DNA of 64,000 nucleotides from Alphaproteobacteria bacterium (lineage in GTDB: Bacteria > Pseudomonadota > Alphaproteobacteria > UBA828), in contig CBDCCI010000002.1 in NCBI GenBank assembly GCA_965214705.1, positions 1,504,001 to 1,568,000 on the forward strand. Reading direction: 5' to 3'. Shown piece by piece: positions 1 to 64,000 of this stretch. The translations under genes and the position numbers were made by a program. The notes beneath the pieces were generated by a model, which saw only the letters and a list, made by a program, of their open reading frames with translations, was not told where the DNA came from and did not search any database. How positions within the stretch are numbered: the stretch's first letter is position 1; each line of letters starts with the position of its first letter.

Positions 1-60
1 TTCGTGCTCACCGCAGTATTGTTCGTCATCTACAGGCGCGTCTGGGCCAGGCTGCACTAG
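1..60 (+). CDS. 3' end of a membrane-anchored protein, probably cytochrome c1 (partial)
   Basis: Frame 1 reads FVLTAVLFVIYRRVWARLH*, resembling the cytochrome c1 C-terminal TM anchor (..LYxxKRxxWxxxH); only 19 aa visible. Confidence 0.5.
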   Translation, partial: FVLTAVLFVIYRRVWARLH

Positions 61-137
61 CGCAACGTCACACCCCCTCGTCGGGCCGGGCGTGACGGCG
101 GGGCAGGCCGCCGGAACGAACGTGGAGGGAGTGAACC

Positions 138-1844
138 ATGGCCCAACCCACAGGCTCACAGCACACCGATCCCAAGAGCGATATCGACATCGCGCGGGCA
201 GCCACCAAGCGCCCGATCCTCGATCTCGCCCAGGACCGCCTCGGCATCGCGGCGGAGCATCTGGTCCCCTACGGCCACGACAAGGCGAAGATCACCCTCG
301 ACTACATCGGCTCGCTGCAGGACCGGCCCGACGGCAAGCTGATCCTGGTGACGGCGATCACGCCGACCCCGGCGGGCGAGGGTAAGACCACCACCACGGT
401 CGGCCTCGGCGACGGCCTCAACCGGATCGGCAAGAAGGCCGTCATGGCGCTGCGCGAGCCGAGCCTCGGCCCCTGCTTCGGCGTAAAGGGGGGTGCTGCC
501 GGCGGCGGCTACGCCCAGGTGGTGCCGATGGAGGACATCAACCTCCACTTCACCGGCGACTTCCACGCCATCGGCGCGGCCAACAACCTGCTCGCCGCGA
601 TGGTGGACAACCACATCTACTGGGGCAACAAGGCCGGCATCGATCCGCGTCGGGTGAGCTGGCGCCGCGTGGTCGACATGAACGATCGCGCCTTGCGCAG
701 CGTCGTCTCGTCGCTCGGCGGCGTCGCCAACGGCTTCCCGCGCGAGGACGGCTTCGACATCACCGTCGCCTCCGAGGTGATGGCGATCTTCTGCCTCTCG
801 CGCGATCTCGACGATCTGCGCGCGCGCCTCGGCAACATCGTGGTCGGGCTCACCCGCGAGCGCGAGCCGGTGCGTGCCAGCGCGGTGAACGCCGACGGTG
901 CCATGACCGCGCTGCTCAAGGACGCGCTCGCGCCCAACCTGGTGCAGACGCTGGAGAACAACCCCGCCCTCATCCACGGCGGCCCGTTCGCCAACATTGC
1001 CCACGGCTGCAACTCGGTGATCGCGACCAGGGCTGCGCTCAAGCTCGCGGACTACGTGGTGACGGAGGCCGGCTTCGGGGCCGATCTCGGGGCGGAAAAA
1101 TTCTTTGACATCAAGTGCCGGAAGGCTGGATTGGCGCCGGATTGCGCGGTGATCGTCGCGACCATCCGCGCGCTCAAGATGCACGGCGGCGTGGCGCGGG
1201 GCGACCTCGGCACCGAGAACCTGGAGGCGCTTGCGGAAGGCATGGAGAACCTGGCCCGCCACGTGCGAAACGTCCAAAGCTATGGCGTGCCGGCGGTGGT
1301 GGCGATCAACCGCTTCTCCGCCGACACCGAGGCCGAGCGCGCGCTGGTGGCGGAGCGCTGCGGCGAGATGGGCGTCACCGCGGTGGAGTGTGATCACTGG
1401 GCCATGGGCGGCGCCGGCTGCGAGGCGCTGGCGCACGAGGTGGTGGGCACGATCGCCTCGAAGCCCTCGTCGTTCCAGCCGCTCTATCCGGACGATCTCA
1501 CGCTCTGGGAGAAGATCGAGACCGTCGCCAAGCGAATCTACGGCGCCGACGGCATCACGGCGGACGCGGCCGTCAGCCGGCGGCTCGACGAGCTTCAGGC
1601 CGGCGGCTTCGGGCACTTCCCCGTGTGCATGGCGAAGACGCAGTACAGCTTCTCGGCCGATGCGGGGCTCAAGAACGCGCCCAGCGGCTTCGAGGTGCCG
1701 ATTCGCGAGGTGCGGCTCTCGGGCGGCGCCGAGTTCGTGGTGGTGATCTGCGGCGCGATCATGACCATGCCGGGCCTGCCGCGCGTGCCCGCCGCCGACA
1801 ACATCGCCGTCGACGAGAACGGCCACATTACCGGGTTGTTCTAG
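138..1844 (+). CDS. fhs: Formate--tetrahydrofolate ligase
   Basis: [13 protein letters not shown]-loop, [33 protein letters not shown]; RBS GGAGG upstream. Confidence 0.97.
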
Positions 1845-1916
1845 CTCTCAGGCACCATTGTCGCGTGGCCGGCATCAGCGCGGCCCGGTCGCCATGGTTG
1901 GGTTGCTGGGAGAAAG

Positions 1917-4280
1917 ATGTTGAACAACTCTCATCTCCATCAATCCAAAGGGCGACGTAACCGTCATTTTCTGCGTTTCGTACTCCATGTCGCCGTTCCG
2001 CTTTGTGCCACGACCCTGATCCTGGGCGCGTGCCACAAATTCGTGGATGGGGACGAAGACGAGCAAGAGGCGTGCGTCGAGACTCACGACCGGGGCTGCG
2101 TTCTTGAGCCCGAATTCGAGGCATTGGTACAGGAAATCGCGGCTGAGTATGCCGAGCCGTCGAGCTTCCAGAACCAGTGGGGCCTGGCTGCGATCAACGC
2201 CGACCAAGCGTATGCGAACCTGGAGCTGGAGTTCGGGCCCGGTGTCGCGCCCGGCGAGGGCATCACCGTCGGCGTGCTGGATACGGGGATTGACGGAGCC
2301 GACCCTGCGTTCAGGGACAAGACCGTCATCGAACGGTTTCTACCAGGCGCGAACGATGAGGTCGGGAACGAGACTTCTCACGGTACCGCGGTAGCCAGCA
2401 TTCTTGCCGGAGAGGATATCCCCGGTTTCCCGCACGACGCGCAGGGCGTGGCCTGGGGCGCCGACCTCGTCGTCTTCGCGATCCCGCTGGGCGAAGCGCC
2501 CGAGTTGTACAACCCGATTGCGATAAGCTTGCTGCCGGAAGTCGCAAGAGCTTTCAAGGCTGACTTCGAAGAGATACTCGCATGGCGGTTCGGCTCCCGG
2601 AGCATCGATTTCCTGAACTTGAGCCTTGGCGTCTCGGGAATTATCGAGAACTACGGCGAAGAAGTCGTTCGCGAGCCTTTCGCACCCTTGCTCCCCGTAA
2701 TGCTCCAGGAAGGTGCCGAAGAGAAGGTCGTTTTTGTCTGGGCAGCGGGAAATTCGCACGGGAGGACATGCGATATCCCGATACCCCAGTGCGTTGACGG
2801 CGCGGTAGAGGCGAGCTCAATCGATTTACTGCCGGGCTTGGCCGTGCACTATCCAGAATTGCAGGAGACGACAGTCGCCGTCGTGGCTATACGCCCGGAT
2901 GGCGAGATTGCCGACTTCTCCAACCGCTGCGGCATCGCGGCTGACTACTGCCTGGCGGCTCCGGGAGACGACCTTCGGTTTTCCTATTTCGGTCCGGGCC
3001 CGGACGGCCCAGGCTTTCGGGGCGTTGGGGTTGGGGGCGGCACGTCGTTCGCCGCACCGATGGTGACCGGCGGCCTCGCCGTGATGAAGCAGTATTTCCG
3101 GGGCCAGGTCTCCAACACGGACCTGTTGGCGAGGCTCCTCGAGACCGCGAAGCGCACCGGCCTCTACGCCGAGTCGGCAATCTACGGTCGCGGCCTCATG
3201 GATCTGGGTGCCGCGACCTCGCCCGTGGGGGCGACGGTCGTCGCCATGGGCGAACGGGTGGGAAGTGCGGGTGCCGCATTGAGCGGTTCGAACTTGCAAC
3301 TCGGCCTCGCCTTCGGCGATGCGCTCGCTCCCGTTCTCGAAGGCCAACAGATCGCCGCGTTCGATACACTCGGCGCGCCGTTCTGGTACGACATCGACAC
3401 GATGGTGAGCGCTGCAGCGAGGCCCGCGCTGCACGATCGTTTCCGCGATTTCCAGCAGCTGTCGCTCTCGGAGCCGCTTGGCGCCCCCGCAAGCGCCATC
3501 CGGCTCCCCATCCTTGGAACGCGCGGCGCGCCGCACGGCGCCGCCCCCGGCCTCTATCTCGCGAAAACCGGTGCTCCGGCCGCCTCGAACGCCAACCACT
3601 TCGCTCTCGCCAGACACAGCGTCGTCGCAACCCTGCCGGTCACCGCGAACCTGACCGCCACGGCGCTCACCACGGAAGGACTGGCCCGGCAAAAGCCCGC
3701 GTCCGGCGTTGCGCTGACGTGGCGTGAGCCTGAGACGCCGATTGGTCTCCGGGCCGGCTGGATGGGCGAGCGCCAGACCTTGCTCGGCAGCGAGTCCGAC
3801 GGCGCCTTCGGAGACCTTCAGGCGCACGCCGCGTTCGCGGGAGTCGAGGCGGGCACGGAACTCGGCCCGTGGCGCCTCGGCGGCAGCGCGGAAATCGGCA
3901 CCGTGACTGCGCAGGCGCACGGCGGCGTGATCCAGGAGATTTCGCCTCTCGCCACCAGCACATTCGCATTGCATGCCACCCGGCAGAATGAGGACGGCAG
4001 CGCGTTTCGTGTGTCGCTGTCGCAGCCGCTCCGCGTGGAGAGAGGTCGGGCGCTGCTCTCACTTCCCTCGGGACGAACGACAGCGGGCGAGGTGATCCGC
4101 AATATCCTGTCTGCCGATGTCGAGCCCGGCGGCAGGCAGGTCGATCTGGCAGTGCAGTGGCAGCAGCCGATGGAGCTCGGGCAGTTGCGCCTCGGCGCCA
4201 CGCTCTCCCACGAGCCGGGCCACCGCAGGAACGCCGACGCTGAGCTAATATTGCTCTCAAGCTGGAGCCACCTCTTCTGA
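1917..4280 (+). CDS. S8 (subtilase) serine peptidase with putative lipoprotein signal and C-terminal beta-barrel (autotransporter-like)
   Basis: Triad motifs VLDTG, SHGTAV, GTSFAAP; oxyanion AAGN; LILGAC lipobox-like; C-terminal amphipathic strands ending in F. Confidence 0.85.
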   Translation: MLNNSHLHQSKGRRNRHFLRFVLHVAVPLCATTLILGACHKFVDGDEDEQEACVETHDRGCVLEPEFEALVQEIAAEYAEPSSFQNQWGLAAINADQAYANLELEFGPGVAPGEGITVGVLDTGIDGADPAFRDKTVIERFLPGANDEVGNETSHGTAVASILAGEDIPGFPHDAQGVAWGADLVVFAIPLGEAPELYNPIAISLLPEVARAFKADFEEILAWRFGSRSIDFLNLSLGVSGIIENYGEEVVREPFAPLLPVMLQEGAEEKVVFVWAAGNSHGRTCDIPIPQCVDGAVEASSIDLLPGLAVHYPELQETTVAVVAIRPDGEIADFSNRCGIAADYCLAAPGDDLRFSYFGPGPDGPGFRGVGVGGGTSFAAPMVTGGLAVMKQYFRGQVSNTDLLARLLETAKRTGLYAESAIYGRGLMDLGAATSPVGATVVAMGERVGSAGAALSGSNLQLGLAFGDALAPVLEGQQIAAFDTLGAPFWYDIDTMVSAAARPALHDRFRDFQQLSLSEPLGAPASAIRLPILGTRGAPHGAAPGLYLAKTGAPAASNANHFALARHSVVATLPVTANLTATALTTEGLARQKPASGVALTWREPETPIGLRAGWMGERQTLLGSESDGAFGDLQAHAAFAGVEAGTELGPWRLGGSAEIGTVTAQAHGGVIQEISPLATSTFALHATRQNEDGSAFRVSLSQPLRVERGRALLSLPSGRTTAGEVIRNILSADVEPGGRQVDLAVQWQQPMELGQLRLGATLSHEPGHRRNADAELILLSSWSHLF

Positions 4281-4308
4281 CGCGGACGACAGCCTGAGTG
4301 GTCTTGCC

Positions 4309-5523
4309 TCACGCCATCGCGGCGCGCAGGCGGCGGTCGATCGCGTCCAGGAAATCCTTGGAGTTGAGCCAGCCCTGGTCGGGGCCGACCAGAATGGCGA
4401 GGTCCTTGGTCATCTCGCCGGCTTCCACGCACTCGATGCAGCAGCGCTCCAGCGTGTCGGCGAAGTCCACGAGCGCCTGGTTGCCGTCGTGCCGGCCGCG
4501 GTGCTTGAGGCCGCGGGTCCAGGCGAAGATCGAGGCGATGGGGTTGGTCGAGGTCTCCTCGCCCCGCTGATAGGCGCGGTAGTGGCGGGTGACGGTGCCG
4601 TGCGCCGCCTCGGCCTCCACCGTCTTGCCGTCGGGCGACATCAGCACCGAGGTCATCAGGCCGAGCGAGCCGAAGCCCTGGGCCACGGTATCCGACTGCA
4701 CGTCGCCGTCGTAGTTCTTGCAGGCCCAGATGAAGGCGCCCTCCCACTTGAGCGCGGCCGCGACCATGTCGTCGATCAGCCTGTGCTCGTAGCCGATGCC
4801 GGCGGCCTCAAAGCGGTCCTTGAACTCGGCCTCGAAGACCTCCTCGAACAGGTCCTTGAAGCGCCCGTCGTAGAACTTGAGGATCGTGTTCTTGGTCGAC
4901 ATGTAGACCGGCCAGCCCCGGTCCAGCCCGTAGTTCATGCAGGCGCGGGCGAAATCGCGGATCGAATCGTCCAAGTTGTACATGGCGAGCGCGACGCCGC
5001 CGCCGGGAAAGTCGAACACCTCCCGCTCGATGGTCTCGCCGCCGTTCGCGGGCTCGAAGCGCACCGTGAGCTTGCCCTTGCCCGGCACCACGAAATCCGT
5101 GGCGCGGTACTGGTCGCCAAAGGCGTGGCGGCCGATCACGATCGGGTGCTCCCAGCCGGGCACGAGGCGCGGCACGTTGCGGCAGATGATGGGCTCGCGG
5201 AACACCGTGCCGCCCAGGATGTTGCGGATGGTGCCGTTGGGCGAGCGCCACATCTTCTTGAGGCCGAACTCCTCGACGCGGGCCTCGTCCGGCGTGATGG
5301 TCGCACACTTGACGCCGACGCCGATCTCCTTGATGGCCTCGGCGCAATCGACCGTGACCTGGTCGTCGGTGGCGTCCCGATGCTCGACGCCGAGGTCGTA
5401 GTAGTGGAGGTCGATGTCCACATAGGGCAGAATCAGCTGGTCCTTGATCCAGGCCCAGATGATTCGCGTCATCTCGTCGCCGTCGATCTCGACGACGGGG
5501 TTGGCGACCTTGATTTTCGCCAT
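4309..5523 (-). CDS. icd: NADP-dependent isocitrate dehydrogenase (type II)
   Basis: [38 protein letters not shown]. Confidence 0.97.
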
Positions 5524-5663
5524 CCGAAGCTCTCCAGGAATGCGTTGCGGGCGAGGGGCCCCGGGGAGGAAGGCGTCGCGGCTAGCGGAGCCGGGCGCAC
5601 CTTAGCAAAGCGGTCCGACCGGTCAAGGACGGGGCTGCCGCGACAGGCGACTAGGAGGGGCGG

Positions 5664-6218
5664 CTAAGCCTCGCCGTTGTCAAGGACGCGAAACAGCTCG
5701 TCGACGGTGCGGACCACGGTGGCGAGGCCGGGTGCGGCAGACGGCGCAAATCCCTCGTCGCTCACATGGTCGAGCAGGTCCTGCAATGGCCCCCAAAAGC
5801 CCTCGCTGTCGAGAACGACGATCGGCTTGTCGAGGAGTCCCAGCTGCTTCCAGGTCAGCACTTCGAAGAACTCGTCGAGAGTGCCGTAGCCGCCTGGCAG
5901 GATCACGAAGCCGTCGGCGCGGTCGAGCATGATGCGCTTGCGCCGGAACATGTCCTCGGTGACCACCGTCTCGGTCAGGCCAGGATGCGCCACCTCGAGG
6001 CTCTCCAGTTTCTCGGGAATCACGCCGATGGCCTTGCCGCCGCCCGCCAGCACCGCATCAGCCACCACCGCCATCAGACCGATGCCGCCGGCGCCATAGA
6101 CGAGCGTAATCCCGCGCTGGGCGAGCGCCGTGCCGAGACTGCGGGCGGCCTCGGCATGGGCCGGGTTGCGGCCCGTTTGAGAACCGCAAAAGACGCAAAG
6201 GGACGCGATCGCCGCCAT
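5664..6218 (-). CDS. LOG family (TIGR00730) nucleotide monophosphate nucleosidase
   Basis: CVFCGS, VYGAGGIGLM, PGGYGTLDE. Confidence 0.92.
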   Translation of the reverse strand: MAAIASLCVFCGSQTGRNPAHAEAARSLGTALAQRGITLVYGAGGIGLMAVVADAVLAGGGKAIGVIPEKLESLEVAHPGLTETVVTEDMFRRKRIMLDRADGFVILPGGYGTLDEFFEVLTWKQLGLLDKPIVVLDSEGFWGPLQDLLDHVSDEGFAPSAAPGLATVVRTVDELFRVLDNGEA

Positions 6219-6393
6219 CGCCGATCTGTTCCTGGTTCAGTGGCTGGACGTGTAGGAGCGCCGCTCTGTAGCAGAGACCGCTGCCGGCCGCCAGCCGTGA
6301 TGACGGCCGGGGTCTCGGTTGCAATGCCCACCGAAGCAACTATGTCAGAATACAGACCCCAAGTGCCGAGGGCAGGACCGAGCGCGGGATTCC

Positions 6394-7368
6394 ATGAAAG
6401 GGTTCAACACCCGTTTCGCCCATCGCCTCGCCTGTCTGCTGCTGGCGATGCTGGCGGGCGTCGTGCTCGCCGGTGCCGCGCCCGCGGCGGAACCGGCGAT
6501 AGAGCCCGATCCGGCAAGCGCGGACCCGGTGGCGCGCGGTGCCTACATCCTGCGCGCGGCCGGCTGCGCCACCTGCCACACCGATGTTGCGGGCGGCGGC
6601 GCGTTTCTCGCCGGCGGGCGCATGATGTCCTCGCCCTGGGGGGCGATCGCCGCGCCCAACATCACGCCGGATCCCGAGACCGGCATCGGCGGCTGGTCCG
6701 ACGAAGACTTCGTCCGCGCGCTGCGTGACGGCAAGTCGCCCGAGGGCCGCACCTACTACCCGGCGTTTCCGTATACCGCGTATGCCGGCATGAAGCGCGA
6801 GGACATGCTCGACCTCAAGGCCTACCTCGACGCGGTGGAGCCGGTCATCGCCGCCAACAAGCCGCACGAGCTGCGGTTTCCGTTCAGCGTGCGGCTCTTC
6901 CTCCATCCCTGGCGCTGGCTCTTCTTCGATCGTGAGCCCGAAGCCGTCATTCCCATCGAGGACGAGCGCCTGGCGCGCGGGCACTATCTCGTGGAAACGC
7001 TGGGCCACTGCGCCGAATGCCACACCCCGCGCAGCATGCTGGGCGCCCTCAAGCGCGGCCCCCACCTGGCGGGATCGCGCTACGGGCCCGGCGGTATCTT
7101 GGTTCCCAACATCACCCCCGATGCCGAGACGGGCATCGGCTCCTGGTCCGAGATCGATCTGGCATTCTTCCTGCGCACGGGCTTCACGCCCTATGGTGAT
7201 GACGTGCAGGGCGAGATGCGGGAAGCCATCGACGACGGCCTGCGCCACCTGACCCAGGAGGATCTGGAGGCCATGGCCGCCTATCTCAAGGCGCTGCCTG
7301 CGATCCGTAACCCGGTGAGCCCAACACCGTCCCCACCCCCGGCGTTTTCGTCGGGCAGCGACTGGTAA
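6394..7368 (+). CDS. Periplasmic diheme cytochrome c (gluconate/aldehyde dehydrogenase cytochrome subunit-like)
   Basis: Signal peptide, two CxxCH motifs (CATCH, CAECH), two PNITPD.ETGIG.WS motifs, YPAFPY. Confidence 0.9.
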   Translation: MKGFNTRFAHRLACLLLAMLAGVVLAGAAPAAEPAIEPDPASADPVARGAYILRAAGCATCHTDVAGGGAFLAGGRMMSSPWGAIAAPNITPDPETGIGGWSDEDFVRALRDGKSPEGRTYYPAFPYTAYAGMKREDMLDLKAYLDAVEPVIAANKPHELRFPFSVRLFLHPWRWLFFDREPEAVIPIEDERLARGHYLVETLGHCAECHTPRSMLGALKRGPHLAGSRYGPGGILVPNITPDAETGIGSWSEIDLAFFLRTGFTPYGDDVQGEMREAIDDGLRHLTQEDLEAMAAYLKALPAIRNPVSPTPSPPPAFSSGSDW

Positions 7369-7446
7369 GGCACCGCGCTGGGCGCGCTGTCACGCCTCGA
7401 CCGACTCGTGTATCGTGACGCTCTCAATGACCGCTAGGCGATTCGA

Positions 7447-10400
7447 GTGAGCGAGACAGGGACTTTCACCAGTCGCGTGGCCGACGTGCTGACGCGGCGC
7501 AAGACGCTTCGCATCGCAGCCCCGGCGGGCGCCGCCGTCGTGGTCGTCGGCGTCCTGCTCGGCGTGTTCCTCACGGGCGGGGACGAACCAGACGAAACGA
7601 CGGGGCAATCCGTCGAAATCGCAGACAGCACGGCCGAAAGCGCCGGCGAAAGCGTGTCGCCGACCGACGATTCCACGACCACAACGGCTGACACGGGCGC
7701 AGCCTCTCAGGCCGAGCCGGCCGACGCAGGGACAGGTGATCCGGCCGATGAGACGGCGCCCGCCACCGCCGACGTCGACGCTCCCACCCCGGCCGAGCCC
7801 AAGCCCCAAGAGAGAGCTGAGGCGCCACCGGTGCCTGCCGACGTTCCGGGCGGCGACATCGATGTCGGCCCGGCGGAGGACGAGACGGTCGGGGCGACCC
7901 CGGCAGCACCCGAGAAGCCGACCGAGACCGCCGCTGTCGAGACACCCGAGGCGGCGCCGACGCCGGCCGACCAGCCGGGCAGCGACACCGATGCCGCTGC
8001 GCAAGATGACGAGACGGCCGAGCCGGATACTGCGGACGATGGCGCGCCTGCGGTCACGGAGACAGGAGACGCCAGCGAAACCGACGTTGCCGCCACGACC
8101 GGTGACGGCACCGCCCCCGCGACCGAGACGGTGGAAGACACGGCCGGCACCGACATGATGGCCGAGGCCGACGACGGCACCGCGCCCGCAACCGAAGACG
8201 ACGCAGCGGTTTCGGCCGGGGCAGAGGCAAGGGACGACGCGGCCGACATCGGCACGATGGCGGAAGCCGACGACAGCACCGCGCCTGCGTCCGAAGACGA
8301 CGTAGCGGTTGCTGACCAGACCGAGACGGCGGAAGACGCGGCCGGTGCCGATACGATGGCGGAGGGCGACGACAGCACCGCGCCCGCGACCGAGGATGAC
8401 GCGGCTGCTACGGCCGAGGGAGAGGCAGCGGACGACGTGGCCGGCACCGGCACGATGGCGGAAGCTGACGACAGCACCGCGCCTGCGACCGAAGAGGATG
8501 CGACTGCTGCGGCCGAGGCAGAGACAGGGGACGACGCGGCCGACACTGGCACGATGGCGGAAGCCGACGACAGCACCGCGCCTGCGTCCGAAGACGACGT
8601 AGTGGTTGCGGCCGGGACAGAGACGGCGGAAGACGCGGTGGCCGCCGACACGATGGCGGCGACCGACGACGCAGCACCGTCAGACGAGCAGGGTATGGCA
8701 GCCGCTCCGGATGCAGCCGGTGCCGAGTCCGAGGCTGAGACTCCGGCAGAGCCACGGAGCGGAGACGCAATGGCATCGGCCGACGTTGCCGGATCCGGTG
8801 CCGCGGACGATGTGGCCACCACGTCTGACTCAGCGGCACCCGAGGACTCGAGCGATGACGCCGCCGCCGAGGTGACATCCGACGCCGAGCAGGACGCAAC
8901 CACCGAGCTGGCGACGGCGGCAGAGCAAGCTGACGCTGACAAGGCGACTCCCGAGACCGAACCTGCGGATGAGCAGGACGAGACGGTTGCTGCGCCGGAT
9001 GACACGGAACCCAGCGTCGGTGAAGGCACTACGGCGACGGCCGAGACAGACGAACTTGCCTCCGATGCCGAGCAAGAGACGGCGACTGCCTCCGAAGACG
9101 CGGCACCGGAAGACGCAACAGGCGCTGACGCTATGGCAGAGGCCGCAGACGGCACCGCGCCTGCCACCGGGGAGGAAGCCGCGGCTACGCCTGAGGCGGG
9201 GGCAATGGACGACGCGGCCGGCACCGACACGATGGCGGCGACCGACGACGGCACTGCGCCTGCCACCGGGGACGATGCGGTGGCTACGCCTGAGGCGGGG
9301 GCAATGGACGACGCGGCCGGCACCGACACGATGGCGGCCACCGATGATAGCACCGTGCCCGCCACCGAAGACGATGCGGCGATTTCGCCTGAAGCAGGGG
9401 CAACGGAAGACGGCGACAGCACCGGCACGATGGCAGCGACCGACGACGGCACGGCTTCCGCCACCGAAGAGGACGAAGACGTTGCGGCCGAACCGGTAGC
9501 GACGGAAGACGCGACCGACGCCGACACGATGGCGGAAGACGATGAGGGCACCCCGTCCGCCACTGACACGATAGCGGCGACCGAAGACGGCACTGTGCCC
9601 GTCTCCGAGGCAGACGCTTCGACGGCTGGGTCCGTAGCGACGGCTGATGGAACCGAAGACGCGGCCGACGAGGGCGAACTCGCTGCCACCGAGGAGGGGG
9701 CACAGGAGACGGAACAGCCCATTGTCGAGACGCGCGTCGTGCCCGACGAGCCGGTGGAACAGGCTGAGGAGCCGACCGTCGCGCCGGATGTGCTGGAGGA
9801 GAGAACGACGGAAGACGAGCCCGCACCGGCTGTGATTCCACCCAGCTTCGATATCGTGCGAATCAAGCCCGACGGCAGCGCGGTGATCGCGGGCCGCGGC
9901 CCGCCCGGCGCCGAGGTCACCGTGAAGAGCGAAACGGTCGACCTGGGTTCGGAGACCGCCAACCGTAGCGGCGAATGGACGCTCCTGCCGGATATCCCCA
10001 TCCCGCCGGGCGACCACCAGTTCTCGGCGGTCGCGACCCTGCCGGATGGCACGCAGGTGGAATCGGATGAGGTGCTCATCGTCTCCATCCCCGATCCCGA
10101 CGAGGACGGGGGATCGGTGCTCGCCCTGCTGACGCCGCGTGACGGCGAAGGCGGCAGCAGGATTCTGCAGAAGCCGGAACCGGCTCCAGAGAAAGTGGAA
10201 CCTGAGCCGGCTCCGGAAGTGGCGGACGAGGAACCGATTGAACTGGCGCGTCCTGATACGACGCCCGAAGATGAGGCCGCCCCAGGCGCGGAACAGCCGG
10301 ACGAGGCCCGTCCGGAAGAGACTCCGCCGGCACCCGATGATACTGAAGTGGCGGCCGTAGACGAGACTCCTGCGGGTGAGGCTCAGCCGGCATCTGAAGA

Positions 10401-11172
10401 TACTGAAGTGGCGGGCGTGGACGAGGCCCCTGCGGCTGAGACTCCGCCGGCACCCGAGGATACCGAGGTGGCGGATGTAGACGAGGCTCCTGCGGCTGAG
10501 ACTCCGCCAGCACCCGAAGATACTGAAATGGCAGGCGTGGATGAGGCCCCTGCGGGCGAGGCTCAGCCCGACGAAGAGCCCATGGACCAAGCCAGCCTGA
10601 CCGAGGACCGCTCCGACGAAACCGACGCGCCGGTCGCCGCGGACGCTGCCGGCGAGGCGACGGCGGATGCGCCGTCAGACGACGCGGAAACCGTGTCCGA
10701 GGCGACGCCAAGCGAGGAGGACGAGGGCTCTCTCGTGGTCGATACGGTCGATTACGACGATGAGGGCGACATGACGATCACGGGATCAGCCGAGCCGGCA
10801 GCCGACCTGCACGTCTATCTTGATGAGCGGCATGTCGGCACCATCGAGAGCGATGCGACCGGCGAATGGGAAGTGTCGCCGGACGACGAGGTCGCGCCCG
10901 GCACCTACACGCTCAGGGTCGATCAGGTCGATCCCGCCGGCGTGGTCCTTGCCCGCATCGAGACGCCGCTGACCCGCGCCCGGCCCGAGGAGCTCTCGTT
11001 CGGCGATGCCATCGTGGTGGTCCAGCCGGGGAACAGCCTCTGGCGCATCGCCCGGCGCACCCTCGGCGGCGGCATCCACTTCACCGAGATCTACGAGGCG
11101 AATCGCAGCCAGATCGCGGATCCCGCGCTGATCCATCCCGGCCAGATATTCACCGTTCCCGAACTCGACTGA
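7447..11172 (+). CDS. Membrane-anchored LysM protein with Ig-like domains and very long acidic repeat regions
   Basis: N-terminal TM helix; PSFDIVRIKPDGSAVIAGR and VDTVDYDDEG Ig-like domains; C-terminal LysM VQPGNSLWRIA..IYEANR.QI.DP.LI.PGQ. Confidence 0.88.
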   Translation: MSETGTFTSRVADVLTRRKTLRIAAPAGAAVVVVGVLLGVFLTGGDEPDETTGQSVEIADSTAESAGESVSPTDDSTTTTADTGAASQAEPADAGTGDPADETAPATADVDAPTPAEPKPQERAEAPPVPADVPGGDIDVGPAEDETVGATPAAPEKPTETAAVETPEAAPTPADQPGSDTDAAAQDDETAEPDTADDGAPAVTETGDASETDVAATTGDGTAPATETVEDTAGTDMMAEADDGTAPATEDDAAVSAGAEARDDAADIGTMAEADDSTAPASEDDVAVADQTETAEDAAGADTMAEGDDSTAPATEDDAAATAEGEAADDVAGTGTMAEADDSTAPATEEDATAAAEAETGDDAADTGTMAEADDSTAPASEDDVVVAAGTETAEDAVAADTMAATDDAAPSDEQGMAAAPDAAGAESEAETPAEPRSGDAMASADVAGSGAADDVATTSDSAAPEDSSDDAAAEVTSDAEQDATTELATAAEQADADKATPETEPADEQDETVAAPDDTEPSVGEGTTATAETDELASDAEQETATASEDAAPEDATGADAMAEAADGTAPATGEEAAATPEAGAMDDAAGTDTMAATDDGTAPATGDDAVATPEAGAMDDAAGTDTMAATDDSTVPATEDDAAISPEAGATEDGDSTGTMAATDDGTASATEEDEDVAAEPVATEDATDADTMAEDDEGTPSATDTIAATEDGTVPVSEADASTAGSVATADGTEDAADEGELAATEEGAQETEQPIVETRVVPDEPVEQAEEPTVAPDVLEERTTEDEPAPAVIPPSFDIVRIKPDGSAVIAGRGPPGAEVTVKSETVDLGSETANRSGEWTLLPDIPIPPGDHQFSAVATLPDGTQVESDEVLIVSIPDPDEDGGSVLALLTPRDGEGGSRILQKPEPAPEKVEPEPAPEVADEEPIELARPDTTPEDEAAPGAEQPDEARPEETPPAPDDTEVAAVDETPAGEAQPASEDTEVAGVDEAPAAETPPAPEDTEVADVDEAPAAETPPAPEDTEMAGVDEAPAGEAQPDEEPMDQASLTEDRSDETDAPVAADAAGEATADAPSDDAETVSEATPSEEDEGSLVVDTVDYDDEGDMTITGSAEPAADLHVYLDERHVGTIESDATGEWEVSPDDEVAPGTYTLRVDQVDPAGVVLARIETPLTRARPEELSFGDAIVVVQPGNSLWRIARRTLGGGIHFTEIYEANRSQIADPALIHPGQIFTVPELD
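8155..8700 (+). repeat. Coding tandem repeat, about 6 x 99 bp (33 aa)
   Basis: ACGATGGCG-like anchor recurs at 8155, 8254, 8353, 8452, 8551, 8650. Confidence 0.9.
9130..9560 (+). repeat. Second block of the same 99-bp coding repeat, about 5 units
   Basis: Anchor recurs at 9130, 9229, 9328, 9427, 9526. Confidence 0.88.
10321..10570 (+). repeat. Coding tandem repeat, about 4 x 60 bp (20 aa, DTEVAGVDEAPAAETPPAPE-like)
   Basis: GATACTGAAGTGGCG-like anchor at 60-bp spacing on consecutive lines. Confidence 0.9.
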
Positions 11173-11197
11173 GGACGCGCTCCACGGCGCGGGGCGC

Positions 11198-11686
11198 TCA
11201 ACTCAGCCGGGCGACCACGTAGCCGAGCAGGCTGAGGAGGCGCTTCTTCTCGTCCTCGGAGAGGCCGTGGGTCGCGAGCGCGTTGACCTCCAGCGCCGCC
11301 GGCACCAGCTCGCCGCAGAGCTCGCGGCCCCGCTCCGTCAGCACCACGCGGCGCCGGCGGCCGTCCTGCTGGTCCTCCACACGGCGGATCAGACCGTCGC
11401 GCTCCATGCGCTGCAGGGTCCGCGCCGCCGTGGGCTCCTCGATCTGCTGACGGCGGCTCAGCTCCTTCTGGGTGAGGCTTTCCTCCTCCCAGAGCAGCAG
11501 CAGCATCGACCATTGCGCGACCGAGACCCCGTAGCGGCCCAGCCGCTCCTGCAACGCACGGGAGAAGAGGCGCGAGGCAAGAGAGACCAAGTGGGCGGTG
11601 CTTTCCTCGATCACGAACGGCGTGGCGCCGCTCGTCTCGTCTCCGCCCCGTGCCGCCGGCCGGCGGCGGATTACCGCGTATGACAC
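11198..11686 (-). CDS. MarR family transcriptional regulator (start uncertain)
   Basis: LTQKELSRRQQIEEPTAARTLQRMERDGLIRR..DGRRRRVVLTERG wHTH; GTG start after GGGGAG. Confidence 0.88.
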   Translation of the reverse strand: MSYAVIRRRPAARGGDETSGATPFVIEESTAHLVSLASRLFSRALQERLGRYGVSVAQWSMLLLLWEEESLTQKELSRRQQIEEPTAARTLQRMERDGLIRRVEDQQDGRRRRVVLTERGRELCGELVPAALEVNALATHGLSEDEKKRLLSLLGYVVARLS

Positions 11687-11884
11687 GGCACTCGCTCCCC
11701 TGACGACCCGCTTCAATCCTATGGTGCGCCGGCAGGCCCGGACAAGGAAGGGGTGCGGCAGGGCGGTATGCCGGGCAAGCCCGGAGCCATGCGGAAAACC
11801 ATTCAAACTGCCCGCCATCGCTGGCATAGTGCGCGCCGCGCCGCAGCCAGAGCCAGCGGGCGCGCCGGGGAGGCGAGGGGGGAC

Positions 11885-13207
11885 ATGGCACTTAGCGTGG
11901 CGATCGTCGGCTCGGGGCCGGCGGGTTTCTATACGGCTGATTCGCTCCTGAAGGCTGACCCGGAGTGCCGGATCGATATCATCGACCGGTTGCCGACGCC
12001 CTACGGGTTGATCCGCTTCGGGGTGGCGCCCGATCACGAGAAGACCAAGAACGTGATGCGTGGATTCGCCCGCACCGCCTCCGACGACCGCGTCAACTTC
12101 TACGGCGATGTCGATATCGGCGAGGCGCTCTCTCTCGACGAGCTGCGCGAGATGTACGACGCCGTGGTGCTGGCGGTCGGCGCCGCCCACGACCGGCGCC
12201 TCGGCATCCCGGGCGAGGACAAGGCCGGCGTGGTCGGCTCGGCGAGCTTCGTCAACTGGTACAATGCCCACCCCGACTTCGTCGACCGCACGCCCGATCT
12301 CGACACCTCGAGCGTGGTCATCATCGGCGCCGGCAACGTCGCCATCGACGTGGCGCGGGTGCTGGTCAAGACCCCGGCGGAAATGGCGGCGACCGATCTG
12401 CCGGACTACGCCGCCGACCCCATTCACAGCGCGCCCATCAGCGACGTCTACATGGTGGCGCGGCGCGGCCCGGTCGAGGCCAAGTTCACCAATGTCGAGC
12501 TGCGCGAAATGGGCCACCTGGAGCAATGCGTGCCCCAGGTCGCGGCCGCTGATCTGCCCGCTGAGGTGACCGGCGAGATGTCTCCGCGCGACCGCCGCGT
12601 GCGCGAGAAGAACCTGGAGACGCTCCGCGCCTTCGCCGGTCGGGAGGCCAATGAGAAGCCGAAGCGTGTGCACTTCGTCTTTTTCGCGAGCCCGGTCGAA
12701 ATCCTGGGCGGCGAGCATGTGGAGGCGGTGCGCTTCGAGCGCACGCGGGTCGAGAATGGCCGCGCCGTTGGCACCGGCGAGCATTACGAGATCGCCTGCG
12801 GTCTGGTGGTCGCCGCCGTGGGCTACCTCTCACTGCCCGTGGATGGCGCGCCCTTCGACCACAAGCAGGGCGTCGTGGTGAACGAGGAGGGCCGGGTCGG
12901 GCCCGGCCTCTACGCGGTCGGCTGGATCAAGCGCGGCCCGACCGGGGTGATCGGCACCAACAAGCCGGACGGCCGGGACGCAGCGCAGCAGATCATCGAA
13001 GACCTGGGTGTGGGTGGCGGCAAGCCCGGCCGCGAGGGACTGGAGGCGCTGTTGCGCGCGCGGGGGCGCCGTTGGATCGATTTCGAGGACTGGCAGCGGA
13101 TCGAAGCCGCGGAGATCGAGGCCGCTGCGGAAGGCGCGCCCCGCCGCAAGCTCTACCGCCAAGAGGATTTCCTGGCCGTCCTGGACGAGCAGCGCGCCGC
13201 CGGCTGA
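11885..13207 (+). CDS. Ferredoxin--NADP+ reductase, FprA/adrenodoxin reductase type
   Basis: GSGPAGFY, PYGLIRFGVAPDH, GAGNVAIDVAR, GWIKRGPTGVIGTN. Confidence 0.92.
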   Translation: MALSVAIVGSGPAGFYTADSLLKADPECRIDIIDRLPTPYGLIRFGVAPDHEKTKNVMRGFARTASDDRVNFYGDVDIGEALSLDELREMYDAVVLAVGAAHDRRLGIPGEDKAGVVGSASFVNWYNAHPDFVDRTPDLDTSSVVIIGAGNVAIDVARVLVKTPAEMAATDLPDYAADPIHSAPISDVYMVARRGPVEAKFTNVELREMGHLEQCVPQVAAADLPAEVTGEMSPRDRRVREKNLETLRAFAGREANEKPKRVHFVFFASPVEILGGEHVEAVRFERTRVENGRAVGTGEHYEIACGLVVAAVGYLSLPVDGAPFDHKQGVVVNEEGRVGPGLYAVGWIKRGPTGVIGTNKPDGRDAAQQIIEDLGVGGGKPGREGLEALLRARGRRWIDFEDWQRIEAAEIEAAAEGAPRRKLYRQEDFLAVLDEQRAAG

Positions 13208-13413
13208 GTACCGTCACCCAGCGTTGCTACGTTGGATGGGCGTGGCATGCATCAATCGTCGTCGTCGCCAATCGATCATTGGCGACCGGTCCTCACCACC
13301 TCAAGTACCCAACTGGCCTCCGCCATGGGGGTAGCGGGCAACTGAACGGCTTGAGGACGAACAGCTTAAGCGTGTCTTCGGCCAAAGCCAGGAAACGCCA
13401 GATCTCTGGATCA

Positions 13414-13818
13414 TTATCGCTCTAGTAGGCGGTAGGTAGCGCTCTCTCCCTTTCCTTTCTTCCGTATGGCGGTTACTTTATCTCCAGATACGATCAATAC
13501 TTGACAATCAAAGGGAAGCTTCTGGTCGTCGAGTTTTACGATTCTGCAATAGTATTTTCCTTTCCAAGCCCATTTCCCGGTCAGCTTTTTGTTGCCGACT
13601 TTTCCTGTTATTTTCCCATTTTCATGAATGTCTGCGTATCCATTTACCAGATCAATTCTCTTTCCAACGATTGTGGCCCTATACTGCTCTTCTGTCATGA
13701 TTCTCCCATCGACTACCGCCTCAGCTGAGCTCTCCTCAGCCTGGGCAAACTGCCCGAAGGCCACCGAGGCGACGAGTGCCAGGACGGCAATGAGGGAAAT
13801 GAGAGACCTTGTGCACAT
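13414..13818 (-). CDS. Small secreted hypothetical beta-rich protein; AT-rich gene
   Basis: Signal peptide ending AQA; GKWAWKGKYYCR..DCQ; RBS GAGGGAGG. Confidence 0.7.
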   Translation of the reverse strand: MCTRSLISLIAVLALVASVAFGQFAQAEESSAEAVVDGRIMTEEQYRATIVGKRIDLVNGYADIHENGKITGKVGNKKLTGKWAWKGKYYCRIVKLDDQKLPFDCQVLIVSGDKVTAIRKKGKGESATYRLLER

Positions 13819-14178
13819 CGCGAATTTCCTCCCTCAGTGAAGCACTTGTTTCGTAGTCTGCGTTAGCCAGTCTGGTGGGGACATCACTCGATGACCCAAC
13901 ATCCGCTATAGGCCCGAGAACAGTATATCGGCTGACCCCTCACGTAAGAAGTAAGTCGGACATCCGGTACTGCTGCGTGTCTCGTTGGCTACGCTCGAAG
14001 CATTCGCCGAGCCCTCTGGCGTGACATGCCGCCGAATTACGAGACACGCGGCCCGAGAATCTCAAGGAAACAACCGACAAATAGGTCGGACCACTAGACA
14101 TCGGGGGCCGCTGGGAGTAAGTGAATCCTCCCGCCCCAGTCGGCTGACTCGGCGGGCTTCATGGAGAATGACAGGGCC

Positions 14179-16044
14179 ATGGCAGAAGCAGCATTGACGC
14201 TCGACGAGGTGCCGCGCGAGGAGCTGGAATCGGCCGTGATTCGCTTCGCCGGGGATTCCGGCGATGGCATGCAGCTTACCGGCGGGCGCTTTACCGAGAC
14301 CACGGCGCTCGCCGGCAACGATCTCACCACTTTCCCGGATTTCCCGGCCGAGATCAGGGCGCCGATCGGCACGACCTACGGCGTCTCTGCCTTCCAGATC
14401 AACTTCGGCTCGCGCAACGTGATGACCTCGGGCGATCTGCCGGATGTGCTCGTCTGCATGAATCCCGCCGCGCTCAAGGTCAATCTCTCCGAGTTGAGAG
14501 AAGGCGGCCTGATCATCGTCGATACCGGCACCTTCACCGACAAGAACCTGCAGAAGGCGGGCTACGAGGCCAATCCCCTCGATGACGGCAGCCTCGACCG
14601 TTATCGGATCATGGCCATCGACATCTCCAAGCTCACGCTGGAGGCGGTCAAGGAATGCGACGTCTCCAAGAAGGAAGGGCTCCGCGCCAAGAACCTCTGG
14701 ACCCTCGGCCTGATCTACTGGATGTACGACCGCGACGTGGCGGCGACGGTGGAGTGGCTCGGCACCAAGTTCAAGAAGCTGCCTAACATCGCGGCCGCCA
14801 ATATCGCATGCCTCAAGGCGGGGCACGCCTTCGGCGAGACGGCCGAGCTGCCAGATGGCGCGCTGGTCTACGAGATCAAGCCGGCGACCTTCCGGCCGGG
14901 GCTCTACCGCACCGTCACCGGAACGGAAGCGCTGGCCTGGGGCCTCGTGGCGGGATCGCAGCTCGCCGGGCTCAAGCTGGTGTTCAGCTCCTACCCGATC
15001 ACGCCGGCGTCTTCCGTGCTGCACGTGCTCTCCCGGCTCAAGGCCTATGACGTGGTGACCTTCCAGGCCGAGGACGAGATCGCCGCAGCCGGCGCCGCGA
15101 TCGGCGCCTCCTACGCCGGCGCCCTCGGCGTCACCTCCAGCTCAGGCCCCGGCGTCGCGCTCAAGACCGAGGCTCTGGGCCTCGCGATCACCGCCGAGCT
15201 GCCGCTGATCCTGATCAACTCTCAGCGTGCCGGCCCGTCTACGGGTATGCCGACCAAGACCGAGCAGTCGGACCTCTACCTCGCCGTCTACGGACGCAAC
15301 GCCGATGCGCCGCTGGTGGTACTCGCGGCGCGCTCGTCGGCCGAAGCGTTCGATGTCGCCATCGAGGCGGTGCGCCTCGCCACCCGCTACATGACCCCGG
15401 TGGTGGTGCTGTCCGATACCTTCATCGCGAACGCGGCAGAGCCGTGGCGGCTGCCCGATGTCGGTACGCTCGAGCCCTTCCCGGTGGCGTTCCACACCGA
15501 TGCGGAGGGCTTCCAGCCCTACCGGCGGGACGCGGAGACGCTGGCGCGGCGCTGGGTGAAGCCCGGCACGCCGGGTCTCGAGCACCGCATTGGCGGGCTC
15601 GAGAAGGACTACACGACGGGCAACGTTTCCTACGATCCCGAGAACCATCAGCGCATGACCGACGTGCGCCACGAGAAGATCGCCCGCATTGCCGACGACA
15701 TTCCCGAGCAGGAGGTCGATCAGGGACCCGCGCGAGGGCCCCTCGCGGTGGTCGGCTGGGGCTCAACCTACGGGCCGATCAGCCGGGCCGTCGAGCGCAG
15801 CCGGGAGGCGGGCATCAGCGTCTCCCACATCCACCTGCGCTACCTCAACCCGTTGCCGCGCAACCTGGGCGATCTGCTTGCGGGTTTCGACAAGGTGCTG
15901 GTGCCCGAGATGAACATGGGCCAGCTCACCACCGTGCTGCGCAGCCGCTACCTGGTGCCGGCCGAGAGCGTGCCCAAGGTCACTGGCAAGCCCTTCAAGA
16001 TCGCCGAGATCATGGACGCGATCCGCGCCCATTCGGAGGCATGA
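14179..16044 (+). CDS. korA: 2-oxoacid:ferredoxin oxidoreductase alpha subunit
   Basis: FAGDSGDGMQLTG, YPITP, QAEDEIAA, SSGPG, QRAGPSTGMPTKTEQSD. Confidence 0.93.
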   Translation: MAEAALTLDEVPREELESAVIRFAGDSGDGMQLTGGRFTETTALAGNDLTTFPDFPAEIRAPIGTTYGVSAFQINFGSRNVMTSGDLPDVLVCMNPAALKVNLSELREGGLIIVDTGTFTDKNLQKAGYEANPLDDGSLDRYRIMAIDISKLTLEAVKECDVSKKEGLRAKNLWTLGLIYWMYDRDVAATVEWLGTKFKKLPNIAAANIACLKAGHAFGETAELPDGALVYEIKPATFRPGLYRTVTGTEALAWGLVAGSQLAGLKLVFSSYPITPASSVLHVLSRLKAYDVVTFQAEDEIAAAGAAIGASYAGALGVTSSSGPGVALKTEALGLAITAELPLILINSQRAGPSTGMPTKTEQSDLYLAVYGRNADAPLVVLAARSSAEAFDVAIEAVRLATRYMTPVVVLSDTFIANAAEPWRLPDVGTLEPFPVAFHTDAEGFQPYRRDAETLARRWVKPGTPGLEHRIGGLEKDYTTGNVSYDPENHQRMTDVRHEKIARIADDIPEQEVDQGPARGPLAVVGWGSTYGPISRAVERSREAGISVSHIHLRYLNPLPRNLGDLLAGFDKVLVPEMNMGQLTTVLRSRYLVPAESVPKVTGKPFKIAEIMDAIRAHSEA

Positions 16045-16045
16045 G

Positions 16046-17077
16046 ATGAACGATACCGTCGCGATCCCCGCGCTGACGCCGCAGGACTTCACCTCCGATC
16101 AGGAGGTCCGCTGGTGCCCCGGCTGCGGCGACTACGCCATCATCAAGGCGGTGCGCAAGGCGCTTGCCGAGATCGGCACCGACACCAAGGACGTGGTGTT
16201 CGTCTCCGGCATCGGCTGTGCGGCGCGCTTTCCCTATTACATGGACACCTACGGGTTCCACACCATCCATGGTCGCGCACCAGCGATCGCGACCGGGGTG
16301 AAGCTCGCCAATCCCGAGCTCGATGTCTGGGTGGTCTCGGGCGACGGCGACGGGCTCTCGATCGGCGGCAACCACACGCTGCACGCCCTGCGCCGCAACG
16401 TTGATCTCAATATCCTGCTGTTCAACAACGAGATCTACGGCCTGACCAAGGGCCAGTATTCGCCGACCTCGCGCGAGGGCACGCGCTCGCCGTCGACCCC
16501 GCTCGGCTCGGTCGACCATCCCTTGTCCGCGACCCGCTTTGCGCTTGGCGCCGGGGCGCGCTTCGTCGCCCGCGCGGTCGATACGGACCAAAAGCGGCTC
16601 CCCGACATCCTCAAGGCGGCGCATGCGCACAAGGGGACCTCGTTCCTCGAGATCTTCCAGAACTGCATCGTTTACAACGACGGCGCGTTCGATGCGTTTG
16701 CCGAGCGCAAGAACGCGCCCGAGACGCAGATCTTCCTGGAGCACGGCAAGCCGCTGATCTTTGGCAAGGAGCGGGACCGCGGGCTGCGGCTCGCGCCCGG
16801 CACCTTCTCGCTGGAGGTGGTGCCGCTCGGCGAGGGCGGCGTGGACGAGTCCGAGCTCCTGGTTCACGACCAGACCAACCGGCCGCTCGCCGGCATCCTG
16901 GCGGAGATGGAGCCGCCGGACTTCCCCATGGCACTCGGTGTGCTCTTCTGCGGCCCGGAAGAGAGCTACGAGGCGGCGGTCTATGCGCAGATCGAGGACG
17001 CCAAGGCAAAATCCAAGGCCGACGGAATCGACGCCCTGCTGCGGACCGGCCATACCTGGACAGTCGAGGCGCGCTGA
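16046..17077 (+). CDS. korB: 2-oxoacid:ferredoxin oxidoreductase beta subunit
   Basis: WCPGCGD, SGIGC, HGRA, TPP motif GDGD..NNEIYGLTKGQ. Confidence 0.93.
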   Translation: MNDTVAIPALTPQDFTSDQEVRWCPGCGDYAIIKAVRKALAEIGTDTKDVVFVSGIGCAARFPYYMDTYGFHTIHGRAPAIATGVKLANPELDVWVVSGDGDGLSIGGNHTLHALRRNVDLNILLFNNEIYGLTKGQYSPTSREGTRSPSTPLGSVDHPLSATRFALGAGARFVARAVDTDQKRLPDILKAAHAHKGTSFLEIFQNCIVYNDGAFDAFAERKNAPETQIFLEHGKPLIFGKERDRGLRLAPGTFSLEVVPLGEGGVDESELLVHDQTNRPLAGILAEMEPPDFPMALGVLFCGPEESYEAAVYAQIEDAKAKSKADGIDALLRTGHTWTVEAR

Positions 17078-17130
17078 TCGCCGATCCCGCCGCCCCGGCA
17101 CCCCGTCACTGACTGGCCCATGAGGCTGCG

Positions 17131-17847
17131 ATGATCGAAGCCTTGATCTTCGACGTCTTCGGCACGGTGGTCGACTGGCGCACCGGTGTCGCCCGCGAGG
17201 TCGAGGCCTTCTTCGCGGAGTCGGACCGGACGGTCGATTCCATCGCCTTTGCCGATTCCTGGCGGGCCAAGTATCAGCCCTCTATGGAGGAGATTCGCTC
17301 CGGTCGGCGCGGCTACACGGTGCTCGACGTGCTTCATCGCGAGAACCTGGACGCGACGCTCTCTGAGTTCGGGCTCGACGACGCCGTGGACGACGAGGGC
17401 CGTGTGCGCCTCAACCGGGCGTGGGAGAAGCTGCCGCCGTGGCCGGATGTGGCGCCCGGCCTTGAGGCCCTGCACAGCCGCTATCTGCTCGCGCCCTGCT
17501 CCAATGGCTCGATCGGGATGATGGCGCGGCTTGCGCGCTTCGCCGGGTTGCCTTGGGACGCCATCGTCGGCGCCGACATCGCGCACGACTACAAGCCGCA
17601 GGCGGCGGTCTACCGTGCCTCCGCCGCCGCGCTCGGCCTCGCACCAGAGGCCGTGATGATGGTCGCCGCGCACAACTTCGACCTCGCGGCCGCGCGCGAG
17701 GCGGGGCTGGCAACAGCCTTCGTGTCGCGCCCCGATGAGTACGGTAATGGCCCGGTCGGCACCCCCGATCTCGCCCCCAGCGACGACTGGGAGGCGGTGG
17801 TGCCGGATTTTCGGGCTCTCGCACGGCAAATGGGGGTGGCCGAGTAA
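17131..17847 (+). CDS. Haloacid dehalogenase type II family hydrolase
   Basis: FDVFGTVVDW, SNG, YKP, VAAHNFDL. Confidence 0.88.
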   Translation: MIEALIFDVFGTVVDWRTGVAREVEAFFAESDRTVDSIAFADSWRAKYQPSMEEIRSGRRGYTVLDVLHRENLDATLSEFGLDDAVDDEGRVRLNRAWEKLPPWPDVAPGLEALHSRYLLAPCSNGSIGMMARLARFAGLPWDAIVGADIAHDYKPQAAVYRASAAALGLAPEAVMMVAAHNFDLAAAREAGLATAFVSRPDEYGNGPVGTPDLAPSDDWEAVVPDFRALARQMGVAE

Positions 17848-17875
17848 CGGTTGGGAATAATCCCGGTCCTATCGT

Positions 17876-18250
17876 TCAGCCTGCGGTCGCGGGCAAATCA
17901 ACCTTGATCAGCGATTCCGCTGGAATGCCCAGCCCCTGGTGCAGCCGCCAGATCATTCGCAGGCTTAGCGGGCGCTTGCGGTTGAGGACCTCATAGACCC
18001 GGCTTCGGCTCCCGATGTAAGGCACGAGATCCTTCGGTGCCAACCCGCTCTGCTCCATGTGATAGCGGATGGCCGCGATCGGGTCGGGCAAGTCGAGAGG
18101 AACGTGTTTTGCTTCCCACGCCTCGACGAGTGTCACCAGGACATCGAGACGGTCGCCCTCCGGGGTGTTGCGCTTCGCCGTCATCAGGCCCTCGATCTCC
18201 TTCAACGCGCGCTGATGGTCGCGTTTGGTCTTGATCGGTGCGATGTCCAT
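17876..18250 (-). CDS. higA: HigA-type HTH antitoxin
   Basis: LVEAWE..PDPIAAIRYHMEQ..IGSRSRVYEVLNRKRPLSL; downstream of higB. Confidence 0.9.
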   Translation of the reverse strand: MDIAPIKTKRDHQRALKEIEGLMTAKRNTPEGDRLDVLVTLVEAWEAKHVPLDLPDPIAAIRYHMEQSGLAPKDLVPYIGSRSRVYEVLNRKRPLSLRMIWRLHQGLGIPAESLIKVDLPATAG

Positions 18251-18260
18251 CCTTCGCCTC

Positions 18261-18563
18261 TCAAATCGTCTGTGCATCGATGGCGTCGTAGTCACGGTGG
18301 CTACCGACGAACCGAATGTAGACGACACGGTACGGGTAGTTGATCCACACCACGATGCGGTACTTGTTGCCGGCGATGTTGAACACCGCGCGGCCGTCCT
18401 TGAGGATACTCGCGTTCCTGATGTCCCGCTTGACCTCGGCGGGACTGGCCCAGTCAGCCGCCCTGACTTGGCGATACCATGCCATCACCGGTTCACGGGC
18501 GTCGGCGTGAGAGCTCCTGGCGTCGACGAACCGCTTCAAGGTTGCAAGCGCGATGACCCTCAC
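18261..18563 (-). CDS. higB: HigB-type toxin (RelE superfamily mRNase)
   Basis: VRVIA..AWY..W.SPAEVK..VFNIAGNKYR..IRFVGSH..YD. Confidence 0.9.
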   Translation of the reverse strand: MRVIALATLKRFVDARSSHADAREPVMAWYRQVRAADWASPAEVKRDIRNASILKDGRAVFNIAGNKYRIVVWINYPYRVVYIRFVGSHRDYDAIDAQTI

Positions 18564-18570
18564 GGGAGAG

Positions 18571-18599
18571 AAGATAGTGTGATCCCAAATTGGGATCAA
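18571..18599 (-). promoter_or_regulatory. higBA promoter with palindromic operator
   Basis: Minus strand TTGATC-17bp-TATCTT; perfect 9-1-9 palindrome TGATCCCAA-A-TTGGGATCA at 18580-18598. Confidence 0.75.
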
Positions 18600-18616
18600 G
18601 CCGAAATTCGCTGTCA

Positions 18617-19414
18617 CTACTCCTTTGGCACGAGGCCGTGGCGGGCGAGGAATTCGAGCACGTAGGTCGGCAGGCCGAAGTCCACGAGGTCGGCGTGGTC
18701 GGCTTGGGGGATGAACACCGCCTCCTTGGGCTCGCGCGCGCGTTTGTGGAGTTTGCGCGCGAGGCGCACGGGGATGGTGCGGTCGCGCTCGCCGTGCACG
18801 ATGAGGACAGGCGCTGCGATCTTGCCGATCTTCGCGGCCGAATCGAAGCGGTCGACAATTAGCGGGCGGACCGGGAGCAACGGGAAGCAGCCCGAGGCGA
18901 TATCCACGACCGAGCTGAAGGGTGCTTCCAGCACCACGGCGGCTGGCGTCGCTTCGCGGGCAAGGTGAACCGCGACGCCGGTGCCGAGCGATTCGCCGTA
19001 GAGAATCTGCTGAGTATCGCTGCAGTCGCGGGCGCGCAGGAAGGCGCGTGCGGCGCGGCCGTCGGCGTAGAGGCCCTCTTCGGTCGGCGTGCCGGGGTTG
19101 CCGCTGTAGCCGCGCCAGGTGGTGAGCAGGACACCGAGCCCGGCGTTGAGATAGGCCCGCACCTTGAAGCCCCGCATACCGATGTGGCCGGCATTGCCGT
19201 GGAAATAGATCAGGCTCGGTGTGTCCGCGGCGCGGGGCGGGGCATACCAGGCGAGCAGCGCGAGCCCGTCCTCGGTCTCGAGCGTGACCGGTGCAAGCTC
19301 TGGAACGTCCGACTCGGCCGGCGTCGGCTGGGTCCGATCGGGATAGTAGGTGAGAGAGCGCTGGAACGCCGCCACCGGACCGGGCGGCCCGTGACGCCAG
19401 AGCCATCCAAGCAT
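18617..19414 (-). CDS. Alpha/beta hydrolase (ABHD13/Bem46-like)
   Basis: FHGNAG, GESLG nucleophile elbow, HGERDRTIP, DH. Confidence 0.88.
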   Translation of the reverse strand: MLGWLWRHGPPGPVAAFQRSLTYYPDRTQPTPAESDVPELAPVTLETEDGLALLAWYAPPRAADTPSLIYFHGNAGHIGMRGFKVRAYLNAGLGVLLTTWRGYSGNPGTPTEEGLYADGRAARAFLRARDCSDTQQILYGESLGTGVAVHLAREATPAAVVLEAPFSSVVDIASGCFPLLPVRPLIVDRFDSAAKIGKIAAPVLIVHGERDRTIPVRLARKLHKRAREPKEAVFIPQADHADLVDFGLPTYVLEFLARHGLVPKE

Positions 19415-19423
19415 CGTTCAACG

Positions 19424-19457
19424 AAAAGGGCACCGGGCGTTGGCTGCCCGGTGCCCT
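19424..19457 (-). terminator. Intrinsic terminator after the BI-1 gene
   Basis: 12-bp stem AGGGCACCGGGC/GCCCGGTGCCCT followed by a T run on the minus strand. Confidence 0.7.
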
Positions 19458-19479
19458 CCGCCCCTATCCAGCCGCGCCG

Positions 19480-20220
19480 CTATTCGCGTGCGGCGCCAAA
19501 GAGATGCAGCAGCAAGATGAAGATGTTGATGAAGTTGAGGTAGAGCGAGAGCGCGCCCATCACCGACTTCTTCACCATGACCGCCTGGCCGTCGGTCTCG
19601 CGATAGACGTCCTTGATCCTCTGGGTGTCGTAGGCGGTGAGCCCGAGGAACACCAGAACGCCGATCACCGAGATCACGAAGTGAAGCAGCTCCGACTGCA
19701 GGAAGATGTTCACCACCATCGCGATGATGACGCCGATCAGGCCCATGAACAGGAACGAGCCCCACGAGACCAGCGAGCGCTTGGTGGTGTAGCCGTAAAG
19801 GCTCATCGCCCCGAACATGCCCATGGTGATGAAGAACACCCGGACGATGCTGGTCGCCGTGTAGGCCATGAAGATGTAGGAGAGCGAGGCCCCCATGAGG
19901 ATCGAGAAGGCCCAGAACAACCACTGCGCCGTGGTGTGCTTCATGTTCTGGATCTTGATTCCTAAGAAGAACACGATGCCGAGCGGAGCCAGCATGACCA
20001 CGAAGCCGAGGCCCGAGCCGTAGAGCACGTTGAAAAGCCCGGTATTGGCGATGATGTAGGCCGTGACGCCCGTGAGCGCGAGGCCCGAGGCCATGTAGTT
20101 GTAGACCCGGAGCATGTAGCTCCTGAGACCCTGGTCGACCTGTGCCTGGGTCAGAGTCGTGCCAGCGAACGGCTGGCCTTGCGTCCCGAGTGCCATCGAA
20201 GCGTCCTCTAGTGCCCGCAA
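19480..20220 (-). CDS. Bax inhibitor-1/YccA family membrane protein (start may be about 8 codons later)
   Basis: DQGLRSYMLRVYNYM, YGYTTKR, TAYDTQRIK, GALSLYLNFINIF. Confidence 0.92.
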   Translation of the reverse strand: MRALEDASMALGTQGQPFAGTTLTQAQVDQGLRSYMLRVYNYMASGLALTGVTAYIIANTGLFNVLYGSGLGFVVMLAPLGIVFFLGIKIQNMKHTTAQWLFWAFSILMGASLSYIFMAYTATSIVRVFFITMGMFGAMSLYGYTTKRSLVSWGSFLFMGLIGVIIAMVVNIFLQSELLHFVISVIGVLVFLGLTAYDTQRIKDVYRETDGQAVMVKKSVMGALSLYLNFINIFILLLHLFGAARE

Positions 20221-20318
20221 ACTGTCGGATTCGAAGACTCATATTAGGTAGCCGGCGGCCCAGTTTCAACGCCTGGCCGCATTACTGTTTCTCCAGCGAC
20301 GAGCCTGCAGGCGGACGA

Positions 20319-21083
20319 TCAGGTCTCGGACGGGGGGCTTCCCGCGGTCCCGAGCGGGGATACCGGCGTGTTGAGCTTGCGGTAGGCGACCGAGACCACT
20401 GCCACCGGGATGCTCACGGTGAGGAAGGTCAGCGCGTTGAAGAAGGACACCATCGCGCCGGGCCCGAACGTGGCGAGAATCAACGATCCGAGCACGCCGC
20501 CGAGAAGGAACAGGATGACGGTAATCGCCACGAAGGAGAGCAGAATCGCGCCCACGAGCTGCAGCGTGGCGCCGCGCAACTTGCGTCGGGCGGCGAGGAG
20601 CCCCTGGTACTCGTCGACCGCCGTCGCCGGGAAGGCCAGCGCGAATGGTGCGGCGACGAAAAGCGTGATCAGCAGCAGCACCAGGACCAGCAGCAGGTCC
20701 TGCGCCTGCATCGCCACCAGGATGATCTCCTGCGGCAGCAGGAAGAGGATGAGCCGGCCGAAATACTTCACGTCCCGCATGCCGGGCCAGAACTGGACCG
20801 GCACGCTCGTATCCCGCGTCCCCAGCAGCAGGTAGCGGTGCCAGGCGACCGCGAACACCGAGAGCAGGAAGAGCCGAGCGAGCGCGTGGATGACCAGCAG
20901 CTCTTCGGAGGCCATGGACTCGAGGTCGAGTCGCATCACCGCCGGCAGCAGCACCGCCAGCACCATCGGCGCCAGCGCGAGCCCGAGCATGGTGCGGAAA
21001 TTGCGGAAGGTGAGTCGGAAGGCCTCACCGACCGTTTCATACACCCTGAGCCTCGGCGGCGAGGGGGCTCCGTGGCCGTACAT
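20319..21083 (-). CDS. Hypothetical multi-pass membrane protein
   Basis: About 6 hydrophobic segments, VAWHRYLLLG; abuts the upstream permease stop. Confidence 0.7.
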   Translation of the reverse strand: MYGHGAPSPPRLRVYETVGEAFRLTFRNFRTMLGLALAPMVLAVLLPAVMRLDLESMASEELLVIHALARLFLLSVFAVAWHRYLLLGTRDTSVPVQFWPGMRDVKYFGRLILFLLPQEIILVAMQAQDLLLVLVLLLITLFVAAPFALAFPATAVDEYQGLLAARRKLRGATLQLVGAILLSFVAITVILFLLGGVLGSLILATFGPGAMVSFFNALTFLTVSIPVAVVSVAYRKLNTPVSPLGTAGSPPSET

Positions 21084-23606
21084 CTATTCCACTCGCAGGA
21101 GGGGCGCGGCCTTGCGGCCGAGCGCGCGCCATGTGCTCGCGAATCCGAGAACGAGCGTCATGGTTATACAGGCTGCGGCGGTCACGGCCACATATTCGGG
21201 CAGGAAGCGCCATTGCAGGTCGAGCACCTGGGTCACGAAGGCCCAGGCGGCCAACGTGCCGATGCCGATGGCGAGCCCGGCGATGGCGCAGCCGAGCAGG
21301 ATGTGCTCGGCGAGGAAGGCACGCAGCAGGTCGCCACGCCGGGCGCCCAGCACCTTGAAGACCACGGCGTCGTGGACCCGGCGCTCGTGGCCGGCAGCGG
21401 TCGCGCCCGCCAGCACCAGCAGGCCCGCGGCAACCGTCAGTCCGGCCACCGCCTGAATCGCCGCGCCGACTCGCCCCATGAGTTCGTCCAAGGCCTCGAT
21501 GATCGCGCGTATGGGGATCGCCGTGATGTTGGCGAAGCGCTCCGTTACCGCACGCTCGAGCACGGGTTCCGCCTCCGGTGTCGCGTGCGCGGTGGCAAGC
21601 TGCGTCTGCGGCGCTCCCTCCAGGACTCCGGGCGAGAATATCACGAGGAAGTTGATATCGAAGGCAGTCCAGTCGATCCGGCGCAGACTCGCGACCTCGG
21701 CCGTGAACTCGCGCCCGAGCACGTTGATGGAGAGGGTGTCGCCCAACTCCAGCCCGAAATCGAGCGCCTCCTCTTCGGCGAGCGAGACCAGCGGCGGCCC
21801 GTCGTAGTCGGCGGGCCACCATTCGCCCGCGACGATCTCCGCGTTGGGCGGCGCATCGGCGGCGTAGCTGAGGCCGATATCGCTCTGCACCACCCATTCC
21901 GAGCCCGGCGCGACCTTGGCGTCGCGCACCGGGACGCCGTCGATGCGGACGACTCGGCCGCGCAGCATCGGCACCCGACGGCCATAGTCGACGCCCGCAG
22001 TCTCTTCGATCAGCCGCTCGAACGGCGCGATCTGCTGCTTCTGGATATCGAGGAAGAAGAATGTCGGCCGCTCGTCGTTGCGCTGCTCGCTCAGCATCGC
22101 GCCGAGATTGCCCTCGACCAGCGCAATCGAGACCAGGACCGCGAGTCCGGTGCCCAAGGACATCGCGACGGGGACCGTGGGCGCCCCCGGCCGCGCCAGG
22201 TTGGCGAAGCCCAGCCTCAGCGCAGGGAGCCGCCGCGGGCGTGTGCGTCGCGCCAGGACGACCACCAGGGCCGCCGCCGCCCTGAAGATCGCAAGCGCCA
22301 CCGGCGCGCCCAGGACGAACCCCAGCGCGATGCTCATGCGGGGCGCGGTGCCGACGGCGATGCCGGCAAGCGCCAGCGCGGCCAGAGCCGTGCCCACGAT
22401 CGCCACAAGGGGCGGCCAGCCCGAGGCCGGCGCGGCGGCACCGCGAAAGAGCACACCGGGCCGGGTCCGGGCGGCGCGCCCGAGCGGCCAGAGCGAGAAG
22501 GCGAGCATGGTGAGCGCGCCATAGGCTGCGGCGAGGGCGAGCGGCGCCCCGTGGATCACGCCCGCCAGCGGCACCGGCAGCGTGTCGCCGAACAGGGCGG
22601 AGAGAACGGGCGGTGTCGCAGCGCCGAGGACCAGACCTGCCGCGATGGCCCCGAGCCCGAGAACGCCGAGCTGCAGCAGGAAGGCGCGCTGCACGGTGGC
22701 TTGCGTCGCGCCCACGCACTTGAGCGCCGCGATGGTGTGCAGCTTGCCGTGCAGATGGCTCGAGACGGCGCTGGCGACGCCAATTCCCCCGACCAGCAGG
22801 GCAGCGAGGCCCGCGAGGGTGAGGAACAGCCCGACCCGATCGAGCTGGCGCCGGAGCGACGGGTTGGCGTCGCGGGTATCGCGCAGCCGCCAGACCGCAT
22901 CGGGAAACGCCGTCTCAAGGCCCGCCACCCAGCCCGCGACGGCCGTGCCGTCGGGCACGAGCGCGCGGTAGCGGTGCCGTACAAGGGTGCCCGGCCGCAC
23001 CAGCTGTGTCTCTTGCAGCGACGCATGGTCCATCATCAGGCGGGGGCCGAGCGCGATGCCGCCGGTAAGCCGGTCGGGCTCGCGCAGGAGCACGCCGCGC
23101 ACCGTCAGGAGCGCCGCGCCGATCCGGACCCTGTCGCCAATGCCGATGCCGAGGCGGTCGAGCAATCCCTTGTCGACCGCAGCGCCCCCATCGGACAACG
23201 CGTCCGCGAGCGCCGTACCGTCCTCCAGGCGCGCGCGATCGACCAGCGGATAGGCGCCGTCCACCGCCTTGAGCTCGACCAGCGAGCGGTGCGCGCCGTC
23301 CTCGTCGCGGGCCATGCCGCGCATGGTGACGACATGCGAGAGGGCGGCGGTGTTCGCCTCCAGATAGGCCATCGCCTCCTGGGCGAGCGGTTGCGAGAAT
23401 TGGACCAGCTCGACATCGCCGCCCAGGATCATGCGGGCGTCGCGGGCGAGACCGGCCTTGAGCGCCTCGCCGAGCGAGCCGACGGCGGCGGTAATGCCGA
23501 CGCCCAGGATCAGACAGGCGAGGAAGACGCGAAAGCCGCGCACGCCGCCGCGCAGCTCGCGCCGGGCAATGCGCCAAGAGGCCGGCGCCTGAAAGGGCAG
23601 TACCAT
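21084..23606 (-). CDS. ABC transporter permease, YbbP/FtsX-like
   Basis: RIARRELRGG, LGGDVEL, IAALKCVGAT, PTFFFLDIQ, KVLGA. Confidence 0.92.
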   Translation of the reverse strand: MVLPFQAPASWRIARRELRGGVRGFRVFLACLILGVGITAAVGSLGEALKAGLARDARMILGGDVELVQFSQPLAQEAMAYLEANTAALSHVVTMRGMARDEDGAHRSLVELKAVDGAYPLVDRARLEDGTALADALSDGGAAVDKGLLDRLGIGIGDRVRIGAALLTVRGVLLREPDRLTGGIALGPRLMMDHASLQETQLVRPGTLVRHRYRALVPDGTAVAGWVAGLETAFPDAVWRLRDTRDANPSLRRQLDRVGLFLTLAGLAALLVGGIGVASAVSSHLHGKLHTIAALKCVGATQATVQRAFLLQLGVLGLGAIAAGLVLGAATPPVLSALFGDTLPVPLAGVIHGAPLALAAAYGALTMLAFSLWPLGRAARTRPGVLFRGAAAPASGWPPLVAIVGTALAALALAGIAVGTAPRMSIALGFVLGAPVALAIFRAAAALVVVLARRTRPRRLPALRLGFANLARPGAPTVPVAMSLGTGLAVLVSIALVEGNLGAMLSEQRNDERPTFFFLDIQKQQIAPFERLIEETAGVDYGRRVPMLRGRVVRIDGVPVRDAKVAPGSEWVVQSDIGLSYAADAPPNAEIVAGEWWPADYDGPPLVSLAEEEALDFGLELGDTLSINVLGREFTAEVASLRRIDWTAFDINFLVIFSPGVLEGAPQTQLATAHATPEAEPVLERAVTERFANITAIPIRAIIEALDELMGRVGAAIQAVAGLTVAAGLLVLAGATAAGHERRVHDAVVFKVLGARRGDLLRAFLAEHILLGCAIAGLAIGIGTLAAWAFVTQVLDLQWRFLPEYVAVTAAACITMTLVLGFASTWRALGRKAAPLLRVE

Positions 23607-23612
23607 CGGGCC

Positions 23613-24296
23613 TCAGCCCTCGGCGGGCGCCACGATCCGCCCGTCGGCGATATGCACCATGCGGTCGCAGCGCGCGGCGAGGTCGTGATCGTGGGTAACC
23701 AGGATCAGCGTCGAGCCCCCCACGGCGCGCATGCGGAAGAGCTCCCCCATCACCGCATCCCCGGTCTCGCCGTCGAGGTTGCCGGTGGGCTCGTCGGCGA
23801 GCAGCACGTCGGGCTGGGGCACGAAGGCCCGGGCAAGTGCGACGCGCTGCTGCTCGCCGCCGGAGAGCTGGCTCGGATAGTGCTGCAGGCACTCGCCGAG
23901 GCCGACGCTCTCCAGTGCCTCCCGCGCCGCGCCGAAGGGGTCGCCGTGGCTGCCGAGTTCCAGGGGCAGCGCGACATTCTCCAGTGCCGTCATGGTCGGG
24001 ATCAGGTGGAAGGCCTGAAACACGATGCCGACGGCGCTGCGCCGAAAGGCGGCGAGATCGCTCTCGCCCAGACCGCCGATGTCCGTGCCGCTCACGACGA
24101 CGCGGCCCTGGTCCGCCCGCTCCAGGCCCGCGATGATCGCGAGCAGGGTCGACTTGCCAGCGCCCGACGGCCCTAGCACGGCGATGCTCTCGCTTCGCTC
24201 CGCGGTGAGCGAGACGCCCCGCAGAATGTTGACGGGACCGGCCTTGCTGGTCAGGGTGAGGTGCACGTCATCCAGCACCACCGCCGGATCGCTCAT
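23613..24296 (-). CDS. ABC transporter ATP-binding protein, YbbA-like
   Basis: [30 protein letters not shown]. Confidence 0.93.
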
Positions 24297-24954
24297 GTCA
24301 TCCCGCCGCTCCCCCGGCCGCGTCGTATCGTGGATCGGAGCCGCCTTGTGCGCGTGGCTCCTGCTGCTCGGCCCGGTGCCGGGCGCCGCCGGGGAGCCCC
24401 GAATCGCCGTGCTGGGCGACAGCCTGACCGCCGGCTTCGGCTTGCCGCAAGAGGACGCCTTCCCGGCAGGTCTGGAGGCCGCGCTCAGGGCCCAGGGCCA
24501 CGCCTGGCAGGTGATCGACGCCGGGGTCTCCGGCGATACCAGCGCCGGCGGGCTGGCGCGGCTCGACTGGGTGCTCGCCGACGAGCCGGAGGTCGTGATC
24601 GTCGAGCTCGGCGCCAACGACGGCCTGCGCGGACTGCCGACGGAGCAGATGGAGGCCAATCTCGACGCGATCCTGACTCGAACCCGCAACTCCGGATCGA
24701 CGGTGCTGCTCGCTGGCATGCGTGCGCCGGCCAACTTCGGCCCCGACTATGAAGCCGCGTTCCACGCCGTCTATGAGCGCCTCGCCGCCAGGCATGGGGT
24801 GGCGTTCTATCCGTTCTTCCTCGAGGGGGTGGCCATGGAGCCCGACCTCAACCAGACGGACGGCATTCATCCCAACGCGGCCGGCGTGGCCGAGATCGTG
24901 CGGCGCATCCTGCCCCATGTGGTGGCCGTCATCGCTCGGCACAAGGGCGGCTGA
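24295..24954 (+). CDS. tesA: Arylesterase / acyl-CoA thioesterase I (SGNH), TesA-like
   Basis: GDSL, AGVSGDT, GANDG, DGIHP; divergent overlap with ybbA as in the known tesA-ybbAP locus. Confidence 0.9.
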   Translation: MSSRRSPGRVVSWIGAALCAWLLLLGPVPGAAGEPRIAVLGDSLTAGFGLPQEDAFPAGLEAALRAQGHAWQVIDAGVSGDTSAGGLARLDWVLADEPEVVIVELGANDGLRGLPTEQMEANLDAILTRTRNSGSTVLLAGMRAPANFGPDYEAAFHAVYERLAARHGVAFYPFFLEGVAMEPDLNQTDGIHPNAAGVAEIVRRILPHVVAVIARHKGG

Positions 24955-24975
24955 AGAGCCAGGGGTAGTCGGCCG

Positions 24976-25527
24976 ATGATCCGCCTGTTCGTTGCTCTCG
25001 CGCTGCCGGAGGACGTGCGCCGCCGCATGGAGGGACTGCGCGGTGGACTGCCCGGCGCGCGCTGGCAAAGCGCGGAGCAGATGCACCTGACGCTGCGTTT
25101 CATCGGCGAGGTCGACGGCGGTGCTTTTCGCGAGATCGGGGACGCGCTCGCGGACATCGAAGCGGAGGCCTTCTCGCTGACGTTGGATGGAGTCGGGCAC
25201 TTCCCGCCGCGCGGGCGGGCGCGCATCGTCTGGGCTGGCGTGGTGCCGAACCCGGCGCTCGCGCACCTGCGCGAGCGCACCGAGGCCACCATCACCAGCC
25301 TCGGCTTCGAGCCCGACGGCCGCAACTATGCTCCGCACGTCACCCTCGCGCGCCTCACCTCGCGCGTGCCGGCCCACCGGATGCAAGACTTCGTCTCCTA
25401 CCACGGCATGTTCAACAGCGGGCCGTTCCCGGTGCGCTCGTTCGAGCTTTTCTCGAGCCATTTCGGCGCAGGCGGCGCGCATTACGAGATCGAGGCGAGC
25501 TACCCGCTGGCGGGCGCGGAAACCTAG
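24976..25527 (+). CDS. thpR: RNA 2',3'-cyclic phosphodiesterase (2H family)
   Basis: RLFVAL, HLTLRFIG, PHVTLAR. Confidence 0.92.
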   Translation: MIRLFVALALPEDVRRRMEGLRGGLPGARWQSAEQMHLTLRFIGEVDGGAFREIGDALADIEAEAFSLTLDGVGHFPPRGRARIVWAGVVPNPALAHLRERTEATITSLGFEPDGRNYAPHVTLARLTSRVPAHRMQDFVSYHGMFNSGPFPVRSFELFSSHFGAGGAHYEIEASYPLAGAET

Positions 25528-25557
25528 TCGTTGGCCGAGGCACCGGCGCGCGCCGCG

Positions 25558-25956
25558 TCATCCGGTTTCCTCGATCCGTTCCATGTCCTCGTCCGAAAGG
25601 CCGAAATGGTGGCCGATTTCGTGGATCAGCACGTGGCGGACCACGTCCTCCAGGCTGTTGCCGGTCTCGACCCAGTAGTCGAGGAGCGGCCGGCGGTAGA
25701 GGAAGATCAGGTCGACATCCTCGCGGATGTCGTGGACCCCGCTCTGGTCGAGGGAGACGCCCTGATAGAGGCCGAGCAGCTCGTAGGGGCTCTCAAGCTC
25801 CATTTCCTCCTGTACCTCGTCGCTGGGAAAGTCCACGACTTGGATCATCACCGGGTCGACCCTCTCGCGCATGAAGGCGGGAATCCGGCGGTATTCCCGA
25901 TCCGCGATCGACTCGATGTCCGCCGCGCTCGGCGCTTGGGTCTTCGCCCCGCTCAT
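25558..25956 (-). CDS. Minimal zincin-like metallopeptidase family protein
   Basis: LLGLYQG, LYRRPLL, HEIGHHFGLSD. Confidence 0.88.
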   Translation of the reverse strand: MSGAKTQAPSAADIESIADREYRRIPAFMRERVDPVMIQVVDFPSDEVQEEMELESPYELLGLYQGVSLDQSGVHDIREDVDLIFLYRRPLLDYWVETGNSLEDVVRHVLIHEIGHHFGLSDEDMERIEETG

Positions 25957-26060
25957 GACGGCAAGCCTAAGAGCAATTTGGTGTAAGCGGAACTAAGGTG
26001 CGTTGCGTCCCCGGCCCGAACGGGTGTGACAAGCCCCGATGCGCTGGCTCACGAATCAGC

Positions 26061-26089
26061 TTGCAGAGCCTATCCTGTGGGCATAGGTT
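26061..26089 (+). promoter_or_regulatory. Putative sigma70 promoter for the NYN leader RNA
   Basis: TTGCAG (26061-66), 17 bp, TAGGTT (26084-89). Confidence 0.5.
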
Positions 26090-26095
26090 TGCTTC

Positions 26096-26184
26096 AACAT
26101 AACCCATCGGACTACCGCCCAGACAGGGAGACACGGAGTCCGATTATCATCACCCCAGGGACGCCTCGCGCGTCCCTGTGTTTT
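26096..26184 (+). ncRNA. Putative ~90-nt structured leader RNA ending in an intrinsic terminator
   Basis: Stem ATCGGACT/AGTCCGAT (26106-13/26137-44) enclosing two AGACA copies; terminator CAGGGACGC/GCGTCCCTG + TGTTTT (26156-26184). Confidence 0.5.
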
Positions 26185-26196
26185 GTGGATTCCAAG

Positions 26197-26841
26197 ATGC
26201 CCAATGACGAGCCAGCTCCAGGGCCCCGCCATCGCGTGCGGGTGTTCGTTGACTTCTGGAATTTCACTCTCTCCATGCGGGATGCAGACGAGGCGTTCCG
26301 CACAGACTGGTCTCGGCTTGGACCGATACTTTCTCGCGCCGCGGCGACAGTCGTTGACGCCGCCGCCACAAGTGAATTTCAAGGACTGAATTTCTACGGC
26401 TCCTACGACCCGGTCAGCGAAGCAGACCGGAAACTTCACCGATGGGCGACGAGAGTGGTGGACACATTTCCCGGCGTGCGCGTGTCGATCGTTCCGCGTC
26501 AGAGGAGGCGTTCGCCGCCCGCGTGCCCCACCTGCCATGCGGCAGTGGCCGAGTGTCCTGCTTGCGGTGCCGATATGCGCGGCACCGAGGAGAAGGGCGT
26601 CGATGTCCGCATGGCAACGGACATGATCAGCCTTGCCTGGGTCGACAACTACGATGTCGCAGTTCTGGTCTCATCCGATCGCGACTTCGTGCCGGTAGCC
26701 GAGTTTCTCGAGACCAAGGGCATCAAGGTGATACACGGGGCTTTCCCGCCGAAGGGCGCGCAGTTGACCGCTCGATGCTGGGGAAGCATCGACATAGCCG
26801 GATTGCGGGAAGGGTTTCGCTTCGTCCGGCCTGAGTCCTGA
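26197..26841 (+). CDS. NYN (LabA/DUF88, PIN-like) ribonuclease with inserted zinc ribbon
   Basis: FVDFWN, EKGVDVRMATD, LVSSDRDFVP acidic catalytic motifs; CPTC-x5-CPAC insert. Confidence 0.88.
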   Translation: MPNDEPAPGPRHRVRVFVDFWNFTLSMRDADEAFRTDWSRLGPILSRAAATVVDAAATSEFQGLNFYGSYDPVSEADRKLHRWATRVVDTFPGVRVSIVPRQRRRSPPACPTCHAAVAECPACGADMRGTEEKGVDVRMATDMISLAWVDNYDVAVLVSSDRDFVPVAEFLETKGIKVIHGAFPPKGAQLTARCWGSIDIAGLREGFRFVRPES

Positions 26842-27065
26842 GGTGGCGACGCCCATTCGAAATGTCCGGCGGCTCGTTTAAGGTGCATTCGGGTTTTTCC
26901 GAGCAGCCTATCCTCCAATCAATCTGTCCGTTGGGCCGGTGGCGATGTGGGCAAAGCACGGGGTGGTTGCTTAAATCCGCCGTGGTAAAGAGAGTGCATG
27001 GCGCGTCGCCCAAGGGTGGGCGTGTCGTGTCGCGCTGCGTGGAGACCCAGAGGGAGGCCGGGACG

Positions 27066-27896
27066 GTGAGCAACAGAGAGGCGCTGCTGCGCGAACTGCG
27101 CGAGCAGGCGCTCGACATCCGTCGCAATACGTGGCGGGCGTTGCGTGCGGCGGGTTCCGGCCACATGGGGGGCTCGCTCTCCGTGGCCGATCTGCTGGCC
27201 GCACTCTACTTCCACTACCTCGACCTCCGGCCCGACGAGCCCGACTGGCCCGAGCGCGACCGCTTCGTGCTCTCCAAGGGGCACGCCAACACGGCGCTCG
27301 GCGCGGTGCTGGCCCAGGCGGGCTTCGTGGACGACGGCTTCATCGACACCTTCTACGCCTACGAATCGCGATTCGGCATGCACCCGGACATCAAGGTCCC
27401 CGGCATCGAGATGTGTACTGGCGCCCTCGGCCACGGCCTCTCCGTCGGGCTCGGCATGGCGCTCGGGTCCAGGCTGCAGGGCAAGGACTGGCGCACCGTG
27501 GTGATGCTGGGCGACGGCGAGCTGCAGGAAGGCTCGAACTGGGAGGCGGCCATGGCCGCCGCCCACCTGGCGCCGCTCCAGCTCACCGCCATCCTCGACT
27601 ACAACAAGGTGCAGCAGAGCGGCCATGTCGCCGAGATGCTGGGGCTGGAGCCGCTGGCGGACAAGTGGCGCACCTTCGGCTGGACCGTGCGCGAATGCGA
27701 CGGGCACGACATGGGAGAGATCGTCGATGCGCTTGACGCGCTGCCCGCCGCGCCCGACCGGCCCTCGCTGCTCATCGCCCACACGGTGAAGGGCAAGGGC
27801 GCGAGCTTCGCCGAGGACACCTACCTCTGGCACAACAACTTGGTGGGCGACGAGGTCTACGAGAAGGCCATGGCCGAGCTGGGAGAGCCCGCATGA
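27066..27896 (+). CDS. Transketolase, N-terminal (TPP-binding) subunit
   Basis: SGHMGGSLS, DRFVLSKGH, TGALGHG, GDGELQEG..N, TVKGKG; RBS GGGAGG. Confidence 0.92.
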   Translation: MSNREALLRELREQALDIRRNTWRALRAAGSGHMGGSLSVADLLAALYFHYLDLRPDEPDWPERDRFVLSKGHANTALGAVLAQAGFVDDGFIDTFYAYESRFGMHPDIKVPGIEMCTGALGHGLSVGLGMALGSRLQGKDWRTVVMLGDGELQEGSNWEAAMAAAHLAPLQLTAILDYNKVQQSGHVAEMLGLEPLADKWRTFGWTVRECDGHDMGEIVDALDALPAAPDRPSLLIAHTVKGKGASFAEDTYLWHNNLVGDEVYEKAMAELGEPA

Positions 27897-28873
27897 ATGC
27901 GCCCAAGCAGGGCAACGGGGCGGAGCCCGCCTGGGTCAAGGCGGCGGCCAACCAATCGCGATTGGCCTTCGGGCTTGCCGTGACCGAGCTCGGCCGGCGC
28001 GACGCGCGGGTGGTGGCGGTCGGCGCCGATACCCTCGACCTCATCGGGCTCAGGGGCTTCATCGAGCACGCGCCCGCGCGCGTCATCGACGTCGGCATCG
28101 CCGAGCAGAACGCCATGGGCGTGGCCGCAGGGCTCGCCACCACGGGGCTTCGCCCCTTCGTCTGCGGCTACGCGCCCTTCATCACCGCGCGCTCCATGGA
28201 GCAGATCCGCAACGAGGTCGCCTACGCCGATCAGCGCGTGGTGATCGGTGCGGCGGCGAGCGGGGTCTCGCTTGCGGTCTCCGGCGGCACGCATCATGCG
28301 CTGGAGGACCTCGCGCTGATGCGGAGCCTGCCCAACATGACGGTGCTGGTGCCGGCGGACGCCCACGAGGCGTGGCACGCGACGCTGGCGACCGATGAGA
28401 TCGACGGCCCCGCTTACATCCGCCTCGGCGGGCGCGTGCCGGAGCCCCCGGTGACGCCGGTCGATGCGCCCTTCGGCCTCGGCAAGGCCACGTGTCTCGC
28501 CGAGGGCTCGGACGTTGCCGTGATCGCCTGCGGGGCCCTGGTGGCGCCAGCCGTGGACGCGGCAAAGGAACTCGCCGAGCAGGGTGTCGGCGCGCGCGTC
28601 CTCAACATGTCCACCATCAAGCCGCTCGACGAGGATGCGATTCTCGCCGCTGCCGAGGAGACGCGCGGCATCGTCACCGCCGAGGAGCATCATCTGACCG
28701 GCGGGCTCGGCGGCGCGGTGGCGGAGCTGCTGGCGGTCAAGCGGCCCACGCCCATGCGCCTGGTCGGCATGCCCGACGAGTTCGCGGTCGTCGGCCCGAC
28801 CGATCGCATCCGCGCGCGCTACGGCATGAGCGCCCGGCACATCGTGGACGCCTGCCTCGATCTGTTGAGCTAG
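27893..28873 (+). CDS. Transketolase, C-terminal subunit
   Basis: GIAEQN, GGTHHALED, TIKPLD, EEH..GGLG; ATGA overlap. Confidence 0.92.
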   Translation: MNAPKQGNGAEPAWVKAAANQSRLAFGLAVTELGRRDARVVAVGADTLDLIGLRGFIEHAPARVIDVGIAEQNAMGVAAGLATTGLRPFVCGYAPFITARSMEQIRNEVAYADQRVVIGAAASGVSLAVSGGTHHALEDLALMRSLPNMTVLVPADAHEAWHATLATDEIDGPAYIRLGGRVPEPPVTPVDAPFGLGKATCLAEGSDVAVIACGALVAPAVDAAKELAEQGVGARVLNMSTIKPLDEDAILAAAEETRGIVTAEEHHLTGGLGGAVAELLAVKRPTPMRLVGMPDEFAVVGPTDRIRARYGMSARHIVDACLDLLS

Positions 28874-28917
28874 TGACCCGTTCCGGAAGTTTTCTATCCG
28901 TTTGCGCCGACCCCAAC

Positions 28918-29010
28918 TCGTCATGGCCGGGCTTGTCCCGGCCATCCATGGGTTCTTCGTGCAGCAGGGGCAGAGAACGTGGATGCCCGGATCAAGTCCG
29001 GGCATGACGA
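28918..29010. repeat. REP/RIME-like paired palindromic element
   Basis: TCGTCATGGCCGGGCTTGTCCCGGCCATCCA ... TGGATGCCCGGATCAAGTCCGGGCATGACGA: two inverted hairpin units. Confidence 0.8.
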
Positions 29011-29188
29011 TGAATTGGAAAACCGCGGTTGGAGAGATCGCTCACAGGCCAGACTGCGTGAGAATAGTATTTAGAAACAATATACTAGGGGTGTTTCTCT
29101 AAGCGAATTATGAGAGTTCAGCATCGGCGCTAGGGTCGAAGAGCGATGCGAAAGTTCGCATCTGTTTGCGTCATCAGGGAGATGGAAA

Positions 29189-29884
29189 ATGAAGCGAATT
29201 GCAGTTCTCGGTTTCACGCTGCTGATGGCCGGTTGCGGTGGCGGCGGTGGTGGTGGCGATATGGGGATGGTGGCCACGGACCCGGTTGAGCCCGCCGATG
29301 AATTCACGCTGAGCACCACGGGCGAATTTCGAGCTGTCCCGATCGATGGCACCGGAGATGCCTTCACGGCGGATTTCTACAAATGGGGGGTATGGGGAGG
29401 AGTCCTCAGAGATGACTATGTCACGTGTCAGGCCATCGGTTGTCCGCCCGCGGGCGACACGATCTTTTGGGCGCACCTGACCAGCGAGACCGATGGGACT
29501 GTCACTGCGACGGTGGACGGCACGCGGTCGGGAACCTCGCCGGTGAGCGGGGGTGCCGTGTGGAGCGGCGATGTCCACGCCTATGAGACGGAAGACGTTA
29601 TGACCTCCGGGGGAACGTCCGTCACGACTTACGCGCCGGTGGAAGGTGACGCCCGGCTGGAGGTCGATTTCACGGCCGTTACCGTCGATGTCGCTTTCAC
29701 GAACTTGGACAACAGCCAGGCAGACATGTCCTGGGACGGGCTCGCCGTGGACAACGGCGCGTTCGGCAGTGGAGCCGCGGGCATAGAGGGCTCGTTCTAT
29801 GGCGCGGACCACGAAGGCGCCGCCGGCACCTTCGCCCGCGACCGCCTTACGGGCGTGTTCGGCGCCCTCCGTTCTCTTGAGTAA
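29189..29884 (+). CDS. Surface lipoprotein with TbpB-like C-terminal beta-barrel; last codons supplied by IS110
   Basis: Lipobox LMAGC + poly-Gly; GSFYGADHEGAAGTF..GVFGALR. Confidence 0.8.
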   Translation: MKRIAVLGFTLLMAGCGGGGGGGDMGMVATDPVEPADEFTLSTTGEFRAVPIDGTGDAFTADFYKWGVWGGVLRDDYVTCQAIGCPPAGDTIFWAHLTSETDGTVTATVDGTRSGTSPVSGGAVWSGDVHAYETEDVMTSGGTSVTTYAPVEGDARLEVDFTAVTVDVAFTNLDNSQADMSWDGLAVDNGAFGSGAAGIEGSFYGADHEGAAGTFARDRLTGVFGALRSLE

Positions 29885-29891
29885 CTTCTCT

Positions 29892-31316
29892 CTAAGCCGT
29901 TGACATAGAGGCATTTGTGTTTTTGTTGTCGTCGTCGATCTCGACCAGTTGGAAGCCGAGCTTCTTGGCCTGTCGACGGAGCGAAGAGAACTTTCGGTCC
30001 AGGCGTCGGCTCTCGTAGACCTCCATCCCCTTCTCGGCATATTGCTGGCCGCGGGTCACCATCAGGTAGATCAGGCAGGCGAGTTCTCGGGCGGTGGCGA
30101 CAACGGCTACGCTGGTGTCCATCCGGGCGAGGCGGCTGCGGTGCTTGGCGCCGATGAAGGTTTGGCTGGTGCGAGCGGTCATGGCCGCCATGCGCAGTGC
30201 CTGGCCAACGCGGTTGACCACCTTGGGCCCCCGGCCCGGCAACGGTTTGCCGCCGCTGATCCTGGTCCCAGGCGCCAGCCCCAGCCAGGAACTGAAGTGC
30301 TGTGCGGAGGGAAAGGCGGAGAAGTCAGGACCGATCTCGGCGGCGATCACCAGGGCAGTGTTGACGCCGACGGTGGGGATTGCGGTGAGATCGACCCCCA
30401 TCATCTTATGCAGCGCCATAGCCATGGCCTTATCCTGCCCGCGGAGCGCCCTGCCGCTGCTGCTTGGGGTCTCGTTCGACGCCGTGCCCGATGATCCGAC
30501 ACTGGGAGTGTCCTCGGGCGTACCCTCATCCGTCGGATCGTCCGGCGGGGTCAGGTGCTCAACCTCCGCCATGATCCGCGCCTCGCAGTCCGCGATCTGC
30601 TGCTCCAGAAAGTCGTAGCGCTGCATCGCCTGCTCAAGCGCGAACAGGTGCTCCTCGCGCCAAGTGCCCTCCAGGCTCGCGGCAATCGTGTCGGCGCTGG
30701 CCTTGATCCGCCTGTCGCGAAGCGACGCCAGCCGCCCGGGGTCGCGCTCGCCGGCGATGATCGCCCGCAGGATGCGCTCACCCGTCTTCCCCATGATATC
30801 GCTGATCACCGAGTCCAGACGCACGTTCATCTGGGTCAGCGCCTTCTGCATATGCAGCACGCAGCGAGAGCGGTCCTCGATCAACTGCTTCGCCTGGCGC
30901 ATGAAGGAGCGCAACGGGCAGATCGCGTCGCCCGGCCGGAAGGCGCCGCGCAGAAGGCCGTAGGACATCAGCTGCCAGATCCACTGGCAGTCCAGCACAT
31001 CGCTCTTGCGCCCGCCGATCTGCTTCGTCATCCGGGGCGGCACAAGCATCACCTCGAAGCCGGCTCGATCCAGGACCTCGTAAACCGGGATCCAGTAGAC
31101 CGAGGTCGACTCCATCGCCACCTTCGTCACACCGCACGACTTCAGCCACTCGGCCATCGCATCCAGGTCGCGCGTGAACGCGCCGAACTCCCTCACCGGT
31201 TCCTCGGCTCGCTCCGGATCCACCGCCACGAAGTGCCGGTCCTTGCCGATGTCGATCCCGGCGCAATTCGGGTGCACTACCTTGAGGCGCTGCCTCCTTC
31301 TCCGCTTGCGCGCCAT
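29892..31316 (-). CDS. IS110 family recombinase/transposase
   Basis: DEDD RuvC motifs GIDIG, MEST, KSDVLD; Tnp-domain serine in TRISGG; ATARELA; RBS GGGAGGG. Confidence 0.95.
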   Translation of the reverse strand: MARKRRRRQRLKVVHPNCAGIDIGKDRHFVAVDPERAEEPVREFGAFTRDLDAMAEWLKSCGVTKVAMESTSVYWIPVYEVLDRAGFEVMLVPPRMTKQIGGRKSDVLDCQWIWQLMSYGLLRGAFRPGDAICPLRSFMRQAKQLIEDRSRCVLHMQKALTQMNVRLDSVISDIMGKTGERILRAIIAGERDPGRLASLRDRRIKASADTIAASLEGTWREEHLFALEQAMQRYDFLEQQIADCEARIMAEVEHLTPPDDPTDEGTPEDTPSVGSSGTASNETPSSSGRALRGQDKAMAMALHKMMGVDLTAIPTVGVNTALVIAAEIGPDFSAFPSAQHFSSWLGLAPGTRISGGKPLPGRGPKVVNRVGQALRMAAMTARTSQTFIGAKHRSRLARMDTSVAVVATARELACLIYLMVTRGQQYAEKGMEVYESRRLDRKFSSLRRQAKKLGFQLVEIDDDNKNTNASMSTA

Positions 31317-31344
31317 CGAGAGCCCTCCCAAACTCCGTTGACGT

Positions 31345-31500
31345 TGCGGGTGGGGAGGAACCGCGGCGAAGTCTCAATCTCTTGAACGAGGTCACGGGCG
31401 AACCCGCGCCATCAGTGACAGAAGCCGATCACGGTTCGGGCCAAGCTTCCAAACGGGTGCCCTCGCACGCCACTGAAGGGACGGCCTCGTCTGCCCTACC
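31345..31500 (-). ncRNA. Putative IS110 bridge RNA (target- and donor-binding loops)
   Basis: Two parallel loop-hairpin units; 31379-85 CTCTTGA equals element end 29874-80; 31446-52 CTTCCAA equals 31602-08; 31475-81 reverse complement TCCCTTC matches flank TCCGTTC 6/7. Confidence 0.7.
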
Positions 31501-31523
31501 CGCTACCACTTCACGCTTCAACC

Positions 31524-31559
31524 GTCGAAGACTCAACCCCAGTCGAAGACTCTACCCCC
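31524..31559. repeat. 18-bp tandem duplication in the IS110 non-coding end
   Basis: GTCGAAGACTCAACCCCA followed by GTCGAAGACTCTACCCCC. Confidence 0.75.
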
Positions 31560-31983
31560 AGTTACTTCAGCGACTGAGCCGCTGCGCCGCAGTGGTGGTG
31601 GCTTCCAACTGAGCCGGCGCAGGCGGTTCCGCCGTCGCCACCTGTACCCTCCTTGGGCCCTGGACCATGGTGCGGTGCTCGGCGGGCAGCGGCCGCGTCA
31701 TGATCGCGCCATGTGGAACGAGGGCGAGCGGCGCGCGATGGTTTCGGCAAAGGGGCGTTTCCCGGTCGAGGGGCCGCCGCTCGCGCCGGCGGCCGCCCGT
31801 CCGGCAATCCCTGACTTGTCTCACGCATCCCGCCTAATCCCGGCGTGTCTCGCCTCAAATTTTTGTTTCGCGTCCCATGTCCTTGGCGCGGGCCGGCATC
31901 GTCGATCCAGGCGCACCCGTCTGGATTACGAGGTCTGCCCCCGTCGCGAGCTTGCGTCGGTCCTGCTTTGACAAGAAAATGAT

Positions 31984-31999
31984 GGGCATTGCGGCTGCA
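31984..31999 (+). promoter_or_regulatory. Possible sigma54 -24/-12 promoter of the tmo cluster
   Basis: GG(31985-86)-N10-GC(31997-98): GGGCATTGCGGCTGCA, an imperfect match to TGGCAC-N5-TTGCW. Confidence 0.3.
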
Positions 32000-32050
32000 G
32001 CGGCGCCGGGCCGCGGCGCCCCGGAATCATCAGCGTGCGGGAGGCCGGCG

Positions 32051-33541
32051 ATGCTCGAACGCTCCGAATGGTACGATATCGCGCGGGATACCAACTGGAC
32101 GCCCTCCTACGTCTCGCAGGAGGCGCTGTTCCCGCCCGAGATGGGCGATCCCTACGGCATCCCCACCGAAGAGTGGGAGACCTTCGACGAGCCCTACAAG
32201 GTCGCCTACCGCGAGTACGTGAACATCCAGCGCGAGAAGGATTCGGCCGCCTATTCGGTGAAGGCGGCGCTGGCGCGCTCCAAGTTCCACGACGAGGCCG
32301 ACGAGGGCTGGGCCTGCGTGCTCAAGCTGCACTACGGCGCCGTGGCGCTCACCGAGTATCAGGCCTGCCAGTTCCAGGCGCGGATGTCCCGCTTCGGCCC
32401 GTCGCCCGCGATGCGCAACATGTCGGTCTACGGCATGCTGGACGAGCTGCGGCACACGCAGCTTCAGCTCTTCTTCCCGCACGAGCTGGTCCACCGCGAC
32501 CGCCAGTACGACTGGGCGCACGAGGCCCAGCATTCCAAGAACTGGGCGGTTTTAGGCGGCCGTCACGCGATGGACGACATCATGATGACGCGGGACGCCA
32601 TCACGTCCTCGGTGATGGTCTCCTTCGCCTTCGAGACCGCGCTCACCAACCTGCAGATGATCGGGCTTTCGACCGACGCCGCCAATCTGGGCGACCACAC
32701 CTTCGCCAACCTGATCACCAGCATTCAGTCGGACGAGGCCCGTCACGCCCAGCTCGGCACGCCCACCATCGAGATCATGATCCGCAACGGCCGCAAGAAG
32801 GAAGCGCAGCAGGCCATGGACATCGCGCTCTGGCGGGTCTGGCGGCTCTTCTCGATCACCGTCGGCATCCCGATGGACTACTACATCCCGCTCGAGCAGC
32901 GGCACATGTCCTTCAAGGAGTTCATGCACGAGTGGGTGATCAACCAGTGGGAGCGGCAGGTGCAGGACCTCGGCCTGGAGCGGCCGTGGTACTGGGACAT
33001 CTTCCTCCTCGACATCGACAACCACCACCACTGCCAGCAGGGCGGCATCTGGTCGTGGCGGCCCACGGTCTGGTGGAACCCGCCGGGCGCGGTGGGGCCC
33101 AAGGAGCGCGCGTGGCTGGAGGAGAAGTATCCCGGCTGGAACGAGAGCTACGGCAGTTACTGGGATGTCATCACCAACAACCTGCTGCAGGGGCACGAGG
33201 AGAAGACGCACCCCCAGTGCATCCCGATCATCTGCAACATGTGCCAGATCCCGATCTCGCACCGGCCGGGCCCTGAGTGGGGCGCCCGCGCCTACCAGCG
33301 CGAGTACGGCGAGCGGCGCTACAACTTCTGCACCGAGGTGTGCCGCTGGATCTTCGATACCGACCCGGAGCGCTACAAGGACCACGAGACCATCGTGGAC
33401 CGCATGTACTCGGGCGAGATCGACCCGCCGACGCTGGAGAACGTGCTCACCTACATGGGCATCGGCGTCATCAGCGAGGGCGGCCGCGACGGCCACGACT
33501 ACCGTTGGGTCGAGGGTTTTCGGGCCCAGGCGGCGGAATAG
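32051..33541 (+). CDS. tmoA: Soluble di-iron monooxygenase hydroxylase alpha subunit (toluene/alkene MO group, TmoA-like)
   Basis: WYDIARDTNWTPSYV; iron ligands TEY, DELRH, FET, DEARH; WLEEKYPGWN; C-terminal YHS-like CNMCQIP..FCTEVC. Confidence 0.93.
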   Translation: MLERSEWYDIARDTNWTPSYVSQEALFPPEMGDPYGIPTEEWETFDEPYKVAYREYVNIQREKDSAAYSVKAALARSKFHDEADEGWACVLKLHYGAVALTEYQACQFQARMSRFGPSPAMRNMSVYGMLDELRHTQLQLFFPHELVHRDRQYDWAHEAQHSKNWAVLGGRHAMDDIMMTRDAITSSVMVSFAFETALTNLQMIGLSTDAANLGDHTFANLITSIQSDEARHAQLGTPTIEIMIRNGRKKEAQQAMDIALWRVWRLFSITVGIPMDYYIPLEQRHMSFKEFMHEWVINQWERQVQDLGLERPWYWDIFLLDIDNHHHCQQGGIWSWRPTVWWNPPGAVGPKERAWLEEKYPGWNESYGSYWDVITNNLLQGHEEKTHPQCIPIICNMCQIPISHRPGPEWGARAYQREYGERRYNFCTEVCRWIFDTDPERYKDHETIVDRMYSGEIDPPTLENVLTYMGIGVISEGGRDGHDYRWVEGFRAQAAE

Positions 33542-33574
33542 CCAAGCGGCACCTATCGCGTTGCTGAGGGCGGC

Positions 33575-33847
33575 ATGAGCGCGTTCCCGATTCTCTCGCG
33601 CTTCCAGCAGGACGCGCACATCAAGACGGTGGAAATCGAGCCGGGTCAGACCATGGACGAGGTGGCGGCGGCCTGCGCTTTCCACTCGATCGGCTTGCAC
33701 GTGGCGGACAAGCCGGGCCGGACGCTGCGCGTGCGGCCCACAACCGAGGACGACTCCGCGCCGCCCTGGCCGCGCGATCTCACGGTCGAGAAGGCGGGCA
33801 TCCGCTTCTACGACTGCATCGACATCTATTTCGAAGAGCCCCAATAG
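33575..33847 (+). CDS. tmoB: Hydroxylase gamma subunit (TmoB-like)
   Basis: FPILSRF..TMDEVAAACAFHSIG..PRDLTV; directly after tmoA. Confidence 0.85.
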   Translation: MSAFPILSRFQQDAHIKTVEIEPGQTMDEVAAACAFHSIGLHVADKPGRTLRVRPTTEDDSAPPWPRDLTVEKAGIRFYDCIDIYFEEPQ

Positions 33848-33879
33848 CCCACGCGCACAGGGGATGGAGTGATCGACGC

Positions 33880-34215
33880 ATGGCGTTCAAGAAGGCCTGC
33901 ACGCTGGACGACATCTGGGAAGGCGACATGGAGACCTTCGACGTGGACGGCACCGAGGTGCTGCTCGTCCATGTCGAGGGCGAGGGCATTCACGCGCTCC
34001 AGGCGCAGTGCCCGCATCAGGAAGTCGATCTCGTGGACGGCGATCTCGACGGCCGGGTGCTGACCTGCATGATGCATCTCTGGGAGTTCGACGTGGTGGC
34101 GGGCAAGGGAGTAAACCCGGCCGATGCCGAGATCGCCCAGTATCCGGTCAAGATCGAGGGCGAGGACGTCCTGGTCGACGTCGAGGGCATCGAGCCCAAG
34201 CATGCCAAGCCCTGA
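33880..34215 (+). CDS. tmoC: Rieske ferredoxin (TmoC-like)
   Basis: LDDIWEGDM, CPHQ..CMMHLWEFD..G.GVNP. Confidence 0.92.
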   Translation: MAFKKACTLDDIWEGDMETFDVDGTEVLLVHVEGEGIHALQAQCPHQEVDLVDGDLDGRVLTCMMHLWEFDVVAGKGVNPADAEIAQYPVKIEGEDVLVDVEGIEPKHAKP

Positions 34216-34241
34216 CCGCGGGCGGAGCGGAGGATGCGGCA

Positions 34242-34547
34242 ATGAGTGGTGACGACACGGCACGCAAGAACGCGGTCGGGCCGGTGCTGCGCGCGGGCGA
34301 GGTCGCCGACGCCGTGGTCGAGGCCCTGGAGGAGGACAATCCCGGCAAGGAGTTCACGGTCGAGGATCGGGTCGCTTACGTTCGGGCCGAGACCGAGGGC
34401 GAGTGCGTGGTGCGGGCGGAGACCGTGGCGCGGGTGCTCGGCCGGCCGTTCAAGATCGCCGAGCTGGAGATCAATCTCAGCTCATTCTCGGGCCGGATCG
34501 AGACCACCGACGACACCATGCGCTTCTACTTCGAGAAGAGGCTGTAG
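34242..34547 (+). CDS. tmoD: Monooxygenase effector/coupling protein (MmoB/DmpM, TmoD-like)
   Basis: VGPVLRAGE..DNPGKE..AYVR..LGRPF..LEINLSSFSGRI. Confidence 0.92.
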   Translation: MSGDDTARKNAVGPVLRAGEVADAVVEALEEDNPGKEFTVEDRVAYVRAETEGECVVRAETVARVLGRPFKIAELEINLSSFSGRIETTDDTMRFYFEKRL

Positions 34548-34551
34548 GTAC

Positions 34552-34768
34552 TATCCAACCGGACAGGACCGTATCCAGTTGCTGCAAGTTTCCATTTCGC
34601 CTGAAGTGCGGCTAGAGACCCCCCCACCTCACCCCGGCCCTCTCCGCCCCCAGGGGCGGAGAGGGAGAGCCGCGTCGGCCCCACCCACGTCCCCCCTCCG
34701 CCTTTGGGGGAGGGGGACAGGGGGAGGTGGTTGTTCTTCGGACCGCAGTGATCCAGTCAGGCCGGATA
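34552..34768. repeat. MITE/REP-like insertion with imperfect terminal IRs and internal GC hairpins
   Basis: TATCCAACCGGACAGGACC vs reverse complement of GATCCAGTCAGGCCGGATA (14/19); hairpin CCCTCTCCGCCCC/GGGGCGGAGAGGG 34638-34665. Confidence 0.65.
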
Positions 34769-34818
34769 ACGCTCCAGAGACTCGCTCGCGTTGGACGCGA
34801 AGGGCATTGGGCTGAGGC

Positions 34819-35118
34819 ATGGCGATTGAGGGTGAAGGCGGGCGTGTTCAGGCTGCGATCCGCCAAAAACTGAGCGAGGCGCTCGCACCCAGCCGCCTCG
34901 ATATCGTGGACGATTCCGCGCGCCATGCCGGCCATGTCGGCGCGCGGCCCGAGGGCGAGAGCCACTTCATCGTGGAGATCGCCTCGGCGCAGTTTGCGGG
35001 TCTCTCGCGGGTCGCCCGCCAGCGTCTGGTCCACAGCGTGCTCGAAGACGAGCTGCGCACCGACGTGCACGCGCTGGCGCTCAAGACCGTCACGCCTGAG
35101 GAGGACGCCGCGCAGTAG
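34819..35118 (+). CDS. bolA: BolA family protein
   Basis: DDSARHAGH, ESHF, F.GLSRVARQRLV, VHAL. Confidence 0.92.
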   Translation: MAIEGEGGRVQAAIRQKLSEALAPSRLDIVDDSARHAGHVGARPEGESHFIVEIASAQFAGLSRVARQRLVHSVLEDELRTDVHALALKTVTPEEDAAQ

Positions 35119-35124
35119 GACGGC

Positions 35125-36057
35125 TTACTCCGCCGCCATCAGCGTCTCGACGTGGGCTGCGGCGCTGGCGCCGAGGGCGCGCAGGTCGTAGCCGCCTTCC
35201 AGGGTCGAGACCACGCGTCCGTCGCACACCTCGCCCGCGAGCCGGGTCAACTGCGTGGTGATCCAGCGGTAGTCGTCCTCGACGAGCTCCAGGTTCGCCA
35301 GCGGATCGTCGCGGTGCGCATCGAAGCCGGCGGAGATCAGGATCATCTCGGGGCGGAAGGCGCGAAGCGCCGGCAGCATGCGGCTCTCCATCGCATCGCG
35401 GAAGCCGGCTGAGCCCGTGCCCGGCGAGAGCGGCGCGTTGACGATGTTGCCGACGCCGGTCTCGCTTGCAGCGCCTGTGCCCGGATAGAGCGGCCACTGA
35501 TGGGTCGAGCCGAAGAAGAGGTCGCCGTCCTGCTCGAACGCGGCTTGCGTGCCGTTGCCGTGGTGGACGTCGAAGTCGATCACGGCGATCCGCGTCAGCC
35601 CGTGGGTGCGCCGCGCCCGCTCAGCCCCGATCACGACGTTGTTGAAGAGGCAGAAGCCCATCGGCCGACGGGGCTCGGCGTGGTGGCCGGGCGGACGCAC
35701 CGCGCAGAAGGCGTTGTCCGCCTCGCCGGTGAACACCGCATCCACCGCAGCCGCAACCGCACCCGCCGCCCGTCGCGCCGCCTCGCCCGAGGCGGGCGAA
35801 ATCACCGTGTCAGCGTCGATGGCGACGCGTCCCTCATCGGGCACGTTCGCGAGAATGGCGTCCACCAGCTTCTCGTCGTGCGCCCAGGCAAGGATCTCGG
35901 CATCGCCCATGGGCGCCTCGCGGCGATCGAGCGGCTCGAAGGCGTCGGCGGCCAGCGCATCCTCAATCGCCCCCAACCGCGCGCCCGATTCCGGGTGACG
36001 CGCGCCGGGGTCGTGGTCCGCGCACACGGGATGGCTGTATAGGATCGTCTTCGCCAC
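35125..36057 (-). CDS. Histone deacetylase family amidohydrolase
   Basis: [41 protein letters not shown]. Confidence 0.93.
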
Positions 36058-36195
36058 GGCCTGCCCTCCAGTTGCCCAGAGCCTAGCACGGCCTTATCGA
36101 CGATGTTCCGCCGAAGCAAAATTCGCGGCTCATTGGGGCTGGACCTGCGCCGGATAATCGCCACATTGTGGATTAACGATTCGAGGGAGGAATCG

Positions 36196-37575
36196 ATGCG
36201 CTTCCCGCTGTTGCTGCTCACCCCCATCGCGCTCGCGGTCACGCTCTTCGCCGCGGCCCCGGCGCACACGCACATGACGGCCGACGAGGTGCCCTCGCTG
36301 GCTCCGCTCGTGAAGGAGAGCGCGCCGGCGGTGGTCAACATCAGGACCGTGGGCCAACTGGAGGAGGCGCCGCAGCATCCCTTCTTCGACAACCCTTTCT
36401 TCGAGCGCTTCTTCGGCGAACGTGAGCGCGAACGCCCGCGCCGCCGCCAGCCGCGCCGCAGCCAGGCGGCCGGCTCGGGTGTGATCGTGGACGCGGAGCA
36501 GGGCTATCTGCTCACCAACCAGCACGTGATCGCGGACGCGCACGAGATCGCCGTGACCCTCACCGATGGCCGCAGATTCGAGGCCGAGGTGGTGGGCGCC
36601 GATCCGGGGACCGACGTGGCGTTGCTCAAGATCGACGCGGACTCGCTTTCCGCCATGCCGCTCGCCGATTCGGACGCATTGCAGGTGGGCGATTACGTCG
36701 TCGCCATCGGCAACCCGTTCGGGCTCGGCCAGACCGTCACCGCCGGCATCGTGAGCGCGGTCGGCCGTTCGGGGCTCGGCATCGAATCCTACGAGGATTT
36801 CATTCAGACCGACGCGGCCATCAATTTCGGCAATTCGGGTGGCGCGCTCATGAATCTCAAGGGCGAGCTGGTCGGCATCAACACCGCCATCTTCGCGCGG
36901 GCAGGCGGCAACATCGGCATCGGCTTCGCGATCCCGATCAACATGGCCCGCCAGATCATGGACCAGCTCCTCACCCACGGCGAGATCCAGCGCGGCCGCA
37001 TCGGCGTGCAGATTCAGGACCTAACGCCCGATCTCGCCGAGGCGCTCGGCACCACCCACCAGAAGGGTGCTGTGGTAGCCCAGGTAATCCCAGGAACGCC
37101 GTCGGCGGCGGCGGGTATCCAACCCGGCGACGTGGTCGTCGGGATGAATGGTGAGCCGGTCTCCGGCTCGTCCGACCTCCGCAACATGGTCGGCATGCTG
37201 CGGGTGGGCGATGCGGTTCAGCTCACCATCGTCCGCGAGGGAGAGACGATGACGATCGATCTCGCGGTCGGCGAAATCGGCGAGGTGGCGCTCGGCGCCG
37301 GGAGCCAGATCCCCCAGCTCGAGGGCGCGGTGTTCGGGCCGCTCGGCTCGTCCTCACCCCTCTACGGCAAGGTGAAGGGCGTGCTCGTTGTGAGCGTCGA
37401 GGCCGATACGCCCGCCTGGGACGCGGGGCTTCGCGAGGACGATGTTATCACCTCGGTTAACCGCCGCCCGGTGGAGACTCCCAACGAAATCATCCAGGTG
37501 GTGGAGGAGACCGGGCTCCCGATCCTGATGAACGTCAGGCGTGGCGACGGGGCACTCTTCCTGTTGATCCGCTGA
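36196..37575 (+). CDS. degQ: DegP/DegQ periplasmic serine endoprotease with two PDZ domains
   Basis: [23 protein letters not shown]; signal peptide; RBS GGAGG. Confidence 0.92.
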
Positions 37576-37613
37576 CGCTCTGCCGCAGCCAAGCGTTCGC
37601 GTGTGCCGCGCGC

Positions 37614-38381
37614 TCACGCGGTGATGCGCATCTGGATGGGGCCTTCGGCACGCTGGTTGATCAGTTGGTCCAGGTAGGCGTTGCCGCTCTCGTCGATCTC
37701 GTCGGGTGCGCCCTGCCACATGATCGTGCCCTCGTGCAGCATGGCGAGGCGGTCGAAGCTGCGCCGGGCGATCGCCATGTCGCTGGTCACGGTGAGCGCG
37801 GTCGCGCCGCTTCGTTTTATGGCGCCCCGGATGAGCGAGACGATCGTGCCGGTCAGGATCGGGTCGAGGCCGGCGGTCGGGTCGTCGAGCACGAGGAAGC
37901 GCGGCTCGGCGGCGATCGCGCGGCCCAGTGCCACGCGCTTCTGCATCCCACCGGAAAGCTCCGCCGGCGACAGGTCGGCGACGTCGGGCTTGAGACCCAC
38001 CGACGCGAGGGTTTCGAGCGCCCGGTCTCTGGCAGCACGCCGGTTCATCCCGTGGCCGTGAATCAGGGTGAAGGCCACGTTCTCCCACACGGTGAGGCTG
38101 TCGAAGAGCGCGTTCTGCTGAAACAGCACGCCCACGTCGCGCATCAGGCGCTCCAGCCCGCTCTTGTCGAGGGTCGCGAGAGCGGTGTCGCCGTAGCGGA
38201 CGCTGCCGCTGTCCATGGGCAGCAGCCCGAGCAGGCATTTCAGCAGCACCGACTTGCCGCCCGAGGAGGGGCCCACCAGGACGGTCGAGCGCCCCTCCGG
38301 CACGTCGAGATCGGCGCCGCGCAGCACCGGCTTGCCGTCGAACGCCTTGACCACGCCGCGCGCCGTGACCGTAATGCTCAT
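37614..38381 (-). CDS. MlaF/Mkl-like ABC ATP-binding protein with degenerate catalytic motifs
   Basis: GPSSGGKS, FQQNALFDSLTVWENV, LSGGMQKRV, LDDPTAGLDP, GPI. Confidence 0.85.
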   Translation of the reverse strand: MSITVTARGVVKAFDGKPVLRGADLDVPEGRSTVLVGPSSGGKSVLLKCLLGLLPMDSGSVRYGDTALATLDKSGLERLMRDVGVLFQQNALFDSLTVWENVAFTLIHGHGMNRRAARDRALETLASVGLKPDVADLSPAELSGGMQKRVALGRAIAAEPRFLVLDDPTAGLDPILTGTIVSLIRGAIKRSGATALTVTSDMAIARRSFDRLAMLHEGTIMWQGAPDEIDESGNAYLDQLINQRAEGPIQMRITA

Positions 38382-38472
38382 GGCACGTCTCTAGCGCGGC
38401 CCGCGCCCAAAGTCGAACCACACCCTGGGGAGAGGTCGGTGTCCTGCCGGCTGACAAGTGAGGACTCCGGAT

Positions 38473-39729
38473 ATGTCAAACGACACGCTGCTTGAACGCC
38501 GGCACCGGCTGCTGGGTGCCGGCGCGCCGCTCTTCTACGACCGTCCGCTCCACCTGGTGAAAGGGGAGGGGGTCCGGGTCTGGGACAGCGACGGGCGGGT
38601 CTACCTCGACGCCTACAACAACGTGCCCCACGTCGGCCACTGCCATCCCCATGTGGTGGAGGCGCTGGCGAATCAGGCCGGTCGGCTCAATCTCTCCACC
38701 CGCTATCTGGACGAGCGCATCCTCGACTACGGCGAGGCCCTGACGGCTACGTTTGCGGACGAGCTCTCCCGCGTCTCGTTGGTCTGCTCGGGCACCGAGG
38801 CCAGCGAGCTCGCGCTCAGAATGGCCCGCGCCTGCACGGGCAACGAGGGCGTCATCGTCACCGACTTCTGCTACCACGGGAACTCCGCCGTGGTCGCCGG
38901 GCTCTGCACTGCGTTCGCGATGCCCGAGGGCATCGACCCCAGGGTGCGCACGATCAGGGTGCCCGAGGCCGACGACGACCCGGCCGAGGCGGCGGCCGAG
39001 GTGGAGGCGGCCATCGCCTCGATGGCCGAGGCCGGCATGAAGCCCGCCGCGATCTTTTTCGACACGATATTCGCGACCGAGGGCATGCCGGCCGTGCCCG
39101 TGGGTTACGTCGAGCAGGCCGTCGCGCTCACCCGCCAAGCAGGTGGGCTCTACATCGCGGACGAGGTGCAGCCGGGCCTTGGGCGCACGGGCGCCGGGAT
39201 GTGGGGGCATCAGCTCTACGACGCCGTGCCTGACCTCGTGACCCTCGGCAAGCCGCTCGGCAACGGCCATCCGCTCGCGGGCGTCGTCGCCCGGCCTGAC
39301 CTGATCGACGATTTCGCGGACAGGGCGATGTACTTCAACACCTTCGGCGGCAACCCGGTCTCCTGTGCGGTGGGGCATGCGGTGCTGGAGGTGGTCGAGC
39401 AGGAACGCCTGATGGAGAACGCGCGCAAGGTCGGCGAGCACCTGCAGGAGGGGCTGCTGGCTCTCGGCAACAAGCACGCCATGATCGGCGCGCCGCGCGG
39501 GCGGGGGTTCTTCACGGGCGTTCCGTTCTTCGCCGACGGGGACAGGGAAACGCCGGCGCCGGACCTGACCAAGGCCGCCGTGAACGGGATGCGCGATCGC
39601 GGCGTGCTGATCAGCCGCACCGGCCGGCACGATCACGTGCTCAAGATTCGCCCGCCCATGCCGTTCTCCGCCGCCGACGCGGATCAGCTTCTCGCCGCTC
39701 TCGACGAAACCCTCGATTCGCTCGTGTGA
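38473..39729 (+). CDS. Class III PLP enzyme, AGXT2L/phospho-lyase-like
   Basis: YLDAYNNVPHVGHCHP, ADEVQPG.GRTG, TLGKPLGNGHP, FNTFGGNP, LKIRPP. Confidence 0.88.
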   Translation: MSNDTLLERRHRLLGAGAPLFYDRPLHLVKGEGVRVWDSDGRVYLDAYNNVPHVGHCHPHVVEALANQAGRLNLSTRYLDERILDYGEALTATFADELSRVSLVCSGTEASELALRMARACTGNEGVIVTDFCYHGNSAVVAGLCTAFAMPEGIDPRVRTIRVPEADDDPAEAAAEVEAAIASMAEAGMKPAAIFFDTIFATEGMPAVPVGYVEQAVALTRQAGGLYIADEVQPGLGRTGAGMWGHQLYDAVPDLVTLGKPLGNGHPLAGVVARPDLIDDFADRAMYFNTFGGNPVSCAVGHAVLEVVEQERLMENARKVGEHLQEGLLALGNKHAMIGAPRGRGFFTGVPFFADGDRETPAPDLTKAAVNGMRDRGVLISRTGRHDHVLKIRPPMPFSAADADQLLAALDETLDSLV

Positions 39730-39739
39730 CCGGGCGCCA

Positions 39740-40759
39740 ATGACCGACTTCTATCGCCTGCCGCTCGATGAGCGGGCCGAACGCCTGCGCGGGCTTGCGG
39801 TCGAGGCTCTCCTCCGTTGGAGCGTGGAGGAATGCGAGCCCGAGATCGTCAAGTTTCGCGAGAACGCGATCTTCCGGGTGGTTTCAGCGGATGGGGACGA
39901 CGCCGTGCTCCGTGTTCACCGCCACGGCTACCACAGCGATGCGGCGCTCCGCTCCGAGCTTGCCTGGATGGAGGCGCTGCACGCCGAAGGCATCGACGCG
40001 CCGGCGGTGATCCCGAGCGCCGCCGGAGAGCGGTTCGAGACGGTGCAGACCGCAGGCGTGCCGGAGCCTCGCCAGGTGGACATGCTGACCTGGATGCCCG
40101 GTATCCCCATCGGCACCCTGGAGGAAGGCCTGAACCCGGCGATTGGAGACGTGCACGCGGCCTTCGCCGGAGTCGGCCGGCTTTGCGCCCGACTTCACAA
40201 TCAGGCCGAAGCGTGGCCGCTGCCGACGGGCTTCACCCGCCATGCCTGGGATCGCGACGGGCTCGTGGGCCCGGAGCCGCTTTGGGGCCGTTTCTGGGAA
40301 GCCGCCGTGCTCGGCGCCGAGGAGCGCCGCCTGATCGATCGGGCCCGCACCAGCGTCCACGATGCGCTGACGGTCTACGGCCGCTCTCCGCGCCGCTATG
40401 GCTTGATTCACGCAGACTTCAACCTCGACAACATGCTGCTCGACGGCGATCGGGTGATCCCCCTCGACTTCGATGATTGCGGCTTCGGCTGGCACCTCTT
40501 CGACCTGGTGACGGTCTGGACGATGTTTCACGGCAGCGATCTGGCTGAGGCCATCCACGCAGGGGTCGTCGAGGGCTATCGCCGCCACCGCGCCCTGCCG
40601 GACGAGGAGCTCGCCCACTTTCCGCTCTTCGAGCTTGCGCGCGCCTTCAGCTACCTCGGCTGGGTTCACACGCGGTCGGAAACCGCAAGCGCGCAAAGCT
40701 TGGCGCCCGAAGTCGCCGAGCTCGCATGCACGCTGGCGGAGGAATATCTTCGCGGATAA
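39740..40759 (+). CDS. APH-family phosphotransferase (type II homoserine kinase / amino-alcohol kinase-like)
   Basis: RENAIFRV, LRVHR, IHADFNLDN, LDFDDCGFGW. Confidence 0.85.
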   Translation: MTDFYRLPLDERAERLRGLAVEALLRWSVEECEPEIVKFRENAIFRVVSADGDDAVLRVHRHGYHSDAALRSELAWMEALHAEGIDAPAVIPSAAGERFETVQTAGVPEPRQVDMLTWMPGIPIGTLEEGLNPAIGDVHAAFAGVGRLCARLHNQAEAWPLPTGFTRHAWDRDGLVGPEPLWGRFWEAAVLGAEERRLIDRARTSVHDALTVYGRSPRRYGLIHADFNLDNMLLDGDRVIPLDFDDCGFGWHLFDLVTVWTMFHGSDLAEAIHAGVVEGYRRHRALPDEELAHFPLFELARAFSYLGWVHTRSETASAQSLAPEVAELACTLAEEYLRG

Positions 40760-40768
40760 CCGGCCGGC

Positions 40769-41884
40769 TTACGGGAAGAGCGTGAGCACGCCGGTGTAGC
40801 CGTAGAGCCGGTTGTGCGATATCTCGCCGTTACAGAAGAAGCCTACCAGCGGCACGTCGCCGAGAGTTCGTTCAATCAGCCGCAGTTCCTCGGACGTTTC
40901 GCCGAACATGTTGGGGCCGCGGGCGAGACAGCTGATGTAGAGGGCGCCACGCGGCTCGGCACCGGCCCGGCGCTTTACCGACTCCACCATGCGGCCGAGA
41001 TCGTGCTCTGCGGCGGCCGCGTCCCGGCGGCAGAACTGAACCTGAGTGCCGCGCTCCACCAGCTCGCCGATGCCGATCAGCCCCCGGTCGACGTCGAAGC
41101 CCACGATGTTGCGCACCAGATAGTCGCCAGTATCGCTGCCCGAGACCGGCAGGGAGGCGAAGATGAGGCCGCCGACCCGACGCAGGTCGCTGGCGAGCTC
41201 CTCGCCGATCTCCTCCTTGAAAATCTCCAGCGCCGGTCGGCCGTTGAGCTCGATCAGGATGTTGGCCCGGCAGTCGGTGATCTCGTGGATCGCGCCGATG
41301 GGCATGCAGCTCTGGCTGAGCGCGGTGGCGACGGCGACGGTGTCCGACAGGAGGACGCCGGAGAGCCCGCCCTCGGTAACGCCGCCTGCAATTTGCGCGG
41401 GCACGGCGCGCGACGACGAGAGCCCGCCGACCAGGAAGCCGTCCAGCTCGTCGGCGAGATCCGCGACGATATCGCCCGTACGCTGGTTGCGCGGGTCGGC
41501 GTGAACGATGCCGAAGTGTGCGGGCGCGCGGGCAATCCACGCGCCGTTCGAGCGGCTGAACTCGCCCAGGTCGTCGCGGATGGTCTCGAAGACTCGATAG
41601 CTCTGCTGGTCGAGGTCGGCGATCATGACCGCTGCGGCGGGCTCGTCGAAATACTCTCGCCCGGTGGCGCAGATGCCGATGCCGACCGAGCCCACCCACT
41701 CGTCGATGCCGGTCGCGCGCTTGAGGCGGTCCAGCCCGGCGGGCAGATGATCGCCGATCGAGTCGGTCACGTAGAGCATGCCGAGGCCCTGCTGCGGCAG
41801 TGTCGGCCCGAGCCGCTGGATGCAGGCTTCGATGGCGGCTTCGCCGGTCGGCCCGCCGGCGTGGGCGAAATGAAATCGGGTCAT
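40769..41884 (-). CDS. FIST domain sensory protein
   Basis: VGIGIC, GGLSS, SQSC.PIG, DYLVRN, SCLARG, GFFCNGEI..LYGYT. Confidence 0.9.
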   Translation of the reverse strand: MTRFHFAHAGGPTGEAAIEACIQRLGPTLPQQGLGMLYVTDSIGDHLPAGLDRLKRATGIDEWVGSVGIGICATGREYFDEPAAAVMIADLDQQSYRVFETIRDDLGEFSRSNGAWIARAPAHFGIVHADPRNQRTGDIVADLADELDGFLVGGLSSSRAVPAQIAGGVTEGGLSGVLLSDTVAVATALSQSCMPIGAIHEITDCRANILIELNGRPALEIFKEEIGEELASDLRRVGGLIFASLPVSGSDTGDYLVRNIVGFDVDRGLIGIGELVERGTQVQFCRRDAAAAEHDLGRMVESVKRRAGAEPRGALYISCLARGPNMFGETSEELRLIERTLGDVPLVGFFCNGEISHNRLYGYTGVLTLFP

Positions 41885-41923
41885 CCTCTGCGTCCCGGCG
41901 CTGTGGCGCAGCTAATGGTGCGC

Positions 41924-43270
41924 TTACTCGCCCGCTTCCTGCAAGCGGGCGCCGCACCACGCCGCCGCGCGCAGCGTCGTCGCATCGGCGCCGAAGCGCC
42001 CCACGACCTGAAGGCCGAGCGGCAGCCCATCCAACGCGAGGACGGGAACATTGACCGCAGGCGCGCCGAGCATGGTCCAGAGCATGGTCTGCAGGCGGCT
42101 GCCGGTGAAGGCTAGGCCCTCGGGCGCAGCACCCGGCGCGGCGGGGGTGAGCACTGCATCGTAGGGCCGCATCGCATGCTCGAACGCGCGCCGCATGGTG
42201 TCCGCCGCGTCGAGCAGAGCGAGATAGCCGTCGGCATCGATCTCCCGGCCCGCTTCGATATGGGCGCGTATGGTGTTGGAAAGGTCTGTGGCGCCCCGTT
42301 CGTACCAGGGGGCAAGGGCGTGGGCGACCTCGCGCCGCATGATGCCGAGGTGCACCGCCGCCGCGTCGTCGAAGGGAGAGCCGAGGATGAGCGGCGCCGC
42401 GCCGCAGGCTGCCGCGGCGGCTTCGAGGGCTGCCGCGGCGCCCGGCTCGACCTCCTCCCAGGCCGGCTGTCTGATGAAGGCAAGCCGGGGCCGCCCGAGA
42501 GGCAGAGCGAGGGCGGCGGAGAGGCGGGTCGGCGCGCGCCCGGCGCTTGCCAAATCCACCCCATCGTCTCCGGAAATCGCGTCGATGCCGAGCGCCACGT
42601 CCTGCACCGAGCCCGCGAGCACGCCGACGTGGTCCAGCGTGCGCGACAGCCGCGTGATCCCGGTGCGCGGGATCGCGCCGAAGCTCGGCTTCATGCCCCA
42701 GACGCCGCAGAAGGTCGCAGGCCGCACGACCGAGCCGGCAGTCTGGGTGCCGAGCGCCAGCGGCACGCCGCCGGCCGCCACGGTGGCTGCCGAGCCTGAA
42801 GAAGAGCCGCCCGGCGTGCGTGCTGGATCGTGGGGGTTGCGGGTGGCGTTGGCGGCACCGCAGGCAAGCTCGGTGGTCACGGTCTTGCCGAGGATCAGCG
42901 CGCCCGCCGCGCGCAGCCGGCGCACAACCGTGGCATCCGCGCTTGGCCTGCGTCCTTTGTCGAGCGGCGTGCCGTTCTCGGTCGGCTGGTCGGCGGTATC
43001 GATGATGTCCTTGACGGCCACCGGAACGCCCGCGAGCAACCCGCGCGCGCCGGCAGCGTCGATCGCTTGTGCCCGCGCCGCAGCCTCGGCGGGGTCGAGA
43101 TGGCACCACGCCCGAACCGCAGACTCGGTCGCGGCAACGCGGTCCAGCGCCGCAGCACAGGCCACCGCCGTGCTCTCGCGCCCGGCCCGCACCATGGCCG
43201 CGATCTCCTCCGCGCTCGGGCATTGCGGCAGCGCGGGCGCCGCCGATTCTCTCCTGTCGGTCGTCGTCAT
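41924..43270 (-). CDS. Amidase signature family enzyme
   Basis: VKDII, GKTVTTE, PGGSSSGS, GTQTAGSVVRPA (Ser-cisSer-Lys). Confidence 0.9.
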   Translation of the reverse strand: MTTTDRRESAAPALPQCPSAEEIAAMVRAGRESTAVACAAALDRVAATESAVRAWCHLDPAEAAARAQAIDAAGARGLLAGVPVAVKDIIDTADQPTENGTPLDKGRRPSADATVVRRLRAAGALILGKTVTTELACGAANATRNPHDPARTPGGSSSGSAATVAAGGVPLALGTQTAGSVVRPATFCGVWGMKPSFGAIPRTGITRLSRTLDHVGVLAGSVQDVALGIDAISGDDGVDLASAGRAPTRLSAALALPLGRPRLAFIRQPAWEEVEPGAAAALEAAAAACGAAPLILGSPFDDAAAVHLGIMRREVAHALAPWYERGATDLSNTIRAHIEAGREIDADGYLALLDAADTMRRAFEHAMRPYDAVLTPAAPGAAPEGLAFTGSRLQTMLWTMLGAPAVNVPVLALDGLPLGLQVVGRFGADATTLRAAAWCGARLQEAGE

Positions 43271-43371
43271 GGTCTGCTCACGTGTGTGGTCCAGTCCCCG
43301 TTCTCGCCGTCCGGCCCCCGGCGCTCTGCCGTTGCTTGGCAAGCATAGCGGGCAGGGCTATAAGCCGACGC

Positions 43372-44409
43372 ATGCTTGTCACCTTGGTTGACGACTCTAT
43401 CCCATTCAACGGGATGACCCCGGCATATCAACCCATCGGTGGCGCCGAAAAGGCGTTCGCCAGCTTGCCGGCGGCGCTCGCGCGCCAGGGCCACGTCGTG
43501 CGCGCCGTCAACCGCAGCCCCAACAGCCTCGGCTTCGAGAACGTGAGCTGGATCCACTGGGAGGGCCGCAAGCCGCCGATCACCGAGGTGCTGATCGCCT
43601 TTCGCAAGCCGGCGCTGCTCGAGTTCACGCGGGCAACGCGGGCGCGCATCCTCTGGGTCACCGGGCCGCCCGACTATCTCCACCGGCCACCGGTTCACGA
43701 GGTGCTGAACCGCACGGATGCCAAGCTCGTATTCTTGGGCAATACCCATTCCGAAGCCTATCGGACCCAGGGCGAGAACCTGGTCTACTACCGCTCGATC
43801 ACGCCAGGTGTGCGCGAGGAATACCGCAGCAAAACCGAGATGTCGCCGGAGGATCCGCCGACTGCGGTGGTCACGACCCACCCCAAGCATGATCTCGACT
43901 GGCTGCTCGACTTGTGGACCGAGCGGATTCGCCCGCAGGCGCCGAACGCCCAGTTGCAGGTCTATTCGGCCGCCTTCAAGCGCGCCGAGACCGCCGGTGA
44001 CGCTCTCGCCGACGATCTCAAGCCGATTTACGAGAAGGCGCGCGCCGGCGCCGACCACGGTGTGACGATCATGGCCCCGGCCGGCGACCGGGACATGGCG
44101 AAGGCCTACGCCAGGGCCAGGGTGCACCTCTATCCCGGCTCCGAACGCGAGATGTATTGCTCGACGCTGGCGGAATCGCAGGCCGTGGGCTTGCCTGCGG
44201 TGGCTCGGCCGGTCGGTTCCGTGAAAGAACGCTTCACCGATCGTCAGTCGGGCTTTCTTGCGCCCGACGACGATGCCTTCGTCGAGAACGCGCTGGCCAT
44301 GTTGAAGGACGACGAGGCCTTCCAGGCAGCGAGCAAGACCGCCACCCGGAGCGGCCGGGGACGAAGCTGGGATGCCGCGGCCACCGAGTTCGAAACGCTC
44401 TTCCGGTGA
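43372..44409 (+). CDS. Glycosyltransferase, GT-B fold (GT4-like)
   Basis: IGGAE N-terminal loop; EMYCSTLAE (E-x7-E) followed by GLP. Confidence 0.8.
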   Translation: MLVTLVDDSIPFNGMTPAYQPIGGAEKAFASLPAALARQGHVVRAVNRSPNSLGFENVSWIHWEGRKPPITEVLIAFRKPALLEFTRATRARILWVTGPPDYLHRPPVHEVLNRTDAKLVFLGNTHSEAYRTQGENLVYYRSITPGVREEYRSKTEMSPEDPPTAVVTTHPKHDLDWLLDLWTERIRPQAPNAQLQVYSAAFKRAETAGDALADDLKPIYEKARAGADHGVTIMAPAGDRDMAKAYARARVHLYPGSEREMYCSTLAESQAVGLPAVARPVGSVKERFTDRQSGFLAPDDDAFVENALAMLKDDEAFQAASKTATRSGRGRSWDAAATEFETLFR

Positions 44410-44464
44410 AGAGTTCCTTCATCGCCGCGACATGAAGGGGTGACGCGGACCTTTAGAAGCGTTG

Positions 44465-46198
44465 ATGGCCCGCCCGGACGACGCTGTCGCATTCGTGGTG
44501 CCGGTCTACAACAAGGCGCGCTGGCTGCCGAGCGTCTTGGAGCAGATCGCTGCGCAGCGCGGGAGCTTCGCCCGCGAATACATCTTCGTCGATGACGGCA
44601 GCACCGACGGGTCGCTGTCGGTCCTGAAGCGCCACACCGCGGGCTGGCGCAACATTACGATCGTCGAACAGGCGAACCACGGGCCGGCACACGCCACGAA
44701 CCGGGGCATTGAAAGGGCGACGGCGCCCTTCATCAAGCTCTGTGACGCCGACGACCTGCTGGCCGACGACGCGACGGCGGTGTTGCTGGACGCTCTGCGC
44801 CGGGACGAGAGGCCGGTTCTCGCCTATGGCGGCGGCGAGGACTTCGATGACGAAGTGGATATCGTCCTGAACGCCCCGCTCGCGGGCGCCCCTGCCGCCG
44901 TGATCGCGCGGCCGCTCAGGCCGACGCTCAGGCGCAAATTCTTCGGGCCGGCCCAGTGCCTCATTCGGACCGCTGCGGCCCGAGACTGCGGTGGCTGCGA
45001 CGAGCGCATTCCCTTCGCGCAGGACTATACGCTGGCACTCAGGCTGGCGGGGCAGGGGCCGTTCCTCCGCGTGCAGGCCACGGTCGCGTTCTTTCCGCGC
45101 GATGTGCCGGACCGGCTGAGTGCGGACACACCCCGTGAGTTACGCGATTCGACGACGACCCTCGCGCGTTTTGTCGAAGACCGACCGCGGCTGCCGTGGC
45201 GTCACAAGCAGTTCGCGTGCCGGCGGGCCGCAGGCCGGTGCCGCCGCTTCGCCGCCCGCAGCGGGGCAGGCACGGGTGCACTGCGGCGCGGGAACGCACT
45301 CTACCGGCGCAGCCACCTGCCGATCATGCGCAATCATGCGGCATTCATCGAGCGCTGTACCGAAGTCATCGCGACGAGCGCGGGCACGGCGGGGCCATCG
45401 GCGCGCCCTCGCCTCTCGGCCCTTGTGGTCGCGCGCAACGAGGAAGGTCAGCTCGCGGACTGTCTGGAGACGCTACGCTTCGCCGACGAGATCGTGGTGG
45501 TGCTCGACCGCTGCACCGACTGCTCGCGGGCGATCGCGGAGCGCTTCTGCAGGACGATCGTCGAGGGCGCCTGGCCGCTCGAAGGACCGCGCCGCCATGC
45601 CGGTATCGATGCCTGCACGGGAGACTGGATTCTGGAGGTCGATGCCGACGAGCGGGTGCCCGAGGCGCTGGCGCGGGAGATCCGCGAGACCATCCGCGAT
45701 GCGGCGCCGGGCTACTTCATGGTTCCGTTCGAGAACTTCGTCGGGGGGCGGCTGGTGCGCCACGGCTGGGGCGGCGTGTGGGGGGTCACGAAGACCGCGC
45801 GTCTCTTCACCCCCGGTGCCAAGCAATGGAGCGATCAACGCATCCACCCGCGGGTCGCTCTGCAAGGGCCGGAGCGCCGCTTGAAGGCGGCCATGCATCA
45901 CTACGTCGACCGGGATTTTGCTGACATGGTGGTGCGGCTGCAGCGCTACACCGACGCCCACGCTGCCGACCTGCGGGACTCCGCCGCGTCCTTGCCGCCG
46001 TTGATCTGGACGTTCCGCCGCTCGCTCTCGCGCTTCCTGAAGTGCTACGTGAGCCGGCGCGGCTATCGAGAGGGGCGATTGGGATTCGCCATCGCGCTCA
46101 TGGCCGCGCTCTATCCATTGCTTTCACACCTCAAGGCCGAGCTGGACGGGCGGGCCGCCGAGGAGGGGGTTCCTCCCGTCGGACAAGGCCCTACATGA
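44465..46198 (+). CDS. Fusion of two GT2 glycosyltransferase domains
   Basis: Domain 1 VPVYN, DDGSTD, DADD; domain 2 ARNEE, DEIVVV, VDADE (WaaE/KdtX-like). Confidence 0.82.
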   Translation: MARPDDAVAFVVPVYNKARWLPSVLEQIAAQRGSFAREYIFVDDGSTDGSLSVLKRHTAGWRNITIVEQANHGPAHATNRGIERATAPFIKLCDADDLLADDATAVLLDALRRDERPVLAYGGGEDFDDEVDIVLNAPLAGAPAAVIARPLRPTLRRKFFGPAQCLIRTAAARDCGGCDERIPFAQDYTLALRLAGQGPFLRVQATVAFFPRDVPDRLSADTPRELRDSTTTLARFVEDRPRLPWRHKQFACRRAAGRCRRFAARSGAGTGALRRGNALYRRSHLPIMRNHAAFIERCTEVIATSAGTAGPSARPRLSALVVARNEEGQLADCLETLRFADEIVVVLDRCTDCSRAIAERFCRTIVEGAWPLEGPRRHAGIDACTGDWILEVDADERVPEALAREIRETIRDAAPGYFMVPFENFVGGRLVRHGWGGVWGVTKTARLFTPGAKQWSDQRIHPRVALQGPERRLKAAMHHYVDRDFADMVVRLQRYTDAHAADLRDSAASLPPLIWTFRRSLSRFLKCYVSRRGYREGRLGFAIALMAALYPLLSHLKAELDGRAAEEGVPPVGQGPT

Positions 46199-46847
46199 CG
46201 CCGTATTTCTCCCAGGCCTCGGTGGTGGACAGGCCGCCCTCGATCTCCTGGGCGATGATGTTTTCCATGCGACGCTTCTCCAGCGCTTTCTCCACGCATT
46301 CGGCCGCGACGTCGCTCGGGACCACCAGCACGCCGTCGTCGTCGCCCACGATCAGGTCACCCGGCTGGACGGCGACCTCGGCGATGCGAACCGGCTCCCG
46401 ATAGGCGACCACCCGGCCTCGGCCGCGCTGGTCCTGCGCGTAGGAGCCGCGCGCGAAGACCGGCAGCGTCATGGCACGAATCTCCCGCGTATCGCGCATG
46501 TAACCGTCGAGCACAGCGCCTGCCGCGCCTTGCGCCAGCGCGCGGGTGGTCATCAGTTCGCCCCAGAGCGCGAAGGGAGGCGCCCCGGCCGCGGCGACGT
46601 AGACCTCGTCCTTCCCAAGAGAATCGAGGGCCTCGAACATCAGGCCGAAGCTGTGATCGTCCGGCGTTGCCGCGATCTCCAGCAGTGGCATCGCCCGGCC
46701 GACCAACGTGGTGCCGGACATGGCCGAGCAGATTTCGGGCGGCAGGAACTGATGGCGGCGGCCGAGAGTGTCCAGCACGTCCCCCAGTTGCGCGGTGGAA
46801 AGCTCGGCACGGACCTTCGCGAGAAGCGTGTCGGGAACCTGGGTCAT
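46191..46847 (-). CDS. RraA / HMG-aldolase family protein
   Basis: TAQLGDVLD, ALWGELM, DGYMRD, PGDLIVGDDDGV. Confidence 0.88.
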   Translation of the reverse strand: MTQVPDTLLAKVRAELSTAQLGDVLDTLGRRHQFLPPEICSAMSGTTLVGRAMPLLEIAATPDDHSFGLMFEALDSLGKDEVYVAAAGAPPFALWGELMTTRALAQGAAGAVLDGYMRDTREIRAMTLPVFARGSYAQDQRGRGRVVAYREPVRIAEVAVQPGDLIVGDDDGVLVVPSDVAAECVEKALEKRRMENIIAQEIEGGLSTTEAWEKYGVM

Positions 46848-47755
46848 GGTGTTTCTTCCTCCGGCTGGGTCGGGCGCGTGCGGTCGATCAGCGTCGCGAT
46901 GACGGGATGGTAGCGCGCGCCGAGCCCGCACTCGATGGCTTCGGTGAACAGCGCCTTGACCAGCGCTGCGCCCTCGGCGTCGACCCCCGACTCCTGCGCT
47001 AGATCAAGCGCGTAATCGAGGTCTTTCAGTGCGTAGGTGACGGGAAACGCGCCCTCGGGGAAGCGCCCTTCCAGCATCGCCTTCATGCCGTGATTGCGCA
47101 GCGCAAAACTGTCGCCTGAGCTGCGGCCCACCGCCTCCAGGAACGTCTGCGGCTCGATCCCCTGGCGGCGCGCGATTGTAAGCCCCTCCGCCAGTGCCCG
47201 CACGTTCTGGAAGAGGATCATGTTGTTCAGGATCTTCACCACCTGCCCGCTGCCGACCGGGCCGCAATGGGTCACGTCCTGCGCGATGTAGGCGAGTAGT
47301 GGGTGCAGGCGCTCCACCAGCGCAGCATCGCCGCCCACCATGATGCTGAGCGTACCGTCGATGGCGGCCTGGCGCGTGCGCGCGATCGGCGCATCGGCGA
47401 AGGCGATGCCGCGCGCGACGAAGGCGCTTTCGAGCTCGCGGGCGAGGGCAGGCGGCGCGGTGCTGGTATCGACCACGGTGCACCCGGTGGGGAGGTGGTC
47501 GATCAGGCCGCTTTCGCCGAGGCACACAGTCCGCACCTCGCGGCCCGAAGGGAGCGACATGAAGATCAGATCGGCCGCCTCGGCGAGCGCCGCGATGGAC
47601 GGAGCGACCCGCGCCCCGTCGGCGGCGAGCCGCTCCAGCGGCGCCGGGTCGAGGTCGTAGGCGGTGACCGGCCCGTCGTGCTTGCGCACGAGGTTGCGGC
47701 ACATGGGCTCGCCCATGACGCCCGTACCGATGAAGCCGACGCGGATGCCGCTCAC
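46844..47755 (-). CDS. Beta-hydroxyacid dehydrogenase family NAD(P)-dependent oxidoreductase
   Basis: GFIGTGVMG, DAPIAR, GSGQVVKILNN, LKDL. Confidence 0.9.
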   Translation of the reverse strand: MSGIRVGFIGTGVMGEPMCRNLVRKHDGPVTAYDLDPAPLERLAADGARVAPSIAALAEAADLIFMSLPSGREVRTVCLGESGLIDHLPTGCTVVDTSTAPPALARELESAFVARGIAFADAPIARTRQAAIDGTLSIMVGGDAALVERLHPLLAYIAQDVTHCGPVGSGQVVKILNNMILFQNVRALAEGLTIARRQGIEPQTFLEAVGRSSGDSFALRNHGMKAMLEGRFPEGAFPVTYALKDLDYALDLAQESGVDAEGAALVKALFTEAIECGLGARYHPVIATLIDRTRPTQPEEETP

Positions 47756-49257
47756 CGGTCGCGGCCTTCCTTCGCGAATTGGGCGGCACCGGTGCCGGCG
47801 AGGTGGCCGAAGACCGCGCCCGAGACCAGGCCCGTGCCGCCGGGATAGTTGCCGTAGAAGAGCCCACCGACCAGCTCACCCGCCGCGTAGAGGCCCGGAA
47901 TCGGCGCGCCGGAGACCGCCTGCACCCGCGCGCCGGGGTCGATGGCGAGACCGCCGAAGGTGAAGGTGATGCCGCAGGTGACGGCATAGGCCTCGAAGGG
48001 CGGGGCCTCGATCCGGTTGGCCCAGTTGGTCTTGGGCGGCGCGAGGCCGCGGGTGCCACGGCCGTCCTTCACGGTGGGGTCGAAGGGCACTTCCGTCATC
48101 ACGGCATCGTTGTATGTCCGCACGGTCGCGAGGAAGCGCGCGCCGTCGATGCCCTCCATGCGCGCCGCAAGCTTTTCCAGCGTGTCGGCCTTCGCCTTGG
48201 TGACTTGCCGGATGCGGTACTCGTCGCGAAGCAGGTGAGTCACCTGCGCGTCGAAGACCTGCCACGCGACCTGACCGGGCTGCTCCAGCACGCGTCGGCC
48301 GTAGGCGGCGTAGGTGTAGTTGCGAAAGTCCGCACCCTCGTCGACGAAGCGATCGCCCGCCGCGTTGACGACGATCGAGAACGGGTAGCTGTGCTTCTGG
48401 AAGCCGTCGCCCACGGCGAGGTCGCCGAAGGCTGGTGCGTTCCGGTCCCAGGCGACCGCGTGGCAGCCCGACCAGTTGCCGGCCGGCATGGCGCCGGCTT
48501 CCAGCGCCATGCGGATGCCGTCGCCCTGGTTGAAGCGGGTGCCGCGTACCTTGGCGAGGTCCCAGCCGGGCCCGAGATAGCGCGCCCGCCACGCGGCGTT
48601 GGCCTCGAAGCCGCCGCAGGCGAGCACCACGGCAGGCGCATGGACGTCTGCCGTGCGCCCGCCGATGCGCGCGATCACACCGCGCACACCGTCGTCGTCG
48701 GTGAGCAGGGAGCGGGCTTCAGCTTCGTAGTGAACGGCAACGCCCGATTCTTGGGCGCCCTTGTAGAGCGCATCGACGAGGCCCGGCCCGCCGCCCCAGG
48801 CCTCGACCGCGAGCCCACCCCAGAAGCGGAAGCGCCCGCCCTCCCGCTTGAACGCCTGGCGACCGTAACTCGGCTGGAAGCGCACACCCCTTTCGCGCAC
48901 CCAGACGAGCGTGGCGTGGCTGCGGGTGACGAGCTGCTCCACGAGGTCGGGGTCGGCGCGGTACTGGGTAAGCCGCGCCATGTCGTCGTAGTAGTCGGCC
49001 TCGGTGTAAGCGCCGAAATCGGTTTCGGCCAGCTCGCGATCGGTGAGGTCGGGCATCAGCGCGCGGAGCGAATCGGGACCGTCGAAGACCACCCGCATGG
49101 CGCCGGCGGTATAGGTGCTGTTGCCGCCGCGCTCCTCTTCCGGCGCGGCCTCAAGCAGGCGCACACGGGCGCCGGCCTCCGCCGCAGCGAGCGCTGCCGT
49201 AAGCGCGGCGTTGCCGCCGCCCACGACCACAACATCCGCCGACAGCACCTCGGTCAT
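47752..49257 (-). CDS. tcuA: FAD-dependent tricarballylate dehydrogenase-like flavoprotein
   Basis: GGGNAAL, RGGNS, CGGFEAN, RGTRFNQG, GITFTFGGL, NYPGGTGL. Confidence 0.8.
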   Translation of the reverse strand: MTEVLSADVVVVGGGNAALTAALAAAEAGARVRLLEAAPEEERGGNSTYTAGAMRVVFDGPDSLRALMPDLTDRELAETDFGAYTEADYYDDMARLTQYRADPDLVEQLVTRSHATLVWVRERGVRFQPSYGRQAFKREGGRFRFWGGLAVEAWGGGPGLVDALYKGAQESGVAVHYEAEARSLLTDDDGVRGVIARIGGRTADVHAPAVVLACGGFEANAAWRARYLGPGWDLAKVRGTRFNQGDGIRMALEAGAMPAGNWSGCHAVAWDRNAPAFGDLAVGDGFQKHSYPFSIVVNAAGDRFVDEGADFRNYTYAAYGRRVLEQPGQVAWQVFDAQVTHLLRDEYRIRQVTKAKADTLEKLAARMEGIDGARFLATVRTYNDAVMTEVPFDPTVKDGRGTRGLAPPKTNWANRIEAPPFEAYAVTCGITFTFGGLAIDPGARVQAVSGAPIPGLYAAGELVGGLFYGNYPGGTGLVSGAVFGHLAGTGAAQFAKEGRDR

Positions 49258-49511
49258 CTCGCTCCTGCGGTCATGCTTGCTTGAACGAAGCCGCTACGCG
49301 GAGTTAGCGGCGTAGAGTTCATTCATTTCCGAGGCGTCGCGGGTGCCGTTTGTTCTGTGCGTTCGCTTCCCGGTTGCGTCAGTGGCGCTCCGCCCGTCGG
49401 GTGGCGGATCCCCAGCAGCCTCCCGATCACCAGTGGTTAGTATCGACCCCTGCGACGGACCGTCGCCGGATCGGTCCGGCGGCGCGCCGTCGCGATCCAG
49501 GGAGATCGATA

Positions 49512-50390
49512 ATGACCGGGACCGCGTGCGACACGAACACCGTCACCCCTCTTCGCCAGCGCATGGAGGAGCAGCTCCGCATCGCCAATCTGGCCGCGAG
49601 CACGTCCAAGGCCTACATCTGCGAGATCAAGAACCTGGCCAGGTACTACGACGCCTCGCCGGACGAGCTCGACGCCGAGCAGGTGCGCCAGTGGTACCTG
49701 GGGCGGATCGACAAGGGGCTCAGTCCGGGCACGACCAACGTCTCCTTCGCCGCGCTGAACTTCCTCTACATCGACACACTCGGCTGGCCTGACCATGTCG
49801 CCGGCCTGCGCTCCCGCAAGAAGCCCGGCAAGCTGCCGCGCTACATGTCGGAGCAGGAGGTCGAGCACCTCATCCTTGCGACACCCGACCTCCGCCACCG
49901 TGCTGCCATTGTCACCGGCTATGGCGGCGGGCTCCGCATCTCCGAGACCTTGGCCATCAAGGTCGGCGACATCCTGTCGGAGAAGAAGCTGCTGCACATC
50001 CCCTCCGGCAAAGGCGGCACCGAGAGAATGGCACCGTTGCCGGACATCGTCATCCACTACTTGCGCGTCTACTACAGGAACATCTGGCCGCGTCCGACGA
50101 GCTGGCTCTTCTACGGCGTCTCGCTCGACAGGCCCATCGCAACGGAGACCTTGCAGGCCGCCTTCAGGAGGGCGCGCGACATTGCCGAGCTCGACCGCAG
50201 CTACACCTTCCATTGCCTGCGCCATTCGGCGGCGACCCATCTCCTCGAGCGCGGCGGCGATATCGAGGTGATCCGGGACATGCTCGGCCATCGAAGCGCG
50301 AACACGACCCGTCACTACGCCCGCGTCACCGGCAAGATGTTCGAGGGCCTCGACCACCCGATCTCAGGCTTCGCAGCGTTGCGCAACTGA
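49512..50390 (+). CDS. Tyrosine recombinase (integron-integrase-like N-terminal SAM domain)
   Basis: GLRISE, KGG.ER, HCLRHS, LGH, TRHY all intact; RBS GGGAG. Confidence 0.93.
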   Translation: MTGTACDTNTVTPLRQRMEEQLRIANLAASTSKAYICEIKNLARYYDASPDELDAEQVRQWYLGRIDKGLSPGTTNVSFAALNFLYIDTLGWPDHVAGLRSRKKPGKLPRYMSEQEVEHLILATPDLRHRAAIVTGYGGGLRISETLAIKVGDILSEKKLLHIPSGKGGTERMAPLPDIVIHYLRVYYRNIWPRPTSWLFYGVSLDRPIATETLQAAFRRARDIAELDRSYTFHCLRHSAATHLLERGGDIEVIRDMLGHRSANTTRHYARVTGKMFEGLDHPISGFAALRN

Positions 50391-50396
50391 CGGCGC

Positions 50397-51638
50397 GTGG
50401 AGGCCGAACGCGCGGGCGTGGCGGAGATCTTCCGCCGCGCCGGCGCCGCTTTCCGTGAGCGCCACAAAGGGCGCATCGACGCCGCCCGGCTCAAGGTCAT
50501 GGGCGCCATCGAGGCGTGCCGCACCGCCGTGCTCGGCGGCCACATGTACGCCTGCGAGGGCTGCGGGCGCGAGCATCCGCTCTTCAACTCCTGCCGCAAC
50601 CGCCACTGCCCCACCTGCCAGGGTCTCGCCGCCAACCTCTGGAGCGAGGAGCGCGCCGGGGACATCCTGCCGGTGCCCTACTTCCATGTGGTCTTCACCC
50701 TGCCCAAGGAGGTTGCCGCCATTGCCTTCTGCAACCGCAGGGTGGTGTTCGACATCCTCTTCCGGGCCGTCGCCGAGACCCTGCGCACCATCGCCGCCGA
50801 TCCCCGCCACGGCGGCATGCGCATCGGCGGCACCGCGGTCCTCCATACCTGGGATCAGAAGCTCCGCTTCCACCCGCACCTGCACGTGGTCGTGCCCAAC
50901 GCGGGCTTCGACGTAGACAGTGGCGAGTGGAAGACGGGGAGCACCACCTTCCTCGCCCCCGTCAAGGTCCTCGGCAGCCTGTTCCGCCGCCTCTTCCTCG
51001 AGGAGCTCGCCCGCGCCCACGGCCGGGGGGACCTGGAGTTCCACGGCACCCTCGCCCACCTCGCCAATCCCGGCGAGTTCCACGCCACGCTTGCCGCCGC
51101 CCGGGCCAGGGACTGGGTGGTCTACGCCAAGCGGCCCTTCCGCGGGCCTGAGCAGGTCTTCCGGTACCTCTCGCACTACACGCACAGGATCGCCATCTCC
51201 GACAGCCGCATCGTCTCCTTCGACGGCGAGACGGTCTCCTTCCGCCACCGAAAGCCCAAGGCGCCGGGGCAGAGAAAGCCGCGCTACGGCATCGCCACCG
51301 TGAGCGCCGACGAGTTCATCCGCCGCTTCCTGAGGCACGTCCTGCCGGACGGCATGCACCGCATTCGCTACTTCGGCATCCTCGCCAACGGCTGCCGCGC
51401 CAGCACGCTGGAGAGAGCACGCCAGGCTCTCGGCGCCCTCGGCTGCGCCGCCCCCGAGGGAAGCGTGGACGGCGCTCGGGCCGAGCCCGACGAAGAGCCC
51501 GAGATCGGCACCGCGCCCGTGGCCTGCCCCCACTGCGGCGGCGTCATGCGCCTCGTCCGCGAAATCCGCCGCCGCCATGAGCCCCGCTCGACGCGCGGCC
51601 CGCCGGCGCTGCCGCCGACCCACAGGGGGAAACCGTGA
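50397..51638 (+). CDS. IS91-family rolling-circle Y2 HUH transposase with zinc-binding domains
   Basis: C..CEGC..SCRNRHCPTC, HVVFTLP, HTW..HPHLH, YLSHY (YxxxY), RYFG, C-terminal CPHC. Confidence 0.93.
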   Translation: MEAERAGVAEIFRRAGAAFRERHKGRIDAARLKVMGAIEACRTAVLGGHMYACEGCGREHPLFNSCRNRHCPTCQGLAANLWSEERAGDILPVPYFHVVFTLPKEVAAIAFCNRRVVFDILFRAVAETLRTIAADPRHGGMRIGGTAVLHTWDQKLRFHPHLHVVVPNAGFDVDSGEWKTGSTTFLAPVKVLGSLFRRLFLEELARAHGRGDLEFHGTLAHLANPGEFHATLAAARARDWVVYAKRPFRGPEQVFRYLSHYTHRIAISDSRIVSFDGETVSFRHRKPKAPGQRKPRYGIATVSADEFIRRFLRHVLPDGMHRIRYFGILANGCRASTLERARQALGALGCAAPEGSVDGARAEPDEEPEIGTAPVACPHCGGVMRLVREIRRRHEPRSTRGPPALPPTHRGKP

Positions 51639-51900
51639 GACGCCCGCTCGCTTCGGCCCCGCGCAACGGCGCCAAAGCGCCGACGCACGACCGAACCTGT
51701 CTCCGCTTGAGCCGGGCTGACAGCCCTCGGCTCACACCCCGCTCAGTCCTCGCAGCGTGCGCCCGCATGCCTGCCGAAAGACCGGCGCGAGCGTCGATTT
51801 TATGCGCAACTCTGCTGCCGGTGGATGCCGCCTGACGCTGACATCAGCGCACTTTCCACATAGCTCAACTTCGCCTCTCGTGGCCCGCGGCTTCGTTCAA

Positions 51901-51942
51901 AAGGGTTGGGCAGGCTCTCGAGAGAGAGCCTGCCCAACCCTT
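51901..51942. other. Perfect 19-bp hairpin with GAGA loop at the element 3' end
   Basis: AAGGGTTGGGCAGGCTCTC-GAGA-GAGAGCCTGCCCAACCCTT. Confidence 0.9.
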
Positions 51943-51945
51943 AAC

Positions 51946-54037
51946 CCGAACTTCCGTTAGCATCTGATTGCCGATCTGGCCGGATTTTGCCTGTTTCCGC
52001 CCTTTCTGCGCAGTTTAGCGCCCGGTTTGGCGCGAAATTCCCGAAATGATCGCCGAAACCGCCGCGATTCGGCGCTCCAGCGCTGGATCACGCCGTCCCG
52101 GCGCATCCACCAAAACCTGAATACTAGTCAGTAGATAGTTTTCTCGTTACGATAATTGCTCCGCATTCCCAAGCCTTTCCGATATGATTGCCGCGATTCG
52201 CTAGGCAGATCGATATGCACATCGAAACCACCCGGTCCGGAAACTCCCGCTGCCACCTCCTCAGACAGTCCTACTGGCAGGACGGAAAACCCAAGAAGCG
52301 CACCCTGTGCAACCTCTCCGCCCTCCCGGAACACGCCATCGAAGCCCTCAAACGCGCCCTCAAGCGCGGACCCGCCCTCAATCCCGACAGCGCCGACGTC
52401 GAACTGCGCGCCAGCCGGGCGCACGGCGCCGTCAGCGCCGTTCTCGGCACCCTTCGCGACATCGGCCTCGACCGCGTCATCTTCCACCGGCCCGATCGCC
52501 GCAGGGCCCTCGTCATCGCCATGATCGTCGCCCGCCTGATCCGGCCCGGCGCCAAGCTGCGCGTCGAGCGCGAACTGGGAGCGGCCGGCACAACCACCCT
52601 CGCCGCCCTGCTCGGCGTCGAAGGCGTCAGCGTCGACGAACTCTACGCCGCCATGGACTGGCTGGGCGCGCGACAGGGCGCGATCGAGCGCAAGCTCGCC
52701 CGGCGCCATCTCGGAGAGGACGATCTCGTCCTCTACGACGTGTCCTCGAGCTACATGGAGGGCAACGCCTGCCCCATGGCGAAGCGCGGCTATTCGAGGG
52801 ATCGCCGGGGCGACCGCCCGCAGATCGTCTACGGCCTCCTCTGCACCCGCGATGGCTGTCCGGTCTCGATCGAGGCCTTCGCCGGCAACACCGGCGACCC
52901 GATGACTCTGGCCAGCCAGGTGCGCAAGGTCCGCGACAGCTTCGGCATCCGGCGGGTGGTGTTGGTGGGGGACCGCGGCATGATCGCGCAGACCCGCATC
53001 GACCGCGACCTCGCGCCCAACGGCATCGACTGGATCACGGCGCTGCGCGCATCCTCGATCCGCAAGCTCGTCGACCGGGGGCATGTCACGCCCGGCCTGT
53101 TCGACACCTGGGGCCTCGCGCGGGTGACCACGCCGGACTATCCCGGCGAGAGGCTGATCGTCTGCTACAACCCGGTTCTGGCGGCCGAGCGCAAGCGCAA
53201 CCGCGACGGGCTGCTCAATGCGACCGAGACGGACGCGCGCGATTTCGCCGCGCGCCACGCCGCCGGCGACATCGACCGCGACGAGTTGAACCGTCGGCTG
53301 GGAACCTTGCGCCGCCGCAAGATGGCCAAGCACTTCCGCTTCGAATTCGACGAGGGCAGCGGCACCTTCAGTTGCGAACGCGACCGGGCGTCGATCGACG
53401 CCGAGGCCGCCCTCGACGGTCTCTACGTCATACGCACCAACGTGGACGAGGACGAGATCGAGGACGTCGAGGCGGTCCGCGTCTACAAGAGCCTGTCACG
53501 CGTCGAGCGCGCCTTCCGCTCGCTCAAGACGGTGTCGTTGCGGATCCGCCCGATCTTCCACTGGCGCGACGACCGAGTACGGGCGCATCTTCTGATCTGC
53601 ATGCTGGCTTGGTATGTCGAGTGGCACATGCGCCGCAGGCTGGCGCCGCTGCTGTTCGCCGAGGAGGACGGAGCGCCGCTGTCCGCGAACCCGGTGGCGC
53701 CGCCGGAACGCTCGGAAAAGGCCCGGCGCAAGGACAAGCGCCGAAAGACGGATGATGGACTTGCGGTGTGCGACTTCCGCGATCTCCTCGGCCATCTCGG
53801 CACGCTTGCTGCCACTGAGATCGCCACCGGAACCGACTTCGCCGTGCCCGCCCTGACCAAGCCGACCGAACTGCAGGAAAGGGCGTTCGCATTGCTCGGG
53901 CTGCGGCCCCATCCTGCGCCCGCGCTCACCGAAAAGGGGATGACCACCGCCAAACCTGTCCAGTAATCGTCGCTTCGAAACTCGCCGAAACCCCTGCCGC
54001 ACAACGGTTCTTTGACTATCCCACACTGGAAGTTCGG
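51946..54037 (+). mobile_element. IS1634-family insertion sequence, complete
   Basis: 10-bp IRs CCGAACTTCC/GGAAGTTCGG; 6-bp TSD CTTAAC at 51940-45 and 54038-43. Confidence 0.92.
52215..53966 (+). CDS. IS1634 family DDE transposase
   Basis: LLRQSY..GK.K.RTL.NL, YDVSSSY, GYSRD, GDRGM, DGLYVIRT, VERAFR, RVRAH. Confidence 0.93.
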   Translation: MHIETTRSGNSRCHLLRQSYWQDGKPKKRTLCNLSALPEHAIEALKRALKRGPALNPDSADVELRASRAHGAVSAVLGTLRDIGLDRVIFHRPDRRRALVIAMIVARLIRPGAKLRVERELGAAGTTTLAALLGVEGVSVDELYAAMDWLGARQGAIERKLARRHLGEDDLVLYDVSSSYMEGNACPMAKRGYSRDRRGDRPQIVYGLLCTRDGCPVSIEAFAGNTGDPMTLASQVRKVRDSFGIRRVVLVGDRGMIAQTRIDRDLAPNGIDWITALRASSIRKLVDRGHVTPGLFDTWGLARVTTPDYPGERLIVCYNPVLAAERKRNRDGLLNATETDARDFAARHAAGDIDRDELNRRLGTLRRRKMAKHFRFEFDEGSGTFSCERDRASIDAEAALDGLYVIRTNVDEDEIEDVEAVRVYKSLSRVERAFRSLKTVSLRIRPIFHWRDDRVRAHLLICMLAWYVEWHMRRRLAPLLFAEEDGAPLSANPVAPPERSEKARRKDKRRKTDDGLAVCDFRDLLGHLGTLAATEIATGTDFAVPALTKPTELQERAFALLGLRPHPAPALTEKGMTTAKPVQ

Positions 54038-54130
54038 CTTAACCTTTGCCGTGTCTGTCGTCTGGTGCGGCGTGAGCCCTTCTCGTCGCGGCAGTGTACG
54101 ATACCGGCGGCCAATCGCAGGAGGAGACGA

Positions 54131-56182
54131 ATGAGCGCAGCCGCAGCCGAGGGAAATCAGTCCGCGTCCGAGCTTCGCCTGGTGTGGGAGCCGCTGGAGA
54201 TCGGCTCCACGCGGGTGAAGAACCGGATCATGATGACCGCCCAGACCACGCTCTACGGCAAGGACAACATCCTCAGCGACCGGCACATCGAGTTCTTCCG
54301 GGAGCGAGCGAAGGGTGGCGCGGCGCTCTTCATCACCGAGCAGCAGGCCGGCCACCGGATCGCCAAGGGGTCGTTCGTGAATGGCTGCACCGCCTGGGAG
54401 AAACGTGCCATCCCCCAATACGCCAAGCTCGCCGAGGCGGTGCACGAGCATGGCGCGCGGCAATTCATCCAGCTCTTCGGCTGCGGCGTGCACGACAAGG
54501 GCACGACGATCATGGACGAGTGGCACCCGCTCTGGGGCGTCTCGAAGCTGCCCTCGATCGTGCACCACGAAATTCCCATGGTCATGGAGCAGGAGCACAT
54601 CGACGACATCGTCAGGGAGTTCGGCGAGGCGGCGCTCAACGTCAAGGTTGCGGGCTGCGACGGGGTGGAGCTACACGCCGCGCACAGCTACCTGCTCGGC
54701 CAGTTCCTGAGCCCGGTCTACAACGACCGAACGGACCGCTACGGCGGCTCGGTACGCAAGCGCTGCCAGATCCTGCTCGAAATCGGCGAGTCGGTCCGCG
54801 CACAGGTCGGCGACGGCTTCACGGTCGGCGTCCGGCTCTCCTTCGACGAGTTCCTGGGCGAGGCCGGGATCACGCCAGACCAAGCCGAGGAGCAGCTGGA
54901 AATTTTGTCGACTAGCGGGCTCTTCGACTTCTTCAACATCTCCGGCGGCGGCTACTACACGCTGCACCATGCCGTCGCGCCGATGGATGTGAAGAACGGC
55001 TTCATGCTCCCCTTCGCGAAGCGTGCCAAGGCGGTGGTAGGCAACCGAGCCAAGGTCTTTACCGTCGGCCGGATCATCGACCTGCATCAGGCGGAGCAGG
55101 CGATCGCCGAGGGCACCACCGACATGGTCGCGATGACCCGCGCGCAGATGGCAGAGCCGCACCTGGTGAAGAAGACCCGCGAGGGCCGCCAGAAGGAGAT
55201 TCGGCGCTGCATGGGTGCTAACGAGTGCGTCGCCCGCCTCTTCGACAACCGACCGGTGACCTGTGCGGTCAATCCGTCGGTCGGCCGCGAGGCGCGGTGG
55301 GGGAGCGACACGCTGCAGCCGGTGGCACCGGAGGAGGCGAAACACATTCTCGTCGTGGGTGGCGGCATCGCCGGGATGAAGACGGCGGCTGTCGCGGCGA
55401 GCCGCGGCCATCGGGTGACACTGCTGGAGCGCGAGGAGCGCCTGGGCGGCCACCTGAACCTGCTGCTCAGCTTGCCGACGCGCAAGGAGTGGGACATCGC
55501 CATCGACAACCTGGTCCGCGCGATGGAGGTGGCTGGTGTGGAGGTGAGGCTCGGCGCGGAGGCGACTCCCGAGGTGATCGAGCGCGCGCAGCCCGACGCC
55601 GTGGTCGTCGCCACCGGCGCGCGCTGGGACTGTGACGGCCGCAGCGAGTTTCGGCCGGGTCAAGCGCGCCTCGCGGGGACGGAGCAGGAGAGCGTCATCG
55701 ACGTCGGCACGGCGACCGAACGCGCGCTGGCAGACGCAAGCGCCCTCGGGCAGAGGGTCGTGATTCTGGAGGAAACCGGCTTCTACCTGCCGCTCGGGCT
55801 CGCCGAGATCCTAGCGACGGATGGCGCCCATGTGGAGATCGTGACACCGCGCGCCATGGTGGGCGAGGACGTCATGCGCACCCTCGATCTCCCGTTCGTG
55901 ATGCCGCGCCTGGAAGAAGCCGGCGTGGTTTGCAGCGCTCACACCAACGTCGACAAGATCGAGGGCGATGCGGTGCACGTCCGCTCGGTCTGGGGCGGGC
56001 AACCGCGCGTGATCGAGGGGGTGGATACCGTCGTCGTCTCGATGCTGCGCTCGCCCAATGATGCACTCTATCGAGCGCTCGAGGGTCGCGTCGCCTCGAT
56101 GCACCGGGTCGGCGACGTGGTCGCGCCGCGCCGTCCGGTCCAACTCATGTACGAGGGCGAAGAGCTCGGCCGCGCGCTGTAG
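54131..56182 (+). CDS. NADH:flavin oxidoreductase (OYE TIM barrel + Fe-S + FAD domain; TMADH/StcD/FadH-like)
   Basis: ERAKGG, ELHAAHSYLLGQFLSP..N.RTD.YGG, CMGANEC..CAVNP, VGGGIAG. Confidence 0.88.
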   Translation: MSAAAAEGNQSASELRLVWEPLEIGSTRVKNRIMMTAQTTLYGKDNILSDRHIEFFRERAKGGAALFITEQQAGHRIAKGSFVNGCTAWEKRAIPQYAKLAEAVHEHGARQFIQLFGCGVHDKGTTIMDEWHPLWGVSKLPSIVHHEIPMVMEQEHIDDIVREFGEAALNVKVAGCDGVELHAAHSYLLGQFLSPVYNDRTDRYGGSVRKRCQILLEIGESVRAQVGDGFTVGVRLSFDEFLGEAGITPDQAEEQLEILSTSGLFDFFNISGGGYYTLHHAVAPMDVKNGFMLPFAKRAKAVVGNRAKVFTVGRIIDLHQAEQAIAEGTTDMVAMTRAQMAEPHLVKKTREGRQKEIRRCMGANECVARLFDNRPVTCAVNPSVGREARWGSDTLQPVAPEEAKHILVVGGGIAGMKTAAVAASRGHRVTLLEREERLGGHLNLLLSLPTRKEWDIAIDNLVRAMEVAGVEVRLGAEATPEVIERAQPDAVVVATGARWDCDGRSEFRPGQARLAGTEQESVIDVGTATERALADASALGQRVVILEETGFYLPLGLAEILATDGAHVEIVTPRAMVGEDVMRTLDLPFVMPRLEEAGVVCSAHTNVDKIEGDAVHVRSVWGGQPRVIEGVDTVVVSMLRSPNDALYRALEGRVASMHRVGDVVAPRRPVQLMYEGEELGRAL

Positions 56183-56248
56183 GTCAGTTGTCGCTCACGG
56201 CGGCCAGCATTTCTCCGGTTTCGCGCGCCTGTCGGCGCGACCGCCGCG

Positions 56249-57781
56249 CTACTCCGCCGCTCGCTCGCTGAGGCGCGATTGCAGCGCGGCGCAGAGCGTT
56301 CGCAGGACTTCCAAGCGGGCGTGCCTCTTGTTGTTGCCGGGGACCAGAGTCCACGGCGCCTCTCGGGTGCTGGTGCCGGCGATCATGTCGTTGGCGGCGT
56401 CCTCGTAGGCCTCCCACTTGGCGCGGTTGCGCCAGTCTTCCTCGGTCAGCTTCCAGCTCTTGTAGGGGTTCTCCTTACGCGCCAGGAAGCGCCGCTCCTG
56501 CTCGTCCTTGTCGATGTGGAGCCAGAACTTCATGAGCAACGTGCCATGGCCGATGATCTGCTCTTCGAAGTCGCGAATCTCGGCGTAGGCGCGCCGCCAT
56601 TCCGCCTCGGTCGCGAAAGACTCGACGCGCTCCACCAGCAGCCGCCCGTACCAGCTGCGGTCGAACACCGCGATCTGCCCGGCCTCGGGCAGGCGCCGCC
56701 AGAAGCGCCAGAGGTAGTGATGAGCGCGCTCCTCGTCGCTCGGCGCGCTCACCTGATGCACACGGTAGCTGCGGGCATCCAGCGCCGAGACCATGCGCCG
56801 GATGGCGCCGCCCTTGCCGCCGGCGTCCCAGCCTTCGAACACGAGGACGACCGAGAGCCCATGCAGCAGATTCTGCGCGGCGAGCCAGTAGAGATCGGCT
56901 CGCATGCGAGCCATCGACTTTTCGTAGGCCTTGCGGCCCACGGTCTTCGTCTGATCGATCGTGGCCAGCGGCTTGACCTCCCGCACCGCCGCACCGACCA
57001 CCGCCGGGCTCACGACTGGCGCACGGGCGCGAAAGCCGGCATCCGGCGGCGGCAGGCCGGCCAGGCGCGCTTCGAGCGCCCGGTTCACCATGCCCAGCAC
57101 CCTGAGCGAGCGGTGCCGCGCGTGACGGCCATCGACCACGAGCCACGGCGCCTCGGCGGTGCTGGTGCGGGTGATGATGTGCTCGGCGGCCTCGTTGAAG
57201 TGGTCGTAGCGGTGCCAATTGCGCCAGTCCCACTGAGAAATCCGCCAGTGATCGCGCGGGTGCTTCTGCAGGGCTTCCAGGCGCTGCTGCTGCGCCTTCT
57301 TGTCGAGGTGCATCCAGAACTTGAGGATCAGCGCCCCATCGTCGGCGAGCGTCCGCTCGAACGCGGCGATGCGTGCGAGCTTCCGATCGAGGGCGCTCGG
57401 CCCGATGCGCCCGTAGGCACGGTCCAGCAAAGGTGCCGAGTACCAGGAGCTGAGGAAGAGTCCGAGCCTGCCGCGCGCCGGCAGGTCGCGCCAGTAGCGC
57501 CAGAATTCCGGCCGCTGGCCTTCCTCTTCAGTGAGCCGGTCGTATGCATGAGTGACGATCCGGCGCGGGTCGAGCCACTCGGTGAGAAGGTTGACCGTCT
57601 CCCCCTTGCCTCCGCCGTCCACGCCTGCGAACAGCACGACGACGGGAAAGTCCGCCTTCGCCAGCGCGCGCTGGGACTCCACCAGCGAAACCCTGAGTGC
57701 CGTCGCCTGTTCTTCGAACGCGGCCTTGGAAAGCTCCCGTACCCGCTCGCGTTCAACCTCTTCGAATACCCGAGCGCTCAT
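56249..57781 (-). CDS. pap: Two-domain polyphosphate kinase 2 (polyphosphate:AMP phosphotransferase)
   Basis: GVDGGGKG and EGWDAGGKGG P-loops, FDRSWYGR, KFWLHI, WKLTEEDW. Confidence 0.9.
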   Translation of the reverse strand: MSARVFEEVERERVRELSKAAFEEQATALRVSLVESQRALAKADFPVVVLFAGVDGGGKGETVNLLTEWLDPRRIVTHAYDRLTEEEGQRPEFWRYWRDLPARGRLGLFLSSWYSAPLLDRAYGRIGPSALDRKLARIAAFERTLADDGALILKFWMHLDKKAQQQRLEALQKHPRDHWRISQWDWRNWHRYDHFNEAAEHIITRTSTAEAPWLVVDGRHARHRSLRVLGMVNRALEARLAGLPPPDAGFRARAPVVSPAVVGAAVREVKPLATIDQTKTVGRKAYEKSMARMRADLYWLAAQNLLHGLSVVLVFEGWDAGGKGGAIRRMVSALDARSYRVHQVSAPSDEERAHHYLWRFWRRLPEAGQIAVFDRSWYGRLLVERVESFATEAEWRRAYAEIRDFEEQIIGHGTLLMKFWLHIDKDEQERRFLARKENPYKSWKLTEEDWRNRAKWEAYEDAANDMIAGTSTREAPWTLVPGNNKRHARLEVLRTLCAALQSRLSERAAE

Positions 57782-57938
57782 CTCCCTCCCCGTCGAGGGC
57801 CATCCCCGCTCGATTACGGGGACGCTCCCTCTTGCGCCGCAGCCGGCCTCTCCGGGCTCGTCCTGCACGCTCGGGTTATAACGGTATTACGCCCGCAAGA
57901 CGATTTCGACATGGATTTGGCGGGGCCGGCCGCGCGGG

Positions 57939-58781
57939 TCAGCCGTGGATATCCTCCGTTTGCGCGCAGAGGGCGCCGTAGAGGTCCGGCCGGCGGTCGC
58001 GGAAGAAGGGCTTCTTTTGACGCACCTCGAAGACGCGGCGGCGGTCGAGCGTTGCCGTGATGATCTCGTCGCCCTCGTTGCCGGCGCAGGCCAGCACCTG
58101 ACCCTCGGGATCGACCACCATGCTTTCGCCGCCGAACCGCCAGCCGCTCTCCGGCCCGACCTTGTTGCAGGGCGCGAAGTAGACAGCGTTCTCCCAGGCC
58201 CGGGTGATCATCATCTCGCGCCAGGGACCGACGCGCGGAGCCGCGAACGGCACCACGATCAGCTCGGCGCCGTTGACCGCCGAGCAGCGTGCGTGCTCCG
58301 GAAAGAACGTGTCGTAGCAGATGATGATGCCGATTTTCCACTCGCCGACTTTGAAGACCGAGAAGCGAGAGCCGAAGCGGAAATACATGCGCTCGAGGCT
58401 GAGGTAGAGCCCCGGCATCACCTTGCGATACTTGCCGACGATGTCACCTGTGGGGTCGATGACGAAGGCCGTGTCGTAATAGAGGCCGGCTGATTCCTCT
58501 TCATAGAGCGTCGCGATCAGGTGGATCTTGTGCTCGGCCGCCTTGGCCCGCATTGCGGTGATGCTCGGGCCCGTCGCGGGCTCGGCCCGTTTCAAGTGTT
58601 CGTGGTCGCGTTCGTTGAAGACGTAGGGGTGATTGAAGAACTCCGGGATCACCACCAGGTCGGGCCGCTCGGTCTCCACCGCGCGGTCGATATGGGCGGC
58701 AGCCCGCGCGATGTTCGCATCGCGATCCGGCCCGCTGTTCATCTGCACCAGGCTGAGCGTGATCTGATCGCCGAGGCTCAT
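57939..58781 (-). CDS. Carbon-nitrogen hydrolase (nitrilase superfamily)
   Basis: E-K-C triad: PEFF, YRKV, ICYD; RAWEN; RRPDLY. Confidence 0.9.
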   Translation of the reverse strand: MSLGDQITLSLVQMNSGPDRDANIARAAAHIDRAVETERPDLVVIPEFFNHPYVFNERDHEHLKRAEPATGPSITAMRAKAAEHKIHLIATLYEEESAGLYYDTAFVIDPTGDIVGKYRKVMPGLYLSLERMYFRFGSRFSVFKVGEWKIGIIICYDTFFPEHARCSAVNGAELIVVPFAAPRVGPWREMMITRAWENAVYFAPCNKVGPESGWRFGGESMVVDPEGQVLACAGNEGDEIITATLDRRRVFEVRQKKPFFRDRRPDLYGALCAQTEDIHG

Positions 58782-58897
58782 GGGCCACTTCTCCCGCCGG
58801 CGTATTTCATTGAAGGCTAGCAGTTAGGCCCGGCGCGGTCAGTGGCTATGATGCACGTGTTCGGGGACGGTCGAGATCACGCGGGGAGGGGCGCAAA

Positions 58898-60682
58898 GTG
58901 AATCGGGCCGCAGCCGGCATCGATCCGGTCACTGCGAATGTGATCTACGGCGCGCTGGAGACCATCGCCGTCGAGATGGGCTTCAAGCTCATGCGCATGT
59001 CGCATTCGAGCCTGATCCGGGAATCCGAGGATTTCGGCGCCGCCGTGCTGGACGCGGCCGGCAACCAGATCGCCGAGACGCCGCAGAGCACGCCGCTCCA
59101 GTCGGGTCCGTTGCCGGGCTACGTGCGGGGCATTCGCGCGGCGCTGGAGAGGCGCGGCGAGGCCATCGAGCCGGGCGATGTCTACATCCACAACGATGCC
59201 TATGGCGGCGCCAGCCACGTGCCCGACGTGGCGTTCTGCGTGCCGGTGTTCCACGAGAGCGTGCTGGTGGGCTTCACCGGCACCGCCGCCCATCACGTCG
59301 ATATCGGTGCCCACACACCGGGCAGCGCCGGAATCGTCGATGCGGTCGACGCCTACGCCGAGGGCATTCAGCTCAAGGGCCTCAAGATCTACGACAAGGG
59401 GGTCAGGAACACGACGCTCTGGGCGGTGCTGGGCGACAATATTCGCGCCTCCCACCTGGTGCTGGGCGACATGGAGGCGCAGATCGCCGCCGCCCGAATC
59501 GGTGCCGAGGCGTTTCTCGCCCTGATCGAGCGCCACGGTCTGGAGACGGTGCAGGCGGCCTGCGCCGCGCTCATGGACTATTCCGAGCGCATGATGCGGC
59601 AAGCCATCGCGGCGCTCCCAAACGGCCGCTACCAGGCGCAAGGCGCCATCGACGGCTTCCTGGACGACGACGACCCGGCGCGCCGCGAGCTCCCCATCGC
59701 GGTCACCCTCACCGTCTCAGGCAGCGACATCACCGTCGACTTCACCGGCACGTCGGCGCAGGTGGACGACCGGCCGATCAACATGCCGCTCCACGGCACG
59801 GTCGACTGCGCTGTCTGGATGACGCTCCGCTCGATCCTGCTGGACTCGGCCGTGCACGGCCGCGTGCCGCTCAACGCCGGGCTGACCCGGCCGATCCGCA
59901 TCGTCGCGCCCAGGGGAACCCTGGTGAACCCCATCTTCCCGGCGCCCACCATTTCGCGCGCCTGCCCCGGGATTCAATGCGCCGACACGATCATGAAGGC
60001 GCTCGCCCAGGCCGTGCCAGGCCAGGTCTCGGCCGGTGTCGGCAACCTCAACGTCGTCGCCTACAGCGGGCTGCGCGGGGAGCGCCACTGGGTCCACATG
60101 GAGATCTACGAGGGCGCCTACGGCGGGCGCGCCGGCAAGGATGGCATGGACGCGGTGGACATCCTCTTCACCAACACGCGGAACAACCCCATCGAGGACG
60201 TCGAGTCCCACTTCCCGCTGCGCATCCACCGCTACGAGCTGCGCGATGAAGGCTGCGCGGCGGGGCGGTGGCGCGGCGGGATCGGGCCGATCCGCGAGAC
60301 CGAATTGCTCGACGATGCGGGCTTCTCGATCGAGGGCGAAGGCCAGCGCTTCCCGCCTTGGGGCCATGACGGCGGTGCCGAAGGCCGAGCAAACAGCATC
60401 AGCCTCATTCGCGCCGACGGTTCGGAGCAGGCGCTGCCCTCCAAGCTCGCGCACATGAAGGCGGCCGCCGGCGATCGCGTGATCGTCACCTCGTGCTGCG
60501 GCGGCGGCTACGGCGATCCGCTGCTGCGACCGGCCGAACAGGTGGCGGCGGACGTCGTCGATGGTCACATCAGCGCCGAGGCCGCGCGTCGCGACTACGG
60601 CGTGGTGCTCACCGAAGCGCTCACGCTCGACGCTGCCGCTACTGCACGCGAACGCACGGCCCGCGCCACGCCGGCACCGTAA
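58898..60682 (+). CDS. Hydantoinase B / oxoprolinase family subunit
   Basis: SLIRESEDF, NDAYGGASHVPD, HHVDIG, EG, NNPIE, GRWRGG, GGGYGDP. Confidence 0.9.
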   Translation: MNRAAAGIDPVTANVIYGALETIAVEMGFKLMRMSHSSLIRESEDFGAAVLDAAGNQIAETPQSTPLQSGPLPGYVRGIRAALERRGEAIEPGDVYIHNDAYGGASHVPDVAFCVPVFHESVLVGFTGTAAHHVDIGAHTPGSAGIVDAVDAYAEGIQLKGLKIYDKGVRNTTLWAVLGDNIRASHLVLGDMEAQIAAARIGAEAFLALIERHGLETVQAACAALMDYSERMMRQAIAALPNGRYQAQGAIDGFLDDDDPARRELPIAVTLTVSGSDITVDFTGTSAQVDDRPINMPLHGTVDCAVWMTLRSILLDSAVHGRVPLNAGLTRPIRIVAPRGTLVNPIFPAPTISRACPGIQCADTIMKALAQAVPGQVSAGVGNLNVVAYSGLRGERHWVHMEIYEGAYGGRAGKDGMDAVDILFTNTRNNPIEDVESHFPLRIHRYELRDEGCAAGRWRGGIGPIRETELLDDAGFSIEGEGQRFPPWGHDGGAEGRANSISLIRADGSEQALPSKLAHMKAAAGDRVIVTSCCGGGYGDPLLRPAEQVAADVVDGHISAEAARRDYGVVLTEALTLDAAATARERTARATPAP

Positions 60683-60742
60683 GACCCGTCGGAGCGCTCT
60701 CGGCACGCCGGAGCACCCGAGCGGCCAATCTGATCGATGCGG

Positions 60743-61189
60743 CTAATCCTCGGCCTGCTCGGCGGTGCTCTTCCTCAACGTGATGACGTTGAGCGCATCC
60801 CGGCGCTGGTAGTCCACGTCGTCCATCATCTGCTGCACGAGAAAGAGGCCGAGCCCGCCGAGAGCACGCTCTTCAAGAGTCGCGTCGACGTTGGGTTCGC
60901 GCTCCAGCGAAGAGTCGAAGGCCCTGCCATCGTCGACGATCACCACGACCAGCGTGTCGCCTTCCTGGCGCAGGGTGAGGTCGATGCGGTGCTCGGCCTC
61001 GTCGTCGTATCCGTAGCTGATGGTGTTGGTCAGGATCTCGTCGATCGAGAGATTGACCGCATAGGCGATCTGCGGCGACAGCCTCCGCGCCTCGCAGAAC
61101 GCGTCGATCTTCTCGGCCGCGGCACCGATTTCCCGCAGGTCGTTGACCAGCGAGAGTTCGAGTGCGCCGTCGCTCACGGATTCGTTCAT
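60743..61189 (-). CDS. RsbW-like anti-sigma factor Ser/Thr kinase (HATPase_c_2)
   Basis: DEILTNTISYG, DDGRAF, GGLGLFLV..MMD. Confidence 0.88.
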   Translation of the reverse strand: MNESVSDGALELSLVNDLREIGAAAEKIDAFCEARRLSPQIAYAVNLSIDEILTNTISYGYDDEAEHRIDLTLRQEGDTLVVVIVDDGRAFDSSLEREPNVDATLEERALGGLGLFLVQQMMDDVDYQRRDALNVITLRKSTAEQAED

Positions 61190-61410
61190 TGGCCAAACGT
61201 GTCGCGGTGCCCGCAGGGCCACGTATCGGCCCTCATAATGTGCACCCTTTTCGCCTATTCGGGGGGACATGCCAACCGCTTTGGACTGGCGTGAACGCCC
61301 CTGCTGCCTGTCTGGCCTCACTTGATCGAACCCGCCCTGCCGGCCACACTGGCAACGGAGGACTGGCCGGGCGGGCGCACGCGCGGTCGCAACAGGGAGG
61401 AACGACCGAG

Positions 61411-62757
61411 ATGTCCAACGACGCCGAAGCTGCGCTGCTCGATCGAGACAACGCGCACCTGCTCCATCCGCTGCACAGCCATGCCGTCCATGCCACCGGC
61501 AAGGTCTGGGTCGGCGGGGAAGGGGCCTTCCTCGTCGATGCGAACGGGGATCGCTACATCGACGGTCTCTCCGGCCTCTGGAACAACACCGCCGGCAACG
61601 GCTGCCGTGAGCTGGTCGAGGCCGGGAGCAAGCAGCTCGCCGAGATGGCCTATGCGTCCGGCTATTCCGGCAGCACCAACCCGCGCGCCATCGAGCTTGC
61701 CGAAAAGCTCGCCCGGATCACCTACCCGAATATCAACCACTTCTTCTTCACGTCGGGCGGCGGCGAGGCGACCGACAGCAACATCAAGATGGCCCGCTAC
61801 TACTGGAAGCTGAAGGGCCAGCCGGAGAAGACCAAGGTCATCTCCCGCATCTGGGGCTATCACGGGGTCACGCTCGCGGCCATGTGCGCGACGGGCATGA
61901 GCATCTACTGGCCGAGTTTCGAGCCGCGCATGCCGGGCTTCGTCCATATCCCGAGCCCCTATCCCTATCGCTACGAGGCGCCGGAGGGCGCGGAGAGCCA
62001 GGGCATCGCCGCAGCCGATGAGCTCGAGAAAGCCATCCTCGCCGAGGGGCCTGAGACGGTGGCGATGTTCATTGCCGAGCCGGTGCAGGGCGGCGGCGGC
62101 GTGATCCCGCCTCAGCCCGACTACTTCCCGCGCATACGCGAGATCTGCACCAAGTACGACGTGCTGATGGTCTCGGACGAGGTGATTACCGGGTTCGGCC
62201 GCACCGGCAAGATGTTCGGCCTGCAGCACTGGGACGTCGAGCCCGACATGATCCAGTACGCCAAGGCCATTACCTCGGGCTACTTCTCACTCGGCGGCAT
62301 CGGGATCAGCGACGAGATCGCCAACACGATGCACGAGAGCGGCAAGCCCTGGATGCACGCCTACACCTACAGCGCACATCCCACCGGATGTGCCATCGGC
62401 TGCGCCATGATGGACCTGATCGAGCGGGAGGATTTCCCCGGTCAGGCCGCGGCGAAGGGCAAGCGCCTGCTGGTTGGCCTCAAGGACGCGCTCGCCGATC
62501 ATCCCAACGTCGGCGATATCCGCGGCCTCGGACTCATGTGCGCCGTGGAGTACGTGAAGGATCGGGCGACCAAGGAGAGCTTCGATCCCGCCGACGGCAT
62601 CGCCGCGAAGATCAACGCCGAGGCGGTGGCGCGCGGGCTCTTCAGCCGCTCCCGGCCGGACGTTTTCATGGTTGCGCCGCCGATCATCATCGACGACGAG
62701 ACCATCGATCAAATGGTAGAGATCACCGCCGAGTCGACGCGGGCGGTCCTTGGCTGA
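61411..62757 (+). CDS. Class III (omega-amino acid) aminotransferase
   Basis: DGLSGLW, SGGGEA, YHG, EPVQG.GG, DEVITGFGRTG, AKAITSGY, YTYSAHP. Confidence 0.92.
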   Translation: MSNDAEAALLDRDNAHLLHPLHSHAVHATGKVWVGGEGAFLVDANGDRYIDGLSGLWNNTAGNGCRELVEAGSKQLAEMAYASGYSGSTNPRAIELAEKLARITYPNINHFFFTSGGGEATDSNIKMARYYWKLKGQPEKTKVISRIWGYHGVTLAAMCATGMSIYWPSFEPRMPGFVHIPSPYPYRYEAPEGAESQGIAAADELEKAILAEGPETVAMFIAEPVQGGGGVIPPQPDYFPRIREICTKYDVLMVSDEVITGFGRTGKMFGLQHWDVEPDMIQYAKAITSGYFSLGGIGISDEIANTMHESGKPWMHAYTYSAHPTGCAIGCAMMDLIEREDFPGQAAAKGKRLLVGLKDALADHPNVGDIRGLGLMCAVEYVKDRATKESFDPADGIAAKINAEAVARGLFSRSRPDVFMVAPPIIIDDETIDQMVEITAESTRAVLG

Positions 62758-64000
62758 GAGCGGCACGCAGGCCGCGCTGGGGGAGGATCGTCCGGCGCCA
62801 CGGCCGCCCATAGACTGGGAGGCGCCCGAATTCCTGGACGCGAGCGCGCTCGATGACGAGCTGCGCCGCGTCGCGGGCGTCTGTCATACCTGCCGCCGCT
62901 GCGAGGATCTCTGCGAGAGTTTTCCGCGACTCTTCGATCTGATCGACAGCGCGGGCAGCGTCGAGGCGGTCAAGAGCGCCGACTTCGAGAGCGTGGGCGC
63001 GGCCTGCACGCTCTGCGACATGTGCTACCCGGTCTGCCCCTACACGCCGCCGCACGTGCACGCGGTCGATTTCCCCGCGCTGATGATCCGCCAGCGGGCG
63101 CATGCCAAGAGCAAGGTGGGCCTCTTCGAGCGCGCATTGGGTTTGACCGACCGCAATGGCCGGCTGTTCGGCGCCATCGCTCCGCTCGCCAACTGGGCGG
63201 CGCGCCGGGGCAACCGGCTGACCCGGTCGCTCATGGAAGCGTTCGCCGGCATTCACCGCGATGCGGTGCTGCCACGCTTCCATGCCCGCAGCTTCAGCCG
63301 GCAGGCCGCCACACGCCCCCCGACCGTCGCCGCGAACGCGCCGGCCGCCGGCCGCAAGGCCGTGCTCTACGCCACCTGCTTCGTCGAGTACAACAATCCG
63401 GGAATCGGCCGAGCAGCCCAGGGCGTGCTGGCGAAGAACGGCGTCGAGACCAAGATCGTCTACGACACATGCTGCGGGATGCCGCAATTGGAGCGCGGCG
63501 ATATCGCGGAGGTTTGCCGCCGCGCCCGGCGAGTCGCCAAGGCGCTCATCCCTTGGATCGACCGAGGCTGGGATGTTATCGCGCCGGTTCCCTCCTGCGC
63601 GCTGATGATGAAAACGACGTGGCCCCAGTGCCTGCCAGACGATCCGGCGGTGGCGCGCCTCGCGGAGCACACGAGCGATATCTCCGAGTACGTCGTGGGC
63701 ATCGCTCGCAGCGAGGGGCTCGCCGACGGGCTGGCACCGCTCGACGGCGATGTCGCCCTCCACCAGGCCTGTCACGCCAGGGCCCAAGATATCGGCGCCA
63801 AGGCCGCGGTCATGCTGCGCATGATCCCGAAGAGCAATGTGCTGATGATGCAGCGTTGCGCCGGACACGGCGGCACCTGGGGCGTCATGAAGCGGAACTT
63901 CGAGATCGGCATGAAGGTCGGCGAGCCGGTCATCCAGCAGGCGGCCGAAAGCGGCCGCGCTTACCTCGCCTCCGAGTGTCCGCTTGCCGGCGACCACATC
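62750..64000 (+). CDS. GlpC/HdrD-like Fe-S oxidoreductase, runs off the window (absent from the ORF track)
   Basis: TTG start overlapping the upstream stop; CHTCRRCEDLC and CTLCDMCYPVCPY clusters; CCG-domain TCCGMP, RCAGHGG. Confidence 0.85.
   Translation, partial: MAESGTQAALGEDRPAPRPPIDWEAPEFLDASALDDELRRVAGVCHTCRRCEDLCESFPRLFDLIDSAGSVEAVKSADFESVGAACTLCDMCYPVCPYTPPHVHAVDFPALMIRQRAHAKSKVGLFERALGLTDRNGRLFGAIAPLANWAARRGNRLTRSLMEAFAGIHRDAVLPRFHARSFSRQAATRPPTVAANAPAAGRKAVLYATCFVEYNNPGIGRAAQGVLAKNGVETKIVYDTCCGMPQLERGDIAEVCRRARRVAKALIPWIDRGWDVIAPVPSCALMMKTTWPQCLPDDPAVARLAEHTSDISEYVVGIARSEGLADGLAPLDGDVALHQACHARAQDIGAKAAVMLRMIPKSNVLMMQRCAGHGGTWGVMKRNFEIGMKVGEPVIQQAAESGRAYLASECPLAGDHI

Follow-up and report, generated by a model that had tools for sequence, protein, structure and literature searches.

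Why would a bacterium place a small structured RNA, closed by a terminator, directly in front of a ribonuclease gene? The question is raised by a cassette at positions 26061-26841 of the window (the whole stretch of 64,000 nucleotides of alphaproteobacterial DNA that was analysed), in which a promoter and an RNA of two hairpins, the second an intrinsic terminator, precede a gene for a 214-aa NYN-domain protein. The first-pass annotation of this DNA proposed a new RNA-antitoxin system with the NYN protein as the toxin. This proposal leads to several further questions. Is the RNA a real element or a chance hairpin? Is it a leader of the NYN mRNA or a gene of its own? Is the nuclease held in check by the RNA, or do the two work together in some other way?

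Anatomy of the cassette and its insertion

All features of the cassette lie on the forward strand. The promoter-like element (26061-26089) consists of TTGCAG (26061-26066), a 17-nt spacer and TAGGTT (26084-26089). A generic sigma-70 scan returned no sites and did not call it; it is recognised from its sequence and from a pattern shared with other copies, as TTGNNN-16..18-NANNNT is found in 69 of 80 RNA copies and in 63 of these 69 the end of the -10 element lies 16-18 nt before hairpin 1, equivalent to the position in the window. The predicted small RNA is about 90 nt long (26096-26186), its start being placed from the promoter and its end from the U tract of the terminator. Near its 5' end, on the 5' side of hairpin 1, is a conserved single-stranded ACCC (26102-26105), whose columns (A10 C11 C12 C13 of alignment A3) are nearly invariant and are retained in divergent and reduced variants. 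Hairpin 1 (26106-26144) has an outer stem of 8 bp, ATCGGACT (26106-26113) with AGTCCGAT (26137-26144), in which compensatory changes are seen. Inside this stem the sequence reads CCG-CCC-AGACA-GGG-AGACA-CGG, with inner pairs CCG/CGG (26115-26117/26134-26136) and CCC/GGG (26118-26120/26126-26128). An A/U-rich linker and a conserved CC(CC) follow (26145-26155; consensus uAUuauaACCCC in the covariance models R1 and R2). Hairpin 2 (26156-26186), called by a terminator scan, is the intrinsic terminator: a 9-bp stem (CAGGGACGC / GCGTCCCTG, 26156-26178) with the loop CTCGC, and then the U tract, TGTTTTG.

The gene that follows (26197-26841, ATG at 26197) encodes a protein whose sole Pfam match is the NYN domain, PF01936 (E 1.9e-14, 54.8 bits against a cutoff of 24.2, residues 13-184). 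NCBIfam gave only TIGR00288, below threshold, and a sequence search of the PDB with the protein found no relative. What does the fold resemble? The AlphaFold2 model (mean pLDDT 82.5) has its best PDB fold matches, by Foldseek, in 2qip and in the MARF1 NYN domain (5yaa and 6fdl). These LabA/MARF1-type proteins have the same NYN fold, but they are only 11-19% identical to the window protein and lack a feature that sets it apart, a predicted Cys4 zinc-ribbon insert within the NYN fold (26524-26565), whose cysteines C110, C113, C120 and C123 are all invariant (alignment A2). We know of no RNA gene associated with LabA/MARF1-type proteins. Of the acidic residues, D19, D161 and D163 do not vary among 30 homologues, and D136 and D142 hardly vary. 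The promoter, the 8-bp stem, the 9-bp terminator hairpin and the NYN reading frame all lie where the first-pass annotation had placed them.

Is the cassette an insert at this locus? Window positions 25401-27600 were compared by blastn with five same-genus genomes (L230, L232, L233, L234 and L236). Homology to the window stops at 25970 and restarts at 27033-27052 (about 27051), leaving a segment of about 1.08 kb (25971-27051) that holds the RNA gene and the NYN gene only and is absent from all five. In these genomes about 46-94 nt separate the two homology blocks, and the zincin gene is directly joined to the transketolase gene. An NYN orthologue is present in two of 20 same-genus genomes, and the window copy is the sole RNA copy that a covariance model search detects in the 7.9-Mb genome. 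The description of the cassette as standalone, made earlier from the letters of the window, is borne out by this comparison. TRF found no tandem repeats at 25950-27060. Short direct repeats flanking the cassette (D5-D7) showed no alignable duplication on checking, and they are treated as possibly due to chance.

Conservation of the RNA and its linkage to the NYN gene

How constant is the association of the two genes? With the covariance models, the RNA was found beside NYN in all 81 reference-genome homologues (R1 matches the plus strand upstream of NYN in 79, and the opposite strand in the remaining two), in 76 of 80 metagenome loci (64 with R1, to which R2 adds 12) and in five of five small plasmids. 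On the window itself R1 matches 26094-26191 with 94.7 bits. In both whole genomes searched, the best genome-wide RNA match adjoins NYN. The layout of the window, with the RNA directly upstream on the same strand, is that of 154 of the 162 RNA-bearing loci (79 genome, 72 metagenome and three plasmid loci). Distant NYN paralogues (L009-L028) gave one weak RNA match in 20 loci (L024, 21 bits), and no RNA was found in the little upstream DNA examined at L216 and L219, where NYN seemingly has a long N-terminal extension. Is there a protein that travels with the pair? ORFs of 70 aa or more, taken from about 4 kb on each side of NYN where the contig allowed, were compared all-vs-all by blastp over the 81 loci. 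NYN is the sole cluster common to all 81; the next-largest cluster of neighbours reaches 12 loci, at inconsistent positions. The earlier claim that no protein antitoxin is encoded agrees with this lack of a conserved partner.

The first-pass annotation had suggested looking for a conserved structure upstream of the homologues, and the outcome is strongly positive. Across the NYN-adjacent copies, 94% of cells in the alignment are paired and 18 of 23 pairs have changed on both sides; none of 500 shuffles comes as high, and slid controls have 31-50% of cells paired. The ten-pair helix of hairpin 1 shows compensatory changes in all ten pairs, with 90.5% of cells paired, and its outer stem was recovered independently with MAFFT and RNAalifold. 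For hairpin 2, 99.4% of cells are paired and six of nine pairs show compensatory changes. At the base of hairpin 2 the sequence CAGGG..CCCTG hardly changes from phylum to phylum; of 81 upstream regions, 76 contain CCAGGGACGC with up to two mismatches. G-U pairs are frequent, which indicates that the structure belongs to the transcribed strand. Taken together, these comparisons show that the RNA is a real conserved element, with a structure that is under selection across more than 160 loci. A cmscan of window positions 25000-28000 against Rfam 15, at E values up to 10, gave three weak matches, none overlapping 26090-26190. The motif is a previously uncatalogued one, absent from Rfam 15.

Conservation does not extend to every part of the RNA. 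The apical loop and 3' bulge of hairpin 1 are variable, and its inner part is dispensable, as L148 and plasmid variants show. The first-pass annotation gave weight to the duplicated AGACA, which turns out to be restricted to the window and, out of 80 other loci, to its two close relatives L029 and L030; it is a lineage-specific trait of no wider meaning. The description of a single, non-repeat RNA fits every locus but one. At L227, alone among about 160 upstream regions, the hairpin unit forms a tandem array (35 nt x 2.3) before the terminator; this array resembles the antitoxin arrays of type III systems.

Contigs from RNA sequencing offer a glimpse of transcription. Among Logan contigs from four RNA runs, one (X19 record 19) covers the RNA core at 26116-26179, and one metatranscriptome contig (X20 record 27, 26152-26640) bridges the terminator into NYN, though either may stem from DNA carry-over; these contigs come from relatives, mostly less than 95% alike, and are uninformative on the ends, strand and level of the RNA, as is any lack of cover elsewhere.

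Divergent RNA genes and the type III comparison

Is the RNA simply the first part of the NYN mRNA? Two unrelated NYN clades contain, between them, eight loci at which the RNA gene lies on the opposite strand and is still adjacent to NYN. These are all six loci of the Hoeflea/Aliishimia subclade, an Aeromonas plasmid and a Cobetia plasmid. Each of the eight RNAs has its own promoter and its own terminator, and the structure still covaries, with 89% of cells paired and compensatory changes in 19 of 23 pairs. The Aeromonas and Cobetia copies have retained the hairpin 2 base though it no longer precedes NYN. An RNA that is divergent yet NYN-adjacent is predicted by a model in which it is the partner of the protein, unlike a pure leader model. 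Judged from sequence, these eight loci argue that the RNA is probably an independent trans-acting gene and not simply an NYN mRNA leader.

Which known systems are built in this way? The antitoxin gene of a type III toxin-antitoxin system consists of short direct repeats of about 34-37 nt in tandem. Its RNA inhibits the toxin by binding to it and is itself cut from a precursor by the toxin; overexpressed toxin stops growth, the RNA restores it, and the systems give abortive infection or stabilise plasmids. To our knowledge only three families are known, all with repeat-array RNAs and non-PIN toxins. The cassette shares with these systems (ToxIN, CptIN, TenpIN; AbiQ/antiQ) the succession of promoter, RNA gene, Rho-independent terminator and gene for a predicted endoribonuclease, the absence of a protein antitoxin, and the form of a compact, mobile, plasmid-borne module; its presence on five small plasmids is a circumstantial sign of plasmid stabilisation. 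The likeness of its RNA-terminator-RNase order to type III geometry, already pointed out in the annotation, extends from the window to 79 of the 81 genome loci, with eight loci overall being divergent. The differences are equally clear. Type III toxins have the ToxN/AbiQ, CptN or TenpN folds, whereas the protein here is NYN/PIN-like with a zinc ribbon; the antitoxin is a repeat array there and a single two-hairpin unit here, L227 excepted; and here the two genes may be divergently transcribed. VapBC, a type II system, offers another comparison, as its toxin is a small metal-dependent PIN-like RNase in a compact addiction module often found on plasmids. VapC, however, is counteracted by an antitoxin protein whose gene lies upstream, in the position that the structured RNA occupies here.

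How might the pair work? The reading we prefer, and put forward tentatively from this comparative evidence, is a toxin-antitoxin or abortive-infection module of a type III-like kind, whose toxin has a new fold and whose RNA lacks repeats. The RNA would be produced in excess over NYN. In the common layout one promoter is followed by the RNA, the terminator and then NYN, so that NYN would be made by read-through alone. The terminator lies a few tens of nt before the NYN start codon, and a second promoter would not fit between them. The minimum-free-energy fold contains both hairpins in 64 of 80 copies, which suggests that termination is the default state. In the divergent layout a separate, near-consensus promoter would drive the RNA. 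The RNA would bind the NYN protein and restrain its RNase activity; if the supply of RNA dropped, because transcription is shut off during phage infection or because the plasmid or island is lost, unbound NYN could then cleave cellular or invader RNA. With slightly more reserve, the cassette might be regarded as the founding member of a widespread RNA-protein addiction or immunity class, in which a single structured non-repeat sRNA neutralises a zinc-ribbon NYN RNase. This would be a fourth, NYN-based type III family, spread horizontally across at least nine phylum-level groups and also to small plasmids and prophages.

Several observations pull against the toxin-antitoxin reading. The model, as it stands, does not explain why the base of hairpin 2 is nearly invariant in sequence. 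The single RNA unit, found everywhere but at L227, also counts against it, since repeat arrays are a hallmark of the known type III systems. Many loci lie in ordinary metabolic surroundings, outside defence islands, which counts against a role in defence or as a toxin-antitoxin pair. NYN/LabA-type proteins elsewhere are non-toxic, with housekeeping or regulatory functions, and toxicity therefore cannot be assumed from the fold. The nearest tested relative is HEC-09 (Hma-embedded candidate, PADLOC PDLC04163), by a partial profile match: the PADLOC profile matches the window protein at E 8.8e-14, limited to residues 117-187 against profile positions 88-159 (72 of 203). According to the accessible part of its description, HEC-09 combines a MARF1-like NYN domain with a zinc-ribbon-like region, as does the protein of the cassette, and is a single protein embedded in defence loci, with an N-terminal IF2B/5-like domain; this part mentions no RNA partner. 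It also reports no defence against the phages tried, a further point against the toxin-antitoxin or defence reading. In the literature, as far as its text was accessible, no paper was found in which NYN proteins are connected with type III systems or with an RNA motif upstream of their genes.

Alternative readings and the spread of the cassette

Could the RNA and the nuclease cooperate without being antitoxin and toxin? In a ribonucleoprotein or processing pair, the RNA would be an obligate cofactor, a specificity subunit or a dedicated substrate of NYN. NYN might mature an RNA that acts elsewhere, or the RNA might be a scaffold that activates or targets the nuclease. The linkage of the two genes and the evidence for a trans-acting RNA support such a pair as much as they support a toxin-antitoxin module. 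The sequence conservation of the single-stranded ACCC/CCCC and of the hairpin 2 base suggests specific protein contacts, and the housekeeping surroundings of many loci would also suit it. On the other hand, a selfish or defensive module would better explain why the cassette is sporadic, is carried on tiny plasmids and often decays, and an excess of RNA enforced by a terminator suits an inhibitor, whereas a 1:1 cofactor would not need it. One version, with the RNA as a programmable guide, was rejected because the window, L029 and L030, which are close relatives, do not differ in the apical loop and bulge of hairpin 1. Overall we consider a processing or ribonucleoprotein pair unlikely, if worth keeping in mind.

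Still less probable is a purely cis-acting leader of the NYN mRNA, that is, a constitutive or NYN-autoregulated attenuator in which the RNA has no function of its own. Structured leaders before RNase genes are found in E. coli rne and rnc, where the enzyme itself could act on them. The 154 of 162 loci with the RNA directly upstream on the same strand, the terminator just before the start codon and the conserved sequence of the hairpin 2 base in this layout would all fit a leader. But the rne and rnc leaders are cis-only and are not separable genes, and the RNA described here is retained when inverted. An element on the opposite strand is useless as a cis leader and should have decayed; instead, it has kept its promoter, terminator and covarying structure at eight loci in two unrelated clades, and in the two plasmids from Gammaproteobacteria even the base of hairpin 2 persists.

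A metabolite-sensing riboswitch governing NYN through the terminator would have the same order of promoter, structured RNA, terminator and gene, but we regard it as highly improbable. The RNA has a single irregular hairpin with variable loops and a dispensable inner part (L148, plasmid variants), opposite-strand copies exist and there is no Rfam match. An antiterminator was considered and dropped, as no covarying or competing pairing was found, and the two hairpins coexist in most of the predicted folds. A chance hairpin next to an ordinary terminator deserves almost no credence: the single-sequence fold of 26090-26200 is moderately better than shuffles (-38.3 kcal/mol, z -2.87, equalled in 2 of 200) and alone gives modest support for a structured RNA, but conservation and covariation over more than 160 loci refute chance.

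How far has the cassette travelled? NYN homologues that are 55-96% identical occur across at least nine phylum-level groups, as judged by record title. The cassette is carried by small rep/mob plasmids of 6.3-12.4 kb, and at L084 a copy sits between the terminase and portal genes of a prophage; a search of a phage collection gave one weak partial match only. From its sequence context the cassette appears to be a compact mobile module of two genes, one for a small structured RNA and one for a zinc-ribbon NYN ribonuclease. Decayed copies are also seen: L066 carries an IS insertion, L132 is frameshifted, and remnants persist in L146, L147 and L060. Do the remnants in which the RNA is kept and NYN is broken point to toxicity? 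They were rejected as evidence, since this asymmetry does not discriminate between the models: NYN is the larger target (about 640 nt against 90 nt), and the copies were found through a search for the RNA.

If the type III-like reading is true, a structured non-repeat RNA that controls an NYN/PIN-like RNase would widen the concept of RNA antitoxins, and a large, mostly uncharacterised family of bacterial NYN proteins would gain a link to RNA partners. Whatever the mechanism, the analysis offers a new RNA motif with strong covariation and a clear protein partner at more than 160 loci, and with tractable cultured carriers, which include Hoeflea marina DSM 16791, Paracoccus seriniphilus DSM 14827 and Novacetimonas hansenii C110. 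The range of protein identity across phyla also makes the cassette a tracer of horizontal transfer in sponge- and coral-associated communities, the habitat being taken from the records.

The cassette and its insertion site

The first-pass annotation had proposed a type III-like system made of an RNA antitoxin, a terminator and an NYN RNase, and a reading of the sequence at 25700-27200 finds promoter, structured RNA, terminator and NYN gene each in place, all on the + strand. A promoter-like element, TTGCAG-17 nt-TAGGTT (26061-26066 and 26084-26089), precedes a single-stranded ACCC (26102-26105) and hairpin 1, whose outer stem ATCGGACT/AGTCCGAT (26106-26113 / 26137-26144) continues inward as CCG/CGG and then CCC/GGG. 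One AGACA lies in the apical loop and a second forms a 3' bulge. An A/U-rich linker and CC lead into hairpin 2, the intrinsic terminator CAGGGACGC-CTCGC-GCGTCCCTG (26156-26178) with TGTTTTG after it, as called by a terminator scan. The NYN reading frame, with an ATG start and 214 aa, occupies 26197-26841. The window ORF 26026-26841 and the database calls P0108 and P0110 extend NYN upstream through the RNA, so that the translated terminator gives PGTPRASL; the N-terminal extensions in some database calls look like annotation artefacts.

How did the cassette come to lie here? In five same-genus genomes that lack NYN, the zincin gene adjoins the transketolase gene, and because their homology to the window ends at 25970 and restarts at ~27033-27052, the cassette is, judged by these boundaries, an insert of ~1.08 kb with the RNA region and NYN only, in keeping with its first description as standalone. 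Of 20 same-genus genomes only 2 have an NYN orthologue, and the 7.9-Mb source genome holds a single copy of the RNA. None of the flanking genes is related to the cassette: they are a LigT-like 2'-5' RNA ligase/phosphoesterase gene (24976-25527, +) and an opposite-strand zincin-like (Zincin_1) peptidase gene (25558-25956, -) on the left, and a split transketolase. Three short direct repeats (D5-D7), each 10-11 nt long, are shared between 25994-26086, just 5' of the RNA promoter, and 26879-26956, just 3' of NYN. A MAFFT alignment of these two flanks is unconvincing, and the repeats may be left over from a tandem cassette or from recombination, or may be due to chance. A 479-aa ORF 3 kb downstream (29892-31331, -) looks by eye like an IS110-type transposase.

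Pfam places an NYN domain in the protein (E 1.9e-14). Its Cys4 zinc ribbon (C110/C113/C120/C123) is invariant among aligned homologues and its acidic residues are conserved. The AlphaFold2 model has a mean pLDDT of 82.5, and by fold its best PDB matches are 2qip, a LabA-like protein, and the NYN domain of MARF1; a sequence search of the PDB finds no relative. Homologues number 907 clusters at E<=1e-5, the best 120 at 66-88% identity, and 334 clusters at E<=1e-10 when clustered at 50% identity.

Conservation of the RNA

Eighty loci were fetched from reference genomes which, by record title, span Alpha- and Gammaproteobacteria, Binatia, Gemmatimonadota, Acidobacteriota, Latescibacterota, Rhodothermales, Spirochaetia, Chloroflexota and Actinomycetota. 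Their upstream regions are visibly similar from the -35 box through the start codon, and CCAGGGACGC (<=2 mismatches) occurs in 76/81 of them. Before any model was fitted, MAFFT with RNAalifold gave 15 pairs, 11 with compensatory changes. A covarying structure upstream of homologues, for which the proposal had asked as a check, is borne out by R1, a covariance model of the RNA: it matches the + strand upstream of NYN in 79/81 sources (E<=1e-7), with 94% of cells paired and both-side changes in 18/23 pairs. None of 500 shuffles reaches these values, a count that is not a probability, the alignment having been fitted to the model and made of related sequences; the slid controls (31-50% paired) and the earlier model-free result are better guides. 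The many G-U pairs assign the structure to the transcribed strand. TTGNNN-16..18-NANNNT is present in 69/80 RNA copies, and in 63 of those 69 hairpin 1 begins 16-18 nt after the end of the -10; from this conserved spacing, transcription is predicted to start near 26096 and to yield an RNA of ~90 nt. The weight first placed on the duplicated AGACA does not hold: it occurs only in the window and in the two loci most closely related to it, and in the wider family both apical loop and bulge vary. The RNA motif has no match in Rfam 15 and by that comparison is new; in our literature searches neither an RNA motif tied to NYN nor a type III system built on NYN turned up.

More distant homologues were drawn from a metagenome contig scan (80 loci, 38-78% identical to the protein of reference locus L107). 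R1 matches 64 of these loci, and R2, built from a wider locus set, adds 12 to reach 76/80. Among the four misses, one contig lacks upstream DNA (L170) and two have no R1 or R2 match (L216, L219). The fourth (L227:1295-1500), whose NYN is 38% identical to the L107 protein, runs from a consensus promoter through a tandem array (35 nt x 2.3) of the unit 'ACCGCC + hairpin' to a third hairpin, a terminator and NYN. Distant NYN paralogues gave one weak RNA match in 20 loci. Constant across the range are a 5' (A/G)CCC, hairpin 1, an A/U linker, and CCCC followed by hairpin 2 with its GGGR/YCCC base and U tract; the inner part of hairpin 1 may shrink to a loop (L148, gammaproteobacterial plasmids). 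The base sequence of hairpin 2 is almost invariant and is kept even in divergent gammaproteobacterial copies, which suggests a protein contact.

Possible modes of action

What might this RNA do beside a nuclease gene? The observation of the cassette, a two-gene module, is confirmed and considerably extended beyond its first description; its interpretation as NYN with an antitoxin RNA is plausible but unproven. The RNA would be produced in excess, and it would bind NYN and restrain the nuclease; loss of the RNA supply would then free it. Type III toxin-antitoxin and abortive-infection systems follow the same logic of restraint by excess RNA and release on its loss, and the module quite possibly shares it; of the readings considered this is the likeliest, though we hold it tentatively. 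The analogy stands for gene order and for the lack of a protein antitoxin, as first described: all-vs-all blastp of ORFs >=70 aa, ~4 kb each side where the contig allowed, found only the NYN cluster (with its antisense frames) common to all 81 loci, and no conserved protein partner, the next cluster occurring in 12 loci at inconsistent positions. It fails for the putative toxin, which by Pfam and fold matches is not of the kind of ToxN, CptN or TenpN, and for the repeat array of type III systems, which has no counterpart in the window's RNA. The claim of a single non-repeat RNA holds for the window, whereas L227 is the sole repeat-array version among about 160 loci. The PADLOC HEC-09 profile matches only residues 117-187 of the protein, the stretch from zinc ribbon into NYN; the preprint 10.1101/2024.01.29.577857 presents HEC-09 as a MARF1-like NYN candidate with no defence against the phages tested.

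Alternatively, RNA and protein could form a non-toxic RNP or processing pair, which is rather unlikely. Is the RNA instead a purely cis-acting attenuator? In the common layout a terminator separates RNA from NYN, and metatranscriptome contigs of relatives cover the RNA core and NYN, one bridging the terminator; as cover alone, and with DNA carry-over possible, this is weak and neutral evidence. Both hairpins appear in the minimum-free-energy fold of 64/80 copies, and an antiterminator is not evident. The attenuator is contradicted by divergent loci and is improbable. L102 (Hoeflea marina DSM 16791) and L107, the only reference loci without a + strand R1 match, carry the RNA 120-230 nt away from NYN and on the other strand, served by a TTGACA promoter of its own and ended by a different terminator of generic type; in whole-genome searches of both, the best RNA match is the site near NYN. 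The same layout is found in 4/4 metagenome relatives of their subclade (L149-L152) and, as an independent case, on Aeromonas and Cobetia plasmids, whose NYN is 33-37% identical to the window's. There a near-consensus RNA promoter (TTGTTC or TTGCAC, 16-17 nt, TATAAT) runs across the start codon of NYN, which lies on the opposite strand (L250:2897-3010 in Aeromonas, L251:631-745 in Cobetia). Transcription of NYN from further upstream on these plasmids would make its 5' UTR antisense to the RNA. Across the eight divergent RNAs, 89% of cells are paired and 19/23 pairs are compensatory, against 27-48% paired in slid controls. A pure NYN mRNA leader would be functionless once inverted and be expected to decay, contrary to these kept copies. 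Because the inverted RNA stays under structural selection beside NYN in two separate clades, the divergent copies show the RNA to be a gene of its own and are the strongest argument available that it acts in trans with NYN; in the common layout autoregulation may accompany the trans role. A riboswitch is very improbable, and a chance hairpin can practically be dismissed.

Spread, turnover and genomic surroundings

On five small plasmids of 6.3-12.4 kb, from cultured Novacetimonas, Pararoseomonas, Paracoccus, Aeromonas and Cobetia, NYN adjoins rep/mob genes, and the RNA is present on all five. NYN proteins 55-96% identical, together with near-identical RNAs, are found in MAGs that by record title represent at least nine phylum-level groups (L029-L108), and sponge or coral metagenome labels appear in several record titles and several DNA runs (X7-X16) with 34-45% of sampled words. 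This distribution suggests recent cross-phylum transfer within host-associated communities.

Forty RNA copies were found in 35 genomes. The five extra copies comprise a second intact cassette (L076), a copy beside a frameshifted NYN (L132), a reduced RNA beside a 38%-identical NYN (L148) and two beside NYN remnants (L146, L147). At L066 an IS element separates the RNA from a truncated NYN. Such turnover of RNA and NYN copies is typical of accessory modules. The decay pattern alone is no proof of NYN toxicity, since NYN presents a target seven times as large as the RNA and the copies were found via an RNA search.

Pfam matches on 146 nearest neighbours from 51 loci include many metabolic genes and also a type I restriction subunit, DDE transposases, integrases, and RES, AbiEii, KwaB-like and PIN proteins. 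In an Erythrobacter MAG (L084:2283-5849) the cassette lies between the phage terminase large-subunit and portal genes, a moron-like position in a prophage. One contig (L060:1040-6305) holds an RNA-ligase-like ORF, an opposite-strand fragment of a different NYN/PIN-like gene, an orphan RNA copy set apart from an intact RNA-NYN cassette by an Xre-like/RES pair, and a second RES-domain gene, and looks like a small toxin-antitoxin island. The RNA-repair-type LigT neighbour in the window, which is not conserved across loci, recalls the RNA-ligase-like ORF of this contig.

Follow-up and report, generated by a model that had tools for sequence, protein, structure and literature searches.

The window analysed here is a 64,000-nt stretch of contig CBDCCI010000002.1 (positions 1,504,001-1,568,000, forward strand) from an Alphaproteobacteria bacterium (UBA828, GCA_965214705.1). 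Within it lies an IS91-family element of 2,666 bp, which occupies window positions 49281-51945 plus base 54044 and carries two genes, one for a tyrosine recombinase (YR) and one for a Y2 HUH transposase. The last bases of the element are split by a foreign IS1634-family IS (51946-54037, + strand, transposase ORF 52188-53966; NCBIfam NF033559, 314.7 bits vs. a cutoff of 100), which has 10-bp inverted repeats (CCGAACTTCC/GGAAGTTCGG) and a 6-bp duplication, CTTAAC, at 51940-51945 and 54038-54043. The host genome holds 15 full copies of this IS with 6-bp duplications of the form YTTAAR, eight of them in this same right-end tail. With the IS removed, the end reads hairpin-AACC and then TTTGCC, as a first-pass annotation of the locus had it.

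The recombinase gene (49512-50390, + strand) encodes a Xer/integron-integrase-like protein of 292 aa from its ATG, within a frame that is open from 49350. It matched Phage_integrase (6.7e-33) and Phage_int_SAM_4 (7e-12) in Pfam, while its NCBIfam scores (XerA 143.6 bits, XerC 134.4, integron integrase TIGR02249 130.2) were all below cutoffs. The TIGR02249 match (cutoff 265) fell into two stretches, with YR residues 187-209 facing profile positions ~176-252, and these matched ranges suggest that the protein lacks ~54 positions where IntI has its extra domain. The transposase gene (50397-51638, + strand, 413 aa) begins with a GTG 6 nt past the recombinase stop, and its product matched Y2_Tnp (2.7e-54, 184.4 bits) and Zn_Tnp_IS91 (4.3e-30, 104 bits) in Pfam, and the IS91 family transposase equivalog NF033538 at 382.5 bits (cutoff 125). 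Both enzymes had been described as having intact catalytic residues, which was confirmed in alignments of 37 sequences each: R142, K167, H234, R237, H260 and Y269 are invariant in the YR, as are H159-P-H161-x-H163, Y257/Y261 (YxxxY) and the zinc cysteines in the Y2 protein. The YR is conserved and catalytically intact.

A YR gene adjoins the Y2 gene in 75 of the 80 best Y2 relatives; among the other five, three have less than 200 nt of upstream sequence and two have a recombinase fragment ~2.7 kb upstream. All relatives found were in bacterial genomes. Judged by these profile matches and gene neighbourhoods, the element is an IS91-family member of a clade with a translationally coupled YR gene 5' of the Y2 HUH gene, and the YR of this clade is of the integron-integrase/Xer type. 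The YR+Y2 gene pair is already known, and an association of integron-like recombinases with IS91 is in print, at least in the part of 10.1101/542381 that treats it. Given that report and the IS91 equivalog score, the "distinct class" of rolling-circle element put forward in the first-pass annotation was an overstatement. For the end architecture and target logic of the clade, we found no description in the literature searched.

Exact ends and target preference

The ends of the element could be placed exactly because the host genome, at ≥95% identity, yields 94 left ends and 92 right ends, 66 of them in uninterrupted copies. The window copy is one of ~90 near-identical copies in the host genome, and of 61 copies with the exact length, 57 carry between 0 and 6 differences from the consensus. 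The element has been amplified recently and massively, head-to-tail dimers of it occur, and it is evidently active. Genome-wide comparison set the true ends at 49281 (left) and at 51945 plus 54044 (right), so that the element starts TTGAACGAAGCCGC... and finishes ...CCCTTAACC. TTGAAC begins 90 of the 94 left ends, and the same finish was seen in 92 of 92 right ends. In contigs assembled from four public runs, breaks fell at 49280-49282 on the left and at 51946 on the right; circle or junction joints were also sought in these contigs and none was seen, the genome's own tandem being able to mimic one.

A nested insertion in known sequence (..ggcctac|atctgc) showed that the TT is borne by the element, and in a same-genus relative the empty site is an intergenic spacer of equal length, 35 nt. 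The two confirm the ends, the empty site being a check that had been proposed, and they agree with an absence of target duplication; likewise, no repeat is shared by the flanks, of which 93 on the left and 82 on the right are distinct. The only recurrent signal in these flanks was TT and then a G, on the right-hand side of the element (T in 68 of 82 at +1, T in 79 at +2, G in 44 at +3, C in 60 at +6 and G in 48 at +7). Insertion is oriented, 5' of TT(G)nnCG, a motif that mimics the element's own left end, TTGAACG. The window copy fits this consensus with TTTGCCG at 54045-54051 (+ strand). The IS91 target tetramers CTTG/GTTC had previously been noted at both IRs, but as such they are not the target of this element, and the TTGC noted at 49277-49280 and 54046-49 is indeed present at both places but is a coincidence, being neither a target duplication nor a signature in the 93 left and 82 right flanks.

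Among the 14 copies whose right flank has no T at +1, 13 still begin TTGAAC. AA is enriched at −8/−7 (19 of 58 sites vs. 1.6 expected), which together with TT at +1/+2 makes the target signature two-fold symmetric, and in a second genome the first A was enriched again (13 of 18, counted by hand). Insertions also lie directly 5' of another copy's left end, giving a tandem, and of the left end of a third family. As in IS91, the one-sided conserved flank adjoins the element end downstream of tnpA, although on the gene-sense strand the motif is |TT(G)nnCG here and |CAAG or |GAAC in IS91. Among relatives, the GAACGAACCCGC subgroup is without TT, a related family, G003, shows an ill-defined left end and lacks the TT target, and a Bradyrhizobium family inserts inside palindromes (GGAA..|TTCC).

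Inverted repeats and hairpins at the ends

The left end, equivalent in position to terIS, is formed by a terminal 14-bp inverted repeat (IR), TTGAACGAAGCCGC (49281-49294, + strand), whose boundary is common to the 94 left ends. Its partner on the right, GCGGCTTCGTTCAA (51887-51900, + strand), is a perfect complement but is subterminal, lying directly 5' of a hairpin (51901-51942, + strand; arms 51901-51919 and 51924-51942) with a 19-bp stem and a GAGA loop. Comparison with the 92 right ends places the tail AACC beyond this hairpin, its first three bases (AAC) at 51943-51945 and the element's last base, C, at 54044 (both + strand), 3' of the IS1634 insertion. Both the perfect IR, read directly from the sequence, and the hairpin, found 100% complementary in a repeat search, had been recognised in the first-pass annotation. 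By our own arithmetic, a perfect 14-mer IR would be expected ~3e-4 times by chance between two 300-nt end regions. On the left, a small hairpin, CCGC-TAC-GCGG (49291-49301, + strand; 49291-49294/49298-49301), overlaps the inner part of the IR. A larger hairpin reported there earlier (GCCGCTA 49290-49296/TAGCGGC 49305-49311) is present but specific to the closest relatives, whereas other relatives keep the nested CCGC/GCGG, distant families having the form xCCGC-loop-GCGGx' (GCCGC/GCGGC, CCCGC/GCGGG, ACCGC/GCGGT, ATCGC/GCGAT).

These structures are retained with compensatory changes in homologous YR+Y2 elements at 40-78% Y2 identity, which establishes the IR and the 5' and 3' hairpins as real end structures and answers the call for a test of their conservation and covariation in the flanks of such pairs. 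The conserved anatomy has, on the left, a terminal IR that shares bases with a small 5' hairpin and, on the right, a subterminal IR followed by a 3' hairpin and a tail of 4-9 nt; it was also seen in 80% relatives within the same genome and in three other genomes with 18-25 copies or fewer. The left and right 14-mers pair with at most three mismatches in 44 of 61 elements examined. At IR position 10, three pair types occur, all Watson-Crick (31 of 31 distinct pairs), at position 6 a mismatch is kept in 15 of 31 distinct pairs, and a 40% relative has two compensatory IR changes. A fold of nine aligned left ends gave four pairs in the left hairpin, two with compensatory changes, and nine related right ends gave compensatory changes in 7 of 13 pairs with 86.3% of cells paired, a level reached by 0 of 500 shuffles and against ≤45% pairing in slid controls.

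The position of the right hairpin, ~260 nt past the Y2 stop, and its G+C-rich sequence might suggest a transcription terminator of the Y2 gene beside a chance repeat. This reading is close to untenable: the hairpin has no T-run behind it, the element stops precisely 4 nt past it in 92 of 92 right ends, the IR keeps its place directly 5' of it, and IR and hairpin covary in families with as little as 40% protein identity. The conservation data refute an incidental origin.

Strongly conserved IRs of 14-17 bp also resemble recombinase or transposase binding sites, and together with the recombinase gene adjacent to Y2 in 75 of the 80 best relatives they might point to a recombinase that mobilises the element alone, by conservative excision and integration, with the IRs as arm sites and Y2 as a passenger or replication factor. 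We consider this very improbable. In a duplex circle the IRs would lie at least 46 bp apart rather than 6-8 bp, the ends are crisp, with variable coupling sequences absent in 90 of the 94 left ends and in all 92 right ends, the copy number and near-identity argue for replicative spread, and the catalytic motifs of Y2 are invariant.

A model for transposition

The observations are best explained, with a probability of about 0.7, by IS91-style single-strand rolling-circle transposition through Y2, in which pairing of the IRs would bring the two ends together and the YR would be an accessory. By analogy with IS91, for which this has been shown experimentally, Y2 would move the element as a single strand. 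The hairpin end beside the conserved flank would by position be the origin (oriIS) and the left end the terminator (terIS); the moving strand and the initiating end are taken only from IS91. Truncated one-ended copies were sought in the host genome as evidence of polarity and none was found, and the orientation of copies was compared with GC skew, which is weak. On the displaced strand, the outermost 14 nt on the left would pair with the subterminal IR beside the right hairpin, following the end-pairing logic proposed for Helitron2, which would place the termination nick beside the enzyme-bound origin end, sharpen termination and allow a single-stranded circle to be closed. The HUH enzyme would then re-insert the circle at a site resembling its own junction.

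In this model the YR would be an accessory factor, in the gene position held in IS91 by the termination-fidelity factor Orf121, and its most likely site of action would be the palindromic right-left junction or else the left end. Orf121 is encoded upstream, is translationally coupled and improves terIS recognition, and IS91 TnpA alone inserts a bottom-strand ssDNA circle and not a dsDNA circle, as stated in the sections of PMC13181058 on these proteins. Classical IS91, which is without a recombinase, follows the same logic (no duplication, a left end TCGAG that resembles the target, tandem triplets), and in 13 copies its 10 distinct right flanks were CAAG (5), GAAC (4) and one tandem. Since the element's gene-sense motif (|TTG) differs from that of IS91 (|CAAG/|GAAC), the target chemistry of IS91 is not simply transferable. 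A single protein that recognises the two ends as duplex DNA would account for the IR covariation equally well, the AA-N6-TT signature suits a dimeric recombinase bound to duplex DNA no less than it suits a monomeric HUH enzyme, and the ill-defined left end and absent TT target of G003 are not explained by the model.

An alternative that we hold to be unlikely is an integron-like division of labour. Here the HUH enzyme would only make the single-stranded circle and the recombinase would integrate it, the folded right-left junction serving as an attC-like site for a one-strand exchange with a degenerate duplex target, (C)AA-N6-|TTG, that replication resolves. The best scores of the YR are to Xer and integron-integrase models, and IS91-associated recombinases are placed in an 'Integron-like' subgroup, the closest IntI homologues, in the portion of 10.1101/542381 concerned with them; on the other hand, every NCBIfam score is under its cutoff and the extra-domain positions of IntI appear to be missing. 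An attC site is defined as RYYYAAC, a variable palindrome and GTTRRRY (PMC3053210, in its definition of the site). The element's start, TTGAAC, fits TTRRRY and the end of its right IR, GTTCAA, fits RYYYAA, although each side matches at only 6 of 7 positions and the likeness was noticed post hoc. The predicted folded junction has the 14-bp IR stem, four unpaired nucleotides (AACC), 5 bp and an inner arm; inverted, this arm reads TTGGGC and fits TTGnnC, which would give a two-arm site, and relatives preserve this layout with inner arms TTGAGC, TTGACC, TTAGGC, TTAATC and TTTAGC, 9 nt from the junction. The target forms a degenerate palindrome (AA-N6-TT), insertion occurs at the arm/spacer boundary, where bottom-strand cleavage by a recombinase sitting on the strong arm would be expected, the Bradyrhizobium family enters palindromes, and duplication is absent as in cassette insertion. 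Against these points, TT is missing in one subgroup, as noted above, recombinase-less IS91 and IS1294 have the same one-sided target, no duplication and tandems, IS91 TnpA suffices on its own to insert ssDNA circles (as cited above from PMC13181058), and Helitron2 has the same end anatomy and a Y2 Rep with no recombinase in the account of its ends in PMC3627910.

A wider form of this alternative, which we find rather doubtful, would see the clade as an analogue of the integron cassette system that mobilises itself and might even be its evolutionary source, combining an HUH-made single-stranded circle, an attC-like folded junction and IntI-like one-strand insertion into degenerate (C)AA-N6-TTG sites. 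If it were true, the Helitron2 anatomy would mark an ancient Y2 ssDNA end-pairing device that was later exploited by a recombinase.

Comparison with known mobile elements

The element shares with IS91, IS1294 and IS801 the transposase family (NCBIfam equivalog, both Pfam domains), oriented insertion without duplication and a short motif abutting the end downstream of tnpA. In the copies compared here, and as far as PMC13181058 describes these elements, they also share a left end similar to the target, a subterminal palindrome at each end and tandem copies arranged head to tail. Like IS91, it has an upstream, translationally coupled accessory gene. In contrast, Y2 identity to these elements is only 22-28%, and the upstream gene encodes the 292-aa tyrosine recombinase rather than Orf121, with no similarity detectable between the two (hhalign probability 0.13). 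The short IRs of IS91 are terminal (TCGAGTAGG/CCTATCGA), while the right IR here is subterminal and 5' of a long hairpin, an arrangement absent from classical IS91 as examined here.

The parallel drawn earlier with Helitron2 holds, in that the anatomy fits, point by point, the description of asymmetric terminal inverted repeats (ATIRs) in PMC3627910. There, Helitron2/Helentron elements have a terminal 5' ATIR that forms a 5' hairpin with downstream bases, and a 3' ATIR 20-30 bp from the 3' end, immediately 5' of a hairpin; compensatory mutations, a 5' T, insertion by T's without duplication and a Y2 Rep are further likenesses (PMC3627910; Bao and Jurka 2013, in the parts on these features). 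The element differs in its bacterial host, its extra tyrosine recombinase gene, its tail of 4-9 nt past the hairpin and its Rep, to which no helicase is fused: the RepHel of Helitron2 joins a Rep to a superfamily-1 helicase, whereas the 413-aa protein has only Zn_Tnp_IS91 and Y2_Tnp. The resemblance is a working anatomy, not a claim of common descent.

With integrons the element has in common a YR of the Xer/IntI-like group (10.1101/542381, within its account of that group) and, with attC, a TTRRRY start, an end made of RYYYAA and a variable palindrome, a crossover directly 5' of TT without duplication, and a predicted folded junction with unpaired bases between two arms. In integrons it is a folded bottom strand of attC that is recombined. 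The element differs in having no attI platform or cassette array, in having its own HUH enzyme and in the mismatched seventh core base; its YR reaches less than half of the TIGR02249 cutoff and, from the profile ranges, is probably without the IntI-specific insertion.

The IS200/IS605 elements (Y1 HUH, 'peel and paste') use a single-stranded circle intermediate (cf. PMC5027513). Such a circle is proposed here as well, and the two also share subterminal hairpins at both ends, a target that equals the element's cleavage site and a lack of duplication. Their enzyme is Y1 rather than Y2 and of another fold family, their target abuts the left end rather than the right, their ends do not pair with each other and they carry no recombinase.

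Relevance and natural variants

Resistance and virulence genes are carried about by the IS91 family and the related ISCR elements through a mechanism that is only now being dissected, and the YR-bearing IS91 group is a large clade. The host genome offers ~90 copies, nucleotide-mapped ends, a target logo, natural variants and related families for covariation, and with these resources three questions become directly testable in bacteria. The first is whether a terminal repeat, by pairing with a subterminal one, determines where rolling-circle transposition terminates; termination by repeat pairing has been proposed for Helitron2, and we know of no test of it. The second concerns the function of an integron-integrase-like recombinase within a transposon that moves as a single strand, and the third is whether integron attC recombination goes back to elements of this kind. 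Should the ordinary reading prove right, what is gained is a new subgroup of IS91 that is well characterised and has a new target specificity. The natural variants among the host-genome copies comprise a tandem junction, a loop flip-flop and nested copies.

Genes, copy number and exact ends of the element

The element carries two co-oriented genes, a tyrosine recombinase (49512-50390, + strand; Pfam Phage_integrase and Phage_int_SAM_4) and, 6 bases past its stop codon, a Y2 HUH transposase (50397-51638, + strand; Pfam Y2_Tnp and Zn_Tnp_IS91), while an IS1634-family insertion sequence (51946-54037, + strand), bordered by a 6-bp duplication CTTAAC, sits in its last bases. The transposase is an IS91-family equivalog according to NCBIfam (382.5 bits vs. 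a cutoff of 125), and the best NCBIfam scores of the recombinase were to XerA, XerC and integron-integrase models, every one under its cutoff; its R-K-H-R-H-Y residues are invariant across 37 aligned sequences. A predicted recombinase-Y2 complex scored 0.00 against a mark of 0.32 in one run with 37-row alignments for each protein, which gives no verdict on binding. The end structures described in the first-pass annotation are all present, namely the perfect 14-bp inverted repeat (IR) at 49281-49294 and 51887-51900, the local hairpin at the left end, and, at 51901-51942, the perfect 19-bp hairpin whose loop reads GAGA.

The host genome (7.92 Mb in three contigs) contains 132 pieces of the element as detected by BLAST, including, at ≥95% identity, 94 left ends, 92 right ends and 66 uninterrupted copies. 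The exact length of 2,666 bp is shared by 61 copies, 57 of which carry 0-6 differences from the consensus; the burst is thus recent. All 92 right ends terminate in ...CCCTTAACC and 90 of the 94 left ends start with TTGAACGAAGCCGC; this comparison therefore defines the copy in the window as 49281-51945 plus base 54044. Contig breaks in four public runs coincide with these ends. One copy is nested within another, where the sequence of the site is known (..ggcctac|atctgc..), and from this it follows that the element itself carries the initial TT. The ends also agree with an empty site in a same-genus relative, where the two flanking genes and the same 35-nt spacer are found with the element absent. 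No truncated one-ended copies, which would show polarity, were found in the host genome, as every partial BLAST piece pairs across another insertion sequence. The assembled contigs of the four public runs held no right-left joints, which speaks neither for nor against circles. Element strand relative to replication direction was split 14 vs. 31, 7 vs. 12 and 16 vs. 12, with a weak GC skew whose cumulative curve does not close on contig C1, so that these counts cannot be read as a strand bias.

Some part of the element occurs in 20 public runs from 12 studies, and near-complete copies (at least half of the sampled words) in 18; the runs holding at least half the words carry eleven different organism codes. 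Either the element or its bacterial host is therefore widespread among the sequencing projects of other organisms. Element position 161 (window 49441) is C in all four public runs examined and T in the window copy, as well as in some other copies of the host genome.

Conservation of the end anatomy in relatives

Scanning bacterial and archaeal genomes, we confirmed at least 541 Y2 relatives among at least 564 candidates. Of the best 80 (46-78% identity), 75 have the recombinase gene immediately upstream of Y2, and three of the other five have no upstream sequence. Since an earlier automated IR search gave chance 9-11-mers at many loci, counts were taken from a motif-anchored search (≤3 mismatches), in which 44 of 61 elements had the 14-mer at the left together with its complement at the right, and in every one of the 44 the right repeat is followed directly by a hairpin and then a short tail. 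This search misses two loci (L019 and L020), whose ends came from copy comparison, and a Bacteroidota relative (L169) was not counted, having a left-end-like GTTGAACTAAACC but a degenerate right repeat.

The repeats and hairpin proposed from the single sequence are thus conserved, and they also covary. Of 31 distinct repeat pairs, 10 have G:C at position 10, 17 have C:G and 4 have A:T, and the covariation of this base extends to the small left hairpin, in its 3' arm. The repeat of a 40%-identical family in the host genome shows two compensatory changes (TTGAACTGAGCCGC / GCGGCTCAGCTCAA), and this family has a 13-bp hairpin and a tail of its own. For the right hairpin, nine related right ends showed compensatory changes in 7 of 13 pairs, with 86.3% of cells paired, a value reached by none of 500 shuffles and compared with at most 45% in slid controls. 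A mismatch at repeat position 6, kept in 15 of the 31 distinct pairs, counts against simple pairing.

This 40%-identical family is a third recombinase and Y2 family of the host genome (G000:C1:1526488-1529100 and nine other places, about 2.6 kb), with Y2 40% and recombinase 34% identical to those of the element, left end TTGAACTGAGCCGC and a CAATTCA tail; the genome also holds two further relatives (L195 and L196) at about 80% DNA identity. The closest foreign relative among the matches listed (L013, 78% Y2 identity) is embedded in tandem repeats of the 12-nt unit TTCGCCCGTGAA (4540-4600 and 1805-1816), with at least four units on the right and one on the left.

A one-sided target that mimics the element's own start

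The TTGC that had been noted beside both ends does not recur and was rejected as a target duplication; across flanks only TT(G) on the right recurs. Of 82 distinct right flanks, 68 have T at +1 and 79 have T at +2, while G is found at +3 in 44, C at +6 in 60 and G at +7 in 48, giving a consensus TTGnnCG that mimics the start of the element itself, TTGAACG. On the left, position -1 is a pyrimidine in 49 of 58 reconstructed sites, and 19 of the 58 have AA at -8/-7 vs. 1.6 expected. Target duplication is absent: a 2-bp duplication of TT was considered and rejected, given that 13 of the 14 copies without T at +1 of the right flank still start with TTGAAC, and the nested insertion in ..tac|atc.. 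argues against it. Consistent with target mimicry, copies are found directly in front of the left end of another copy, forming a head-to-tail dimer, and directly in front of the left end of the third related family.

Other families resemble the element in their flanks or depart from it. A 71%-identical family in another genome has the TTGAACG start in 18/18 left ends, T at +2 in 20/20 right flanks and A at -8 in 13/18 (hand count). A Bradyrhizobium family has a tandem junction in which the end ...CTCAAGA|TT meets the start TTGAACG, and insertions within GGAA..TTCC palindromes. In the family of another genome (G003), the left terminus is variable and the TT target absent. Within this family (L153-L165), 10 copies that are otherwise 99.9% identical vary in the 5-8 bases preceding GAACGAACCCGC (GCATG, GCAAT, GCAAC, TCAAT, CCATG, GCATC). 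They have GGG and a GCRAKGTC-like motif in common on the left, and no TT on the right. Either the left terminus seems to be rewritten every time a copy moves, or a degenerate repeat serves as the target.

Comparison with IS91 and Helitron2, and the role of the recombinase

As a reference for IS91 we mapped 13 copies on one E. coli plasmid. Where the element has its recombinase, IS91 has Orf121 upstream of tnpA; it has a hairpin at either end, the right one short, and short terminal repeats (TCGAGTAGG / CCTATCGA), whereas the subterminal repeat upstream of the right hairpin is absent from the 13 mapped copies. As judged from these sequences, it is the recombinase-bearing clade that has the subterminal-repeat arrangement. 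IS91 likewise lacks a target duplication and forms tandem triplets, with right flanks CAAG (5), GAAC (4) or another copy (1). Because it shows the same one-sided target logic without a recombinase, this logic is a family trait for which the recombinase is not needed. Orf121 as a relic of the recombinase was rejected (hhalign probability 0.13; no Pfam family at E ≤ 0.01). According to the available text of a 2026 study (PMC13181058), the IS91 target tetranucleotide adjoins oriIS, downstream of tnpA, and terIS has one subterminal palindrome beside the cleavage site; on its own, TnpA can insert a circle of bottom-strand ssDNA and not one of dsDNA, and the translationally coupled Orf121 improves terIS recognition.

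The resemblance to Helentron ends suggested by the first-pass annotation holds for every structural point of Helitron2 in the consulted portion of Bao and Jurka 2013 (PMC3627910). There, the 5' asymmetric terminal IR lies 0-2 bp from the end and also forms a 5' hairpin, the 3' one lies 20-30 bp from the 3' end directly upstream of the 3' hairpin, the ends carry compensatory mutations and a 5' T, and the authors suggest that repeat pairing sets the replication endpoint. The element is not a Helitron, as it has no helicase and its host is bacterial; it appears to work like one.

We propose that the Y2 enzyme would move the element by IS91-type single-strand rolling-circle transposition, in which the hairpin end beside the conserved flank, by its position, would be the origin and the left end the terminator; strand and polarity are likewise inferred. 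Pairing could occur in the displaced strand between the final 14 nt of the left end and the 14 nt that adjoin the right hairpin, which would put the termination nick at the hairpin base, beside the 4-nt tail with its enzyme-bound end, a geometry that may favour precise termination and circle closure. The recombinase might instead perform integration, as in attC recombination. The element starts with TTRRRY, its right repeat ends in RYYYAA ahead of a variable palindrome, the predicted folded junction has two inverted TTGnnC arms separated by unpaired bases, and the target has AA-N6-TT symmetry, all of which recall attC, and a preprint (10.1101/542381), in the part available, places IS91-associated recombinases in an integron-like subgroup; we nevertheless consider such a role unlikely, because IS91 and Helitron2 both manage without a recombinase.

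The gene pair and the family are already known, and ISfinder has IS91 members with an upstream integrase, e.g., ISWz1 and ISAzo26. In the full-text articles searched, we found no account of these ends and, for the recombinase-bearing clade, none of the TT(G)nnCG target, a recombinase role, or parallels to Helitron2 or attC. The available part of PMC11322121 calls ISWz1 just an IS91-family member.

Insertions and palindrome variants within copies

The IS1634-family insertion sequence duplicates YTTAAR hexamers and has 15 full copies in the host genome, eight of which lie in the CTTAAC of the element's right-end tail (window 51940-54043 and seven other right ends), in both orientations and with differing outer flanks. 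The tail is probably one of few YTTAAR hexamers in a genome of 67% G+C. An IS110-family element of 1,649 bp (DEDD_Tnp_IS110 and Transposase_20) has 16 full copies, e.g., G000:C1:1661345-1662993 (L194 96-1744), and is absent from the window's copy. Fourteen of the 16 lie at one site, element position 1306 (..CTCTTCA|AACTCCTGCC..), in the part coding for the Y2 zinc domain, and two public runs show this junction too, as loose ends at window 50586; the IS110-family element is either a site-specific parasite of the transposon or part of a composite spread in trans.

The hairpin loop (window 51920-51923) is GAGA in 54 and the inverted TCTC in 7 of the 61 exact-length copies, and since TCTC is seen on three distinct backgrounds, there has been more than one flip of the loop. 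The only head-to-tail dimer (G000:C2:646566-646643) has an extra GGTT between right repeat and hairpin, so that its junction is a perfect palindrome over the full 78 bp. Another palindrome, of 50 bp (GGTT-hairpin-AACC; G000:C1:3505988-3506037), stands alone between ..CAA and TTG.., before a left end of the third family.
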